From Takakia lepidozioides (lineage: Eukaryota; Plantae; Bryophyta): DNA of 64,000 nucleotides. The position numbers were made by a program, and so were the translations under genes. The notes beneath the pieces were generated by a model. That model was not told the DNA's origin. It ran no database searches and saw only the letters and a list, made by a program, of their open reading frames with translations. The stretch spans positions 54,932,001 through 54,996,000 of the forward strand of contig CM060732.1 of the NCBI GenBank assembly GCA_030704615.1, in the 5' to 3' direction. Below are positions 1 to 64,000 of the stretch, piece after piece (within the stretch, counting starts at the first letter, position 1; every line of letters begins with the position of its first letter).

Positions 1-535
1 CAACGAGGTCGATACTCTTTTGCAGCGGGATACAACACATGGGTAGCATGAACTATGTAATGTGGTATGTGGATGACCATGATTTGAAATGTGTAATTCA
101 CATCAATTCGTCGGCTGTGCAATGATATGGCCTCCAACTATACGGAGTGAGGTCTGAGTGACAACTTTTAGGTAGTGCACATTTGTCATTGCACCGTTCG
201 AAGTCTACATGTCTTGCTGTCGCTATGCACTACAATCATCTTTTGAAGATGATCATAACTCTCATTGTTATTTGAGGAGGGAGGAAGTCTTCTCGTGGCA
301 GCCTTTATGGCGCACACTTTGTGAGGATATTTTGTCGTCTTCGTAATTGTAAAAGTGAAACAAACATTTGTAATTGCACAATGTTGGATGCTGCAATTGT
401 AGGCCTCAACGCTCGTCTTGATTCTATTTAGGCAAGATTCCCTGCATTAATTCCACGGTCATAGGACCATCCACGGTTATAGGCGGCGCATGTTAATGCT
501 GACGTGGCAGTTGACGGACAGTGCCACGTCATCAT

Positions 536-2801
536 TTACCGCCACATCAGCATGCTGACATGACGCTCACGCCACGTCAGCATGTGTGCAGGCTCACGCC
601 ACGTCAGCTGGCGTGAGCGTACGCTCGCGCGCTCACGTGCAACGCTCACGCCATTGCGTCGTTGGTGTTGTAGGAAGGAAGCTGCCATGCGCTCAAAGTC
701 CTCCTCAGTCAATCCGAACAAGTGCTTTCTTCGCACCCCAAAGGTTGGATGTGCCATAGGCATATGTCTGAGGTCTTCAGGCCGTGGGTCATCCATGAGA
801 ATCAGCTGCACAAGTAGAGGCGGCATATTTTGGACGATTGTGGCTTCAATGGCAACAACAGAGGCGGCTTCTAGAACATGGTTGGCTTCCTCAATAGAAA
901 ACTCCATGGAATAATGAAAGGGTACAAATGACCACCGGCGGTCCGCAACAATCCGGTGGAGCTCATTATGCCAATCCAAATGGGGATTAATTTCTCTCAC
1001 CCTAAGCCGGGGAAGTGTGAGGTCTTCAGCTCCGGGTCGAATTACCGGTGATGGCGATCGCCAAACTGCAAAAAGCGTCGTGCTATGTGAGAGAAAGACA
1101 GTCTGCTGGTCAGTCTGCTGGTCCGCAGTCTATTGGATGACAGGACTTCCCATTGGCATGGGCTGCATGATGGGCTCCTGGAGAGGAGTCTGCAGGATGA
1201 TAGGCTGCTCGTTGGGAGTATGCTCCGTTGGAGTCTGCTGGATGACAAGCTGCTAAACGGGAGTTTGCTGGATGACGGCCTGCTGAATGGGAGTCTGCTG
1301 GATGGCAGACTCGGCTGTCCCAGACGCATTCCCCCCCGATACGTCTTGAATATGTAATGCCGCTATAGCAGCAGTTGACCCAGGATACTTCAATAATATG
1401 TACTCTCGCACGCGGTCCACTTCCGCACGCACTGCAGTCGCTTGTAAAGGAGCATCATTGTTAGGTATCCGCTAAGCCTGAATGGCCCTATGAATAGAAA
1501 CACGTTCATCCTGGTACACGGCAGAGAACTTGGACGTCAGGAACATGGACGTGGACTCTATATTCACCTCATGCAGCGGACTGGACTCACAGACCAGCAG
1601 ACTGACAGACGTAACGTGCGTACGTAGGGTGGAGGCAACTAGTAGACTGTACCAGTGGACTGGACCAGCGAACTGACAAACGGACTCAGTAAGTAATGCA
1701 GCGATATAAAACAGACTAACTGACGAGCGGAGTGAGCCAGCGGACTGAGGAGAGAACGCAGCGGACTGACCAGACTGAATAGGCAATGTGACCCCGATGA
1801 TGGACTCAAACAGCACAGAGAACATACTGGGCGGTCAGACTGACCATTACCTCCTCTACTTCATCATCATCTTCTTCATCTTCAAAGCTGTTCAACCAGT
1901 TCTGTTCCGCCTATCGGATGAATGTGCGTAGCAGGCCTGACTGGGCAACTTTGTAGAAATAACGGAAGAAGTCTGGATCCCCAATTGGTGGGCACACTGG
2001 TGGGAAAAGCCCAAAGTCAACGAGGCGCAATGTGCCAGGGCACACTGACCCTTCAGTGCTCTGTTGAGTTTTTGGTTTTGACCCTAAACCGATGGCATGG
2101 GTCGCGATATTTGTGTGAGTCTGCTGCCGAGTCTGGTCAGGCAAGTCAATGTCCACTGGACTTGTCACCCCTTCCAAGCCCTGAGCAGATTCACTTTCAG
2201 TATCAGTACCGATGGTGTGGGTTTGCCGCCCAGGACGGGGTTCAGTCTGTTGCGTGGATTTTGCCCTTGCCTTGCGAGCAGACCTTGCAGCCTTCTCCTT
2301 TTTTTGCCTCTCCTTTTTTTGGGCCCCATCACTCAGTTTACATTTTCTGGCAGCGTCCGGCGTTCCCTGCACTTGCAAATCCTCCATTGACGGGCCACCA
2401 GAATGGACGCCATACCGTGCGCGCACTTCGTCTAATTCCAAAGTGCGGGGGTCAAGTACTGATCCGCGCAAGCGCATTGTGGCCTCTTTGACAATCGTCA
2501 GTATCGGCCAAGGCTTGAAATCCCGTGGAATCATTGCAACAGTCTCCTTGCAACCCGTGTCAACACAATGCCGATTTAGTTGGATTTTGTCCTTGATAAC
2601 CTCTTCACAGAAGGGACAGAAGAGCTTGTCCTTCTGCCAATTTGAGTTTTTGGGCTTCCGCGCGCGGAGGTCTACAAATGCTTCCACTATTTTATGATCA
2701 AACTCGTCTGGCGAGTACCAGTACCTTCGCTCCTTCTTCAGTCTGGTTTGGTGCACAAAATCCACCCAATCCGCTCCACCTTTTTCACAAGCATCCTCCA
2801 T
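536..2801 (-). pseudogene. Degenerate spliced gene of unknown function, probably TE-borne (Zn-finger-like motif, acidic tract, QQT repeats, unknown downstream domain)
   Basis: ORF 1911-2801 has CPFC-x12-HC and an acceptor (ttctgcag) just before the ATG. The stop at 1911 is TAG and the frame continues into EDEEDDDEVEE then a GT donor. The QQT-repeat frame at ~1040-1330 runs into ORF 536-1000. About 300 bp (665-968) is closely similar to 29970-30268. Confidence 0.5.
555..655. repeat. Short GCTCACGCCACGTCAGC repeats at the point where the TE gene is truncated
   Basis: Direct and inverted copies of gctcacgcc/gccacgtcagc; they resemble subterminal repeats of another element. Confidence 0.45.
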
Positions 2802-3429
2802 CGCTGCAGAATGAAACGAGGGTGCAAGGACAATGAGCGACAGATAGAAGTCCTATGAAAAGACTCACCCTAAGCAAGAAGAGAACACAGAATGGAATGG
2901 AAACACCGCAGCAAGTGAGAACCTCACCAAGCCGATGAACTTCGAGTTGTTACGAAAGCGAGCGTGTTTGCGACGCTTCGCGGCTCACCGCGACTCTCCA
3001 CACCTGGGGAAGAACGGCTGTCTTTCGTTACGGTGATGGAAACGCAAAGAGGAAAACAAAACAGTGCAAAACAGTGCGAAGAAACAGGCGTGAAGAGAAT
3101 GGAGTCGATCGCACAGGGAACATGAGAAGAAAGTAGAAGTAGAAGGGGGAAAGCGGGCATGGCACTGCCAACGTGGCGCGATTTCACAGGCGCCAACTAT
3201 CCGCCGTCATCGCATTGAATACGTCCACCGAACGAACGCATCGTACTAAATTCATCCACGGTCCTTGCAAGTGCAGCAGACTCATTTCCCATTGGGCCGA
3301 GAGTCCAGCGGACCACCAGTCCAGCGGACTATTCGCTTTGCTGAGGCAAAGCGGCTTCATATTGGAGGCACTTCCCTGCCAGCGGAATGAAGACAAAAGA
3401 GAGTAAGGGGAGAACAGGAAAGTCGAACA

Positions 3430-3780
3430 CACCCATTGCGAACAGACTCGCGGCACAACAGACTGATGCATGCACAGTCCAACAGACTGATATCCATAGA
3501 GGAGAACTGTCCAGCAGATGGACGTTTCGCCAGAGTGGCGGGAGAACAAGCCAAAAGACTGACCGGAGGGAAAATAAGAAGTCAAACAGACTTAGTGCAA
3601 CAGACTTCCGACACAACAGATTGACAAATTCACAAGTGCGACAGACTGATATCCCAACAGACGGACTTCCAGCAGACTGCCTCCAAACTGACTGTTATGC
3701 ACGCGATAAGGGGAATATCTGGAGCACTGACGGGCTAGCGGACCCACTGTGAACAGACTCGCGACACAACAGACCTCAAA
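3430..3780 (+). repeat. Degenerate CAGACT/GGACT motif array
   Basis: Many (a)cagact motifs at short spacing; similar arrays at 1575-1790 and 4620-4790. Confidence 0.6.
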
Positions 3781-4619
3781 CATCCACGCGCATTTGCAGA
3801 TGCAATTGTCTCATCCTGGTCCGTCTCCTGGCAAATGCGACAATGTACCGATTCTGCACCTACTCCCGTCGTGGCTCAGACATCTGCATTCAGTAGGTGC
3901 GTGTGGATGTTTGAGGACCTTACGACTGGATGGTGTTCCGTGACGACTCAAATTGCTTTTTTGTGCTGCCATCCCTTATATAATACCATGTGGATCCATC
4001 ACAAAGCTGGGTTTCTTCAGATTCTCCACCCTTTTCCACAACTTATGCACGACGGATGCAAGCCGCTATACTTGGTCACATAAACAGTCCCATCGTCTGA
4101 TACAAAATCTGCAATACACGCCCCCATGTGCATACGCTTCCGCCATTTTCGCGCCCATGTTACCCATGGGTTCTTTTAACGAACTAAACTTGTGAAGGCT
4201 CTCATGAGGGATGCAGTACGAAGGGGCTAAACGTATCATGACGGATCACAAGCAGATGACGTTATCGATGACAGATGTCCGCATTTTCCATATTTATGAC
4301 ATAGAACCAAACCATAAAACAAAGGTTCCCGAAAGCACAACAAGAAGGCAAAAATAGTGGAAGCATATGCACGATGGTGGCTGTAGTGCCGAGACAGTCC
4401 TCTCATGTTCAAGCACACGCTTCATCATCATCATGAACATCGCGCGCAAAAGAGGAACAGTCGCGTGCATGGAAACGCCTACCGCAACATCAGACAACAA
4501 ACAGCCGTCAAAAGAGAGCGGTCGGGATTTGGTGGGAAGATCATTGCAATTTTCGCAGCCCTAAAAATGGAGGGCTCGGATGGGTTATGGGAATGGACGG
4601 TGGCGATCCTGCGCCGTCA

Positions 4620-4790
4620 GCGGACTGGATGGCAGGGGACTGGCCAGCGGACTGGCGGGCAGACTGGCGGACTGGCAGACTGCTGGGCAGCAGACTGGCC
4701 AGCAGCGGACTGGCAGACTGGAGGGCAGCGGACTCATGGGCGGGGGACTGGCAGACTGGAGGACAGCGGACTCATGGGCGGGGGACTAGC
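4620..4790 (+). repeat. GC-rich GGACTGGC/CAGACTGG tandem array
   Basis: Repeated ggactggc/cagactgg units, including a duplicated gcggactcatgggcgggggact, followed by a CpG-rich tract to ~4920. Confidence 0.7.
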
Positions 4791-5818
4791 CGCGCGGCGG
4801 ACGGGGGCGCGGGCGCGGTTGCTGTAGCCGCGCCCGCGGCTGGGCGACCGCGAGCACGGGCGGGCGGGTGGGGTGCTGGGGAGCCGGGCGTCCGTGCGCG
4901 GGGCCCACCGGCCACATCGCACGTGCCCATTGAAGACCCTATTATCTTAAAATGAGAGGCAAACATAACTCTCTCTCCCCCTCTTCTCCATATTACATTT
5001 TCGGATCATTATGCTAGGCCCTTTCTCGGCCGTACTCATAGTCGACTTCAGATGCTCGGACATGCATCAGGTCTGCCACCGTTCATAGGCTTGAGGCAGC
5101 CAGCCGGAGGGCAGCATTAAGGATTGCGTCTGCCACCCTCTCAGTGGCCTGCAAGTCCTAATCAAACATATTATGTTTCGCAATGTGCTAGTGGCCATAG
5201 GCCTAGAATTCTGCTTTTTAATCCTCCTCTGAATCGCATAAATCCTTAACAAAACTATATTATAACAATAAATAAATAAATAACTCGCTTAGCCTTTTAG
5301 TCCTTGGCCTTATTTTTCCTAGATGATGGATGGGCCGCATCCGCTCCTGTTTTCTGCCTCCTCATAGTTTAGTGCTTGCTCTCCGTTCTCTTCCTTTGTT
5401 ACTGTTCTACATTTTTGGTTACCAGGTGGCAACTCTTTTATACACTCTATGGCTGGCTTGTAAAAGGGTTATTTTTTCCCATCCATCTCTTTAATTTGAT
5501 TAAAAGGGCCACTGTCCCCTTTATTGGCCTTGCCTTCCTAAGGCATGACTAGGCAAAGGGTTTTGATGCAAGTTAGCACCGATACTTGCGATTAAGTTTC
5601 GAATTAGATTCAGATAGGTGTAATCGGAATATTTCATCCATATCTATGAATGAATGAAATCCTTGGATGAATAATTTTATGGAGGCTTGAATATGTCTAC
5701 CAGCCATCCCAGCCCGATCTTCTCTCCCCAAGGAGAACAATGACTTGTATTTCCTCCTATCCTATTTCATGCTCAGCTCGTTGAAATTTCTGAATCTCAT
5801 AATGGAAGACTTCACCAA

Positions 5819-5893
5819 CAATTAGTAGCTCAGTTGGTTAGTGCACTGAGTGCCACCCGGATGATTCTAGTAGGGTCAAATCCTGCTACTTGA
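5819..5893 (+). mobile_element. tRNA-derived pseudogene or SINE head
   Basis: A box TAGCTCAGTTGGTTAG and B-box-like T arm GTAGG-GTCAAAT-CCTGC; acceptor and anticodon stems are degenerate. Confidence 0.55.
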
Positions 5894-7854
5894 CGGATGT
5901 GGTATACTCCCCCTTCCATTGGGCAGTGTCCCATTTCTATGCCTTCATGGCGAGGTTATTGTGAAAGAGGTTTGTAGTGTGAATATGTGGTAACTGTTTG
6001 CAGCTGTGCTTTTTGGCTCTATCTTTTGATGAATGTACATCTAGATGAATGTCCGTTTGGATGTAGTTTTGGAGTATTGGATGAAGACGTTCATCCGATT
6101 TCATCCGCCTTGCCCTAAATTGGCGGATTATGGAGTGCGGCGTGCTGAGTGAAGCACCGAGGGTGGTGCACAACGAGCTGCTGACACTCAGTATTTCGGA
6201 GCAGACATAGGCCTGCAAGCTTTAGCTTTCGGCTGCTAGTTACTTCTCTGCTCCTTGTCGCTTAGTTAATATCCTGCAATGGAGGCGTATGCAGCTTTCT
6301 AGCTTGGTATTGATGTACTTGTCGGCATTGGGAGTAGCAGGTGTAGTAATTCCACAGGCAAGTGGAGTAGGGGACGTAAGGGAGAATTCGGCATCTATGT
6401 GGTGGCTTCTCGGTTTTTGGAGATAGAGTGTGTGGCTAGAGGTGGTGAACTCATAGAATTCTGGAGATGGAGTGAGTGAGAGGTAGTTGGTGGTGAAGTT
6501 GTTGTGTTGAGGCAGCAATGCTTTAAGATGAGCACTTATTCATAGATTTTGGGGAGGTGATTTGGAGCTGATGAATGACTAAGAGACCACGCATTTCTGG
6601 TTGCTACCCTGTCTAAAGTCCATTTGGGTACTAACTCGCATCATGCACTAATAGTACTGATTTTCCAGTAAGTGCATTGGTCTTGGTGTTTGTTTATCAT
6701 GCCAACCTTCTAGGGTAAACTGACTGCTAGCTGAGTGGGTAGTTTAGTTGGTTGGGAATTCATGATTAAAGGGTTGCATTGATGGATAGAGCACACTGAT
6801 TTACTAGGCTGCATTGAGGGTTTATCCTTGGCACATTCATGAGAGGCTAGGATGCATGCATGAGTCCAGTGTTGTTTACTTGATTCTTGTGATGCAACAT
6901 TCAGCATAGCTCTGGCTCGACAGTTGCAGTGTATGGATTCCGCCCTTGGCATTTGAGAGGTAAAATGAGAGATAAAGCCGGATGGGCATTCGTGTAGTTC
7001 GGATCTACTATTTATGAAGGGAGATTGTAAAAAACCAGTAAGTGACTTCTTCCCATGGGCGATGCCCCCCCCCCCGAGTACGATTGTGAAGGTGCAGATG
7101 GACCTCAATCTTCATGCGTAATCACATGTCATACCACGGGTTTTTGAAACTAGTTGAACACCCGCCTATGTCTTCCCTTTTGCTGCGGCGTGGGTGGGGA
7201 TGTATAACTACTCTGATAATCTAGTGTTAACCCTTAAGCGCCCATTCGACCCGTTTTCGGCCGTTGGTTTTGGTTTTTCCCCTCTGTTTTTCTCGGATTT
7301 GAACCGATTAACCTGATTTTTGGAGGGTAGGATGCCAGCCACATGGCAGTCAGGATTCCAATGCGCGATTAGGTTTTTTTTTGGGTTAGGGTTGCAATTT
7401 TTGGCTGCGCAGGAGGTGGGGTCTGCTTCTGCAGCAATTTTGGCTTGCTCCCACGTTTTCAGCGTCGTCTCTCTCCTTCCCGCGCTTTGCCTTGTGCTGT
7501 GATCTCGTCTGTTGTGGCGTTCGCGCGTGTTCCATACTTTGTTGCAGGTTGCCGTTGCAGATGCCTTGACAGGTTGTCGTTGGTGGTCTGCTCCGATTGC
7601 ATCTTCCATTATCTCTTTCTCTTTCAGTTGAGGAAACTTGGAAATTGTGCATCGCTATAGAGACTGAGCCATAGCTGTGAGAGAGGATGGGCCGGCTTTG
7701 CATTGATACTCAGGGTGCGCATTCAAGGCAATGTTCATTGTTTGATACCTGAGCTAGACTATGCGCAGGTAGGGCATCGTGTAGCTCATCTTTGTGTTTA
7801 TCCTTGTGTGCATATGCAAATTGGTGGATGAATGTTGAAGCTACATAGTATAAG

Positions 7855-8238
7855 ATGGGTTTGGGTGTGTTGCCTCCCCCTACACCTGCGCATTTGGAGA
7901 CTCAAGCTGCATCGATTGCCAAGTGGGCACGCTCACTGGGCGCATCAACCGAGCAAGTCGAGCGGATTGTCGGGTGTCTGAATGAGGACTACCTCTTGTG
8001 TTTGAAGAGACCTGCTCGTGTGCGTTGGCCTGGATTTCCACAGCCCTCCAACTTTCGTTACTTGTTTAGGCGCCATTGTGCAGAGATTTTGGGTTGGGTA
8101 GATCGCAAGGAGGAAGGAGACCCCCTTGGGTTCAGCGCAGAGGTCAACGACATTTTGAGGCTCGAGGTTTGGCCTGACTTCCAGACGTCTTCTGCCAGCC
8201 ACGATGAGGCTCAAACAACTGGCCAGGGAGAGAGGTAA
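7855..8238 (+). CDS. piggyBac upstream ORF1 (127 aa), probably coding exon 1 of the transposase
   Basis: Clear homolog at 12418-12804 (GCLNEDYL, NFRY, WVDRKEEGDP, VWPDF); both end in AG|GTAA. Confidence 0.75.
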   Translation: MGLGVLPPPTPAHLETQAASIAKWARSLGASTEQVERIVGCLNEDYLLCLKRPARVRWPGFPQPSNFRYLFRRHCAEILGWVDRKEEGDPLGFSAEVNDILRLEVWPDFQTSSASHDEAQTTGQGER

Positions 8239-8304
8239 TCGTATTGAACCCTCTTTTGATTTCATGAGTGAGGAGATGGGCAATTCGACCTACTCCTTGT
8301 GCAA

Positions 8305-10316
8305 CTCTCAAAATCCGCTATGTGATCCTGCTGGTCACTCCCAAACTATGGAGGACATAGGGATTTTGGGATCCACAGTGAAGGTGGCAGTGGCTGAACT
8401 GCACCTTCAGGATGTGGCATCGTCTAGCAATGCCCACGAATTTGGATATGGCACTGTGGTAGACAAGACATGGGACATCCTGAATGGTACAAAAAATTAT
8501 ACTGTCTCTTTTTTTGGTGTCCTTGGTGTTCATGTGGTATCGTCACAGTCCTGTGTTGTGTGTAATCTTGATGATTCAATGTTGTGCACTATCCCTGAGC
8601 TCTTGGGGTTGGATTCTGAAGCTGAATTGCCTGAGGGGGAAGTAGATGATAGTGAATCAGATTCTGATTGTGACTATAATCCAGAAGATGATGACCTTGT
8701 TGACATCGACAATCCTGACTTGATGGACTACTGTGTTGACACGGGGAATCCAACGCGTGAGGTGGGATTATATGATTTGCCGCCCAATTGGGAGTAGTGG
8801 GGTCCTGCTGAGTTGTTTGGTGATGACATGTAGAACTCCTCTGCTACTGAATTGCCAGACATTACATGGTTAGGTGGGGATTCGGGTCCTCGTTTGCCTT
8901 TTGGAGATTCAGCAAATCCAGTTGATTTTTTCAATTTGTTTTGGCCACTATCGGTCATGCGCCGAATTTGCAGCATGACCAACTTGTATGCCAGGACAGA
9001 AAACCAGAATGGAAACCTGAAAGGAGGTAGATGGTGGTACCCTATCACCATCCGTGAATTGAAGGCTTGGCTTGCTGTTCACATGCTCATGGGAATCAAA
9101 AAATTGCCTAGTACTAGATTGTATTGGAAAGCCAACAATGCCTTCTTCAATTGCCCTTCCATCATGCGCATTATGTCCCGCAACCGATGGGAGGCAATTA
9201 TGAGGTGCCTCCACCTTGTTGACAACAAGGATGTATGCACTATTGACACTGACCCTGCTTTTGATAAGTTAGCTAAAACCAGGTGGTTGCTACATGCACT
9301 AAATGGTTTGTATGCCACCTACATGAGCCCCGAGCAGAATTTGACTGTGGATGAGCAAATGGTGAAATACAAGGGCAAATATGCCTGAATCCAGCAATAC
9401 CTGAGCAAGAAGCCTGTGCAGTGGGGTCTGAAGGTGTGGTGTTTGTGTGGTGCATGTTCCAAATATGTTCAGAAGTTAGAGGTTTACCTTGGGAAGGATG
9501 ATGGGAATGATATGACCCATGGTAGTGGATATGGCGTGGTGACAAGGTTACTAGAAGGATTTGAGGGTAAGGGCCATATTGTAATGATGGATAATTTTTT
9601 CAGTAGCCCCATCATGTTCTATGATTTGGCAGCAAAACAGATCTATGCTACTGGCACGGTAAAAACCTCCCGAGTGGGTTTTCCTACGTGCCTTGATTTG
9701 GGGAAGAAGGGTGAGAGAGGTAGGCTGGAATATCGTGTTCACATAAGTGGCAAAGTAGCCGCTATTGCCTGGATGGATGCCAAGTTGGTGACCATGATTT
9801 CCACTGCCATTTCCCCTGTCGGTCCTGATTGCTTCATACAAAGATGGCACAAAGGGGCAAGACGTGATGTGCCTACCTCCCCTATTGTGGTTCATTACCA
9901 GCAGCATATGCAGGGAGTGGATGTTCAGGATCAGCTACGGGGTTACTACTCTGTTCAGACCAGGGACCATAAATGGTGGCACCGCTTGTACTTTCATGGA
10001 GTTGACACTTCTTTGGTGAATGCTTACATATTGTACCTGTGTTTTATGAGGGGAAAGGGCCACATTTCTCTTAGCCACATGCTTTTCAATTTGGAGGTTG
10101 CAAAGGGACTAAATTGTGGGGTGGGTTCCTCCCATGAGAACAGTAATGCCAGGGGCAGATGTGCCCAACCCGGGGTCTGTGCATTTCTCCCTCAAGACTA
10201 GTAGGAGGAGGAAGTGTGTTCAGTGCGGTATGCGTCAAAGGTATTTTTGTCACGCGTGTGGAGATGTGTATATGTGCCTTGGAGGATGCTTTGTCAAGAG
10301 CCATAGCCTTCTCTGA
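8305..10316 (+). pseudogene. piggyBac DDD transposase with C-terminal Cys-rich domain
   Basis: ORFs 8204-8797, 8852-9388 and 9416-10201 share one frame, broken by TAG 8795, TAG 8831 and TGA 9386. Motifs LTVDEQM, MMDNFFSS, MQGVDVQDQ, KWWHRLY. A frameshift near 10115 leads to CVQC..CHAC..C..C..H. Confidence 0.93.
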
Positions 10317-10735
10317 TTATAGATACTTCTATGTTCAGTAATTGATATGGTTGATTTCTTACTGCACTGATGTGGAGACCTTTGATGCCAAAGAGGGGGT
10401 ATCCTCCTTACGACATTTTTTCTATGTAGTGGTGTTCTGTCTTTTTCTAAGCAGTGGTGTGTTTGGGGGTTGGTTTGTTGTTGGTAGCCATGAAACGTTT
10501 GTACTGAGGATCCAGCCGTAGAGAGTCGCTTGACAGTCCAAGGAGAGGTTGTGCAGTATTGGGGTTCACTGAGTCCTGATCTGAATGATTTGTTTGCTAC
10601 TCCAGCTTTTTGCCTTAGTGTTCATGTAGCTCCGAGGTCTTTGCTGCAACAATTTTGTGTTTCAATTAGGACTGAGTCCATTTTCTTTGTGTCTAGTATA
10701 ATTATGTGGTAGTCCCCCAGTCAAGCGGGGGTGCG

Positions 10736-10975
10736 CATAAGGGTGGAGACTCCTTCCCTCCCTGGGGAGGAGTCTCCCCCTTGTGTTCATGTGTGAGTTG
10801 CCAATTGGGGCAAGTTAGTGGGTTCAACTCCCACTCACACAATTCGGCGTGTAAATGTGGGTTCATCTCTAGTTTTTCTGAGTCTGATTTGATGCTAGTG
10901 TTGGCCACATGTTGGTCTTTCTTTGTGTGAGCTGCCAGTTGGGGCAGGCCACTGGGTTTAATTCCCACTCACACA
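10736..10975 (+). ncRNA. Putative structured RNA: long hairpin plus two anticodon-less tRNA-like elements
   Basis: Stem of ~22 bp at 10736-10785. tRNA-like folds at 10790-10841 and 10924-10975, each with a 7-bp acceptor stem, a D-like arm and a T arm. Confidence 0.5.
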
Positions 10976-11684
10976 TTTTGACCCCCCTTACTTTGACCAG
11001 GTGTAAATCAGAAAATATGAATCCATTTTTTGCATTCTATGGCTCATCAGAATGCCAATGTGCTGGACAACACCTGTAAGCAGGATGAGATCCTGCAGAT
11101 TTCATCCCGTCAGTGAAAATTGCAAATTCCTCCAATTTCCCTTATTGTCTTGGGAGGGGCCCAAAAAATGGGCCCCACACTCAACGGTGGCGTTTCTCGG
11201 ATTTTCGCCTGATTGGCCTGCAAATTTACCGGTGTCTGGAAGGGGTAGGTATGAGCATAATGTCTGGTCAATTTTCCCAAAAACTTTTTTTTCGCTGAGA
11301 TATTCTCATTTTTCTGAGCTGGGGTCCACTTTTTTCAAAAAGTCAACATTGGGCACTGGGCGCTTAAGGGTTAATGTCCAAGGTTTATGTTATAGCCCCT
11401 TTCTTTCACACCAGAGGTTATTTTCTCCCCTCACTATTTAAGGGGCCTGATTTCTGAGCTGTCGTTCCCAGGTGTTTTCTATTTATTAGAATAAAATTAA
11501 TAATAATAATAACTTATGTGAGGACAGTTGAATCTCCCACAATTCTCATAGTAAAAAGGGCCGGAAAAGAAATGAAAAGAACAAAGAAAATAAATAAAAG
11601 TTAAGTTTATTTAATATCCAGTGTATTAGATAGCCTACTGCTCAACACACAGCCCATCAAGGGGCCAATGGATGGTTAAACGCA

Positions 11685-11770
11685 CATGCTGAAGGATTGA
11701 ACCCAGGATCACCCAGGTTATGCATAGGCAAGGCACAAATACCCAACCACTAGGCTACCTGCTCAAGAGG
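11685..11770 (-). mobile_element. tRNA-derived SINE head
   Basis: Minus strand has A box GGTAGCCTAGTGGTT and B box GGGTTCAATCC, with an AT-rich tract downstream. Related B-box fragments at 31340-31410. Confidence 0.55.
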
Positions 11771-11814
11771 AATAAAGAATGAATGTACTGTTTTTGGGGC
11801 AATTTCTGCATTAA

Positions 11815-13032
11815 CCCTTAAACGCCCAGTAGCCCGTTTTGGGCCTTTGCAATAACTTCACAGGATCTTAGCCAATTGTTTGAGTTTTGGATATGTTATG
11901 CCCAGCCACCTGGGCTAATCTGAACCGTTGGGCGATTTTCCCTGATCAAGGTTAGGGTTCCGGAATTGCTGCGAGAGTGGCAGGGGGTCAGCTTCCGCCA
12001 TTTTGCTTCTCTCTCCCAAACACTGTGCTCTGGGTCCCGCGCTTTTTGAGTTCCTCGCGCGAGTTGGAGGGTGCTTGCAGGTGGCCGTTTGGATTCCTTG
12101 CAGGTTGCCGTTGCATTTCCTTGCTCTTGTCTCCTTCTATAACTGAAGCTCCCGCCGTCGCTGCATCAGGAAGTTCTTAGCATTCAATGCGTTGTTGGCT
12201 CATTGCGGCTGGTATGACACCTCTCTTCTATTGCCTGTCATCAAGCTTTGTTTCTTCATGTATGTTGTAGATGCGAGCTTCTTCTTGCATTGAAGGCTTT
12301 GCTTCATTCCTGTAGGCTTGCAGGCAGAGGAACTTAGGGAGACAAGTTGCCAAGATTCCCTGTTGTCATTGAAGGAGAAAGAAGGCCCGTTACTGGTGAC
12401 TATATAGGAGAGGAAACATGGGTTCTGCAGACATGCCTCCAGCAGCTCCTGCGCATTTGCTAGAAGAGTCTCTTGTTATTGGCAATTGGGCTCGCGCTTT
12501 GGGCGCCTCTCCAGAGCAAGTCGCCCAATTGATTGGGTGTTTGAATGAGGATTATCTTACGTGCTTGAAGAGGCCCAAGCGGGTGAAGTGGCCTGAATTT
12601 CCAAAACCAGCCAATTTTCGGTACATATTTTGTCGTCAGGCTGCGGAGATTCTCGAGTGGGTTGATCGTAAAGAGGAAGGTGATCCACATGGCTTTTCTC
12701 CTGAGGTAAATGAGTGTTTGAGGCTATCTGTGTGGCCTGATTTTGATGGATCCTCATCTGCCACCAACGATGAGACTGAAGGCAGTAGCAAAGTCCAGAG
12801 GTAAGAACGATTCTGGGCAGACTTGATGACATTGCGAGTTCAATTTCTGGTTTTGATTCGGGTCTTGCATATTCTCTGCTTAGGTCTCAAGTTGCTAGAG
12901 ATGTCGCAGGTCATAGTCAATCTTGGGAAGATCTAGGGGTGCTGGGATCCACTATAAAGGTTGCAATGAACCATTTGTACCTGCCTAACATGGCTTCTTC
13001 TTCCAACGTCCAAGAATTTGGTTATTGTACTA
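11815..13032 (+). mobile_element. Second piggyBac, diverged subfamily, 3'-truncated
   Basis: TTAA at 11811-11814, then CCCTTAAACGCCCAGT. Shares left-end motifs with element 1 (TTGCAGGTTGCCGTTGCA). Carries the ORF1 homolog and the start of exon 2 (GHSQSWEDLGVLGSTIKVA..EFGY). No right TIR seen. Confidence 0.9.
12418..12804 (+). CDS. piggyBac ORF1 homolog (128 aa), exon 1
   Basis: Roughly 60% identical by eye to 7855-8238. The GT-AG intron 12801-12883 joins it in frame to the transposase N-terminal segment. Confidence 0.75.
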   Translation: MGSADMPPAAPAHLLEESLVIGNWARALGASPEQVAQLIGCLNEDYLTCLKRPKRVKWPEFPKPANFRYIFCRQAAEILEWVDRKEEGDPHGFSPEVNECLRLSVWPDFDGSSSATNDETEGSSKVQR

Positions 13033-13619
13033 TAGGGCTTGTATTGCCCTATAGTTGACTATTTTCATTCTCTTTGTGGTTGATAGTATGCAGGAGGGAT
13101 CCATTCTGTTTTCATGTTGGAATTTCACCATGTAATGAAGATTTTAAATCATTTAATTCACTTTCATTTTAAATAATAATATTAAAAATAATACCATTTA
13201 AAAAAAAATTCCAAGGCTGCAATCTCCCTGTTCTTTTAAATATTAAATAAAAACTAAAAAATAAAATATGAACATTAAAAATATAAACTATTTCGGAAAA
13301 CAATCTTGATGACACGTGACATCACTTTTGCTCAAACCAGAACACGTGGCAGTATACGACACGACATTCTTTATCCATATTTTCACCACGTGTAAAGATC
13401 CGTAGTCATATATGCTAGTCATATATTTTGTCTGTGTGCCATATGTCACATCTCAAGTGCAACAAGTGTCCCGCTAACAACTCTCCATGTAGACATCCCT
13501 GTAGTCATATGAGCGAGTCATGTAGTCACCACGTGTGAAATCTGTCATAGCACACGTGCCCCTCTTCCTTCATATCCCTTTTTCTTTCCGCCCGCTGCCA
13601 CCCCCTTTGTACATCGACA

Positions 13620-15290
13620 GGAAGTACATCACCCATGTTTGTATTTGCAATGCGTGTGTGATCCTGGCAGCCCTGGAAAAGGGCAAAGAGGTCCATGTTG
13701 ACATTGTCAAAGCTGGAATCGTACCAGATGTTGTTCTGAACACTGCTCTGATGAACATGTATGTGAAATTTGAGAGCATTGAGGATGCAAAGGGAGTGTT
13801 GGACAATAGGGTAGTTGCAGCCTACGGTGGACCAAAATGAGACACACCATGAGTCCCTAAAAGTACATAAAGGGGGATGTGGCGTATCCTCAACCATTGG
13901 ATTCGCTTCAATTTACGATCTCAAACGTCTATTATTGACCATTAAAGACTTTATTTTCAAATCGCGATAGTTCTAGATCACAATAGTTTTTTTTCAAATT
14001 TGACCTTGATTTACCCCATGGGTCTACCCTTGGTCTATTTATTTAATGAGGTAGTGTTGATATTTCAAAGAATTTCATACGTAAAGGACTTTACGAAAAT
14101 AGTTATTTTGAAGGCTCAAAATAGTACATAAAGTTTATTTTACTTAATATTTTTTAGTGGGTGTTTTCATTCTAAATTCTTTATCCCTCATAGCACATTT
14201 GGTCAAGTCCCTTTTTCTAATTTTTTATGAATCATGCTTTTAAAAAGTCCATAACGACATTTTATATGGAGTATAACAAATCTTTATGGACTTGCTCAAA
14301 AGTCCATAATTTCTAACTTTTTGCTTTTTTGGTTATGAGACTTGGAATAGGGGATAGCTTAGTCCTTTTTTACTATCAACATGGAGTATGATAATTCACA
14401 ACTAATCAAGGTAAAAAAAAAATAGTGTTGTGACAACATTTTTGGTCCACAGTATGCAGCTGCCTAATATGACCGAACGAGATGTGGTGTCTTGGACTGC
14501 GATGATCACAGCTCATGCACAGCAAGGGCGCGGGATGGAGGCTTTGGCAACCTATGAGCAAATGATGAGGGAAGGGGTGAAGCCCGACCAGATCATCCCA
14601 GGTTAGGTTTGCAAGGTGTGTGCGAGCCTGGCAGCGCTGGATAAGGGCAAGGAAGTCCATGGGGACATTGTCAAAGCTGGAATTTTACCAGATGTCATCT
14701 TGAATAGTACCCTGGTGGACATGTATGCTAAATGTGGGTGCATTGAGGATGCAAAGGGAATGTTCGACCTAATGGCTGAACGCAATGTGGTGTCTTGGAG
14801 CGCAATGATTGCAGGATATGCACAGCATGGGTGCGGGATGGAGGCTTTGGAGACCTATGAGCAAATGGTTTGGGAAGGGGTGAAGCCCAACCACATCACC
14901 TTTATTTGTGTTTGCAATGCGTGTGCAAGCCTAGCAGCCCTGGAGAAGGGCAAAGAGGTCCATGGTGATATCATCAAAGCGGGAATTGAACCAGAACACA
15001 ACAATACCCTCGTGGACATGTATGCCAATTGTGGGTGCATTGAGGATGCAAAGGGAGTGTTCAATAATATGACTGAAGAAGATGTGGTGTCTTGTAACGC
15101 CATGATCGCAGGATATGCACAACTTGGGCGCGGGATGGAGGCTTTGGAGACTTATGAGCAAATGTTTAGAGAAGGGGTGAAGCCCAACCACATAACGTTT
15201 GTTTGCGTTTGCAATTCGTGTGCAAGCCTGGCAGCCCTCGAAAATGGCAAAGAGGTCCATGGTGCCATCATCAAAGCTGAAATTGTGGGA
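13620..15290 (+). pseudogene. PLS-class PPR gene fragment interrupted by a TE
   Basis: Repeats such as [40 protein letters not shown], very similar to the PPR-DYW gene at 45451. No E/DYW domain; frameshifts and an insertion at 13808-14465. Confidence 0.85.
13825..14452. mobile_element. Tc1/mariner-like non-autonomous element (MITE)
   Basis: TA|CGGTGGACCAAAATG ... CATTTTTGGTCCACAG|TA with an AT-rich interior. Confidence 0.7.
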
Positions 15291-16569
15291 CAACCGCTAT
15301 CCAAGGTTGTGCCTTTTTCTTAATGTACAATGTGAAGAAGTTTGTCCATCCTCCATGGATCATGAGACAAGGTCGGGGACAATTGGTGAAGGCACATTCT
15401 TGGCCAATGTGTGCAGACATCGATTCTGTAGCCAGGATGACCTTCACATTCATGGCAGCATGCTCCGCATATCCCTTGTGCTTTCTCTGTTTTCTGATCG
15501 AGCCAAAATCCTGTCGTCATGCAGCAGATTCCTGTGGAGCGGACATGGACATTCAGCTTGGCAGTGCCGAGCTTGAGACCCTTGCAAGTGATGGTTATGA
15601 AGTCTCCCCAATATCCAGGAAATCGAAGAAGGGTACAAAAGGTATCACTTGCCTTACTTTTTTGCAGTTCTTACACTGTGTACCTTATTATCTTCTTTCT
15701 CATGCAAGAAAAATTACACCCAATTTCGCAGAATCCTCATCAACCCCTGAAACATTGGAAATTTCTCATTTGTTTCTCGTTTTGTAATTGAATTAGAGAA
15801 AGACACAGAGTGAGGGAGCTTAATTTTTTTGTGTGCCTACTCTACCATTCCCCCAACACCCTCAATTAGGAGGTGATGAAGATGTCTTAAGTGGTGTTTG
15901 CATGCAGGCCTATCACTAAGAATATAAGGGATTTCTCTCGATGTCATGTCATATCCTCCCCAATTGTGGGGCAACAGGTTTCCAAAGGTGAGGCTTTGTT
16001 CATTGTTACCCAATCTTCTTTCAGTCCAAGGGAAAGCAGAACAGAGATTTTTCTGGGTGGAGCAGGCAAGTTGCAGTGATCGATAGTAACTAACATTTGT
16101 TACCATGCCACTTGTTAGGAGGCAGTAATGCCAAAATCATTATGTTCAAAATGAGTCTTGTTGTTTGAAGCGATGATTGTAGAGCTTGGTGGTTGTAGCC
16201 TGCTTTATATGTGGTTGTGGTTGAAGCTACGGGTCCTCTGCTGCCCAGTCGTGCTTTCCTCAGAAAACTTGAATATTGCCAGATTTTGCACCTGAGCGCA
16301 GGAAGGAGGTACGTTAGATTGAGCACCCTCCGTGGGTATAAGATGGAGCACAGCCAGGTGATGGTTCAATATTCGACATGTAGTCAATGGAGCTCAGGGG
16401 AGCAAAAACCACATGTACTTTTATGATGATCCTAGGCTGAAAGATACCCACTTGCAAGGATTGTATTGGTCCAGTCTATCCTCAAGTAGGTGACTGATAG
16501 TCTGTCATCAGATAAGAAGCATGTCCTTGTCAAGAGGTCTTTCGTACGGAGTGTAGTCTGATATATTTT

Positions 16570-16995
16570 GTCATTTCAGAGTCCGGGCTCTGTTCAACTC
16601 CATGTAGCCATGTTTGTAAATATATTCCTTCATGCTCTTCAAGTTAGGGTAGCCATCTAGGTGATATAAATGTTCAACCACTATGATGTGGCTTTCATAG
16701 TGCGACATTTGAGCTTGAGTGTATAGGTTGAAGGTGTTGGTTCTTGTTGTGTAATGACCCACAGTGTAGATTTTGTGGAGAAGAACTTCTATCCAGATGA
16801 TCCCGTACTTGCCAAGTGCCTCCTCAATAATAGAGTTGTCATAGTGGTAGCTTTGACACTTCTAAATCAATTCCTATACGCTCTTCAAAGTTAGGGTAGC
16901 CTTGGTTGATAATGTTCAATCACTGTGATCTGGCCTTCATAACACAACATCTGAGCTTGAGTGTACAGGACGAAGGTATTGGTTCTTGTTGTGCA
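16570..16995 (-). pseudogene. RPL7: Ribosomal protein L7 (uL30) fragments with internal duplication
   Basis: GYPNLKSMKEYIYKHGY and DNSIIEEALGKYGIIWIEVLLHKIYTVG match eukaryotic RPL7. The GYPNLK segment occurs twice. Confidence 0.75.
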
Positions 16996-18922
16996 GAGTT
17001 AAGAATATATTCCACAAGAATACATGCCTGTCTCTCCTTAATGAACATTTAGTACATGGCCAATCAAAGATAAAACAGGGGGAAAGCACTCCTGACTTCA
17101 GTGAGAGATTTGAAAAGATAGTGAAAAATCCCGTGGATCTCATAATACAGAGGGCAATAAAGTGGACAAGTCTGTCTTTAATGGAGTTGGAATTGCAGAA
17201 ATAAAATCATAGGCCATAATACATGAGGACTTGTTAGAAACTGGTCCACAAAATGAAGGTGGGAAGCCCTGTGCTTAATTGTGCAAGTTACTCATCAGTT
17301 GGAGCGTTCTGTAGACTCAGAAGCACTGTAGAACTGAACAGTCAGGGACCTGAGAGGTCAGGGAACTCCAATAGTCAGACAAACTCAACAGTTGGCTGGA
17401 AGCAAGTGACCCGGGCTGTGGTCTAGCCATCTGAATAGGTTCGAGCTCATACGGTTCGAGCCCATACGAACCAAGGACGAGATGAGAAGGATATAGCAAA
17501 GCGGAAGAGGAGAGCAAAGCTTTTGGTTACAAAGGAAACATCCATATATTAGTCTGCAGTTTGTATATTCTCTCGGATTCCCATAAATCGCAAATAGGCT
17601 CATTCCAAAGGCCCTGCTGGCAAAAGATATCCGGCTATGGTGAGATATCTCAAACACGCTTTCTATGCTAGAGCTATGCTTATCAATTAGACTAGAAGCT
17701 GGGTGGATAACCTTCAGTGGAATCTTTGGCTCTGCTCAGGCTGTGTGCATGAGGCTCCGGCTTGTTCTCAACATTGTTCTCTGGGAGCATCTATACCAGA
17801 AACTCAACTGAAAGGAAGGAGTGCTACCGGTCAGACAGTGCTCTGAGGCCAGTCGTATTGACGAGCCCACCAAACCCTTCCACCAAACCCTTCCATCCAT
17901 GATAATTCATGAGATAATAATGGAATGTAGAGCTCCACAATCACCCAAGCAGGCAAGAGCTACATCCGGCCACATCAACAAACACTGCACAACAAATCCG
18001 CCACTCTCTTGTTTTGAAATTGGCTCCAGTCTGCATTTTCGTTCGGGCCTCATGTCTGTAGGCTTCCCGGAGAGAGCCAACCCCGAAAGGAAAAGGGCGG
18101 TAGCCACACAAGGTGAAGTGGCTCTGATTCACCGGCTTCGGCAGGTGTCTTCTCTCTCTCTCTCTCTCTTTTCCCAGGAGTTCACATGTTTTTAACCATG
18201 TGTAAAGGCCAGCCTAGGGGGGGCCTCCCGCCATGTGAGAAACCAGTGCTTATCTTCTGCCAGGGGAGCGTACAAAAACTAAATACCCGGTGGTTACGTT
18301 CTTGTGGTGGCTGTGTTAAGCCTCATGGCCTCTGAAGGTCGCGTCTTTCCCCTTTTTCATTTACTCAATATAGCTTCAGGGTTTCTTTCACCTTCCACCT
18401 AAAAAGAACAGAAATGAAAATCTGAACACATTGCTACTCACAGATGGGTCTTCTAGCTTGTGCCAAGGTACAATTGTGAGGCAACTCTGATGTACAAAGA
18501 ATCTTGCTGACAAAATAAGGGACAAAAAGGAGGGCCATCACAGACAAGCTGGGAGAGAACTCCCAATTCAACCATGGCCTGGAGTTGGGAGTTGTTTGCT
18601 TAGTCAGCATAAAAGAGCAGGGGTGAAAAACTCCATGTCGAGTTTCAAGTTGTCCGCAGCATACAACTGGTGTGTAAAGACAAGAATGACTGGAGTACTT
18701 GACTCGAGGACACACAATTGCTAAAACTCCAATGAAAGGAGGCCATACTTCATCTTTAGTCTGCAATACAGGATCCTCCGTGGGAATCCGCTGGTATGAA
18801 AACCAACTACCACCAGCATTCCAGATAGGAAAAATAAAAAGCAGCTGCCCAACTACCTCACAGGCTTTGTACCAAGGAAGGATACACCATGATCGTACCT
18901 TACAGACACTTGTGCCGCTCAC

Positions 18923-19070
18923 TACAAGCCCAGCCCAACCATGCAACCATCTCATCTCCATAACCCCTGAAAAAACTGCTTCTCCAAGTCCTCTAGAAGC
19001 CCCCTTGTCCAGGGAGGCCATAGACAAAGTCTCTGGGGGAATGCCAACCATCCACTTGACTTCCTTGCAG
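18923..19070 (-). pseudogene. Degenerate duplicate of the last exon of the RSRC2-like gene
   Basis: Reads ..LLEDLEKQFFQGLWR*DGCMVGLGL*, parallel to LQEDLEKQFTEGLRRRDGRTVGLGL* at 19243-19330. Confidence 0.7.
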
Positions 19071-19242
19071 GCACAAAATGAGAAGAGGCACAATGCAAGG
19101 CCCCATTGTTGCCATCTCTCTGCCGCAGAAGTCACTTTGCAAAGTGCTAGGATATGTCTTACTACATTCATACCCTCGCAGGTATTGGGATATGGGGACA
19201 TATCTCCAGAGCTTAAAAGTTGCTGTGCTGTTGTGCCTCTGA

Positions 19243-22200
19243 CTACAAGCCAAGCCCAACGGTGCGACCATCTCGTCTCCTCAAGCCCTCCGTGAACTGC
19301 TTCTCTAGGTCCTCTTGAAGTTCTCTTTGTTTCTCTTCGGTAAATATGGCAGTTCCTTCGGGTGGTGGTGGAACCTCCCCTTCTTTGAGGTCGCCCTTCA
19401 CGCCCTGCAAAGGGCCATTGGCAGCATAGGACACTCAGACTCTGTGGACGTGTTAGCGATATGATGGAACAACTTCAGACACATTGAACGCCAAAGAACA
19501 CACAACACCAGATAGATGGTGATCCAGAGGGTGATTCACATTTGCTTACAATATAATGAGGTACAACATTATGGACCAAATACCTCACTGCTCACTACTT
19601 TAGAAAAGACCACTCTACTGTGATCTCGTGGGCTGCAATCCAAGGAATCAATATGGAAACTTTTGGCCTTGTACTTGTAACCATTTTCACTGCCATTTTC
19701 TTTCAAGCCACAGAGACTAGTGCTGAATGTGACAGAGCACTGATACAAATAGACACAAAGCAAGTGAAATAGGAATTACCATGAGCTTATGAAATTTTTC
19801 TTGCCGGTCGCGATCAGAGAAATGGACCGTATCCCACCGATTAGTTCCTGCTGCTGCCACAACTGGCTCCTGCTTGTCAATGGACACACAAGTAAAGATT
19901 CATAGGCATAGTTACTAACACAACAGATTCGATGTAACATACACTACACAAGTCCAAAGCTTTCCTACCACCGATTATCTTCTGGCAAGTGCTGATGTCA
20001 TGGCTCATTATTGCACACAAGCACCGATCAATCCAACACAAGTCTACCCTCATGTGACCTCATGGTTTTTAAGCCCATGATTGATTTCCAAGGAAAACTA
20101 GAATAAATCAAGGAAGCATGACTGACCCTTTAGCCGAATTGCAAAGACAGGGTTCTTTATACCGTTGAAGGTTCCAGGGTCTTCCCAAGCCCTTCCCCAA
20201 CAGCTTTGCTGCTAGAGGTACTCTGCTAATCTACAAACTCAATGAGGGGATCCCAGAAATGAATCCTATCAATGCTAATTCTAGAGGTAGATGTACCTGT
20301 TCAACTGCAGCCTTCTTGCTTCCCCACAGAAGCTTCTTTTTATGGTCTGCAGACAGGAATCCAGCTAATCCCAAATTCCTGTCAACTGCAGAGCACATTT
20401 GTGATACTTATTGTGAATGACTCATCCCCCCTTACACTAGCATGATCTTATTTGAATACAAGATTCTCGACAGCCACCGCCTACGGTCCAAGGAGGAATT
20501 TCCATGCAAACACTAGATACTGCACACTATTGATAAAAGCATAGTTATGACTGCATCTAGATCAGGTCAATGACTAACTTGAACAATGAGGAGGAACCTC
20601 CCTTCAAGCTCCCACTATCAGTCACATCCTGGTCAGCAGCCATAAAAGCACACAAGAAAACACTACTGTTCTTACCTCACCTTTGAGTTATGAATATGTG
20701 AACCTTATCAAATGATCTACTCTGAAGACAAAATGCCAGAATCTCTTTGGCTTGCTGTCAATTTCCTGTCCTCGCTACCACCAGCATGAGCAAAGTTAAG
20801 AACCAGATGACAGGGCTTAAAGATCAATATTGCAACGGAACCGAGGATCCCAAAATAGAAGCAAATTTTTTAGCACTCACCCAGCTCTGCTGCCCTCATG
20901 GCTGCAAGTTTGGCAGCATTGAGATCATTTGCCACTTCTGCTGACATAGAATGCCCTGATGATGGCTCTGGCCCCCACTTTGAACTCTTTGCAGGTTTTC
21001 CATCTGGAGCAACAGATGCTTTAGTTTCTTGCCCTTGCAATGAATCTGAGTGAACCCCTGATGAAGCAGCTGGTGGTAAGGCACCTGGAGTAGCCACACC
21101 TTCAGCAGGCTCCCCCACAACAGCATGACTCTCTTCTTTAGTATCTTCTATGTCCACAGCCATCTCCGATGCAACTTTGTGTTGCCTCTTAACCTCTGAT
21201 GCCAAACCACCATGCATATCCGAACGTTTTTCAAAGTCAATGTGACTGTCTTTCTCAGTATCTTTCCTTGCAGCACCTTCACTCACCTTGACAGAGCTTA
21301 CCAATGACTTCATCTTGCCAGGTGCTACAAGGCTAGCCAGATTATTATCATTCTGAACAGGAATCTGGTCCCAGCCACTTGTTCCCCCCAAACGAGAACC
21401 TTTCTCTCTCCCTCCTCGTTCCCTATCTCCACTCCCCTTCTCAAGTCTCTCTCTCTCCCCTTTTTCCCTTCGCCTCTCCTTCTCACCTCTATCCTGGTCC
21501 CCTCCGTCCCTTTCCCCTCTATCTTTATCACGCTGCGCAAAGCCTTCAAGCTCGGCATTGGCCTTGCTCCCTTCACTCTCGAATTCATGTCGGTGGCTGG
21601 GCCTTTTCATCTCCTGGGCTGCACCTTCCTCATCTCTGCTGTCCCTTGGCCGCATACGTCTCTTGTCCCTGTCTCTATGATGATCATGATCCTTGAAATC
21701 ATCTCTCTCAGAATGTCGGTCGCATCTTACTTCCTCTCTTTCTTTCTGCCTTTCTCGCTCTTTGATTTCTTCTCTACCTCTGTACCGGTCAGCTCCCCTA
21801 TACTCATCCCTGTCCCTGTGCCTGTCCCGCTCTATCTCGTCTTCTCTATCTTTCGACTGCTCATGATCTTTAAGACTCGACCTATCCCTGTCTCTACTCC
21901 TGCCCCTCTCCCTCTCCTTTTCCCTTTCTCTCCCCTTTAGCATATCAATATCCCTCTCCATTTTTGCCTCTCTGCCTCCCACTCTGGTATTATTTCTCTC
22001 CCTCTCTCTCTCTCTTTCCCGGTCTCTTTCTCGATCTCTATCCTTCTCCTTCTCTTTTTCCCTGCCTCTGTCAATATCTTTGTCACGAAAGCCTCTGTCT
22101 TGGCTTGGTCGATCATTCCAAGCCACCCTATCAGACTCTCCAGCTCGCCTGAAATGGTCATGTCGTGCACCAGCAGCATAGGACTCCCAATTCGAATGCA

Positions 22201-23406
22201 TGGAGTGGTTATGTTCCCTGCGGTCACCCGATCCAGCATATGCTCTTCTGTTCGGATCATGATCATCAGCCTTGCTATTGCGATGATGATGATTAAGAGT
22301 ATAGGAGTGCGATTCTGAAGGTCGTTCAAAGCGAAATTCTGAAGTTGGACCCTTCTGCCCCCTCCGGCTTGGAACATCTCCTTCTCTGTAAACCTCCCTC
22401 TCTGAATCAGTTTTCCTTCCTTTCTTGGATTGGTCCAAGCCCTTCAAGCTTCCATCCCCGTGGTTTGGTGAGTGCGAAAGACTCCGGTCACGCTTCCCAG
22501 TACCTATGACAATGTGTTGACACAATGCGTGTCAGTGTAGAGAGAAGGAATTTTACATGCCTAAAGAGACCAAGGACAAGGACATGGACTTCAATAGCAT
22601 GTCACACAGAATACCTCGGGAAATCCCATTCCAAAGACAGATATCTTCTCCTTTATAAAGAGCCCAACAATTAGGGAAACAGAAACAGCAATAAAGCACC
22701 ATCCTCGAGAACTTTACTACTAGTCAACAGTTACGGGTCAAGTACTCATGAAGGATCCCTAGGCACACAAGGCAAGAATCCAAGGTCTGCATTTCCTGAA
22801 ACAGCAAATGGTTCTGAGCAAAATCGAAAACGTAGGCTTCACAAACGTTTGGCAAACTATCATTTCAGTGTTGTCGATGTATGAAGATAGAGATATTTTA
22901 CCACCACGTGGCTGACAAGCACTCCTGACCTTCAGATCCTTCTCGTCTGTGTTACATACTTATCCTAAATGATTGAGCCTGTTGAACTCTGAACTCACAC
23001 TGGCTGGGTAACAGAAAACGAGGTCCCATCAACCATCTTTTGCAAAGTGTTTAAAACAGCTAGCTTCTTGAAGAAGAAACTGAGAAAGACTGATCCATTG
23101 ATTGGTAGTATGCAATCATTTTCGTTTCACTTCATAAGGCAAATGGACTCAGAGACCATTGACGCTTCTCGAAAACCCTGAAACAACCCAACGGTACAAG
23201 CTTAAGTATGACTCTCCTATGTATTGGGGAATCACGAGAGCACCAAAAATAGAAGAAAGGCTACCTGTCGGGGGAGGCGAAGGAGACTCTGACACGGTCC
23301 GGGAGCGACAGCGATAGTTGCGATGGGAGGCATCATGAGCAGGCTTACGAAATGAGGTCCTCTGACCCGCGGCCTCCTGTGACCACCCTCCTAACCCGCC
23401 CTCCAT
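19243..23406 (-). CDS. Arginine/serine-rich coiled-coil protein (RSRC2-like, SMAP domain), 5 exons
   Basis: Phase-consistent exons 23406-23265, 22503-20881, 20385-20297, 19869-19780 and 19404-19243. RD/RE-rich middle; motifs AAKLAAMRAAEL, KKKLLWG, WDTVHFSDRDRQEKFHKLMG, GLRRRDGRTVGLGL. Confidence 0.88.
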
Positions 23407-25283
23407 AGGGCCCAGACTGGTCACAAACACAGGCACCGGCACAGTCTCTCTGACTCTGATGAGGCGGAAAGTTTCACTGAAATTCTCACAGCTGCAAATT
23501 GTGGGTTCAACACGACACTCTCACAATCTCAGATTCTTGCAGCATCAACCCTCATCTTCCTCCATCCCCCCTACCCACTTGCTGCATCGGACATTGTTAA
23601 AGACAGAGATCCGAGGGAGGCCAGCCACGGGGGTATGAAAGCCCTCTTCAGGCCCTTGCCACCAGTTTGCATTGTAGCCGTCCGCACGGGATACGATCTA
23701 GTAACTCTACAGATACCTGCTTTTAGGTCTCTAAAGTATTCACACTTACGCCAGGCTAACACTTGTCAACCATGGCACTTTTTCCCCCTTGCTGGCGTTT
23801 GTCTTTCTTCCTCTCTTGCTCACATTAAGGGCCGCTACCTCGAGTGGAGCGGGTTTGTGGCTAAGAGACAGTGACACTGGCTTCATAGTTATTTATAAAC
23901 ATCAGGGCTTTTCTATCATAATTGTCTGCTTTGCAGATGAGGTGCGTGGGATGTTATGAAGTCTGCTCAATGCCATGTTTTCTCTCTGGCAAGCATGCAA
24001 CTTCAGACACATACCTTAACCAAAAGAGCACTCGCTACTTCAATGCTAAATTGGGCTGTTCTGTGACCAAACTACTGGAAGAGGCTACATGTCTGTCATT
24101 GGGGCTTCTACCCCACTTTGAATCAATGTGCGTTGTACTCGGATTTCTAAGTCAGGTGTCCAATGATGCGGTATCTAGTATCTAGCTCCTCCAGTCCGAT
24201 TTCCCGACAGAACCATTGTGCGGGCTGTCCTGCCAGGATGTAGTAAGCTTATAAATATCTTCCTGTGGGCCGCTCTTTCCCATCTGTTTGGGAAAACACA
24301 TCCGGGAATGATCTCTATGTTTCTGTGGCTTAAAGTCAGGTACTTACCTATCAATCCAGTACTCTACCACACCATTTTTAGCTGGCTGTCCTCCCAAGCT
24401 GTGAGTGAGCTCTTATACATTCATCTGTCTTGGCACTATCCAACTCTGTTTTGACCTTAACTTTGGGGAGATTTGAGGAACACTGCAATCTACTAAAACC
24501 TCAACAGCGAAACCTGAACGCCTGCTCAATGTGCGTTCTGATATATATGATGTTGTCACCTCAGCCTTACATTCCTCTTGAGGCAGTGATCCAGCTTTTC
24601 TCAGCTTCTCGTGTGTTTTGGAGAGGTTGTGGAGGAAGATGACCGAGTAGCAAAGCCACACAGCGTTTACAGTTGTGAGTGGATTCTGGAGATGAAACAC
24701 TCTCACCATGAGAGTAACAGTCTGAAAACTATTTTGCAGTAAGGATTTTCAATACCACAGGAGAAAGTTGCAGATTCTTGCATGGAAACCACGTACACAA
24801 TTTGCAATAGAATTCTATTGCCTGTCCAAGAACACAAAAACACCCTAAGAGGTTGTTACGGAAGTTTGAGCAGCATTTGCAGAAAAACCCACCACTTCTC
24901 CTCACTGGTAACCATTCTGACAGTAGTCCAGTCATCTTCCAATGCTGCAATTTCTATACGGTGGGGTATCCCCTGGTAACTATCCAGTTGTTAACATGTC
25001 AGATAGTGATGCTATATGTTACCTAGCTGATAAGCCCCCTCTGGTTGAACACCCATGAGATGATTAATGATGTGTTCAACAATGCAACCTTTTTCTCATT
25101 GCATGCTCCAGAGCATACTTAGTTCATGGAGGACAGGAGACAATCAAGCAGTACGCACCAGAAGAGACTCTCTCCAGTCAGTTCACTACTTTTGCAGATG
25201 CCTCCCCTGCAATTCTTTGGAGGCAAGTATAGCACTAGATTGCCCTAAGAATTTACAAGTACACACGACAAGAATGAGAGAAT

Positions 25284-25352
25284 GTACTCATAAGACGTTG
25301 TTTGCCGTAGCCTTAGCCTTGTGGCCATTGACCCCGCGCCCAGTTTGAGCAG
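25284..25352 (-). mobile_element. LINE 3' tail micro-insertion
   Basis: Near-identical to the 3' end of the LINE at 55585-55648. Confidence 0.85.
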
Positions 25353-26225
25353 AACACAGTGAGAGAGGTGGGTGCCATGGATATCCATTGCAAGCTCTAA
25401 GAACCCATAGAACTTTGCTACAAGCACTCACCAAACAGCTTTTGCAAGACCAGTAGAATGGGTGGATCAACAAGCCTTCATGTGCCTTCAACTGGTGCAA
25501 ATCTCTTTCACAGCCTACCCCTGTTAGCCAACAAATACCCTGCCCAAATACGTCTTCAGACAGACCCACTGATATGGTAGGATTGAGCTCGCGTGCCCCT
25601 GAAACACTTCCTAAGGTACAAGAGACTGTCAATAGTTCAGTCATTGCTGTGCAGCAAAGGAGCCGGCACACATGCCTGACAGCAAATAGATTTACAGCTT
25701 AGCTATGCTTGTCAGCCAAGATCAAAACCAACAATGGGTCTTAGATTACATCTACTACTTGGCACCCTGTGGGTATGTATGTAGCTTGGATGTAGAACTA
25801 CTTTTGTGTCCAGCTGCATGATACCAGCCAAACACTAGCTATAGTGACTGCATCACAGGATCTCTTGGATCCTGATGCAGTTCCTGCCCATCAGGTCTGT
25901 TCTCTTCCCTTGTCCTTCTCACATCCCGCCCCCCATAACCACAGAGGGCCCCCACTGCCTTCCACGTACATTGGAAAGTTTCTTTCCTTCATTCTTTCTT
26001 CCATTTCATTTCTTTCTCCCCCTCTCCTCGCCCGCCCCCATGGATCCTTTGGTACTCCCGTGGAAATAATCAATGTCTTCTGTGCTTCACTCCTGCAATG
26101 AGCCATCCCACATTATCCTACTTAAGCATGGCTGAAGCCAAGTCATGTAGAGGGAACAATATCTCTGCCCATCTGAAGTACAGTGACAGCTTACCCACGA
26201 ACTTCTGGAGAAAGAGGGAGAGTAC

Positions 26226-28940
26226 CTCAGTTCGATGCAACAAAATAAAATCCTTGAGCTGGGCAGGGTTGTGAAGCGGAGGACCCTTGCTCCAATCACA
26301 GCTCACCTGGATCACTAACCCCCCCATTAGTCACCTGTCTCTTTCCCTCTGTCCTTGGGCCTCCTGCAGATGATAAATCTTTCTCTCTCTCTCCCACTCC
26401 CATAGAGGCAGGCACAGCTCTAGACATTACCGCATATGCGAAGATGGTCCCGTCGTTGTTGAAGCTACAGCATGGAATGGGCTCGTAACACCTCTGCAGT
26501 GCCTGTAAGTCCACAAAAAAAAACACACGAGTCTCAGTATCTACTTGACTATATGCGTAGGACTGCTGTAGTCAACTCATTTGAAAATTCTTGTGGAGAC
26601 CAAACAAGCATTCTTATAGAGAGACAGGTAGATGGTGAGTGATAAAGTACAGGTGAGCTAGGATTGGAGCAGGGGTACAGAGAACTGCAACCCTGCCCAG
26701 TTGAAGGATTTTATCCTGTTACATCCATGCACTGCCACGCCTACATGGCGTGTTTTTATTGGATACGAGGAAACTACGTACCTTCAATCTTACTCCCCGG
26801 TCCTTGTCCCAAAACTTGCAGACTCCATCTGAACCTGCAGTAGCAAAAGTGGCGTGGACCTGCAAACATGCATCGAGATGTCACCTTATGCACCCAAAGA
26901 ATTCGCTTGGTCAAGACAGAGTATGCAAAAACAACTCTGAGGCAAGTTAACAAACAGAAGCTTTAGAAGGAAAGAGGGGTCCCTTTCGACGTACAGGATG
27001 GAAGTTGATGGCATTGACAGCATAGATATCACTGTTATCCCTGTGGCACGACAAGGTAAAATCTTTTTCTTGTTGTGCCTGATCAATATGCTGGAGCGCA
27101 ACTCTTCCATGAATGGAGCCCACCAAGAATCCCTGTTTGTCTGGAAATACTGCAACACAGCTTGTCTGGTGTTTGAAGGGTGATCGGATCCTTGTGAACT
27201 CCCTCTGCCTCAAGAAAACATCTCAATCAATCAATGAACCCCAGTTCCCCTATCTTCCTTGCCTACAGACAACCATCACCAGAAGCCATATGATTGCAAG
27301 ATTATGACAAGTTTCAGTCTACTAGATTCAACTCTCGGTTCATCTCTCTCTAGGACCTTAAGGATGGTCTGAAGGCCTACCTACACCTCAGCAGTAGACT
27401 GAAATTTAAACTTGGGGACAGGGAGCCTACCTTTGAACAAAACAGATGCAGAGGAAAAGGAGATTGTAATTGCCCCATGCACAGGCACTGTGAAGACGAT
27501 ATCCATTTCCTGATACATTCTCTGGGGTATTATTCTCACCAGAGAGTTACCCTCTTCAAGAACATCAAGAACATGGTTCATGCACCTCTGTTCACCAGCA
27601 AAATCTCAAGCAGAGCCCAAAGCCCTGGCCCTGTTGGGATCTAACTTTTGGGCTGCTCACACACAGCAGATTGCGTGAACGGCTATCTAGAGGATATCTG
27701 GAAAGCCAGAACTAATTGTTTATATCACTGACGTAAGTCCCACTACTGGAGCGAGTCACTCACAAAGGTAGTGTCTATTGTCTATTCCCTCTGTTTCCAA
27801 TCAAACTGGGTGTGGGGTCTATGGCCACAAGGCTACGGCAAACAAAGTCTTGAGTACATCTCTATCCTAGTTTCTGTCCAAACTGGGTGCCGGGTCTAGG
27901 GCGACAAGGCTACGGCAAACTAACTCATATGAGTACATGCTCTCTCTACCCTAGTTGCTTACCTGAGGGCTGGTAAGATTGTAGACGACGGTGTTCTGAT
28001 CTGCAGTGGCCACCACCATCAGTGGGTGGCACACACTGATTCCATCACAGCCCTCTGGCAATTGTTGTGTGTGCGCTGGAGTCTGCTGCAGCAGGTCCCA
28101 GTACCTGCACATACCCCATCACCCTGTTAGTTAGAGATTGGGTTTCAGGGAATAGACAGTGCAATCTCCCACGGATCTCATAGTAGAGAGGGCAGTAAAA
28201 GAAGAAGTAATTTTTGGTGAAAATAACATACTTGAGAGTTTTGTCCCAGCTCCGGTCACCAGTAGGTTCATTTCGGGAATCCAGGATATGGCCTCGATGG
28301 AGGTATCATGCATCCCCACAGTCACCGGCTGCCCACCTGACAGTATGGGCCACATCTTGGCCTGCCTGTCATACCCTGCTGAAAACACCGTGCTGCCATC
28401 GTCCTTCCAGGCTGTGCACAGTACCTGCACAGCATGCATTCTTACCCTGTTACTTCATTCTTATTTGCAACTGCTGGGTTCCACTGGCACCCTGTAAGAG
28501 TCACTGAGGGTCGTCATCAGCAGACCAGAATAAGGATACCATCAGTGGCTACAGCAAACAGAATCAAGTGCCTCAGATTGCCAAACTCGCAACATATACA
28601 GAAACAACTCAACATGAAAAGCAAAAAAACTCACTGGCTGATCATGAGAGATGGCTCCCTTGGGAATAATATCCCCATTTTCTGGAAGCTCCCAGCACCG
28701 TACCTGCAAGTCCACCTTCCTCATATTTTCAGCACACCACTAGGAGTCCACCTGGAGGAGCCTCACTTTGGTCTATGTTCCTTCAATTTGTATCAATACC
28801 CTTATCAGCATTCGCTTTTCAGTCAAACGCAAGAAGGTTCAAGGGGATGTGACCTGATGGTCCCAAGATGAAGCAACAAGGTAGTCTGCCTTCGTACTGA
28901 AACTCAAACTAGAGATGCTGTCGGTTGGGGGTGACACAAC
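26226..28940 (-). pseudogene. RAE1: Divergent RAE1 (WD40 mRNA export/mitotic checkpoint) paralog with a frameshift
   Basis: Exons read [84 protein letters not shown]. The conserved TGSWDKTLK is frameshifted near 28250. Terminal exons were not located. Confidence 0.8.
27352..27938 (+). mobile_element. 5'-truncated LINE copy plus a second tail in a RAE1 intron
   Basis: Colinear with 55145-55648; additional tail at 27872-27938. Confidence 0.85.
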
Positions 28941-29242
28941 CTGAAAAAAAACTCACAGTTGAAGATCGCAGCTCTTGAAGTTTGGGTCCAGAAGGTACAA
29001 TTATCAGGGTTAAGCCTATGAGGTACTCCTCCCTTCTAAGCAAGCAGAAATAATATAGCATTCCAAGAGTGGCGCTAAGCAAATTTAACCTCAAACTGTT
29101 GAGTATCCGTGAAGGGCGCCATCATCCAGATGCATCGCGCACAACAGCACAACAGCACAGCAATCTCTGGAGCGGTCCTTTCTGATGCGCCCTCTCCACC
29201 TCCCCACCACCTTGTCCTCGATAAGTGAGAAGCTCCGCCCAC

Positions 29243-29280
29243 AACGGTAAGCTAACGGTAACGGTAAGCCCTAAACGGTA
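29243..29280. promoter_or_regulatory. Cluster of four AACGGT motifs (MSA-like core) upstream of RAE1
   Basis: caacggtaagctaacggtaacggtaagccctaaacggta; CACGTG at 29311. Confidence 0.35.
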
Positions 29281-29524
29281 ATCTCGTCGGTAGCAGATTA
29301 GCTGTATACTCACGTGGTCCTTTTTTCCTTGTTCTCTAGTGTGAAAGATGCCATCACCTGGTAATTTTGCATTTTGATTGTAAATGCGATGAAATCCCAT
29401 GCAATCGTTATCTTGTAAAACCTAAACACGATGAAGCTACTGTAGGGCAGGATAACTGAGGAGTCATCCCCGACATTAGCAGCTGGGGCTCTGGCGTATG
29501 GAATACCAAATGCCTGACAATTCT

Positions 29525-29650
29525 ACTATCATCTACAACCCTCATCAAGTCATCCACAACCCTCGACAAATCATCTACGACCCCCCACAAATCATCTACG
29601 ACCCTCGACAAATTAACCACTAGTGGTTGTAGATGATTTGTCGAGGGTTG
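29525..29650. repeat. ~21-bp tandem/inverted repeat array (TCATCTACGACCCTCGACAAA)
   Basis: Four direct units, then the palindrome AACCACTAGTGGTT, then an inverted unit. Confidence 0.75.
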
Positions 29651-29969
29651 ATTTTGTGGGCAAACGTTATGCATAGGGGTACCAAATGCCCATGTCTTCA
29701 TCCCACTTGTTCAGCAAATATTCTCTAATAGATTCTTAGATCCTTTAGAATTATGCTTAGATGCTTTTGCATTGCGAAATTCCACATGAGGGGAAAGTGT
29801 CTTTTCCCTTGTTTTTTTTAAAAATAAAAAATAAAAAATCTCTCATGCCACTTTAGAGGAGAGTGTCTTTTCCCTTGCTTTAACCAAAAAACAAACAAAA
29901 CAAAACAAAAACTCCCATGGATAATTTCCCACTGCGAAATTCCACTTGATAAGCAATCACCTTGTGGTT

Positions 29970-31240
29970 ATGAGCTCCACCGGATTATTGCGGACTGCCG
30001 GTGGTCATTTGTACTCTTTCATTATTCCATGGAGTTTTCTATTGAGGAAGCCAACCATGTTCTGGAAGCCGCCTCTGCTGTTGCCATTGAAGCCACAAAC
30101 GTCTAAAATGCGTCGCCTCTACTTGTGCAGCTGATTCTCATAGATGACCCACGGCCTGAAGACCTCAGACATATGCCTATGGCACATCCAACCTTTGGGG
30201 TGCGAAGAAAACACTTGTTCGGATTGACTGATGAGGACTTTGAGCGCATGGCAGCTTCACTACAACACAGATGGATGCAATTTGACAATTTTCGCTCATA
30301 CAACAAGTTGATGAAGGATCTGCATAGTTTGAGGATGGACTTACTCCATGAAACAGACCACAGAAGTTTGTGGTAGATAACGCATTGCACTGGTTTACAT
30401 TGGTGATGGAGCAAGCAGTATTCGACATTGTTTTGCAGAATCCCAATGTCTTCAAAGTCCTGTGGTGTGGGATCCCAACTGAAGACCGCATCGGCGCCAT
30501 TACTCATCTCGATGGAGCATGCATGTGCCGGCAAATCAAGGACATTAGCCTCGTCGGAAATCTCTTGGAAGGTAAAATGTTATGAGCAACTTTCGTGTTT
30601 CAGCTCAATTTCTTTTGCCAACTTTTTTAGAAGTTCACATTTGCATAAACATGTGTTGCAGGGCGAGTTGATCTGGGAGACAAGCAAGTGCAGGCTGCTT
30701 TCGACTCTTTTGCCAGAGGTGCAAGGGACCTTGTCCTGGCTTTACAAGGAGTTCGGGAGACTGTCCAGCAGACTGGCCACAAGAATGTCCAACAACATAT
30801 TCCCCACGACACATGTGGGCAGACTGCCCAAGTGCTGGAGACCAAGCATGTACACCAGACCGTCCCGGGTAATAGGCCGGATCACTCCCAGCAGACTGCC
30901 CCGCACACACATACTCAGTATGTGCAAACGGTACTGAGCGGGCAGCGAACTTTGCAGACTTTACAACAGACCAGCCAACAGACTGCCCCTCAGCCGACTG
31001 TGCAGCAGACCACCGAACATGACCACAAGACTACTCCTCAGCAGACTGTGCAGCAGACCGACGAATCCAGCCAGCAGATTACCCCTCAGCAGACTGTGCA
31101 GCACACTGGCGAACCCACTCAGCAGATGGCCGAGCAGACTATCTAGGAGACTAACAACCAGTCTGTTCCCTGGATTGTGCAACAGACTCGGATGCACTGG
31201 CCTCACCGGGACCCTGTGGACGAATTTCTGCTGAGTTCCC
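29970..31240 (+). pseudogene. Second fragment of the TE-like QQT-repeat gene
   Basis: Homologous to 665-968; continues through an apparent GT-AG intron (~30572-30661) into Gln/Thr-rich ORF 30688-31146. Confidence 0.6.
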
Positions 31241-32722
31241 AACAACATATTTTTGGATATGCCAGTATGAGTGTTTTGACCGAGTCCACTTTTCCCCCAT
31301 GCACATTCACTGACGACGTCATCAGGTCACCGGTAAAGCAAAGGATTAAACCATGAGGATTGAACCTAGGATCTCATGGTGCTGAAGGATTGAACCCAAG
31401 ATCTCATGGAGCTGAATCTTCCTACAGAAAGGAAGAATGCATTCTCAATGAAGGAAAAACCTGGCAAAGGACATATGCACCGGAGGGGAGGGACGACAAT
31501 AAGAGGCACAACAGCAGCAGCCATGACAAGTCCCAGTGTATGCATCGCAGCATCAACTCCAGCGGTGGCGCCGGCCCCATGATCCGTGTGCGTGGCGCAA
31601 TGCACTCGCTGTTGCGGGGATGTAGCACATCGAGCTCTTCTCCCTCCCACAGACAGATATACTTATGTATGAGGGGAGATACATGTCTTCCGTCAGAAGG
31701 AGAGAGGTGGATGGAGGAGGGAACTACCTATCTTGAATATGAAACACTGATACCTCGTTTGCCTCACATCGACCTACAGCCGTTGGAGAGGAAGATCTAT
31801 CGTGGGCTGAGGTGACACCATGCAAAGATTTTCAAGAAAGATGCTATCCAAATTCCAGGAAGCCTTTGGGCTCTAATTTCCAGAGATTCCAAAAAATCAG
31901 ACTACATCAGGTGATCTGGTATTCATGTCTTCGCTTGAGTGCCCTTATCGACCATCTTACCTTTTGATTGTCTGATTTTGCAGGATCCAGACAAGTATTG
32001 CCACTGCACTTAGTTTTGGCAGTAAAATGGCACTGTGCAAGTTAACTCTCCGAGTTGTGCAAACAGAACAGGCTACTCTTCTTCAGTAACTACGTTCAAC
32101 ACCTTTCCTGATGGTTCTTTTAATTTTGCAGTGACACAGGAGATTCGCCATTGCAAAGCTCAAGTCCTGAAATCGAATGTTTAAGTTGGATGCATGCAGA
32201 TAAGTACAAGTTAGCCCGATCGGGAGGAGAAACTCAATAACAATGTCTGCCCAATCTGTCATGTGTGGAAACAACCTTACTGTACTCAGCAATCACACAC
32301 ACGATTACTTGAGTTGGGAATATGGAATAGCTCGTCCTTGCAGGTCCAAGCCTTGCTTTCCCCCGAAAGCATGTAGCAAGATGGTTTTGAGCTCTGTTTA
32401 TTATATCTTGAATGGACTCAAATCTCACCTTTTGGCTAACTATGTACAATCACTAAGCTGACAAACCACACTTTGCTAGTTGATCAGCACAGGCACACCA
32501 CTTACATTGTGTACATCTTAGAGACTCTGATCTGTCTGCAAATCACAGAAGTGACTCCCACACCTCTTCTTGGTGATTGCTTGCTCTTCCATTCACTTTC
32601 AATCTCCAGGTATGCTGGGCTCTATCCTTGTCCACAGGATGAGAGAGAAAAATGAAATGAAATGGTGCTTTATAACGTCCGCGGAAAGCTCGTAGAGCTT
32701 ATGGGACAAAATGGAAGAGGGC

Positions 32723-35700
32723 TTAGACAGCTTCGGACGGGGATGGAAGGAGGTGGTCAGTGTAAGATTTGCTATGCACTTCCATGTCAGGTGGTCGCAA
32801 TGTAGGGTGCAGATAGGCATTCTGAATGCATTTTAGCATGTCCTCGGTCACGCCTTTCTCATCGTCTATTTGATCCTTTTTCACTGTGCTCTGTCCCATT
32901 GATCCCAAACACAACGTAGGCTGTGAGATGTAACCAGGAGAAGAAGGGAAAAAGGGAAAGTTGAGAACAAAAAATTGGAGTAAGAAGAGTGGCACAGGAA
33001 TGACTCTATCATGACATCTAGTTCCAGTAGCTTCTCGTAATTAAAGGCAAGATATTGAGCTGACCTTCTACTTGAGGAATATTAAGCAACAGTACCTCCA
33101 CATTGTAGCGTTTGAAGGTGGGTAGAAACCGCTGCCGACAAAGCTCATTGAAAAGCAGAGTGAGAATAGGTAGGGGTACACATGCGAATGAGGCCACCCC
33201 CAAGCCTTTGACCGTAAAAAGTCCAATGAACAATATTTGCATTAGAACCAAGCAGCATATGATCCGGATGTGTACATGAGGCCAGAATTGGCCACCAGTA
33301 TCATATGCTGGTTCATAGACATGTAATATCTGCACTCACGCAGCACAAGGTTTCAATTAGACTACTATCTCTGAAGTATCCCTGACCAGATTCGAGTCCA
33401 AACTTTCCTAGAAGGCAATGGCAAGCACACTACAGCACACTACTCTCTTCTTCCTTACCACACAATTTAATGCTCAGGCTTATAATATACAAAGAAAGTC
33501 AGCAACTGCCGGTGCAGGGAGGACAGGGATAAAGAGTAGTGATGCCACCTGATTACGGAAAACAATGTAGCCGAGGATAAAATATATGAGAAGAAATGGA
33601 AGCAACAGAGGCGTGATAATCGAATATGTCAGCCCCAACAGAACAAAGAGGAGCACATATGGCAACATCCGGTAGTAGGGCAGTGACCGAACATCACTCG
33701 AATGGAGTTGCTTTCTGTCACTTGTGTTCCTTGTCAGTACGTTCACGGTGAGTGATCCTGGATGTAAGATCTCAAGAGGGAAGCCTGCCCAACCACTCGT
33801 CATCACGTAAGTTATGAAAAAATCCGCCTGTCAACAAACAGAAAGATTGTACTCATAAGACGTTGTTTGCCGTAGCCTTGTGGCCATTGACCCCGCGCCC
33901 AGTTTGAGCGGGAACAAAAGGGACAAACAGAAAGAGAGTGACTCAGAGGTGTCGCTTATAGTCATGGATAGCCAAGCATAATGCTGAAGCCTCTATCCGC
34001 AAGGTAATAGACAACATGAGCTTCAAGAAAGCCAATAATAACACAAACGAATTTTGAAAAGAATGTACTCTTACGACGTTTGCTGTGGCCGCCATCGACC
34101 CTGCACCCAGTTTGGGCTGAACAAGAGGGAGGAAGAGAGAGAGCTTACTTTGCTAGGTATCGCTTCAGCTAGACGCCTTGGTATTTCCCGGGGTTCAGAT
34201 GAGAATGAGTCAATTATACTCATGAGTGAACCCCCCAATACACCAACAAGGAACACATTGCCAGCCAGAAGGATGAAAAATTTTCCTGCTGCCTTCCTCT
34301 CCTGACGACTTCTGGAGACATGACCTTCAATTTTCGAAAGGAAAAGCATGATGGGAGGAATGCCATAGTAAAGTGCCGCAAGAACAAGGGCAGGAAGGTA
34401 TCCTTTTAACACCTGCTCCAATCCAGGGCTGCAAAACAGTGAGGACAAAGTCAGACCAATACCCACTAAAGAAATGAGGTCATATTGTGTTTTCCAGTCT
34501 TCCACAATACCTCTGCTCATTTTATCCCTTCTTTCACCATTACCCTCCCTCTCCAAGGTGAGGGCCTTCTGTGTTGCTGCAGCTTGCCAATCTATGTAGG
34601 TAACATAGATGCTGAAATGCTTCACAAGAACCATGGCAACCTGCTCCCCAATTCTGTCCAGCTTGGAAACTCCTACGAGCAATATTAAGGTAGTGCCCCC
34701 CAGAATCTGGGTCTACCACATACCGAATCTCCAAGTCTCTGACATAGACAATAGGTGGAATTTGCCCCATGACCACAGTGATGGCCTATCTATTTTAAGC
34801 TGAGACTGTACAGGTTGAAAGGAGAAGCTCACATTTTCCAGAGAATGTCTCCAATATTCTGTGGTAAGTATTCTTTGAAGCTATCGAGGTTGGCAAAGGC
34901 CACTACTACAGCCGTCAGAGGTGTGAAGAAGAGAGTCATGAGACCAGCTCCAACTGCGGCTAATTTGTTGCGGAACATTCTCTGCCACAAAGGTATCTCT
35001 AGATTTTCCCAGTCAACATCTCTCGGTTCCGGGGCCCATTCAGTGACCCACAATAGTGGGTTTGTTGATTGCTGAGTCTGGGCAGTAACAACCGCTTCCC
35101 ACCTTCTCTTGAATGAAACAAATACTGTTGGCAGTTCCTGCACCCAAGTACCTCTTTGTCAAATTCGTTTCTCCCTTGGCTGCTTCTCTTCTCCATTAAT
35201 TCTGCCTTATGTTCAACTCGTCCACCCTTTTACATCCCTTCCCATCTGTATCTACCTCCCTTCTCTCCATAGCCGCTCTGCCACAAGTTATTGGCCTTAC
35301 AAAACAAGCTGGAAAATTAAAGACGCCTTATACTAAGCACAACACATAGCACACGGTCAACAAAAGAGATACCGTATTTTGCTAAGTGAACTTCAATACA
35401 GAGCTGATTTTCCCCCCAGGTCATTTCGTAGTACTTGCCTTTGCAGCCCAAAGGGTGATGAAAAATTTGCCTGGCTCAATGACAGCAATTTCACAAGGAC
35501 AAGAAAGGAATCACAGACATGTTGACAAGAGCGTTGAAGGACTAGCTAGCCTCAGGTAATCTACCTTCTTTCTACTCAGAATTTCATGTTGACTCTCTCG
35601 GATCTGTTGATAAAGATCTTCCAGCTTCCGGGTGTGCAACTCAAGAGGGTCCACTAGTGCTCCATACAACCCGCAGAATCCGTCACGACAAGGTTTTCTC

Positions 35701-38285
35701 CTTTCAGAAGGCTGTTTTCTCAAGGATGCAATCTTCGTCTTCTCTCTCTCAAAGTTTTTCTGACAATACCACAGTAACTGGTCAGCTTTCTTGGATGTAC
35801 GATGGCAAAACTTGTGTCTGTCGAAAACATGAAGATTGCATGCACTCCAGGAACTTTACATTACATCCATCTACCATCATTCTCAATTAAATGGCAATTT
35901 GCATTAGCAAAAGCTTGAAAAAGAGAGAAGTACCAGCAGCCTCTTTAATATTCTGGACTCAAAAACCATTTGATGTGAAAGATACTGCAAAGGATGGAAG
36001 TTTCTGAAAAACTCCTCCACATTATCACTGTAGGCTTGCTCGGGATTCTCGGGTTTGGGAATTGCTCGCACTAGTACTGAAAATTGGTCGGGCTGGGGGT
36101 TTGCCGCAAACAAATACTCCTGCCGTTTCTTAGCTATACTTTTATACTCCTGTAAGCAGACACATCCATCAATAGCCGCAGTGAAATTCAAGCTTGAGAA
36201 TCTCTTCTCTGTTGAATTTCTTCTCTCACACTGACATTCAAACCCCTGGCATTTTCTCTAGTAAATATCAAGTTGCAGAACTCTCTGGTCTACAACAGAT
36301 GGGCACAGTGGCTGAAGGAATTGCACGTACCATAAAAAGCAGTGTATAAGCAGTGAACGAGATGAAGTAGAGCACTGCAAGGTGAAACCACAGCCTATCC
36401 CAGACAAGAATTCACCCAGTGATCATGCAATGAATCAATGAATGAACGGCATAAGCTGCTCAGACAAACCCTTCCCCTGCCACAGAAAACCCATGAAGGG
36501 GGACACAAACGAGACACCGACACCAAGATATAGGGAGACAGGGAGTGTGTCCTCCGTGCATGGAGAAATCTAGGGGAAGAACACCTTTCTTGTCATGACC
36601 TTGCCATGAGCTTCATCCCAGTTTGGATAGCCACAACAGGGGGCAAGAAAGTGGGACTTTGGATTTATACAAAGTTGCCTCTGGCCTCCAAACCTTTTCA
36701 GGAAGCTCTTTGACATTATTTGGCATCCTGTCGAGCCTCTCAGACCCAGTGAGAAGAGGTGGAAGAAAGAATGTACCCTGAGACATTGTTTGCCACCCCT
36801 TACCCCATGCCAGTTTGGGCAGCACAAAAGGGAACAGAAACTACCATTGTGAGGGGCTCACTACAGTAGTGACTTACCTTGGTATAGACAATCAGTTCAG
36901 GCTTTCTAGATATTCTCTAGAAGGCCCTTCACACAAGCATCAACCTGGTGCGTGTGATCTGCCCAGCAATTAGACCCCAACAGGCTCAGCCTCAAGATTT
37001 TCAAAATTGGTGAACAGAGGTGCGGGGATAATGTTCATGATGTTCCTGAAGAGAGTCACCTTCTGGTGAGAATATCCCGAAGGTATATCAGAAAATGGAT
37101 ATTGTCTTCAGGCTGAAAGAATGTACTCATAAGACTTTGTTTGCCACAGCCTCAGCCTCAGTCTGCGAGAGAGAGAGAATCACACTGGCAAGTGCCTGCT
37201 TCGTAGCTGTGTTTTAACTAGGCCCCAGCAAAAACCATATAGTGCAGAAGCTTACCCAATATCTCCTAACCGCTATTGCAAAGCACATTGAGAAATAGCA
37301 CCCTTGATTGTTGGTGGAACAAAAGAGTGCAGACCTCAGTTTAGCCCTGCATTACTCTAATGCGTAAGAGGATGTTGCATAGATGCTGACTCCCCAAGCT
37401 GGTAAAGGGATGTGCTCGGCCACAATTCGCCGAAGCATTTGTGCACCGGCTAGGGAGTTGCCACAGCGTTCATTTTGAAAGAAATTTCATGTGTTTTTAA
37501 AATAGGACGATATCCAACACGACCCTTTCGTGTGAAGGGAGAAAGAAATACCTGGAAGAGCCCTGTGATATGTTGAGAATTGTGAGTCTTTCCAGCATCC
37601 CATAGTGATGTTTCTCTTTCTCACCAGGATGGTCTGCTAAGTAGGTATCCGTGAAATTGAGCGGTGCAAGAATGCCAAATCCCACCAGTGTGCATATTGA
37701 AAAAAATCGTATACTGCACCCCCGATGCTCAATCAGCCGAGACTCAAAAGAAGGATAACCCAGCTTAACAAATTAAGAACCTTCTCCCTCCCAATAAAAA
37801 CAAACTGAACTAATTCAGAGTGAATCTTTGGAACAGGGTCTAGAAAAGACAAATCCTCTATTTTCTACAAGTAAACCCCATTCATGCCCTGGTTTCCCTT
37901 CCCCTCCGTCGCACTGCTGCCACTTGCACATGATCAAAGCTTCTCCAAAGAAGTGAAAAAAATGCAACTGAAACCAAGACTGAGCGAATGTAACTAACCA
38001 GAAAGCGAAAATTCGCAGAAAAACTACAGCATCGAGGCCTGAAGATTTTAAGATCTCGTCCTCAGAAGGATCCCATGCTCGTTTGACCCATAGCGCCGAG
38101 GGCACCAAATTCTCGAGAGAGTAAGTTCCCACCTTACTCTCTGTACGTTTCTGTCTTATTAAGTCTCGGGGAAAATACACACCAGCATTACTTGGCTTCC
38201 TACTTAAAACAGAATATAGAACCAGAAACAGAATGGCAAACCCTATGTTGATGCCTGCAGAAGTGGCTAGATCAGAGACCTTCAT
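32723..38285 (-). CDS. OSCA: OSCA/CSC1 (ERD4, DUF221) mechanosensitive Ca2+-permeable channel, multi-exon
   Basis: MKVSDLATSAGINI, GLDAVVFLRIF, QFSVLVRAIP, WVTEWAPEPRDVDWENL, FFITYVMTSGWAG, VYEPAYDTGGQFWPHVH. Confidence 0.93.
33847..33922 (-). mobile_element. LINE 3' tail micro-insertion with 13-bp TSD
   Basis: TSD acaaacagaaaga at 33834-33846 and 33923-33935. Confidence 0.9.
34064..34125 (-). mobile_element. Degenerate LINE 3' tail
   Basis: gtactcttacgacgtttgctgtggcc..cccagttt. Confidence 0.7.
36770..37160 (-). mobile_element. 5'-truncated LINE copy plus adjacent tail in an OSCA intron
   Basis: Reverse complement is colinear with the LINE 3' ~350 bp; second tail at 37123-37160. Confidence 0.75.
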
Positions 38286-39660
38286 CCTTCCGCAGGAACT
38301 TGGTGGTAACCAAAAAACCCTGTAATTAAGTTCCTCCTTGGTCTCAACGATTACATCAACAACTTAGAGACGCTAGTCACTTCTTGCCTTGCTCATATTC
38401 TCTTACGACGAACACGATTTGAGCTTGAATCGTATGTCACCAGCGTCTGTTCCGTTATGCTCTTGAATATAATAACAGTAACCCATTTTGAAACTAAAGC
38501 CCTGATCACGACGGTGATGAACGAGCACAAGCTGCATGTCGAATTCAGCAGCAGTGGACTCCATCAAGTTCCAATTGTCCTCCCTCACTCGCAGCTAGTG
38601 TCTCCGTCTCGCCCTCCTCCCCAACCCATCCCTGCCAGGCGACTAGCATACAGCATGCACTCTCATCTCTCTCCATACACTTCACATACACAGCCCTTCT
38701 TTCTGGCTATCTCTTCGTGTACGATCTTTCTTCCTGCCTGCACAAAAACCGTAGTGAAGAATCTCAGCACTCAAAAGCCCAACTCTCGCAAATTCTAAAC
38801 AAGCCCATTCATCATCTGCATCACTGGAATCTTTCCCCCACAGCAAAAACATCCACGTGTGGCACGCAACACGGGTATCCATCCACGTGCGCATGCTTCT
38901 CCGAGGAATCGGAGGTGCTTCACACTCGTTGGTCCCACCGCTTGCAGCTGTGCCAAGCTGGGTTGCCAGCTGGGTGATGCATCCCTGCAGCCCCCCCTCC
39001 TCCTCGTCATCTCTCCGGCCCGATGCGCAATCACATGTAGCATATACGCATCTAAGATGGTGAGCTGCGAGGTTGAATTCCAGACAAGCTACTTTTACCG
39101 TTAAACTCCAACTGCATCCACCCTCTTCGTACATTCGAATTCCTCATAAAGTCGTCTTTCATATCACACTTTTTATGATTGTGCAATCCCATTGCTACCT
39201 GATAGGGGGGGTTGGGGGTTGGTAGAACGTGAGCACAGCTGTCCGCAGAGCTTCCCTGAGCATAGGAGAATGGAGTATACGAGCACAAAACACCGCAGTA
39301 GGGTACCCATGTTCCCACGGAAATATAATACACGCAAATAGGATTCCTACACGCGAAATAGGGGTTTATGTGCCTATTTCTGTCCCTATTTCCTGAACCC
39401 TAATTGCGAAATAGGCACCCCTAATGTATATCTAGAAGCTTCAAGTTTCAAATATTTACAGCTTTGGTATCCTACAAAGGGGGTTGGTATCATGTGAGCA
39501 GAGCGTGAGCACACTCACGTGAGAACGGCGCGATCACAACCCACGGTCATGGGGGTTGTATGTTATTAAATCGCGGTCATAGGAGTTAGATGTTTTGAGG
39601 CATGGTGCATTTATAGGGTGCAGTTGCACCAAAATGATAAACTATCTGATCTATTTTTCA

Positions 39661-39817
39661 ATTTCGCATTGAAAAATTAAAATAAGTAGTAGTTTCGGGA
39701 GTGAGAGTTTTAATTTCGCATTGAGAAATTAAAATTAAGTAGTAGTTTCGGGAGTGAGAGTTTTAATTTCGCATTGAGAAATTAAAATTAAGTAGTAGTT
39801 TCGGGAGTGAGAGTTTT
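39661..39817. repeat. Three-copy ~53-bp tandem repeat
   Basis: atttcgcattgagaaattaaaattaagtagtagtttcgggagtgagagtttta x3. Confidence 0.9.
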
Positions 39818-41031
39818 GTCTCGATAAATTATCCATGGCTCAGCGCCTTTTTCTCAAGTCTATCGTGGAATTGGCCTAGTATCGGGTGAGTATAGCGTGA
39901 GGAAATCCCACGCCTATAGGGAAACATGTTTATCGTGTATAGGGGTTACTTGTTTCTTTAGTGTTGCTGTGAGGGCCTATGTGAGCACTTAAAAATAGTT
40001 TCGCAAATTTTTTAGTTTCTCAATTTTTTGTTTCGCTGAAGAATATTCTGAAGGCATCTTAAGAATATACGGTATATTCGCTTTGTGCTCACATGGCATG
40101 CTCACTCACTACCCAACCTCCCTACAAAAGAATGACACATTAGGGAAAAATCCCATGAGTCGATTGGGAACGAGGACCGTACTCGTTCCCTCCGAACTCT
40201 CTCCCGCGATTGAGGCCGGCTCCCACAATAACCAACACCATCCAAACAAATACCAAACAATAATTGAACAATTGAATATAAGGAGGCAAACATCGGATTT
40301 CGCCAGCGAAATAAATCAAGATATCGGGTTTCGTTAACAAAATGTCAAGATATCGTTGCGTAGGTCATTACCCAATGGTTTGAAAGAGTGAAAGAAAATG
40401 AGTTGTGTTTGGTTTTGCATATAAGGACGACGTGAGGTTGTTTCATTTTGCTAACGAATTGTTACGTGCTTATTGTGGTAGGTCATTACTTGTGGGTGGA
40501 ACAAAATGAATTTGTGTTTAGTTTCGCATATTAGTGATTGCTACGAGCGTCAACATCACATGATTAAATATACAACTATTAATCAACGAAAATTGTTGAG
40601 GGAGATGGCACTGATATAAATTCCCTATGCCCCAAGATCGTGTGGCTTATGCTCTTGTGAGCAGAAATCCTCAAATATTTTGCATTTTGTTTGGCGTAAG
40701 CACGTTTTAGTTTTGCTAAAGTATTTTCCGAGAATATTTTGGAATATGCGACATATTCTCTCTTTATTCACTTGAGGCCTGAGCCTGCGCACATGCTATC
40801 CAACCTCCATGAACAACATGAGAAACATTGTGTTTATTTATTATTTTGTGATAAATAGGGACGAAAGCCCTGAATTTTATTGATAATTTCAAGGAAAAAT
40901 AACCTTGAGCAACAACACACGGCCATAGAGATGAACTAAGGAGAGATGCATAACCAGTGAATAGCACGAAGTGATCTAAAAGAAGAGTAAAAGAAAACAG
41001 ATTTCGAAGGCTGCATTTGTTACGTTTGGAA

Positions 41032-41290
41032 TAGTGTTTTTAAATCTGGCGAAAATCGCCACGTTTCCACCTGGAAAATGGGTCATCTAATTTACTAAGG
41101 AATAATAGGAATATCAAGAAAATCGCCAGAAAGCGCCAATGGTTAAATACCAGGACGTGGACCTGTTAAAATATGACACCTGTTACCTAGCCACTTTTCT
41201 AGCTCTGTCACCTCGTTATTCTCGCCACATGGACACTGGGTAGAATTTACATGTCACCCTACCTGCGGAAAATGAAAAAAGAAAACACTG
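41032..41290. mobile_element. hAT-type MITE
   Basis: Termini TAGTGTTTT...AAAACACTG; 8-bp flanks gtttggaa / gttttgaa (one mismatch). Confidence 0.65.
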
Positions 41291-44200
41291 GTTTTGAAAG
41301 CTCAAAGTTCAGTTCGATTTTTAATTTACCTTTCGCAAAACCACAACGGTGACGCCAGTTCACCTCCGATTCATCGCCATCAGCAGGAGAGATTTCAGCG
41401 CTAAGGAACTATCAGATTGCCGAAAAGGAGTCACGCCATGCACTGTAACTTGGGAGCACAAAAGAGCTTCTTTCCCCATCACTAATCAAAGTCTCAAAAT
41501 GTTTTGTTCAGTAAGGTCCAGCTGATATTGTGCCTTGATGACCTCCATATCCAGGTCAATAAATAGGCTGAGATTCATCAATTGAGGCCGCTGCTTCACT
41601 CCAGGATTCATATGATCCAGTCGAAGAATTTGAATTACCATTTGGGCCAGCGCCCATCACCCCCTGAGCCAATATGAGCTCCCCTTCTAGCGATCGACCA
41701 AGTTTTACTTCTACTGTCTCGTTGAGGTTTGTAATGTCTCCTAGAGTCACTGCGGTATTCCCCTCGATTATCACCTCGGTGATCTCCTTTGTAATTTATG
41801 GAGGTCGGCATACTACTGAAACGAAAGAGGTCATGAAGATGAGATCAGCAGGGGGGTACGCGTAGAGTAGAAGAAAGAAGGCAACAAACCTGAGAGATGA
41901 GAGGAAAGAGGGAAGGCGAGTAGCAAGAATTAGATAAGCCAACATACGAGAATGGAGCAAAAGGCAAGGTGCCTCATGTTTTACAGCTGATAGAGTGGAA
42001 TAAGATGAGGCGGGAAGATGATGCTTAGTTAGTTAAAAAAAGATAGAGGACTAGGAAGCTGATACTACAATGTCAGTGGTGGGAACATCGAAAAGTTGCA
42101 GTGCATTGTGGCACTCCTTCTGCATCGGAGGAACGACATGTGTGAGCTTGTCCCTAAGTCAAAATGGTGATGAACGACATTAAGCAACGCCGAAAGATAG
42201 TGAGTGAGTCATTGGTTGGGGAGAAACATGAGTACATTGAATGATTAGCATGTATTCAAGTTAGACCATTAACGTTGGTCACAAAAGCTTGCGAGAGATG
42301 TAGGTGATGAGACGAAAAATCGTTTCATGGTGGTATCAGGAAGAGGTGTCTCACAAAGAAAAAATGACATAGGAAGATTCGGTTGCAGTACGGCAAAATT
42401 GAGGATATTACCATAGCATCTAGCTTTCTCATGAGGATGGGCTTGGAATGCTGAATTTTCCAGTGTTGTACGGTTACGAGGACGGTTTGAGGAGTATCTT
42501 CATGATATTTCCATGGTCATGCAAGTGAGGGAAAAGAGGAGAAGAAGAGTGTTGGGATGAGAGCATGCTGGGGTTAGGCATTGCTGTAGCTTTTCTTCCT
42601 CATAGTTTTCCACCCTCTCATTAGGCCAAGACCTTTCCGTAGGTGGAGGCAAGAGTCAGTCCGGGTTTGGGCTGGGGTGTCCTTGTAGGAGCGACACCGT
42701 GGAATTGTTTTTGGTGGTCCGGATTTGATTACCGGCCAGTCCTAGAGCGTGCTGTCGATGGTGAGGCAGGGGTGATGACCAGTCAAACCATCATTGTTTA
42801 TCCTGTGGTGAGGTTGGAGGTGATGACAAGCCAACCATAGGAGTGCTTGCGGTGGATGCAGGTGTAGGTGCAGGCTATGTTAAGAACCTAGTATTCAAAA
42901 CCATAAGCCGCAATAGGTTCTCTACCCGATTACCTTATGGAAAGGGGGTTAGGGACATGTTCATGACCGGTTGAGTGTCAGTTTGTCAACACGGAGGTAC
43001 CACTAGTTGCCGGGGAAAGTGCCGGTTCGAGCACTAGCGATACCTTCACCTCCTCCGTCTTCCAAGGCACCGGACTGAAACTTGACCTACTCCTGCAGAA
43101 CCGGCTTAGTAGGCGACTTAGTTTTATTGGAATTCCAAAAATGCAGTGTTTTGATTGTATGTGGTGCTACTTTGAGCGACAATGGTTTTTGTAGAATGTG
43201 GGTGCAGCTCGTGGTCTCATTAATTTCTACATTGCTACAACTTACTGCATCACTTTCCTCCAACTCTGCATTCACATGTCAGGCTGCTAGCGGCCCTCAC
43301 TTCGCACTTGTCTCTCTGCCACCCAATAATGTAGCAAAGGCAGTGTTTAGAATTTTCATGGTCCCAATCCTGTTGATGAAGAGGGAGAAGTTCTGGAGCA
43401 CACCTCAGAATTGGACATGCGCTTGATGTGTACCGGGTATGATGCAGGCCTGTGCTTCCGTGAGTGCATTGATGCTAAGGCCCGCGCACTTCAAGCTCTT
43501 TTCTGTTCGGCAATGGTGGTGGGTTGTTGATGCTTCTGCTGCCTGATTGGCGCACCCCTGCAGGTGCCTTCCACCCTGAGGAGATTGATAGCTTGATTTA
43601 TTTGCACCTACTCTGAACGCCTTTCTTTCTGGGTCCTATTTATTTCTCGAGTTCTTTTTTGTCTTGGTAACTTTTACATACTGTGAAGTAACGTCCGGAT
43701 TCCGGGAGCAGATTTGGCGAAGGAGCAGACAGACACAAAGTATGACCCTTGTGGAGGGCATGCCTGCCTTGCGGCGCTCCCTTATGGCCTTCGTCGACAA
43801 GAGCAGCATTCGCCAAAACATTGCTGAGGTCAGTGTTATTCTCACATATGTATGCCAATTGTTAAGGACAGGTAGGGCCTCATATGGCAGGAAGGGCATT
43901 GGCTCTTAGGTGCCTCTCTCTGTCTCTTTGTCCTGTCATAATCAGAGTCTGGCTCACTTTGTTAAATACACCCATGCCCATTGGGCCAAATGCATCTGTT
44001 GATTGAATAGTGGTTGAGTTCTCTACAGTGGAATGAATCGTCAAGTCTGTTGCAGAAGCGCTATAGAGTGAAAGGAACGACAACTGGTCCTCGGCTAATC
44101 ATTTTGCCTGTGGGCATGGTTTATGGGGAGGTTTTTCCAGTCTAAGATACTGGCCGGTTGTGGTGTGTGGGACGCAAGTGGGGATGACATGATGTGTGGG

Positions 44201-44379
44201 TTAGTGTCATGCGGGAGACAGGTGTTCATGAGCACATTGAGCTTTATGGAATCAGTGAATTCAGGTTACCCATTTCTGCCCTTTTTGGTCCCTCCAAATT
44301 AGGCATGATGTCTGTATCCACAAGGCTGTGGTAAACTGTATAGTGATACATCTCTTCATTTCTCTCTCTTTCCCCTTCT

Positions 44380-44515
44380 CCCTGCACCTCTGCTCTTTCA
44401 AAATTTTGAAGCTGAGCCTAAAGCCCTGGCCCCGTTGGGCTCTAATTGCTGGGCAGCTCACACACAGCAAGTTGATGCTTGTGTGAAGGGCTTTCTAGAG
44501 GATAGTATCTGTTCC
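44380..44515 (+). mobile_element. Internal fragment of the same LINE family
   Basis: Similar to 55365-55495 (gctgagcctaaagccc..cacacagca..ttctagaggata). Confidence 0.7.
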
Positions 44516-45450
44516 CCAATCTGATACAGATATGTGTCTCATCTGGCTATGATGGTAATAGTCAAACCATGCCTTAGAAAGGGTGGGTGCAAAGAAAGAG
44601 GGATAGAAAGAGGTGAATCTTATGGAAAGCCGGCATCCAACAGATGGCCCAGTGGTTAGGGCACAGGGCCACAGGTGTATGTTGGATGTCACCCATTATG
44701 GTCAACCAATTACTTAATATGTAGGTATCTTGGGACTTTAGAGTCCTTGGGGGAGGGTTGGGCAACCGTGTTGCCCTGGTTACGGCCGTTACAAGGTGTC
44801 CACCTTCCAAACCGAAGGCAGTAGCCCTTCGGGGTGGAGTGACACCATAAGTTACGCCTGCTTTGGCAGGAGTCTTCCCTCCTCTTATGGAAAGCCTATG
44901 ATAGCCTTTCCTTAAGGCCCAGGACAAGTAGGAGCTGTTGAGGATCTATCTTGAAGCACTAGTTTTCCTTACTACAAGCTGTGGCAAGTAGCACCGGCAA
45001 TTTCTCATGGTCTTGTGCTTCCTGCACACAGATCAAGCAGAGAGCACGGAACGGCTCTGGCAGGAGTTTTTCTCGGATCCTTCACTGTGGTGGGACAACA
45101 GTGTTCATAAGGTGAGGCTACTTTGCATTTAGTATGTTAAAGAGTTTGTCACGGACTGCTTGTGACTGAAGCTGCATGATATTTGTCTCTCATTGCTGAA
45201 AAGGCAGCTTAAACCTGGTTCTTCCTACTGCTATGGATGTTTAGAGTGGTGCAGGGTGTTGTAGGATGGTGTTTCCAGGTGGGTTGCTCGAGGCTGTTGT
45301 CTCATATTTGAGGAGGCTTGGAGATCAGTGGTGGTAGCCTCATTTGTGGTTAAAATACTCTGTGGCTTCTCAGCTGCTCTCGGGTGGTTCACACAGAGAA
45401 GTCCAAGAGCACCAGACTTCAAACATAAACGCACAAAGGTGGCCCTTTGG

Positions 45451-47331
45451 ATGGATAGTTGGTCAAATCCTCCTTGGGTGAAAGCAGAGCTAGCTGCCAG
45501 GATACAAGGTCAACTACTATGTGGTGATGTGAGGACACTATGTATGGCAGGAGAGGTGAAAGAGGCCCTACAAATTTTGAACCAACAAGGCATTTCAGTG
45601 GACTCCCATACCTATGTCTGTCTCTTGCAGGAGTGCATCAACATGCAAGGCCTAGCAGAGGGACAGCAGGTGCATGCCCACATCATTCAAAGTGGATTGA
45701 AGCCCACCATCTTTCTACTTAACAACCTTGTCAACATGTATGTCAAATGCAGAAGCTTGGTGGATGCACGCCAAGTGTTTGACAAAATGCCTGAACGAAA
45801 TGTGTTTACTTGGACTATAATGATCACAGGATACTCTCAGCAAGGGCATGGTAGGGAGGCTGTTGAGCTCTATCAGAAAATGATACGGGAAGGAGTGACT
45901 CCAGACAATGTCACTTTCATTTGTGTTCTCAAGGCATGTGCCAGCCTACGAGCCTTGGGAAATGGAATAGAGGTCCATGGGGACATCATCAAATCGGGAA
46001 TTGCACCAGATATCATCCTGGAGACTGCCCTTGCTGCCATGTATGCAAAATGTGGGAACCTGAAGGATGCCCGTCAAGTATTTGATAATATGGCTGAACG
46101 AAATGTGGTCTCATGGAGTGCGATGATTGCAGGATACGCTGAGCATGGGTGTGGTATGCAGGCTTTCCAGATCTATGAGCAAATGATATTGAAAGGGGTG
46201 ATGCCCAACATTGTCACGTTTGTCTGTGTTCTTAATGCTTGTGCCAGCCTGGCAGCCCTCGAAAAGGGTATGGAGGTTCATGCTGACATCGTGAAAGCTG
46301 GAATTGCTCCAGATATTATCCTTGAGACTACCCTCATTGACATGTATGCCAAATGTGGGAGCATGCATGATGCACGTCGAGTGTTTGACAATATGGCTGA
46401 ACGAAATGTGGTCTCATGGAGTGCAATGATCACAGGATATGCTCAGCATGGGTGTGGTCAAGAGGCCCTCACTCTATTCGAACAAATGCGAAAGAAAGGG
46501 TTGAAACCAGATGGTATCACCTTTACATGTGTTCTTTGTGCATGCAGCCATGGGGGTCTAGTGGATGAAGGCCGTCAGTATTTTGATTCGATGAGCCAAG
46601 ATCATGGCCTCACTCCTACAGTGGAGCACTTTGGCTGCATGGTGGACATCCTTGGCCGTGCAGGCCGATTGGATGAGGCAGAGGACTTCATTTACAAAAT
46701 GCCGGTCGAACCAGGTGCTGGGGTGTGGGGGGCCTTACTTGGTGCTTGCAGAATTCATGTCAATGTGGAGGTAGCAGAACGCGCAGCAGAATGCCTTCTC
46801 AAGTGGGATTCACAGCACGCTCCAACTTATGTGCTGCTATCAAACATTTATGCTGCTGCTGGTAGGTGGAATGATACAGCAAAAGTAAGAAAGATGATGC
46901 AGGACAGAGGTATCAGAAAGGAGCCAGGGCACAGCTGCATTGAGGTGTACAACCAGATCCATACTTTCCTTGTAGATGACAAATTGCATCCACAAATTCA
47001 GGAGATCCAGAGTGAGCTGAAATGGTTGTCTGGGCAGATGAAGGTTGCTGGCTATGTGCCTGACACACGTTTTGTATTGCATGATGTGGAGGAGGAGCTA
47101 AAGGAGTTTTCTCTTTGCCACCACAGTGAGAAACTGGCCATTGCTTTTGGTTTGATCAGCATGCCTCCTGGGATGCCTATCCGTGTCATCAAGAACCTTC
47201 GGGTGTGTAGTGACTGCCACATGGCCACCAAGTTCATCTCCAAAATTGTCGGGCGAAGTATTGTTGTACGGGATGTTAACCGCTTTCACCACTTTCAAGA
47301 TGGAGTTTGTTCTTGTGGGGATTACTGGTGA
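45451..47331 (+). CDS. PLS-class PPR-DYW protein (organellar C-to-U RNA editing factor)
   Basis: P-L-S repeats, E domain, PG box (PGHSCIEV), HSEKLA, CSDCH, terminal CSCGDYW. The frame is open from 45328, so the true start may be in an upstream exon. Confidence 0.95.
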
Positions 47332-49221
47332 AACAAGCAATGTGCATGAAAGAAAGTGCATCATTTCAAACTTGAAGGAGAAAGGTGATGCGCTGCCATT
47401 ACTTTTCCAACCAAAAAGCCCTGTGCCATCTTTGTAGATTGAAAGAGGTTGGTATGAAAGAGATTCCAAAGATTGCTACAATAGTGGGGCTTACCTTTAA
47501 GAGCGGTGATGTTGCATTTCAGATTTTCTCCAGAAAGCTTTTAAATCGACAAATACGACCTAGAACAGAGGGAAGAAAGGTCACAGCTTTCAGCAGTGTC
47601 TCGACTGCCTAAGCTGAGCGAAAGAAGTTCAAGTATGATATACCTGCACCGAGTCAATCTGCTCTGCTGTTGTCCTTTCGCCCCCCTCCCTCGGTGTCCT
47701 CGGCGCAAATTCGGGGGCGTTCTATGTTCACAAGGCTGTAGCAAATGGCATGTTACCCCAGAACGCAAGCTAGTCTTCATTACATACGTGAAGAAGAAGA
47801 GAGCTTCACAAGTTCGTGTCTCTCTCCCACCCCTCTGGTTGTTGCCAGGTCTCACTCAATCCAAAATCGCATGATGTTAGTCTTGCTGATTATATTTCCA
47901 TAAAGATCATTGAATCGAGGAGCTAGACTTGCAGTGATCCCAAGCCTTTGTCACCTGTGGAAGCGATACTTCTGCTTGCTGGTGGCTTTTATCATGCCTT
48001 GCTAGTAATTCAGGGGAGTTCTTGTTTCTTGAGATTTAGGTCTGGTTACACATGTTGTTGCCAAAATGGCATGCACCCAGTTTGTGTTGTGGGCTTCATG
48101 AGTTAGTTACTTGCCAAGGGATCTGAGTGTTGTAGAGTGCTACGTGTGGTTGCAGGCAATGTCCAAGTGTCCAAATATTGATGTGGAGAAGCTTGGAGAA
48201 ATTTTTTTCAAGTAGAAGGTGGTTAAGGAGTGGGACTGTGCCCTCCTGGTCATGTCATAGCCAAAGGGTCAATGGCTGCATTCTCCCATTTTGTGCTTCA
48301 GTTTGACCTGCAACCACAGAGACATAATTTCCCTCTTCGTGTGGCGGCATGGTGATGATTGCAATTCAAGTGAGCAACACAGCGAAGTCAAGGAATACCT
48401 TATGGCAGGCCATGTCAAGAATTTACAGGGACGTGTAAGCATGAGTTGACCAGAGGGATCTCTTCATACATGGTTCTTCCCCTTGCCTCTGAAAGCTGAT
48501 GCTATCAAACCAATTTCTCAGGAGCTCCTCAGGGGAGACTGAAGCCCCTCCATCATCATTGAAGTCGGAACCAATCGTACCCATCCGAATAACACTTGTG
48601 CCGGAATAAAGGGCACACACTAGCAATGCTCTCTACATTTCAGGAGTCAGCTTCTTGAGATGAGGCATGAACAACTGGTTTTGTTTGTAGGAGCATGGAT
48701 TTCATGCCTTCACAACCAGCGTTGACTGTAAAGGTACTGTGTGATGCCACAAACATAATAAGAAACCAGTGATAATGAGAACATCTTCAGAAACTGATTG
48801 TCACCAACATACCTACTACACAGACAATCTGTCTATTAAAACCTCGGTCTTACATATCATGGACTAGTTTATTCCTGGGAGGCAGGGTTTGCATTGTTCC
48901 TTTCAACCAAGCGTTGTCACCAGACAGCTCTTGCAATTGCATGGACACTCTACTGAAAAGGAAGAATTTCCTTGAACAAAAGGAATCAAACATGTGAAAG
49001 GATGAAAGATCGCAAAATCCTCTTCTACCTCCCACTTCTGTTTTTGGTTCACGGCTCACTGCTTCCCTTCTAAGTTCTTTGCCCTCTTAAAGACAACCTT
49101 TCCTGGGACAGAAGGGGATAGCGAGAGAGGGAGAAGAAAGAGTGGGAGAGAGAAAAGATTTCCTGCACCCGATGTGCTCCATATCCGCAAAACCAAGCGC
49201 TCTGGCCCACGTACACGAATC

Positions 49222-52200
49222 ATGAGGCAGCAGCCATCGCTGGAGTTGATGCAGCGATGCATAGAGAGGGACTTCTCATCTCGGCTGCTGCTGTCTCACG
49301 GCCTCTTCCGTTCGCCCTTTCCCCACGGTTCTTACGTCCTGTGCGAGGTTTTTGTCTCCGTGCACCATCGAGTCGAATTTTCCTTGCATTTAGAACAGCA
49401 ACTTGGTTCTCCCAAGGAGGAAAATTGTACTTTGCTCGATGGAGGCGGGGATCCATATAGGAAAATGTGTGGAATTGGGTGATGCACAGAATTGGGTAGT
49501 AGAAATGCCGAAACGTAGTGTTTTAATTGTCTGTGGTGAGCTGAGAGAATCTGACTGCAAAATGTGCCATTTCCAACGGGCAATGGACGAGGATATGTAG
49601 GTGCAGCTCGTGTTATCCTGTTTTGTCAAATTGTCATCGCGTTTTACACTCTTTGTGGAACTCTACACTACCCCTGCAAATTGCTGCATCATTTCTAACC
49701 ATCTCTGCCTTCACACATCAGCTTCCCAGTGGCCTCAACTTTCCTCTTTCTCCTCTAATCCCCCAATATGTGATGACCAATAAATGACAGTTCTGAAGCT
49801 TCCAATCCCGTACTGAACTTGTAATTGTTTGGAGCACCGTCAAGACAAGCTCGAAAAGGCTTAACTCGACCTATGCCCATAGTTAGTCAAGGCTGTATTT
49901 TCTACACCATAGTGCAATCCACTGGGATGAGTTTGTGCTCTCTTGTTGTAACACTGATGGACCTTAAATGATATGCTGTGCAGGTGGACTTGACAGGAGA
50001 CTTACATCTAAAAGCAGGGTGGCCACTGCATACCTTCACCTCATTTTATTTAGTCATAATGGTCTTGGCCGTGTCTTGCTGGAACAGTCCTCGGGCACTC
50101 TTTGGAGCTAAGTTATTGTTTTTGTATTGCAGATATGGGGGAGATACAGAGCTTGTTCTCCAATTGTTACCTCTAGAAGAGGAGGTGACCAAGTCTGCCA
50201 ATGTCAGGTGCAGAGAATTTCTCTCTCCTATTCATGGCGAGCCTATACATCACAATTAAACCCCCATATTTAGTACTGCAATTAGTCGAGGAAATGCTTA
50301 TTCTCAATGAACCTTTGGTGTTTTCCACTGGAGCCATCAATGTCTCACAACAAAAAGTGACGAAAGCAAGGACCTTTGAATGGTGCACAGGTCACTAGGT
50401 CTTATATTTCTGGAAGATTTCCTGGTAGTTGGACATAATTGTTCAGCTTCATGTAATCTTATGTCTCACATGCATCTTTGAATGCCTACTAGGAGAATTT
50501 TGTCAGGACTGGCTATCTTGAGGGCAAATTACACCCTAAGCCCTCTAAATTCCTTTCTTCTAGGGCTCCAGTACGAGTTATTGCCTGACACCCAGGAAGG
50601 ATCTACTATATTGCAAATGCCAAATTGAATAACATCCCAATATCTCTCACTTCCAAGTGTCAGTTCTGTAGTGAGCACATCGTTAGAAACGGGTGGGTTT
50701 GGTCTTGGCTTCACATGGTAGGTCTCAGTCCTCTGTAACAGAATCAGGACAGATTGTAAACGGGGCCTAAACCTTTCAGGAACTACTTGGATTCTTGGCA
50801 CGGGCTGTGTTGACAGAGCTTCCTTGTTTAGTGGCTGTCATAAGCTGAACTTCGCAAGGTTGATCACCTCTAGTGCACATGCTCATTGCAGAGCCAATAA
50901 CAGTCTGCCCAAGAGCACAGAAAATGGAGAAGAGATTAAACCACTGGAGACTGGGACTCAGCAGCCGGACAGCCTTCCTCTGGAGAATATGGAGGTAATG
51001 TCGCCCTGTTTCCATTGCTGGAAGAATATGCCATGAGTTTTGGTCCTGTCAATATTGTCGGAGTAGTGTACATGTGAAGGTATCTCCGATGCGTTTGGAC
51101 TGAAAGTGACGTCTAATTCTGAAGTCTTGCTCAAACCTGTGTCCAGGGTGAGAGAGAGTTGGGTCAAGAGGCTGATACCTCTCAGACAGAACCCCTCCTC
51201 GGCTCTCTCGCAATGAAGGCCCCAGTTGAGCTTCTCAGCAACTCTAGTAAAATGGAAGATGGGTCTACTTGTTTGAGTAATACTGAGGCTGAGGGCTTCA
51301 TCTCTCAAGCAACTGAGCGGGCCGAAGTGGGCATCTGTTTTCAATCTCTCACAGAGCAGTTGGTTCAGGGAATGCTTTCAGCATTGACACCAGGGGTGAC
51401 TGTCTTACCAGCATCTTTTGATGGCATATTGGACATCCTTCAGAAGCTCCGAATCTGGGACAGGGGAGAGAGCAGAGTGCCAACCAGAGACGGAAAAGAT
51501 AAAGAGGAGGGTCTATCCAAGAAGTCTGAGGGCCCACTACAGATGGCAACACCTTTGGAACATAGCTTGATCGCAAGACACGTCAGGCACCCAAATATTA
51601 TTCCCATACTGGGGGCATTCAAAGGAGAGGGTGTGCTTTATCTGGTTTATCCTCCAGCCTCTTTCACATTGGAAGGTGTATTGCACTTCAGTCCAAGTGC
51701 ATTGGGAGATGAGGCTCAGATTCGTCTCTTGGTTTTTCAGCTTCTGTCAGGATTAGCCCACTGCCATAGCCAGGGAGTCATCCATGGGAATTTAAGGCCT
51801 TGGAATGTGCTCTTATCGAATACATTGTGGTGCTGGCTGACAGGTTTTCAGAGAGGCCCATCACGGACAAAGGAAGGAGCAGTAGAAGGTGCTCATTTGC
51901 AAAGGCTTTCAAGTGCTAGACAAAGCCAAGATCTTTCCACCAGCACCAGGGGAGGGATTTTTAATTTGATCTGTGGGGGCGTTACTGCTGAAACACCGCT
52001 GCAGGGCTCCCAGGCAAACAAACGTGGTCTGCATAGTGCATCAGGTTCCTCTCCAGATATCAGTGATTTCAAAGGCAGTAATCTATGTGCAGAGGCCAGG
52101 GTGCTAGATATTTCAGACTGGAGGGGAGTATTCAAAAGATGGTGGGCTGGGGAGCTGAGTAACTATGACTACCTGCTTGTGTTGAACAAGCTAGCAGGCC

Positions 52201-55200
52201 GACGCTGGGGCGACCGTTGCTTCCACACTGTCATGCCATGGGTCATTGATTTCAGTGAGATGCCTAATGAAAGGTATCTTCTCTGGGTCTCTGTCATGCC
52301 ATCTCATTTCGCTCTTCTCTATTTGATGGAACAAGGGTTTGAGGTACGAGCATAGTATCTGGCTAAAGCTGAAACTGAAGGGCGGCATGAGTACGAAGGA
52401 CCTCTTTGTGGGTTGTGTTTACATGCCCACAGAGGGGACCCTTAAAGCCTTCGAAGATGTAAAGCTAGACTGTGCTTCGTTCCTTGCCAAAGGTCAGGTG
52501 ATTTTATTGGGTGACGTCAATGCCCGGGTGGGTAAAGGTCTCCATCAGGATGATATCATTGGGCCTTTTGGTGAGGACGAGCTGAACTCTAATGGCAGAC
52601 GGTTAATTAACTGTCTGGAAGAGCTTCAGCTTCTGGCCTTGAACAATAGGGCAAAAGGTGACCAAGTGCAGTGGACTCGTGAGAAAGCCCAAACTGGGGA
52701 ACGTTCCATTGTGGATTATATCATAATGGACAAAAAATTGTTTCCCCAGAGTGCCAATGTGTTGATCGACAGAACTGATATTGGTACCTCTGACCACTTC
52801 CTGGTTTGGACTGCGATCAAAAGGTGTTTTCCCAACACCAAGAGATCTGCGAAACGTTCGATTCGGAAGTGGCGCATAGAAAAATACTATAATGAAGAGG
52901 CCAAGGCTGAGTATGTCCAGGCCTTGCAAGAGGCTCTTCCTCATTTTGTCCATTCGCTCCAAGACCTTCAGTCTTGCGCAGACAATGCAAGAAATGAAGT
53001 CGAAAGAGCAGTGGATTCTTGGGAGAGTTTCGTCTCCTCTGCTGCTGACAAGATCATTGGGAGGAAACTAATGTCTGCGGTAGAGCTGTTAATTGGTGGA
53101 CCAATGAGATTAAACTCAAGATAGCTGAGAGACGAGTCCTTTATAAAGAGTGCTGCAATTTGAAAACCAACAAAGAATTGTGGGCGAGGTACTACCAGAT
53201 CCGTAAAGATATCATTCTGCTTGTAAGGGCTCAGAAGAAATTATACTGGGACAAGTTATACAGTGAAATAAACTCAAACCATGGTGGTAATGACAAGAGA
53301 TTCTGGTTGGCCCTTCAACGCTTGTACAAGCCGAAAAGCTGTCAGCAAGTACAAGCGCTGAAGACTACTAAGAGTGCAGTGGCAACTTCATCGGTTGACA
53401 TTGTCAAAGCCTTTGAAACCCACTACAGTATCCTTGGCAGAACTTCTAGGTCTAACAGTGAGGGGTCCTCTGATGAATGGAAGGACACAGTTGGTAAAAC
53501 TGTTCCTATGATTCAAAACAGTCCTGATGAACTGGAGTATATTTCAAAAGCCTACAACGCTCCCATTAGTTCTTCTGAGATTGTGGAAGCAATTGAACAT
53601 CTAAATGGATATAAAGCAGGTGGTCCTGATGGCATAGTCAACGAGCTTATCAAGCACGGTGGCGATCCCATGATAGAGGCCCTAGTTCTCCTCTTTAACC
53701 TTATCTGGAAGACTGAAATGATTCCCTTCCGCTGGCGACAGGGGGTCATTGTCAATCTATATAAGAAGGGTGACAGAGAAGACCCGGGGAACTATCGTGG
53801 CATCACGCTCCTCAATGCTTGGGCAATATATTTTGCAGAGTTATAAGTACTCGTCTTGAGGTTGATCTGGAATCTAGAGGTTGTTTTCACGAAGGCCAAG
53901 CTGGCTTTCGGCGAAACAGGGGCTGTGTGGACCATATTTTCACTCTAAGCCAGATTATCCAGGGAAGGAAAAAAGAAGGGAAACCCACTTATGTTTTTTT
54001 CTTGGATGTCAAAAAGGCTTATGACACAGTGTGGAGAGATGGTCTATGGCTCCGCCTCTGGTCTTGCGGAATCAAGGGAAAAATGTGGAGAGTTGTCCAT
54101 AACTTGTATGCCCACACCAAAAGCTGTGTCACTGTTAATGGACAGAAGTCTAACTTCTTTGACATAGACCAAGGGTAGCTCAAGGATGTACGCTCTCCCC
54201 TCTGCTCTTCAATGTTTGCATCAATCAACTCCACGAGGATGTGGAACGTGAGGGATTTGGGTTAAGGGTGGGTGATGCCACCATTCCAGCCCTTATGTTT
54301 GCGGATGACTTCGCAGGCATAGGGGAGACTCCTTCCAACCTCCAGGAATTGATTGATTGCGCGAAGAGATACTTTGATCTTTGGGGGCTAGAGGCTAATG
54401 TCAGTAAATGTGCAGTGGTGGCATTCAATGACAGAGGAGAGGGAGGAAGTGATCTTAAGTGGCAGTGGGGTAGCCAAGAGATCCCAGTCCTCCCTTCCTA
54501 CACATACCTGGGCGTTGAGTTTTCCTCCAACTGTAACTGGGATGCACACATCCAGAAAGTTGTTCGAACTGGCAAGGGCAAAGCGCTGAGTCTCACTAAA
54601 TTTTTTCACTGCAGAGGGATTAACTCTGAGGTCAAGAAAACCTTACTTTGCCGCGTTATTAGACCTGCCTTGGAGTACGGATCTGCTATATGGGTTGATA
54701 ACTCCAACCAGGCTAAGTCTCTAGAATCCATTCAAGTGGGGGTGCTTAAGGAGTGCATGTCAGCATGCTCCAAAACAGCCAATGTGGCTGTTCGGGGTGA
54801 GTTTGGCATCCCTTCCTTAAGCTCCCGACGAGATGAATTCAAGGTCAGATGGTGGGGTCAATTGCAACACATGTCCAACACCAGATACCCTAAGTTAATC
54901 GACTCTATATCTTGGAAACAGGACCGCCCTGTCAAACAGGCTAAGTCCTGGCAGAAGAGAGTAGAAGAGATTCTCAAGGATCTGAATCTGGACCCGCAAG
55001 TGTTGACCTTGCTGGATAAATCTGACTTAGAGACTGTAGTGTCCAAAGCCATGTCTGTTACCAGCAAATTGTCTGATGCAAATGAAGTTAGCCAGAAAAC
55101 TTCCCTGAACCTGTTTCCAGGCTGTGACATGGGGGAGGATATCATGGATGACCTCAAGGGTCTACCCACTCTCGGCACCAGACTGAAATTTAAACTCAGG

Positions 55201-58200
55201 GCAGGAAGCCTACCTGTGAACAGTAAACAGAAGCAGAGAGGAAAGGGAGAGTGCAATTGCCCGTTGTGTGGGCAACCCGAAGACAATATTCATTTTCTGA
55301 TTCACTGTCCGGGGTACTCTCACCAGAGAGAAGCTCTCCTCCAATCTATCAAAGAGAATTGTGCCTGTACCTCTGTTTACCAACTTTGAAAGTCTCGAGG
55401 CTGAGCCAAAAGCCCAGGCCCTTCTGAGGCCTAGTTTTTGGGCAAATCACACACAGCAGATTGATGCTTGTTTGAAGGGATTTCTAGAGGATATCTGGAA
55501 AACCTGAATTAATTCTATTTATAAAGGTAAGTCTTACTACCAATGTCAGCCCCTGACGGAGGTAGGTTCTGTCCCTTTGGTTTCCGCTCAAACTGGGCGC
55601 GGGGTCAATGGCCACAAGGCTACGGCAAACAACGTCTTATGAGTACATTCTATTTGATGGAAGCAAGACCGTTCTGTTAAACAGGCTAAGTCCTGATGGA
55701 AAAGGGTAGAGGAGATTTTGAGGTACCTGAATATTAGGCAGGAAGAACTGACCCTGCTAGATGAAGCTGAGTCGGAGGCTGAAGTGTCTAAGGCCATGTC
55801 AGATGCATGAAAAATGTCCGCACAAGACGAAGTTAGGCATAAAAACTCCCTGAACCTGTTTCCAGACTGTGACATGGGACCTCAAGGATGACCTGAAGGG
55901 CCTACCTACCCTCGGCCCTAGACTGAAATTTGAACTCAGGGCAGGGAGTTGTCCTTTGAACAATAAACAGATGCAGAGAGGAAAGGGAATTTGTCAATAC
56001 CCACTGTGCAGGTGGCCTGAAGACGAGATCCATTGTCTGATACAATGTCCGGGGTATTCAGAGAGTGACCCTCTTCAGGACCATGAAGAACATAGTCCCT
56101 GCACCTCTGTTCACCAACTTTCAAAATCTAGAGATTGAGCCTAAAGCCCTGGTGGGGTCTAATTGCTGGGCAGCTCACACACTGCAGATTGATGATGTGA
56201 AGGGCTTTCTAGAGGAGAAAGCCTGAACCAATTCTTTCTAAGGTAAGTCCCAATACTGCTCACAAAGGTGGTGTCTGTTCCCTTTTGTTTCGCCCAAATT
56301 GGGTGTGGGGTCTATGGCCACAAGGCTACGACAAACAACGTCCTATGAGTACGGTTTCTTCTGTTGTTGTACTGCCCCTGGGCTGCTTTTGGAGGTAATT
56401 TCCAGTGTTGTGAGGTTCTTTGTTCTTTGAACAGAGACACGGAGGTTCTGGGTAAGGATATCCTGAGGTTGTCAAAGCATTAAAGAACCGGGAAGAGTAA
56501 AGAACCGTGGGTATTTAATTTGGAAGTAACCAATCAAATACCCTTCAAAAAACCTCTGAACTAGCGCCGGTTATTTGAAATTTTTTCTAGTATCCGGAAC
56601 CACAGGTTATATCTTGGCGTAAATTATCATAACATCCGTAACGTGAGGTTATTAGTTTTCCTAGCTTGAAGAAACCGGAACTGGAGGTTATGATAAAAAT
56701 CAAATAAACCCCAAACACTGGTAATTTCTTTCTTTCGGTCTGTCTGTTTGTCTGTCTGTCAGTCTCCCCCAATTCTTCCGCCCCACTCCCAATTACCATT
56801 GCAAGCATATCCCCATTTCCATACATTTGTTTGGATATGCAGGGTTACAGTCACAAGAATTGTAAGTATATTTGATGCAAGCACCTGCCGCTATTGTTTC
56901 CTCTGTATGTAAGTTAACATTGCAAATGTGTTTCATAATATTTTAAGGTCGCCTGGCGGGTGGCGCGACCTGACTAAGAGCAAATGGCGTCTGGCAAAGG
57001 GAGATGAGCAGCTGGATTTCACTTATGCATATGCCGAAATGCCTCATCATGTTTCTGATGAGTGCCTTTCAGAACTAGCTGTCTGTATCTACAAAGCTCG
57101 CAGGCTGCCTCTGCTGGTACTTCGTCGGATTGTCCGCTCCGTCTATGAACCAAATGAGTATCCGGCCAGCATGCAGCGTGTGTATCAGTGGACACCCGAC
57201 GAGTGTATCCCAGAGTTTTACAGTGACCCCGACGTTTTCCTCTCAATTCACCTGGGCATGAACAACCTTGCCATTCCACAGTGGGCTCAAAGTGCCAAGG
57301 ACTTTATTTCCTTACACCGGGCTGCCCTGGAAAGTGAGCATGTCTCACAGCAGCTCAATCACTGGATTGATCTGACTTTTGGTTACAAACTTTCCGGAGA
57401 GGCTGCGATTGAGGCCAAAAATGTCACTCTGGTTTCTGCTGGCCCAACAATACCCAGGTCTAGTGGACGCCATCAACTTTTTGCAGGGCCTCATCCTAAG
57501 CGAAGGGAGCGGCATAGAAAAGACAGTTGGTCGTCCCCTGTTTCAATGGATGGTGGAAAATGTACTCAAGTCAACGCAAATGCTGCTTCGAGGAATCCGT
57601 CACAAGCAGGAGACACATGCGTAGATTTCAGCAGCACAGACAGAACTTCTGGACAACCCTGGGAGATGTCGGTAGGCTCTAGAAGTTCCGGTAATATTGC
57701 AGTGAATACCGAAGAAGAGCGTACCTCAGAGAAAGCTAGTAACCGCCTACGAATAGTATCTCCACTGGAAGATCTTGAAAAGTCTATGTTTTTCTGTGAG
57801 TCAGCCCGGAACCTTTCTCCATGTTACAGGCCAATATCAAAGCCCAGTGCATCACAGTTGGGTTCGTCAGTGGATAGAAACTTAAATGTACAGTGGAAAG
57901 GTGTCTTATCAGGGCAAACGAGACATCATTTATCACATAAATCTTCTACAGGTTTCCATCACATTGACAAAACATACTTAGATTCAGTGGACCCTTCACC
58001 ACATGATCAAGAAACTAATTTACCTTCATTACTTCATTTAGATCTCCATAGGCTGGCAGAAAGGCTCAAATATGAAGGGAATGAGTATGAATGGGATCTT
58101 GATAGCTTAGCATCATGGGAGGCTACTGTGGCAAGGGAGAGTAAATGCTCAGAGGATGAAGGGCAAGACATTTTTGCAGCAGCTTGCATAATTGCTGAGG

Positions 58201-61200
58201 TGTATCTGCAGAAGCCTCTCTTTGACCCGGTCTCCATAGCCAATTTTGGAGCAGATGGACTCCTACCTGATAGCATAGAACAGCTTCCACCCCATGTTCG
58301 CTCTCTCATAGTTCCAGCACTGCAACCTGATGGCACCCAGTAAGTGTTCTCATCTTTGCAGATAGACATTCCATACGAGCATGTGAGGTTCTGGAGCACT
58401 GACAGTGGATCTGGTAGTTCATGGCTGCTATTTCAGTTATCAATCCGTGTAGTATGAGAATGGCATCCTTCTGTAGCGGTGGATCTGGTTGTAAACTTGT
58501 GATCTTCTGTGCAGACAACCAACTGCAGAGATTCTACTCAAATCTCCCTATTTTTCATCTCGAATTCGCACTGTCTACCGTTTCTTGGCTCCCCTGCAAA
58601 CGTTGAAGTCCGTGCAGGATCGCTTGCAATATGCAGCCAACATGGCAGAACTGGGGGCATTCCAAAACTTGGGCTCTATTGCAACAGAGATGTTGGCCCC
58701 TTTCTGCCTCTCTCTGCTTGTTCCCCGCTCCCCAAGCCTTGATCCAAATGCAGTGGTATCTTTGCTTCGCGAGTTTCTCCGAGCCTTGAAACCTTATGCA
58801 TCAAATCGTCTTATAGTACCAGTGATTCAACGGCTCTTGCAGGTACATTCACAAGGAGCTCTTTTCCCTTTCTTGTACCAATAAATAAAGAACTTAACTT
58901 TATTTTCCCTCCACACAGAAACATGTAGTGATTGTAGTGTACTTGCATAAATCTTGTCTCTGAACACTGCCCGAATCAGGATAGAGCAGAAAGGGTGGAG
59001 AGGAGGAAGAGACAATGACGGGAGAGTGAAGGGTGCCACGAGGCTCTTTTTATCGATGGGACATATCGTTGGACCACAGATAACCACATGACCTCGTTCT
59101 TTTCTTTAAAAGAGCCTTTTTCAAAGCATCAATTATTTAGAGCCAACCTTTTGGAAGAGAAAAGGACAGCTGCTAGTTGACCGCCCTCTGCTGATGTTGG
59201 CTGCGGCCTACTCTTGAGTTCAGAAAGGCACTCCAGTTCACTCTGAATGTTGTCTGAGAACAAAAATGTACTCTGTTTGTGTTGCAGAGCCAAGGTAGCT
59301 CAAATCTGAAGGTAGCACTGCTGCAGCCCTTGTTTTTAAGAGAGGTACATAAAGTTGTGGGCAGTGCTTCATACCTTCAGCATCTCCATTCCTCGGTCCT
59401 GGCCAGTCTACGACGCTCCCACTGCAGCCAAGAGGAGGTAGCTGCCACTGTCCTCATCAGCATGTGTCATGACCTGGGGTTGCCAATCACCTTGCGCCAG
59501 GTTTGTTCTTTCGCTTTTTCTCTTACCCTGGCCTGGGTGGACAGCGCCATCGTACATGGGTTAATTGTTCATCTGTCTATTCAGCATATGGGTCTCTGGG
59601 TGGGTCTCTGGGTGAGCCCTGGTTGACACTGACTTATCGACAAGTTGGGGTTATTTTCGCGTAGGAACTATGCTCTTGCATGAACTGTGTTTCCAGTGGA
59701 TCAAGATAGATTCCTTCTTATGCTGTGGGTATATGCAGACAATATCACCTCTGCTGCAATTGTTTGGTCGAGATATTACTGCCTCTGGGATTGATGCGCT
59801 CATAGGGATTGGTGAGCACTCCCATTCTTCTGCTATGTTAGTTTTGGAAGTGGTGAAACAAGCCTTCTGTGTGATGGATGACATTTCTGGAAAGGAAAAG
59901 GGTTTCAGCAGTTTCCTGTCTGTGGACCTCATTTCCAGTGACCTAAATAATCAGATAAATATAATACGAATCTTGAAGCATGGTCACATGCAAATTCACT
60001 GCAGTCAATGAGATGATGCCCTGTTATTACTGTTCATTTCGATAGATAACTCCATAGATTTTGAGTTTCCAGGTCAATATATACTTATAGAGCAAGACTT
60101 ACCCTCGTCATTAATGATGGTTATGAAGTTGGCTAATTATTCAGGGTGGTCGGGCTATAGGAGATCGGCTGGGCCAAAGGGTGACGGTGAAGCATATTCT
60201 GCCCCAAGTACGTGCCATTTTGTCTTCAGGACTAGAGCTCTCTTTGCAGGAGAAGGCAGGGCCTGCTCAAAGCTGGCGTCTCTTGGCCATGGTGGATGCC
60301 ATGGCTGTACTAGACCGTCTCATCATGATTTTGCCTCCTTCAACGGTCCTTACTGAGTTATTGCAGGTTATATTTCTTTCTTTCTCGCTCCTCTATGACG
60401 ACTGCTTAGTATTGTAAACAGCTTTTTGGACTACTTCTAGAAGATATCCAAATTTATTTACAAAGGGAGGTTGGAGAACTGGAAAAACTCTTCCAGTTGG
60501 CAATTTACCCTTTTCCACTTGCCCATCAGTTCCTTTCCCCTCCCCCAAATTCCAGTACATCCTTATTGACAAATTTTATTTGTGTACTTCACTGTTGCTC
60601 GTTTAGCTCTGGTGATGCGGAACAGTTCATTCTCATTCACATCAGATCTTCCCCTATAAGTTAGAAGGTAGGAACTTGGAGGTGGTAGCTTTCCAGCTTC
60701 TGATGCAAGGTGTGGAATGTCCATTTTGCAGGAGCCCCATAACGTGTATACACAGATCTTAGTGCAACCTAATTTGATCCCAAGCTTGCTGCAGGTACAG
60801 GTCCTTTCACTCATAGCATGCCTAAACAGAAAAACTCAAAAGATCCATGGAGAGTTCAGTCATCAATTTCCATGTTGGAGACGTTCTTCTTCAATTCGAT
60901 AGTTCGATGGTAGAAGAGTGGATAGGAGTGGACAGTTGTTTTGTCGGAGTTGCTAATTCTCAAAATTAATACGGTACAATATATGTGAGCACAGCAATAT
61001 AGGTACAAGAGTACAAGTAACGAATTGCAGTGAATTGTCGTACTTGCAGTACTAACCTTGGATATGTCCAAGAAGATAGTTCGTGAGTTTAACAAAGCTA
61101 GTCAAGTTTGTGGATAGTGTGCAGCCAAGGCGCTGCTGTTGGTTTGTCAACACGTGGGGCCCGAAGCCACATCAGCCCTCGTACTGCCCCAGCTGAAACC

Positions 61201-64000
61201 ACTCTTTGATTATGTGGCATTCACTGGAAATCATGAAGTGTCGTCAGAAAGAGCGGTGATGGCTGCTCACAAGGAAAAAGGGTCATCTTCCTGTGATCTT
61301 TCAAGTGGATCCCAGAAGAGCTATCACTCCCAGGTCGAGTTTGAGAGAGTGCAACTTACAAATGCTCCGGGGGTTCCCATCACTGGGAATGGGACAAAAT
61401 GCAATACGGCTCTTTGCAGAATCACCCTTGTGTAAGCCTGGGATTCCTTAGGAGAAAAGCAAGAGGGGAGTTTGAGAGAGCCAAATGAGAAGAGTAGCTA
61501 GGCTTTCTAATCTTATGGGCAAGCTGCTTTAGGTGAAGACCTAGGGAGAACCCTAATGAGTCATCCCGTTCTCCGTTTTCCCGTTCTGTTCTAGGCAAAA
61601 AGTTGTGAACAGAAAAACAAGATCAGTCTGTAATTATTTGAATGTTATTATAGCCACATTCAAGGAAAGAGAGAGAATGTACTCATAAGGCATTGTTTGA
61701 CCTTGTGTCCACCGACCCCGCGCCCAGTTTGAGCGGAACACGAAGGGATAGAACCTACCTTTGTTAGGGGCTGATGCCGGTGGTAAGACTTACCTTGGAA
61801 TAAACAATTGAGCAAGGTTTTCCAGATATCTGTGATTATTACTACTCTTTCTCATTATGATGACGCTTCACATTCCTTGCAGATATATTCTGTACCCGGG
61901 ATTGGCATCTCTCTTGGGACTAGAGAGGCTGCGCCAATGTCTGACTACCTGGCTCCTCATGGAGCAAGCCCTCCTCAAACACTTCAACTGGAAGGTATCC
62001 TCTGTCTTTCTTTCTCTCTCTCTTCTTCTCCCTGCCAGTGCCACTATTATTCTTGCGCTGACAGTTCCCCTGATACCTTTCATGTGCTGGTTCAGTGGGA
62101 AGGATTAGGTGGCGCACAATTGAAGTCACCAGAACGAGTTCAGATGGATCTGGAAGCAAGTGCTGATTTTGCCTCAGATCGAAATGCAGCAAGTTTGTTA
62201 CTTGATGGGGTGGGCTGGTCTATACCTCAGTCACCAGTTGGAAAGTGGAATAAATCACCAAAAACCAGTCGATATTCAGCAGAATCTAGCAGCGAGCAGC
62301 CCAGAAACAACAGTTTGGAAGTATTGTCCACTGAGGATGAGGGGGCCTGGTTTTGGGTTCCTGGGAAAGGAGATAACTGGGGGAGCCCGGAAGCCTTTTC
62401 TCGAACAGGAGCAGGATTGGGATTGGCCAAAGATGAGCAACCTTGGGAGTTGAACTCTATAATATTACACTCATGGCGAGTGCATAGTGGCTCAATGAGA
62501 GTCACAGCCGTTGCTGAGGATGAAAACACAATTTTTACAGCAGGGGGAGGGCCAAAGGGAGGTTCAGTAGTCCGACAGTGGAAACTAGCAACTTCTGAAT
62601 GTTCTATGGAGTATGGGGGGCATCAAGAGGTTAGTGTTCCCCATGGCTCGTCTGGAAGAATGCATCTAAAGAGACCTTGTCACGTTGAAATTGTTGGAGA
62701 TAGGTCTGTTCATGGGTAGTGCTGAGCACAATGTACAGCTCCAATAAACTCAGAATCAACCCCCTCCCCCCCCCCTTTTAATTTTTTCATTTGTAGCATT
62801 TGTCATTGACTGGATGGCCTAATAGAATACAAGCAAGCAGCCACTCCAGTGATGCTGTTTAATTATATGGTCAAATTTGTCAGATCTTATGGATCCCTGA
62901 CTAGTACCACTGCTTGGCCAGGCGGTGATCGACATCTGCACTCTTCCAGGGAGAGACAGGGTCGCTTCTTGTGATGGGACACTTCATATATGGAGTTCAC
63001 AGACAGGTGAACAGGTTGCCTTCTTTGACGAAGCATCAAGTCCCACATTATCAAGAGTGGCTGCAAGCCTGGACAGTAGTACTGTGGAGGGAAGCAGGGT
63101 TCCAATTAATGGCAGTATCCCACTTGGGGCCACCACGTCAAGTGGTGGTCTACCTGTTAGCTTGACTGGGGGCCATCTATACACATGTCTCCACTCCCTG
63201 GAAGCTGAAGAGAGGCTTGTTACCGGCATGGTCAATGGATCCCTGAGGTAAGGGATCTCAGGTAGCAGCCATTATGATAGAGTGACACGAGCCTAATTCA
63301 AGATTAGCTCCCATGGTCTTACTAGGCTAATTGCTACTTATTCCAGGGGTACTCCATGCTGGATTGACCATCCTGTTGTCTGTGTGGAAGGGCAATTTCC
63401 TTGCATTCCAGTATGGTCACCCTAAACCATAGAAAGTATTGACCTTGTGGACATGCTGTGGCCTTGCAGATTAGACTGACTGTTTCAGGCGTCGTAGGGC
63501 AGCTTTCTACTTGTTCTTGCACTCTTTGGAGATTACCTATAAGACGTTGTTTGCCGTAGCCTTGTGGCCATTGACCCCGCGCCCAGTTTGCACTCTATGG
63601 AGATTACCTGCACACAACCAGAGTGACGGGATGCCTTTTCCATGCATGTTATTTCTGTGATAAACACAGGGCCATAAATTACATCAGTAACTGTCCAACC
63701 GGGCTGTCGAGTTTGCATGTGGACAAGTGCCTCTGTGAGCGCCTTAATGGCAGTTGCGCTGGGATGAGCTAAACTCTGTTGGGTGCGAACCACAAAATGC
63801 TCCAGGGTTGATGGCCTTAAGGCTATGGCAAGCCAATCCTAGCAGGGAACGGCATGAGTACATTCTATGGAAACTCCTGTCTTTGAATTTTCGCTACAAC
63901 TGATCAGAGGTAACTTGCTAGTATGATCGATTGGGAACAGCATTCTTGTTACATTGAGTTCATTTTTATGCCCCTTCTGTATTACAGATTCATCGACATT
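49222..64000 (+). CDS. GFS12: GFS12/WDR81-like protein (kinase-like, BEACH, WD40), multi-exon, 3' end beyond the window
   Basis: Exon 1 49222-49347 (RDFSSRLLLSHGLFRSPFPHGS). Exon 51147-52273 (HPNIIPILG, HGNLRPWNVLL, YLLVLNKLAGRRWGD). Exon 56948-58339 (WRDLTKSKWRLAKGDEQLD, WTPDECIPEFY, WIDLTFGYKL). WD40 exons at 62100-63247. Confidence 0.92.
52332..55648 (+). mobile_element. Non-LTR retrotransposon (APE endonuclease + RT + CCHC), 5'-truncated and frameshifted, in a GFS12 intron
   Basis: GDVNARVG, IVDYI, SDH; KAGGPDGI, QAGFR, DVKKAYDTV, QG..LSP, FADD, YLGV; CPLC..H..C. 14-bp TSD tctatttgatggaa at 52318-52331 and 55649-55662. Confidence 0.95.
55649..56352 (+). mobile_element. Older 5'-truncated copy of the same LINE family
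   Basis: Colinear with 54904-55648 but diverged, with stop codons. Confidence 0.9.
56403..56720. mobile_element. hAT-type MITE
   Basis: CAGTGTT...AACACTG termini, perfect 8-bp TSD gtaatttc (56395-56402, 56721-56728), internal AACCGG-type repeats. Confidence 0.85.
61679..61830 (-). mobile_element. LINE 3' fragment in a GFS12 intron
   Basis: Reverse complement of ~55490-55648. Confidence 0.85.
63539..63588 (-). mobile_element. ~50-bp LINE tail with ~20-bp TSD
   Basis: Flanks gcactctttggagattacct / gcactctatggagattacct. Confidence 0.85.
63805..63865 (+). mobile_element. Degenerate LINE tail
   Basis: gggttgatggccttaaggctatggcaa...atgagtacattct. Confidence 0.55.

Follow-up and report, generated by a model that had tools for sequence, protein, structure and literature searches.

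Two decayed piggyBac elements of Takakia lepidozioides and a probable accessory gene overlapping their transposase gene

Two piggyBac elements, both on the forward strand, lie within a 64,000-nucleotide stretch of the bryophyte Takakia lepidozioides (“the window”: GenBank assembly GCA_030704615.1, contig CM060732.1, positions 54,932,001 to 54,996,000). Both carry a short open reading frame (ORF1) ahead of the transposase frame, and in both the ORF1 stop codon falls inside a sequence resembling a splice donor. Is ORF1 spliced onto the transposase, so that one element could make either a long fusion or a short protein according to whether an intron is removed, as a sequence-only reading of this DNA had proposed? 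Or are there two genes, each with its own start? The evidence assembled here favors the latter: both elements are dead copies of what was probably a piggyBac with two genes, namely an ORF1 accessory gene and an overlapping, unspliced transposase gene with its own ATG. Coordinates of the features discussed are collected in Table 1.

Table 1. Features of the two piggyBac elements, in window coordinates
Feature	Position	Strand	Description
Element 1, left end	7227..7243	+	TTAA target site and terminal inverted repeat CCCTTAAGCGCCC
Element 1, ORF1 (127 aa)	7855..8238	+	Five-helix domain and 19-codon tail
Element 1, overlap of ORF1 tail and transposase	8204..8238	+	ATG at 8204, +1 frame, MRLKQLARERGN
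Element 1, transposase (ORF2) N-terminal part	8204..8797	+	Open from its own ATG to TAG at 8795-8797
Element 1, putative intron	8235..8304	+	GTAAT...tgcAA, 70 nt, no AG; ORF2 frame open
Beta-rich N-terminal module (previously read as Tudor/PWWP-like)	8360..8584	+	Conserved across relatives
Acidic linker	8585..8794	+	Ends in conserved E(V/L)GLYD motif
piggyBac DDE domain, two pieces	8852-9385, 9416-10198	+	PF13843; split by in-frame stop
Cys-rich C-terminal region of transposase	10116..10316	+	Shifted frame; direct reading
Element 1, right end	11358..11374	-	Inverted copy of the CCCTTAAGCGCCC repeat and TTAA
Element 2, left end	11811..11827	+	TTAA and CCCTTAAACGCCC
Element 2, ORF1 (128 aa)	12418..12804	+	Homologous to element 1 ORF1
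Element 2, transposase start	12770..12826	+	ATG at 12770, MRLKAVAKSRGK, stop after 18 codons
Element 2, putative intron	12801..12883	+	GTAAGA...ctgcttAG, 83 nt; downstream frame also open across it
Element 2, transposase N-terminal remnant	12884..13040	+	Omega 0.27; element truncated there

The assignment to piggyBac is straightforward. TTAA sites with short terminal inverted repeats beginning CCC are present at 7227 (forward), 11374 (reverse) and 11811, and these three occurrences of the terminal pattern in the window compare with 0.11 expected by chance. The DDE_Tnp_1_7 model (PF13843) matches the two pieces of the element 1 domain at E = 1.4e-31 and E = 3e-38, covering profile positions 1-140 and 153-349, and the Cys/His pattern RKCVQCG...FCHACG...CLGGCF..H can be read directly in the C-terminal ORF, which lies beyond a frameshift near 10150-10200. 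The TTAA target, CCC...GGG ends and DDE_Tnp_1_7 core are shared with Trichoplusia ni piggyBac and the PGBD proteins, as a Cys-rich C-terminus would be if the direct reading holds. Canonical piggyBac elements have a single ORF with a short acidic N-terminus; the present lineage differs from them in having a further, overlapping gene upstream and, at the transposase N-terminus, a conserved beta-rich module. Element 1 is full-length at its ends but has decayed, its frame being interrupted by stops at 8795, 8834 and approximately 9389, and element 2, whose homology with element 1 stops near 13040, is a truncated dead copy. PLS-type PPR genes, which point to a land plant of bryophyte type, lie nearby, at 14400-15300.

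ORF1 had been read from sequence as a novel protein domain, and both the selection on it and its predicted fold bear this out. The two copies are 62% identical at the protein level, and their dN/dS of 0.16 at dS ~1.7 indicates purifying selection. A profile built from the two copies retrieved 223 relatives at E <= 0.001 from 1.84 billion representative proteins; the 150 of these that were listed are 87-405 aa long, with the exception of one repeat protein (P0121). Family motifs include W..GA...Q...I.GLL, R(Y/F)LFRR(H/Q)..IL.W..R.EG.P.GF and a terminal (W/F)P(D/E), with W24, R68, L79, W81 and E87 the nearly invariant alignment columns. Given the family alignment, AlphaFold predicts a five-helix domain (pLDDT 87, pTM 0.76) that in element 1 closes with the WPD motif (codons up to 8178); the tail that follows varies among relatives from 0 to 125 codons. 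No Pfam model matched the window ORF1s or 149 relatives, and no convincing structural neighbor was found, the best Foldseek match having E = 0.9 and the best VIA match Z = 5.5, with Atlas matches all at TM < 0.45. Word-index protein searches with ORF1 and with a 197-aa N-terminal piece of ORF2 gave no matches; of two metagenome scans, the first found no loci and the second only two.

In the contigs and gene tables examined, ORF1 lies directly upstream of a piggyBac transposase, and it does so in many unrelated contigs. ORF1 is a real domain, both conserved and folded, that goes with piggyBac, and its family is uncharacterized but widespread. The idea that it is functionless in itself, either a chance reading frame or a decayed one, might draw on the fact that both window copies belong to dead elements, but is already refuted by the purifying selection, the number of relatives, the confident structural model, and the repeated placement beside piggyBac transposases; its remaining likelihood is negligible. 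Conservation next to the transposase suggests that the ORF1 product may be a helper or regulator of transposition.

Where, then, does the transposase begin? In element 1, an ATG at 8204 opens the +1 frame relative to ORF1, 35 nt ahead of the ORF1 stop, so that the two genes overlap by 35 bases; from there the ORF2 frame continues uninterrupted to 8794, straight through the supposed intron. Of 12 related loci with an ORF2, 10 have a +1-frame ATG at 2-10 codons past the WPD motif, and the other two (L001 and L018) have Mets slightly upstream in place of the ATG at the conserved position. The peptide that follows is of the form M(V/A)RL..AR in relatives (MVRLLEEARSAARQ, MARLRADARVRATQ, MSQLRAAVRKKNK, MAEVFKAVQRALLW), and codon changes within it (CGT/AGG, CTG/CTC, AAG/AAA, TTG/CTG) are synonymous, suggesting that the peptide itself is what is conserved. 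In the overlap compared between elements 1 and 2, only 12 codons long, the +1 frame gives an omega of 0.20, against 0.75 for the frame of ORF1. The pattern recurs in L001; for the pair L012 and L013, whose overlap spans 111 codons, dN/dS values of 0.59 vs 0.69 do not separate the frames.

Better preserved relatives have the same arrangement. In L001, the closest relative for which DNA was available, ORF2 is unbroken in a single frame from RRLKELAR into the DDE domain. Gene tables for two other loci record long second ORFs that overlap ORF1, both in the +1 frame: in one, ORF1 (672-1229) is followed in the +1 frame by a 931-aa DDE_Tnp_1_7 ORF2 (1222-4017), and in the other ORF1 (379-1170) is overlapped by a 1056-aa ORF (1130-4300). 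The extent of overlap among relatives ranges from -1 to ~370 nt, that is, from a start about 1 nt after the ORF1 stop to one about 370 nt before it. It was also considered whether the ‘HMGA’ motif of long ORF1 tails could correspond to the ‘VPVMGE’ of ORF2, as if the frame switch had moved between lineages; phmmer gave no support for this.

The segment downstream of the supposed intron had been likened to Tudor or PWWP folds, and it does turn out to be a conserved beta-rich module. It aligns with the corresponding regions of L006 (BLASTP E = 1e-6), L012 and L013, and comparable sequence can be made out in L014 and L018. A single-sequence AlphaFold model shows five strands at 8375-8565, at a pLDDT of only 38. 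The module had no Pfam match at E <= 10 and none in Atlas, and the best hit among PDB profiles (E = 0.55) was to unrelated chains.

What of the intron itself? The sequence features on which it was proposed are present. Coordinates confirm that both ORF1s, of 127 and 128 aa, end inside AG/GTAA (the slash marks the putative splice border): the element 1 TAA, at 8236-8238, lies in gagAG/GTAAtc and that of element 2 in cagAG/GTAAga. Excising the element 2 stretch that runs from this GT to an AG at 12883 (...ttctctgcttAG/G) joins the ORF1 frame, in phase 2, to TCT CAA GTT... (SQVARDVAGHSQSWEDLGVLGSTIKVAM), which aligns with SQNPLCDPAGHSQTMEDIGILGSTVKVAV of element 1. It is likewise the case that the homologous element 1 acceptor reads AA (tgcAA/C, 8303-8304), and removal of 70 nt there would preserve phase.

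The case for a short intron at the ORF1 stop, fusing ORF1 to the transposase in this plant lineage and yielding ORF1 alone when retained, is strongest in element 2. Its sites resemble the consensus (an AG/GTAAGA donor, a pyrimidine tract and, 28 nt ahead of the AG, TTGAT; AT content is 58%) and are in the right phase; the transposase reading frame, interrupted 18 codons past its ATG, is restored exactly, with the ORF1 frame, by the GT..AG excision; and donor and phase are shared by element 1. Between the copies the 70-83 nt stretch is moreover unalignable, with omega ~0.9 and a length difference of 13 nt, not a multiple of three, as would be expected of an intron, and L018 shows that introns are possible in the 5' part of the transposase in this family. 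Nonetheless we consider this explanation unlikely. GT..AG borders are found in element 2, but element 1 has GT..AA. A GT at the ORF1 stop is absent from four of the five relatives inspected (L001, L002, L004 and L006), and L018 has CG/GTGA there but no in-phase acceptor, so that the expectation of splice sites conserved across the family is not borne out. The +1-frame ATG and its peptide are conserved upstream of the ‘donor’, and in the 12-codon overlap the +1 frame is the selected one, both of which tell against ORF1 being spliced onto the transposase, as do the unbroken ORF2 of L001, the long overlapping ORF2s at the two other loci, and the complete lack of ORF1-DDE fusions among the 150 relatives listed.

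The apparent splice sites can also be accounted for otherwise. The AG/GTAA arises because the ORF1 TAA overlies the transposase codons Arg-Gly-(Asn/Lys), the ‘donor’ GT being the Gly codon of R-G-(N/K) in that frame, and the element 2 ‘acceptor’ lies inside Y-S-L-L-R-S-Q, which aligns with Y-S-L-C-N-S-Q of element 1 with three synonymous changes. The downstream frame is open over a long way upstream, and stop-free, in-frame GT..AG pairs are in consequence abundant: element 2 has 50 and element 1 has 40, so that a suitable pair could easily arise by chance. Just after GGTAA, element 2 has a net extra nucleotide relative to element 1 (GGTAA-T-CGTATT in element 1 vs GGTAAGAACG-ATT), and the linker also carries in-frame indels between the elements; the apparent intron of element 2 is probably a poorly constrained linker with a net one-base indel in a dead, truncated copy. 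Contigs from two small sequencing runs are collinear across both putative introns (7763-8514 and 12564-13024, at depths of 3-5) and include no joint at 8234/8305 or 12800/12884, which would count against splicing, though the nature of the runs is uncertain: they also cover non-coding flanks and are most likely low-depth DNA, and as such neither show nor exclude it.

The two parts might also be joined if ribosomes underwent a programmed +1 frameshift close to where the ORF1 domain ends, producing an ORF1-transposase fusion as well as ORF1 alone. With the exception of the broken element 2, all informative loci have ORF2 in the +1 frame relative to ORF1, and two relatives, P0067 and P0123, have ORF1 and the ORF2 N-terminus in a single frame. 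The one-frame state of these two is, however, the result of indels at different places in decayed copies, and the +1 peptide has a conserved Met as its first residue, which suggests that translation initiates there. The wide range of ORF1 tail lengths also tells against a frameshift, and no shared slippery or shift site was noticed on reading the loci. Programmed frameshifting is accordingly a very improbable explanation.

The two-gene reading builds on the gene anatomy, the conserved ATG and its peptide, and the pattern of selection, all of them directly observed. Under it, the first gene would encode a small helical accessory protein, and the second would start at its own +1-frame ATG a few codons past the end of the ORF1 domain, giving an unspliced transposase that runs from a weakly constrained linker through the beta-rich module and the acidic linker to the DDE domain. 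ORF1 alone, which had been anticipated as a product, would then be the normal one, not a by-product of intron retention in a spliced fusion. Possibilities for how ORF2 might be reached, each of them viable, include reinitiation after translation of ORF1, leaky scanning past its start, and a separate transcript.

Overlapping ORFs whose expression is coupled are known from other systems, among them the M2-1/M2-2 mRNA of respiratory syncytial virus (RSV) and bicistronic LINE-1 elements. The likeness lies in the start of the second ORF, placed some tens of bases ahead of the stop of the first, a layout which suggests that reinitiation after termination may occur here. The variation in overlap among relatives, from just beyond the ORF1 stop to several hundred bases ahead of it, argues against a fixed coupling signal.

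A small second protein in a piggyBac element has a precedent. Kojima (2022; PMC9587614) noted a KolX-like second protein in a few piggyBac families (piggyBac-2_GrCh_2p and piggyBac-14_PI_2p), in which a small additional protein likewise accompanies a piggyBac element; no gene anatomy (overlap, frame or start) is given there for these. A motif in the supplement to that paper, ..RH..LG...R......IR..WPD.., is similar by eye only to RRH..ILGW..R......ILR..WPD of ORF1, and the published 2p proteins, as ORF1, lack most of the seven cysteines of the P2X7 ballast. KolX of the Kolobok elements (Kol0) resembles ORF1 in being the accessory protein of a DNA transposon that targets TTAA. No further literature on plant or bryophyte piggyBac elements, or on two-ORF piggyBacs, was found.

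It is therefore possible that ORF1 is a distant relative of KolX and the P2X7 ballast by way of the piggyBac 2p proteins. The resemblance to P2X7-like transposon domains suspected from sequence agrees to this extent with the published remark on a few piggyBac families, but finds no match in the computed searches, and for now the link is a literature lead without computational confirmation. The Pfam P2RX7_C model matched neither the window ORF1s nor 149 relatives (E <= 0.01-1), the ORF1 profile retrieved no P2X7 chain from the PDB at E <= 10, and P2X7 is absent among the structural matches listed by Foldseek, the wide VIA search, and Atlas searched by features and by shape. None of the seven zinc-binding cysteines of the P2X7 ballast is conserved in ORF1, there being no Cys among its nearly invariant columns, and the all-helical ORF1 model is a further difference from KolX and the ballast.

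What might this arrangement mean for the elements? One possibility, to which we would give little weight, is a deliberate coupling of ORF1 to the transposase, whether through splicing in this plant lineage or, across the family, through reinitiation or +1 frameshifting. If so, the helical domain would either be carried by the transposase or control its production, and piggyBac would possess an inbuilt means of regulating dosage or targeting. The splice sites, attractive as they are, can be explained as a by-product of two overlapping frames, and the idea of splicing-controlled activity should accordingly not be carried forward without RNA evidence.

piggyBac is a major tool for gene delivery, and most accounts present it as a system of a single protein. 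The elements described here belong to a widespread piggyBac lineage with a conserved accessory protein of confidently predicted fold, one for which the fold searches gave no match, and with an additional N-terminal module on its transposase. Such a lineage may be a source of regulators or targeting factors for transposition.

Introns do appear to exist in the clade of these relatives, inside ORF2 (the transposase ORF) and not at the ORF1 stop, where the sequence-only reading had placed a splice joining the small accessory protein to the transposase. In L018, a metagenome relative, an apparent true intron (269 nt, phase 1, GATG/GTAAGC ... tgtaatgcAG/CT) connects a transposase first exon of 71 codons with a 697-aa ORF, and locus L004 carries a similar donor, GGAG/GTATGCCCCCG, about 77 codons past its own ORF2 ATG. 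Another arrangement, with the ORF1 domain and transposase N-terminus in one frame, occurs on genomic contigs in L008-L011 (protein P0123, which adjoins a Skp1 gene with introns and was found again in 14 metagenome contigs) and in L007 (P0067). The two fusions result from different indels, each shortly after the ORF2 ATG, and so resemble products of decay more than a designed arrangement.

Among the other ORF1 relatives, P0121 (1030 aa) is built of nine or more tandem repeats (...WLETAQWARTLGQSTRQ...); what each repeat matches in ORF1 is the first helix alone, at profile positions 9-38. At the P0009 locus, the ORF that comes after the ORF1 homologue and overlaps it is 1056 aa long and has no recorded Pfam hit; it is a highly diverged transposase or else another kind of partner gene.

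Upstream of ORF1, elements 1 and 2 have short blocks in common (GCCAGCCAC, GGTTAGGGTT, TCCCGCGCTTT and TTGCAGGTTGCCGTTGCA), which could be sub-terminal or promoter motifs. Coverage of the element 1 3' part in sequencing run X1 is 5-10 times that of the coding part. In both runs, word depth is 200-1370 for the inter-element spacer versus 3-6 for the elements, which marks the spacer as a repeat of very high copy number in the source organism (organism A).

Positions of features in the window and in one relative
Feature	Sequence	Positions
Shared blocks, element 1	window	7300-7850
Shared blocks, element 2	window	11880-12410
Element 1 3' part	window	10746-11336
Inter-element spacer	window	11337-11930
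PPR repeats	window	14400-15330
Putative intron	L018	1818-2086

Downstream of the elements, PPR repeats of the PLS type (DMYAKCG..IEDAKGVF..) are arranged in tandem, which fits a land-plant genome with many RNA-editing factors.
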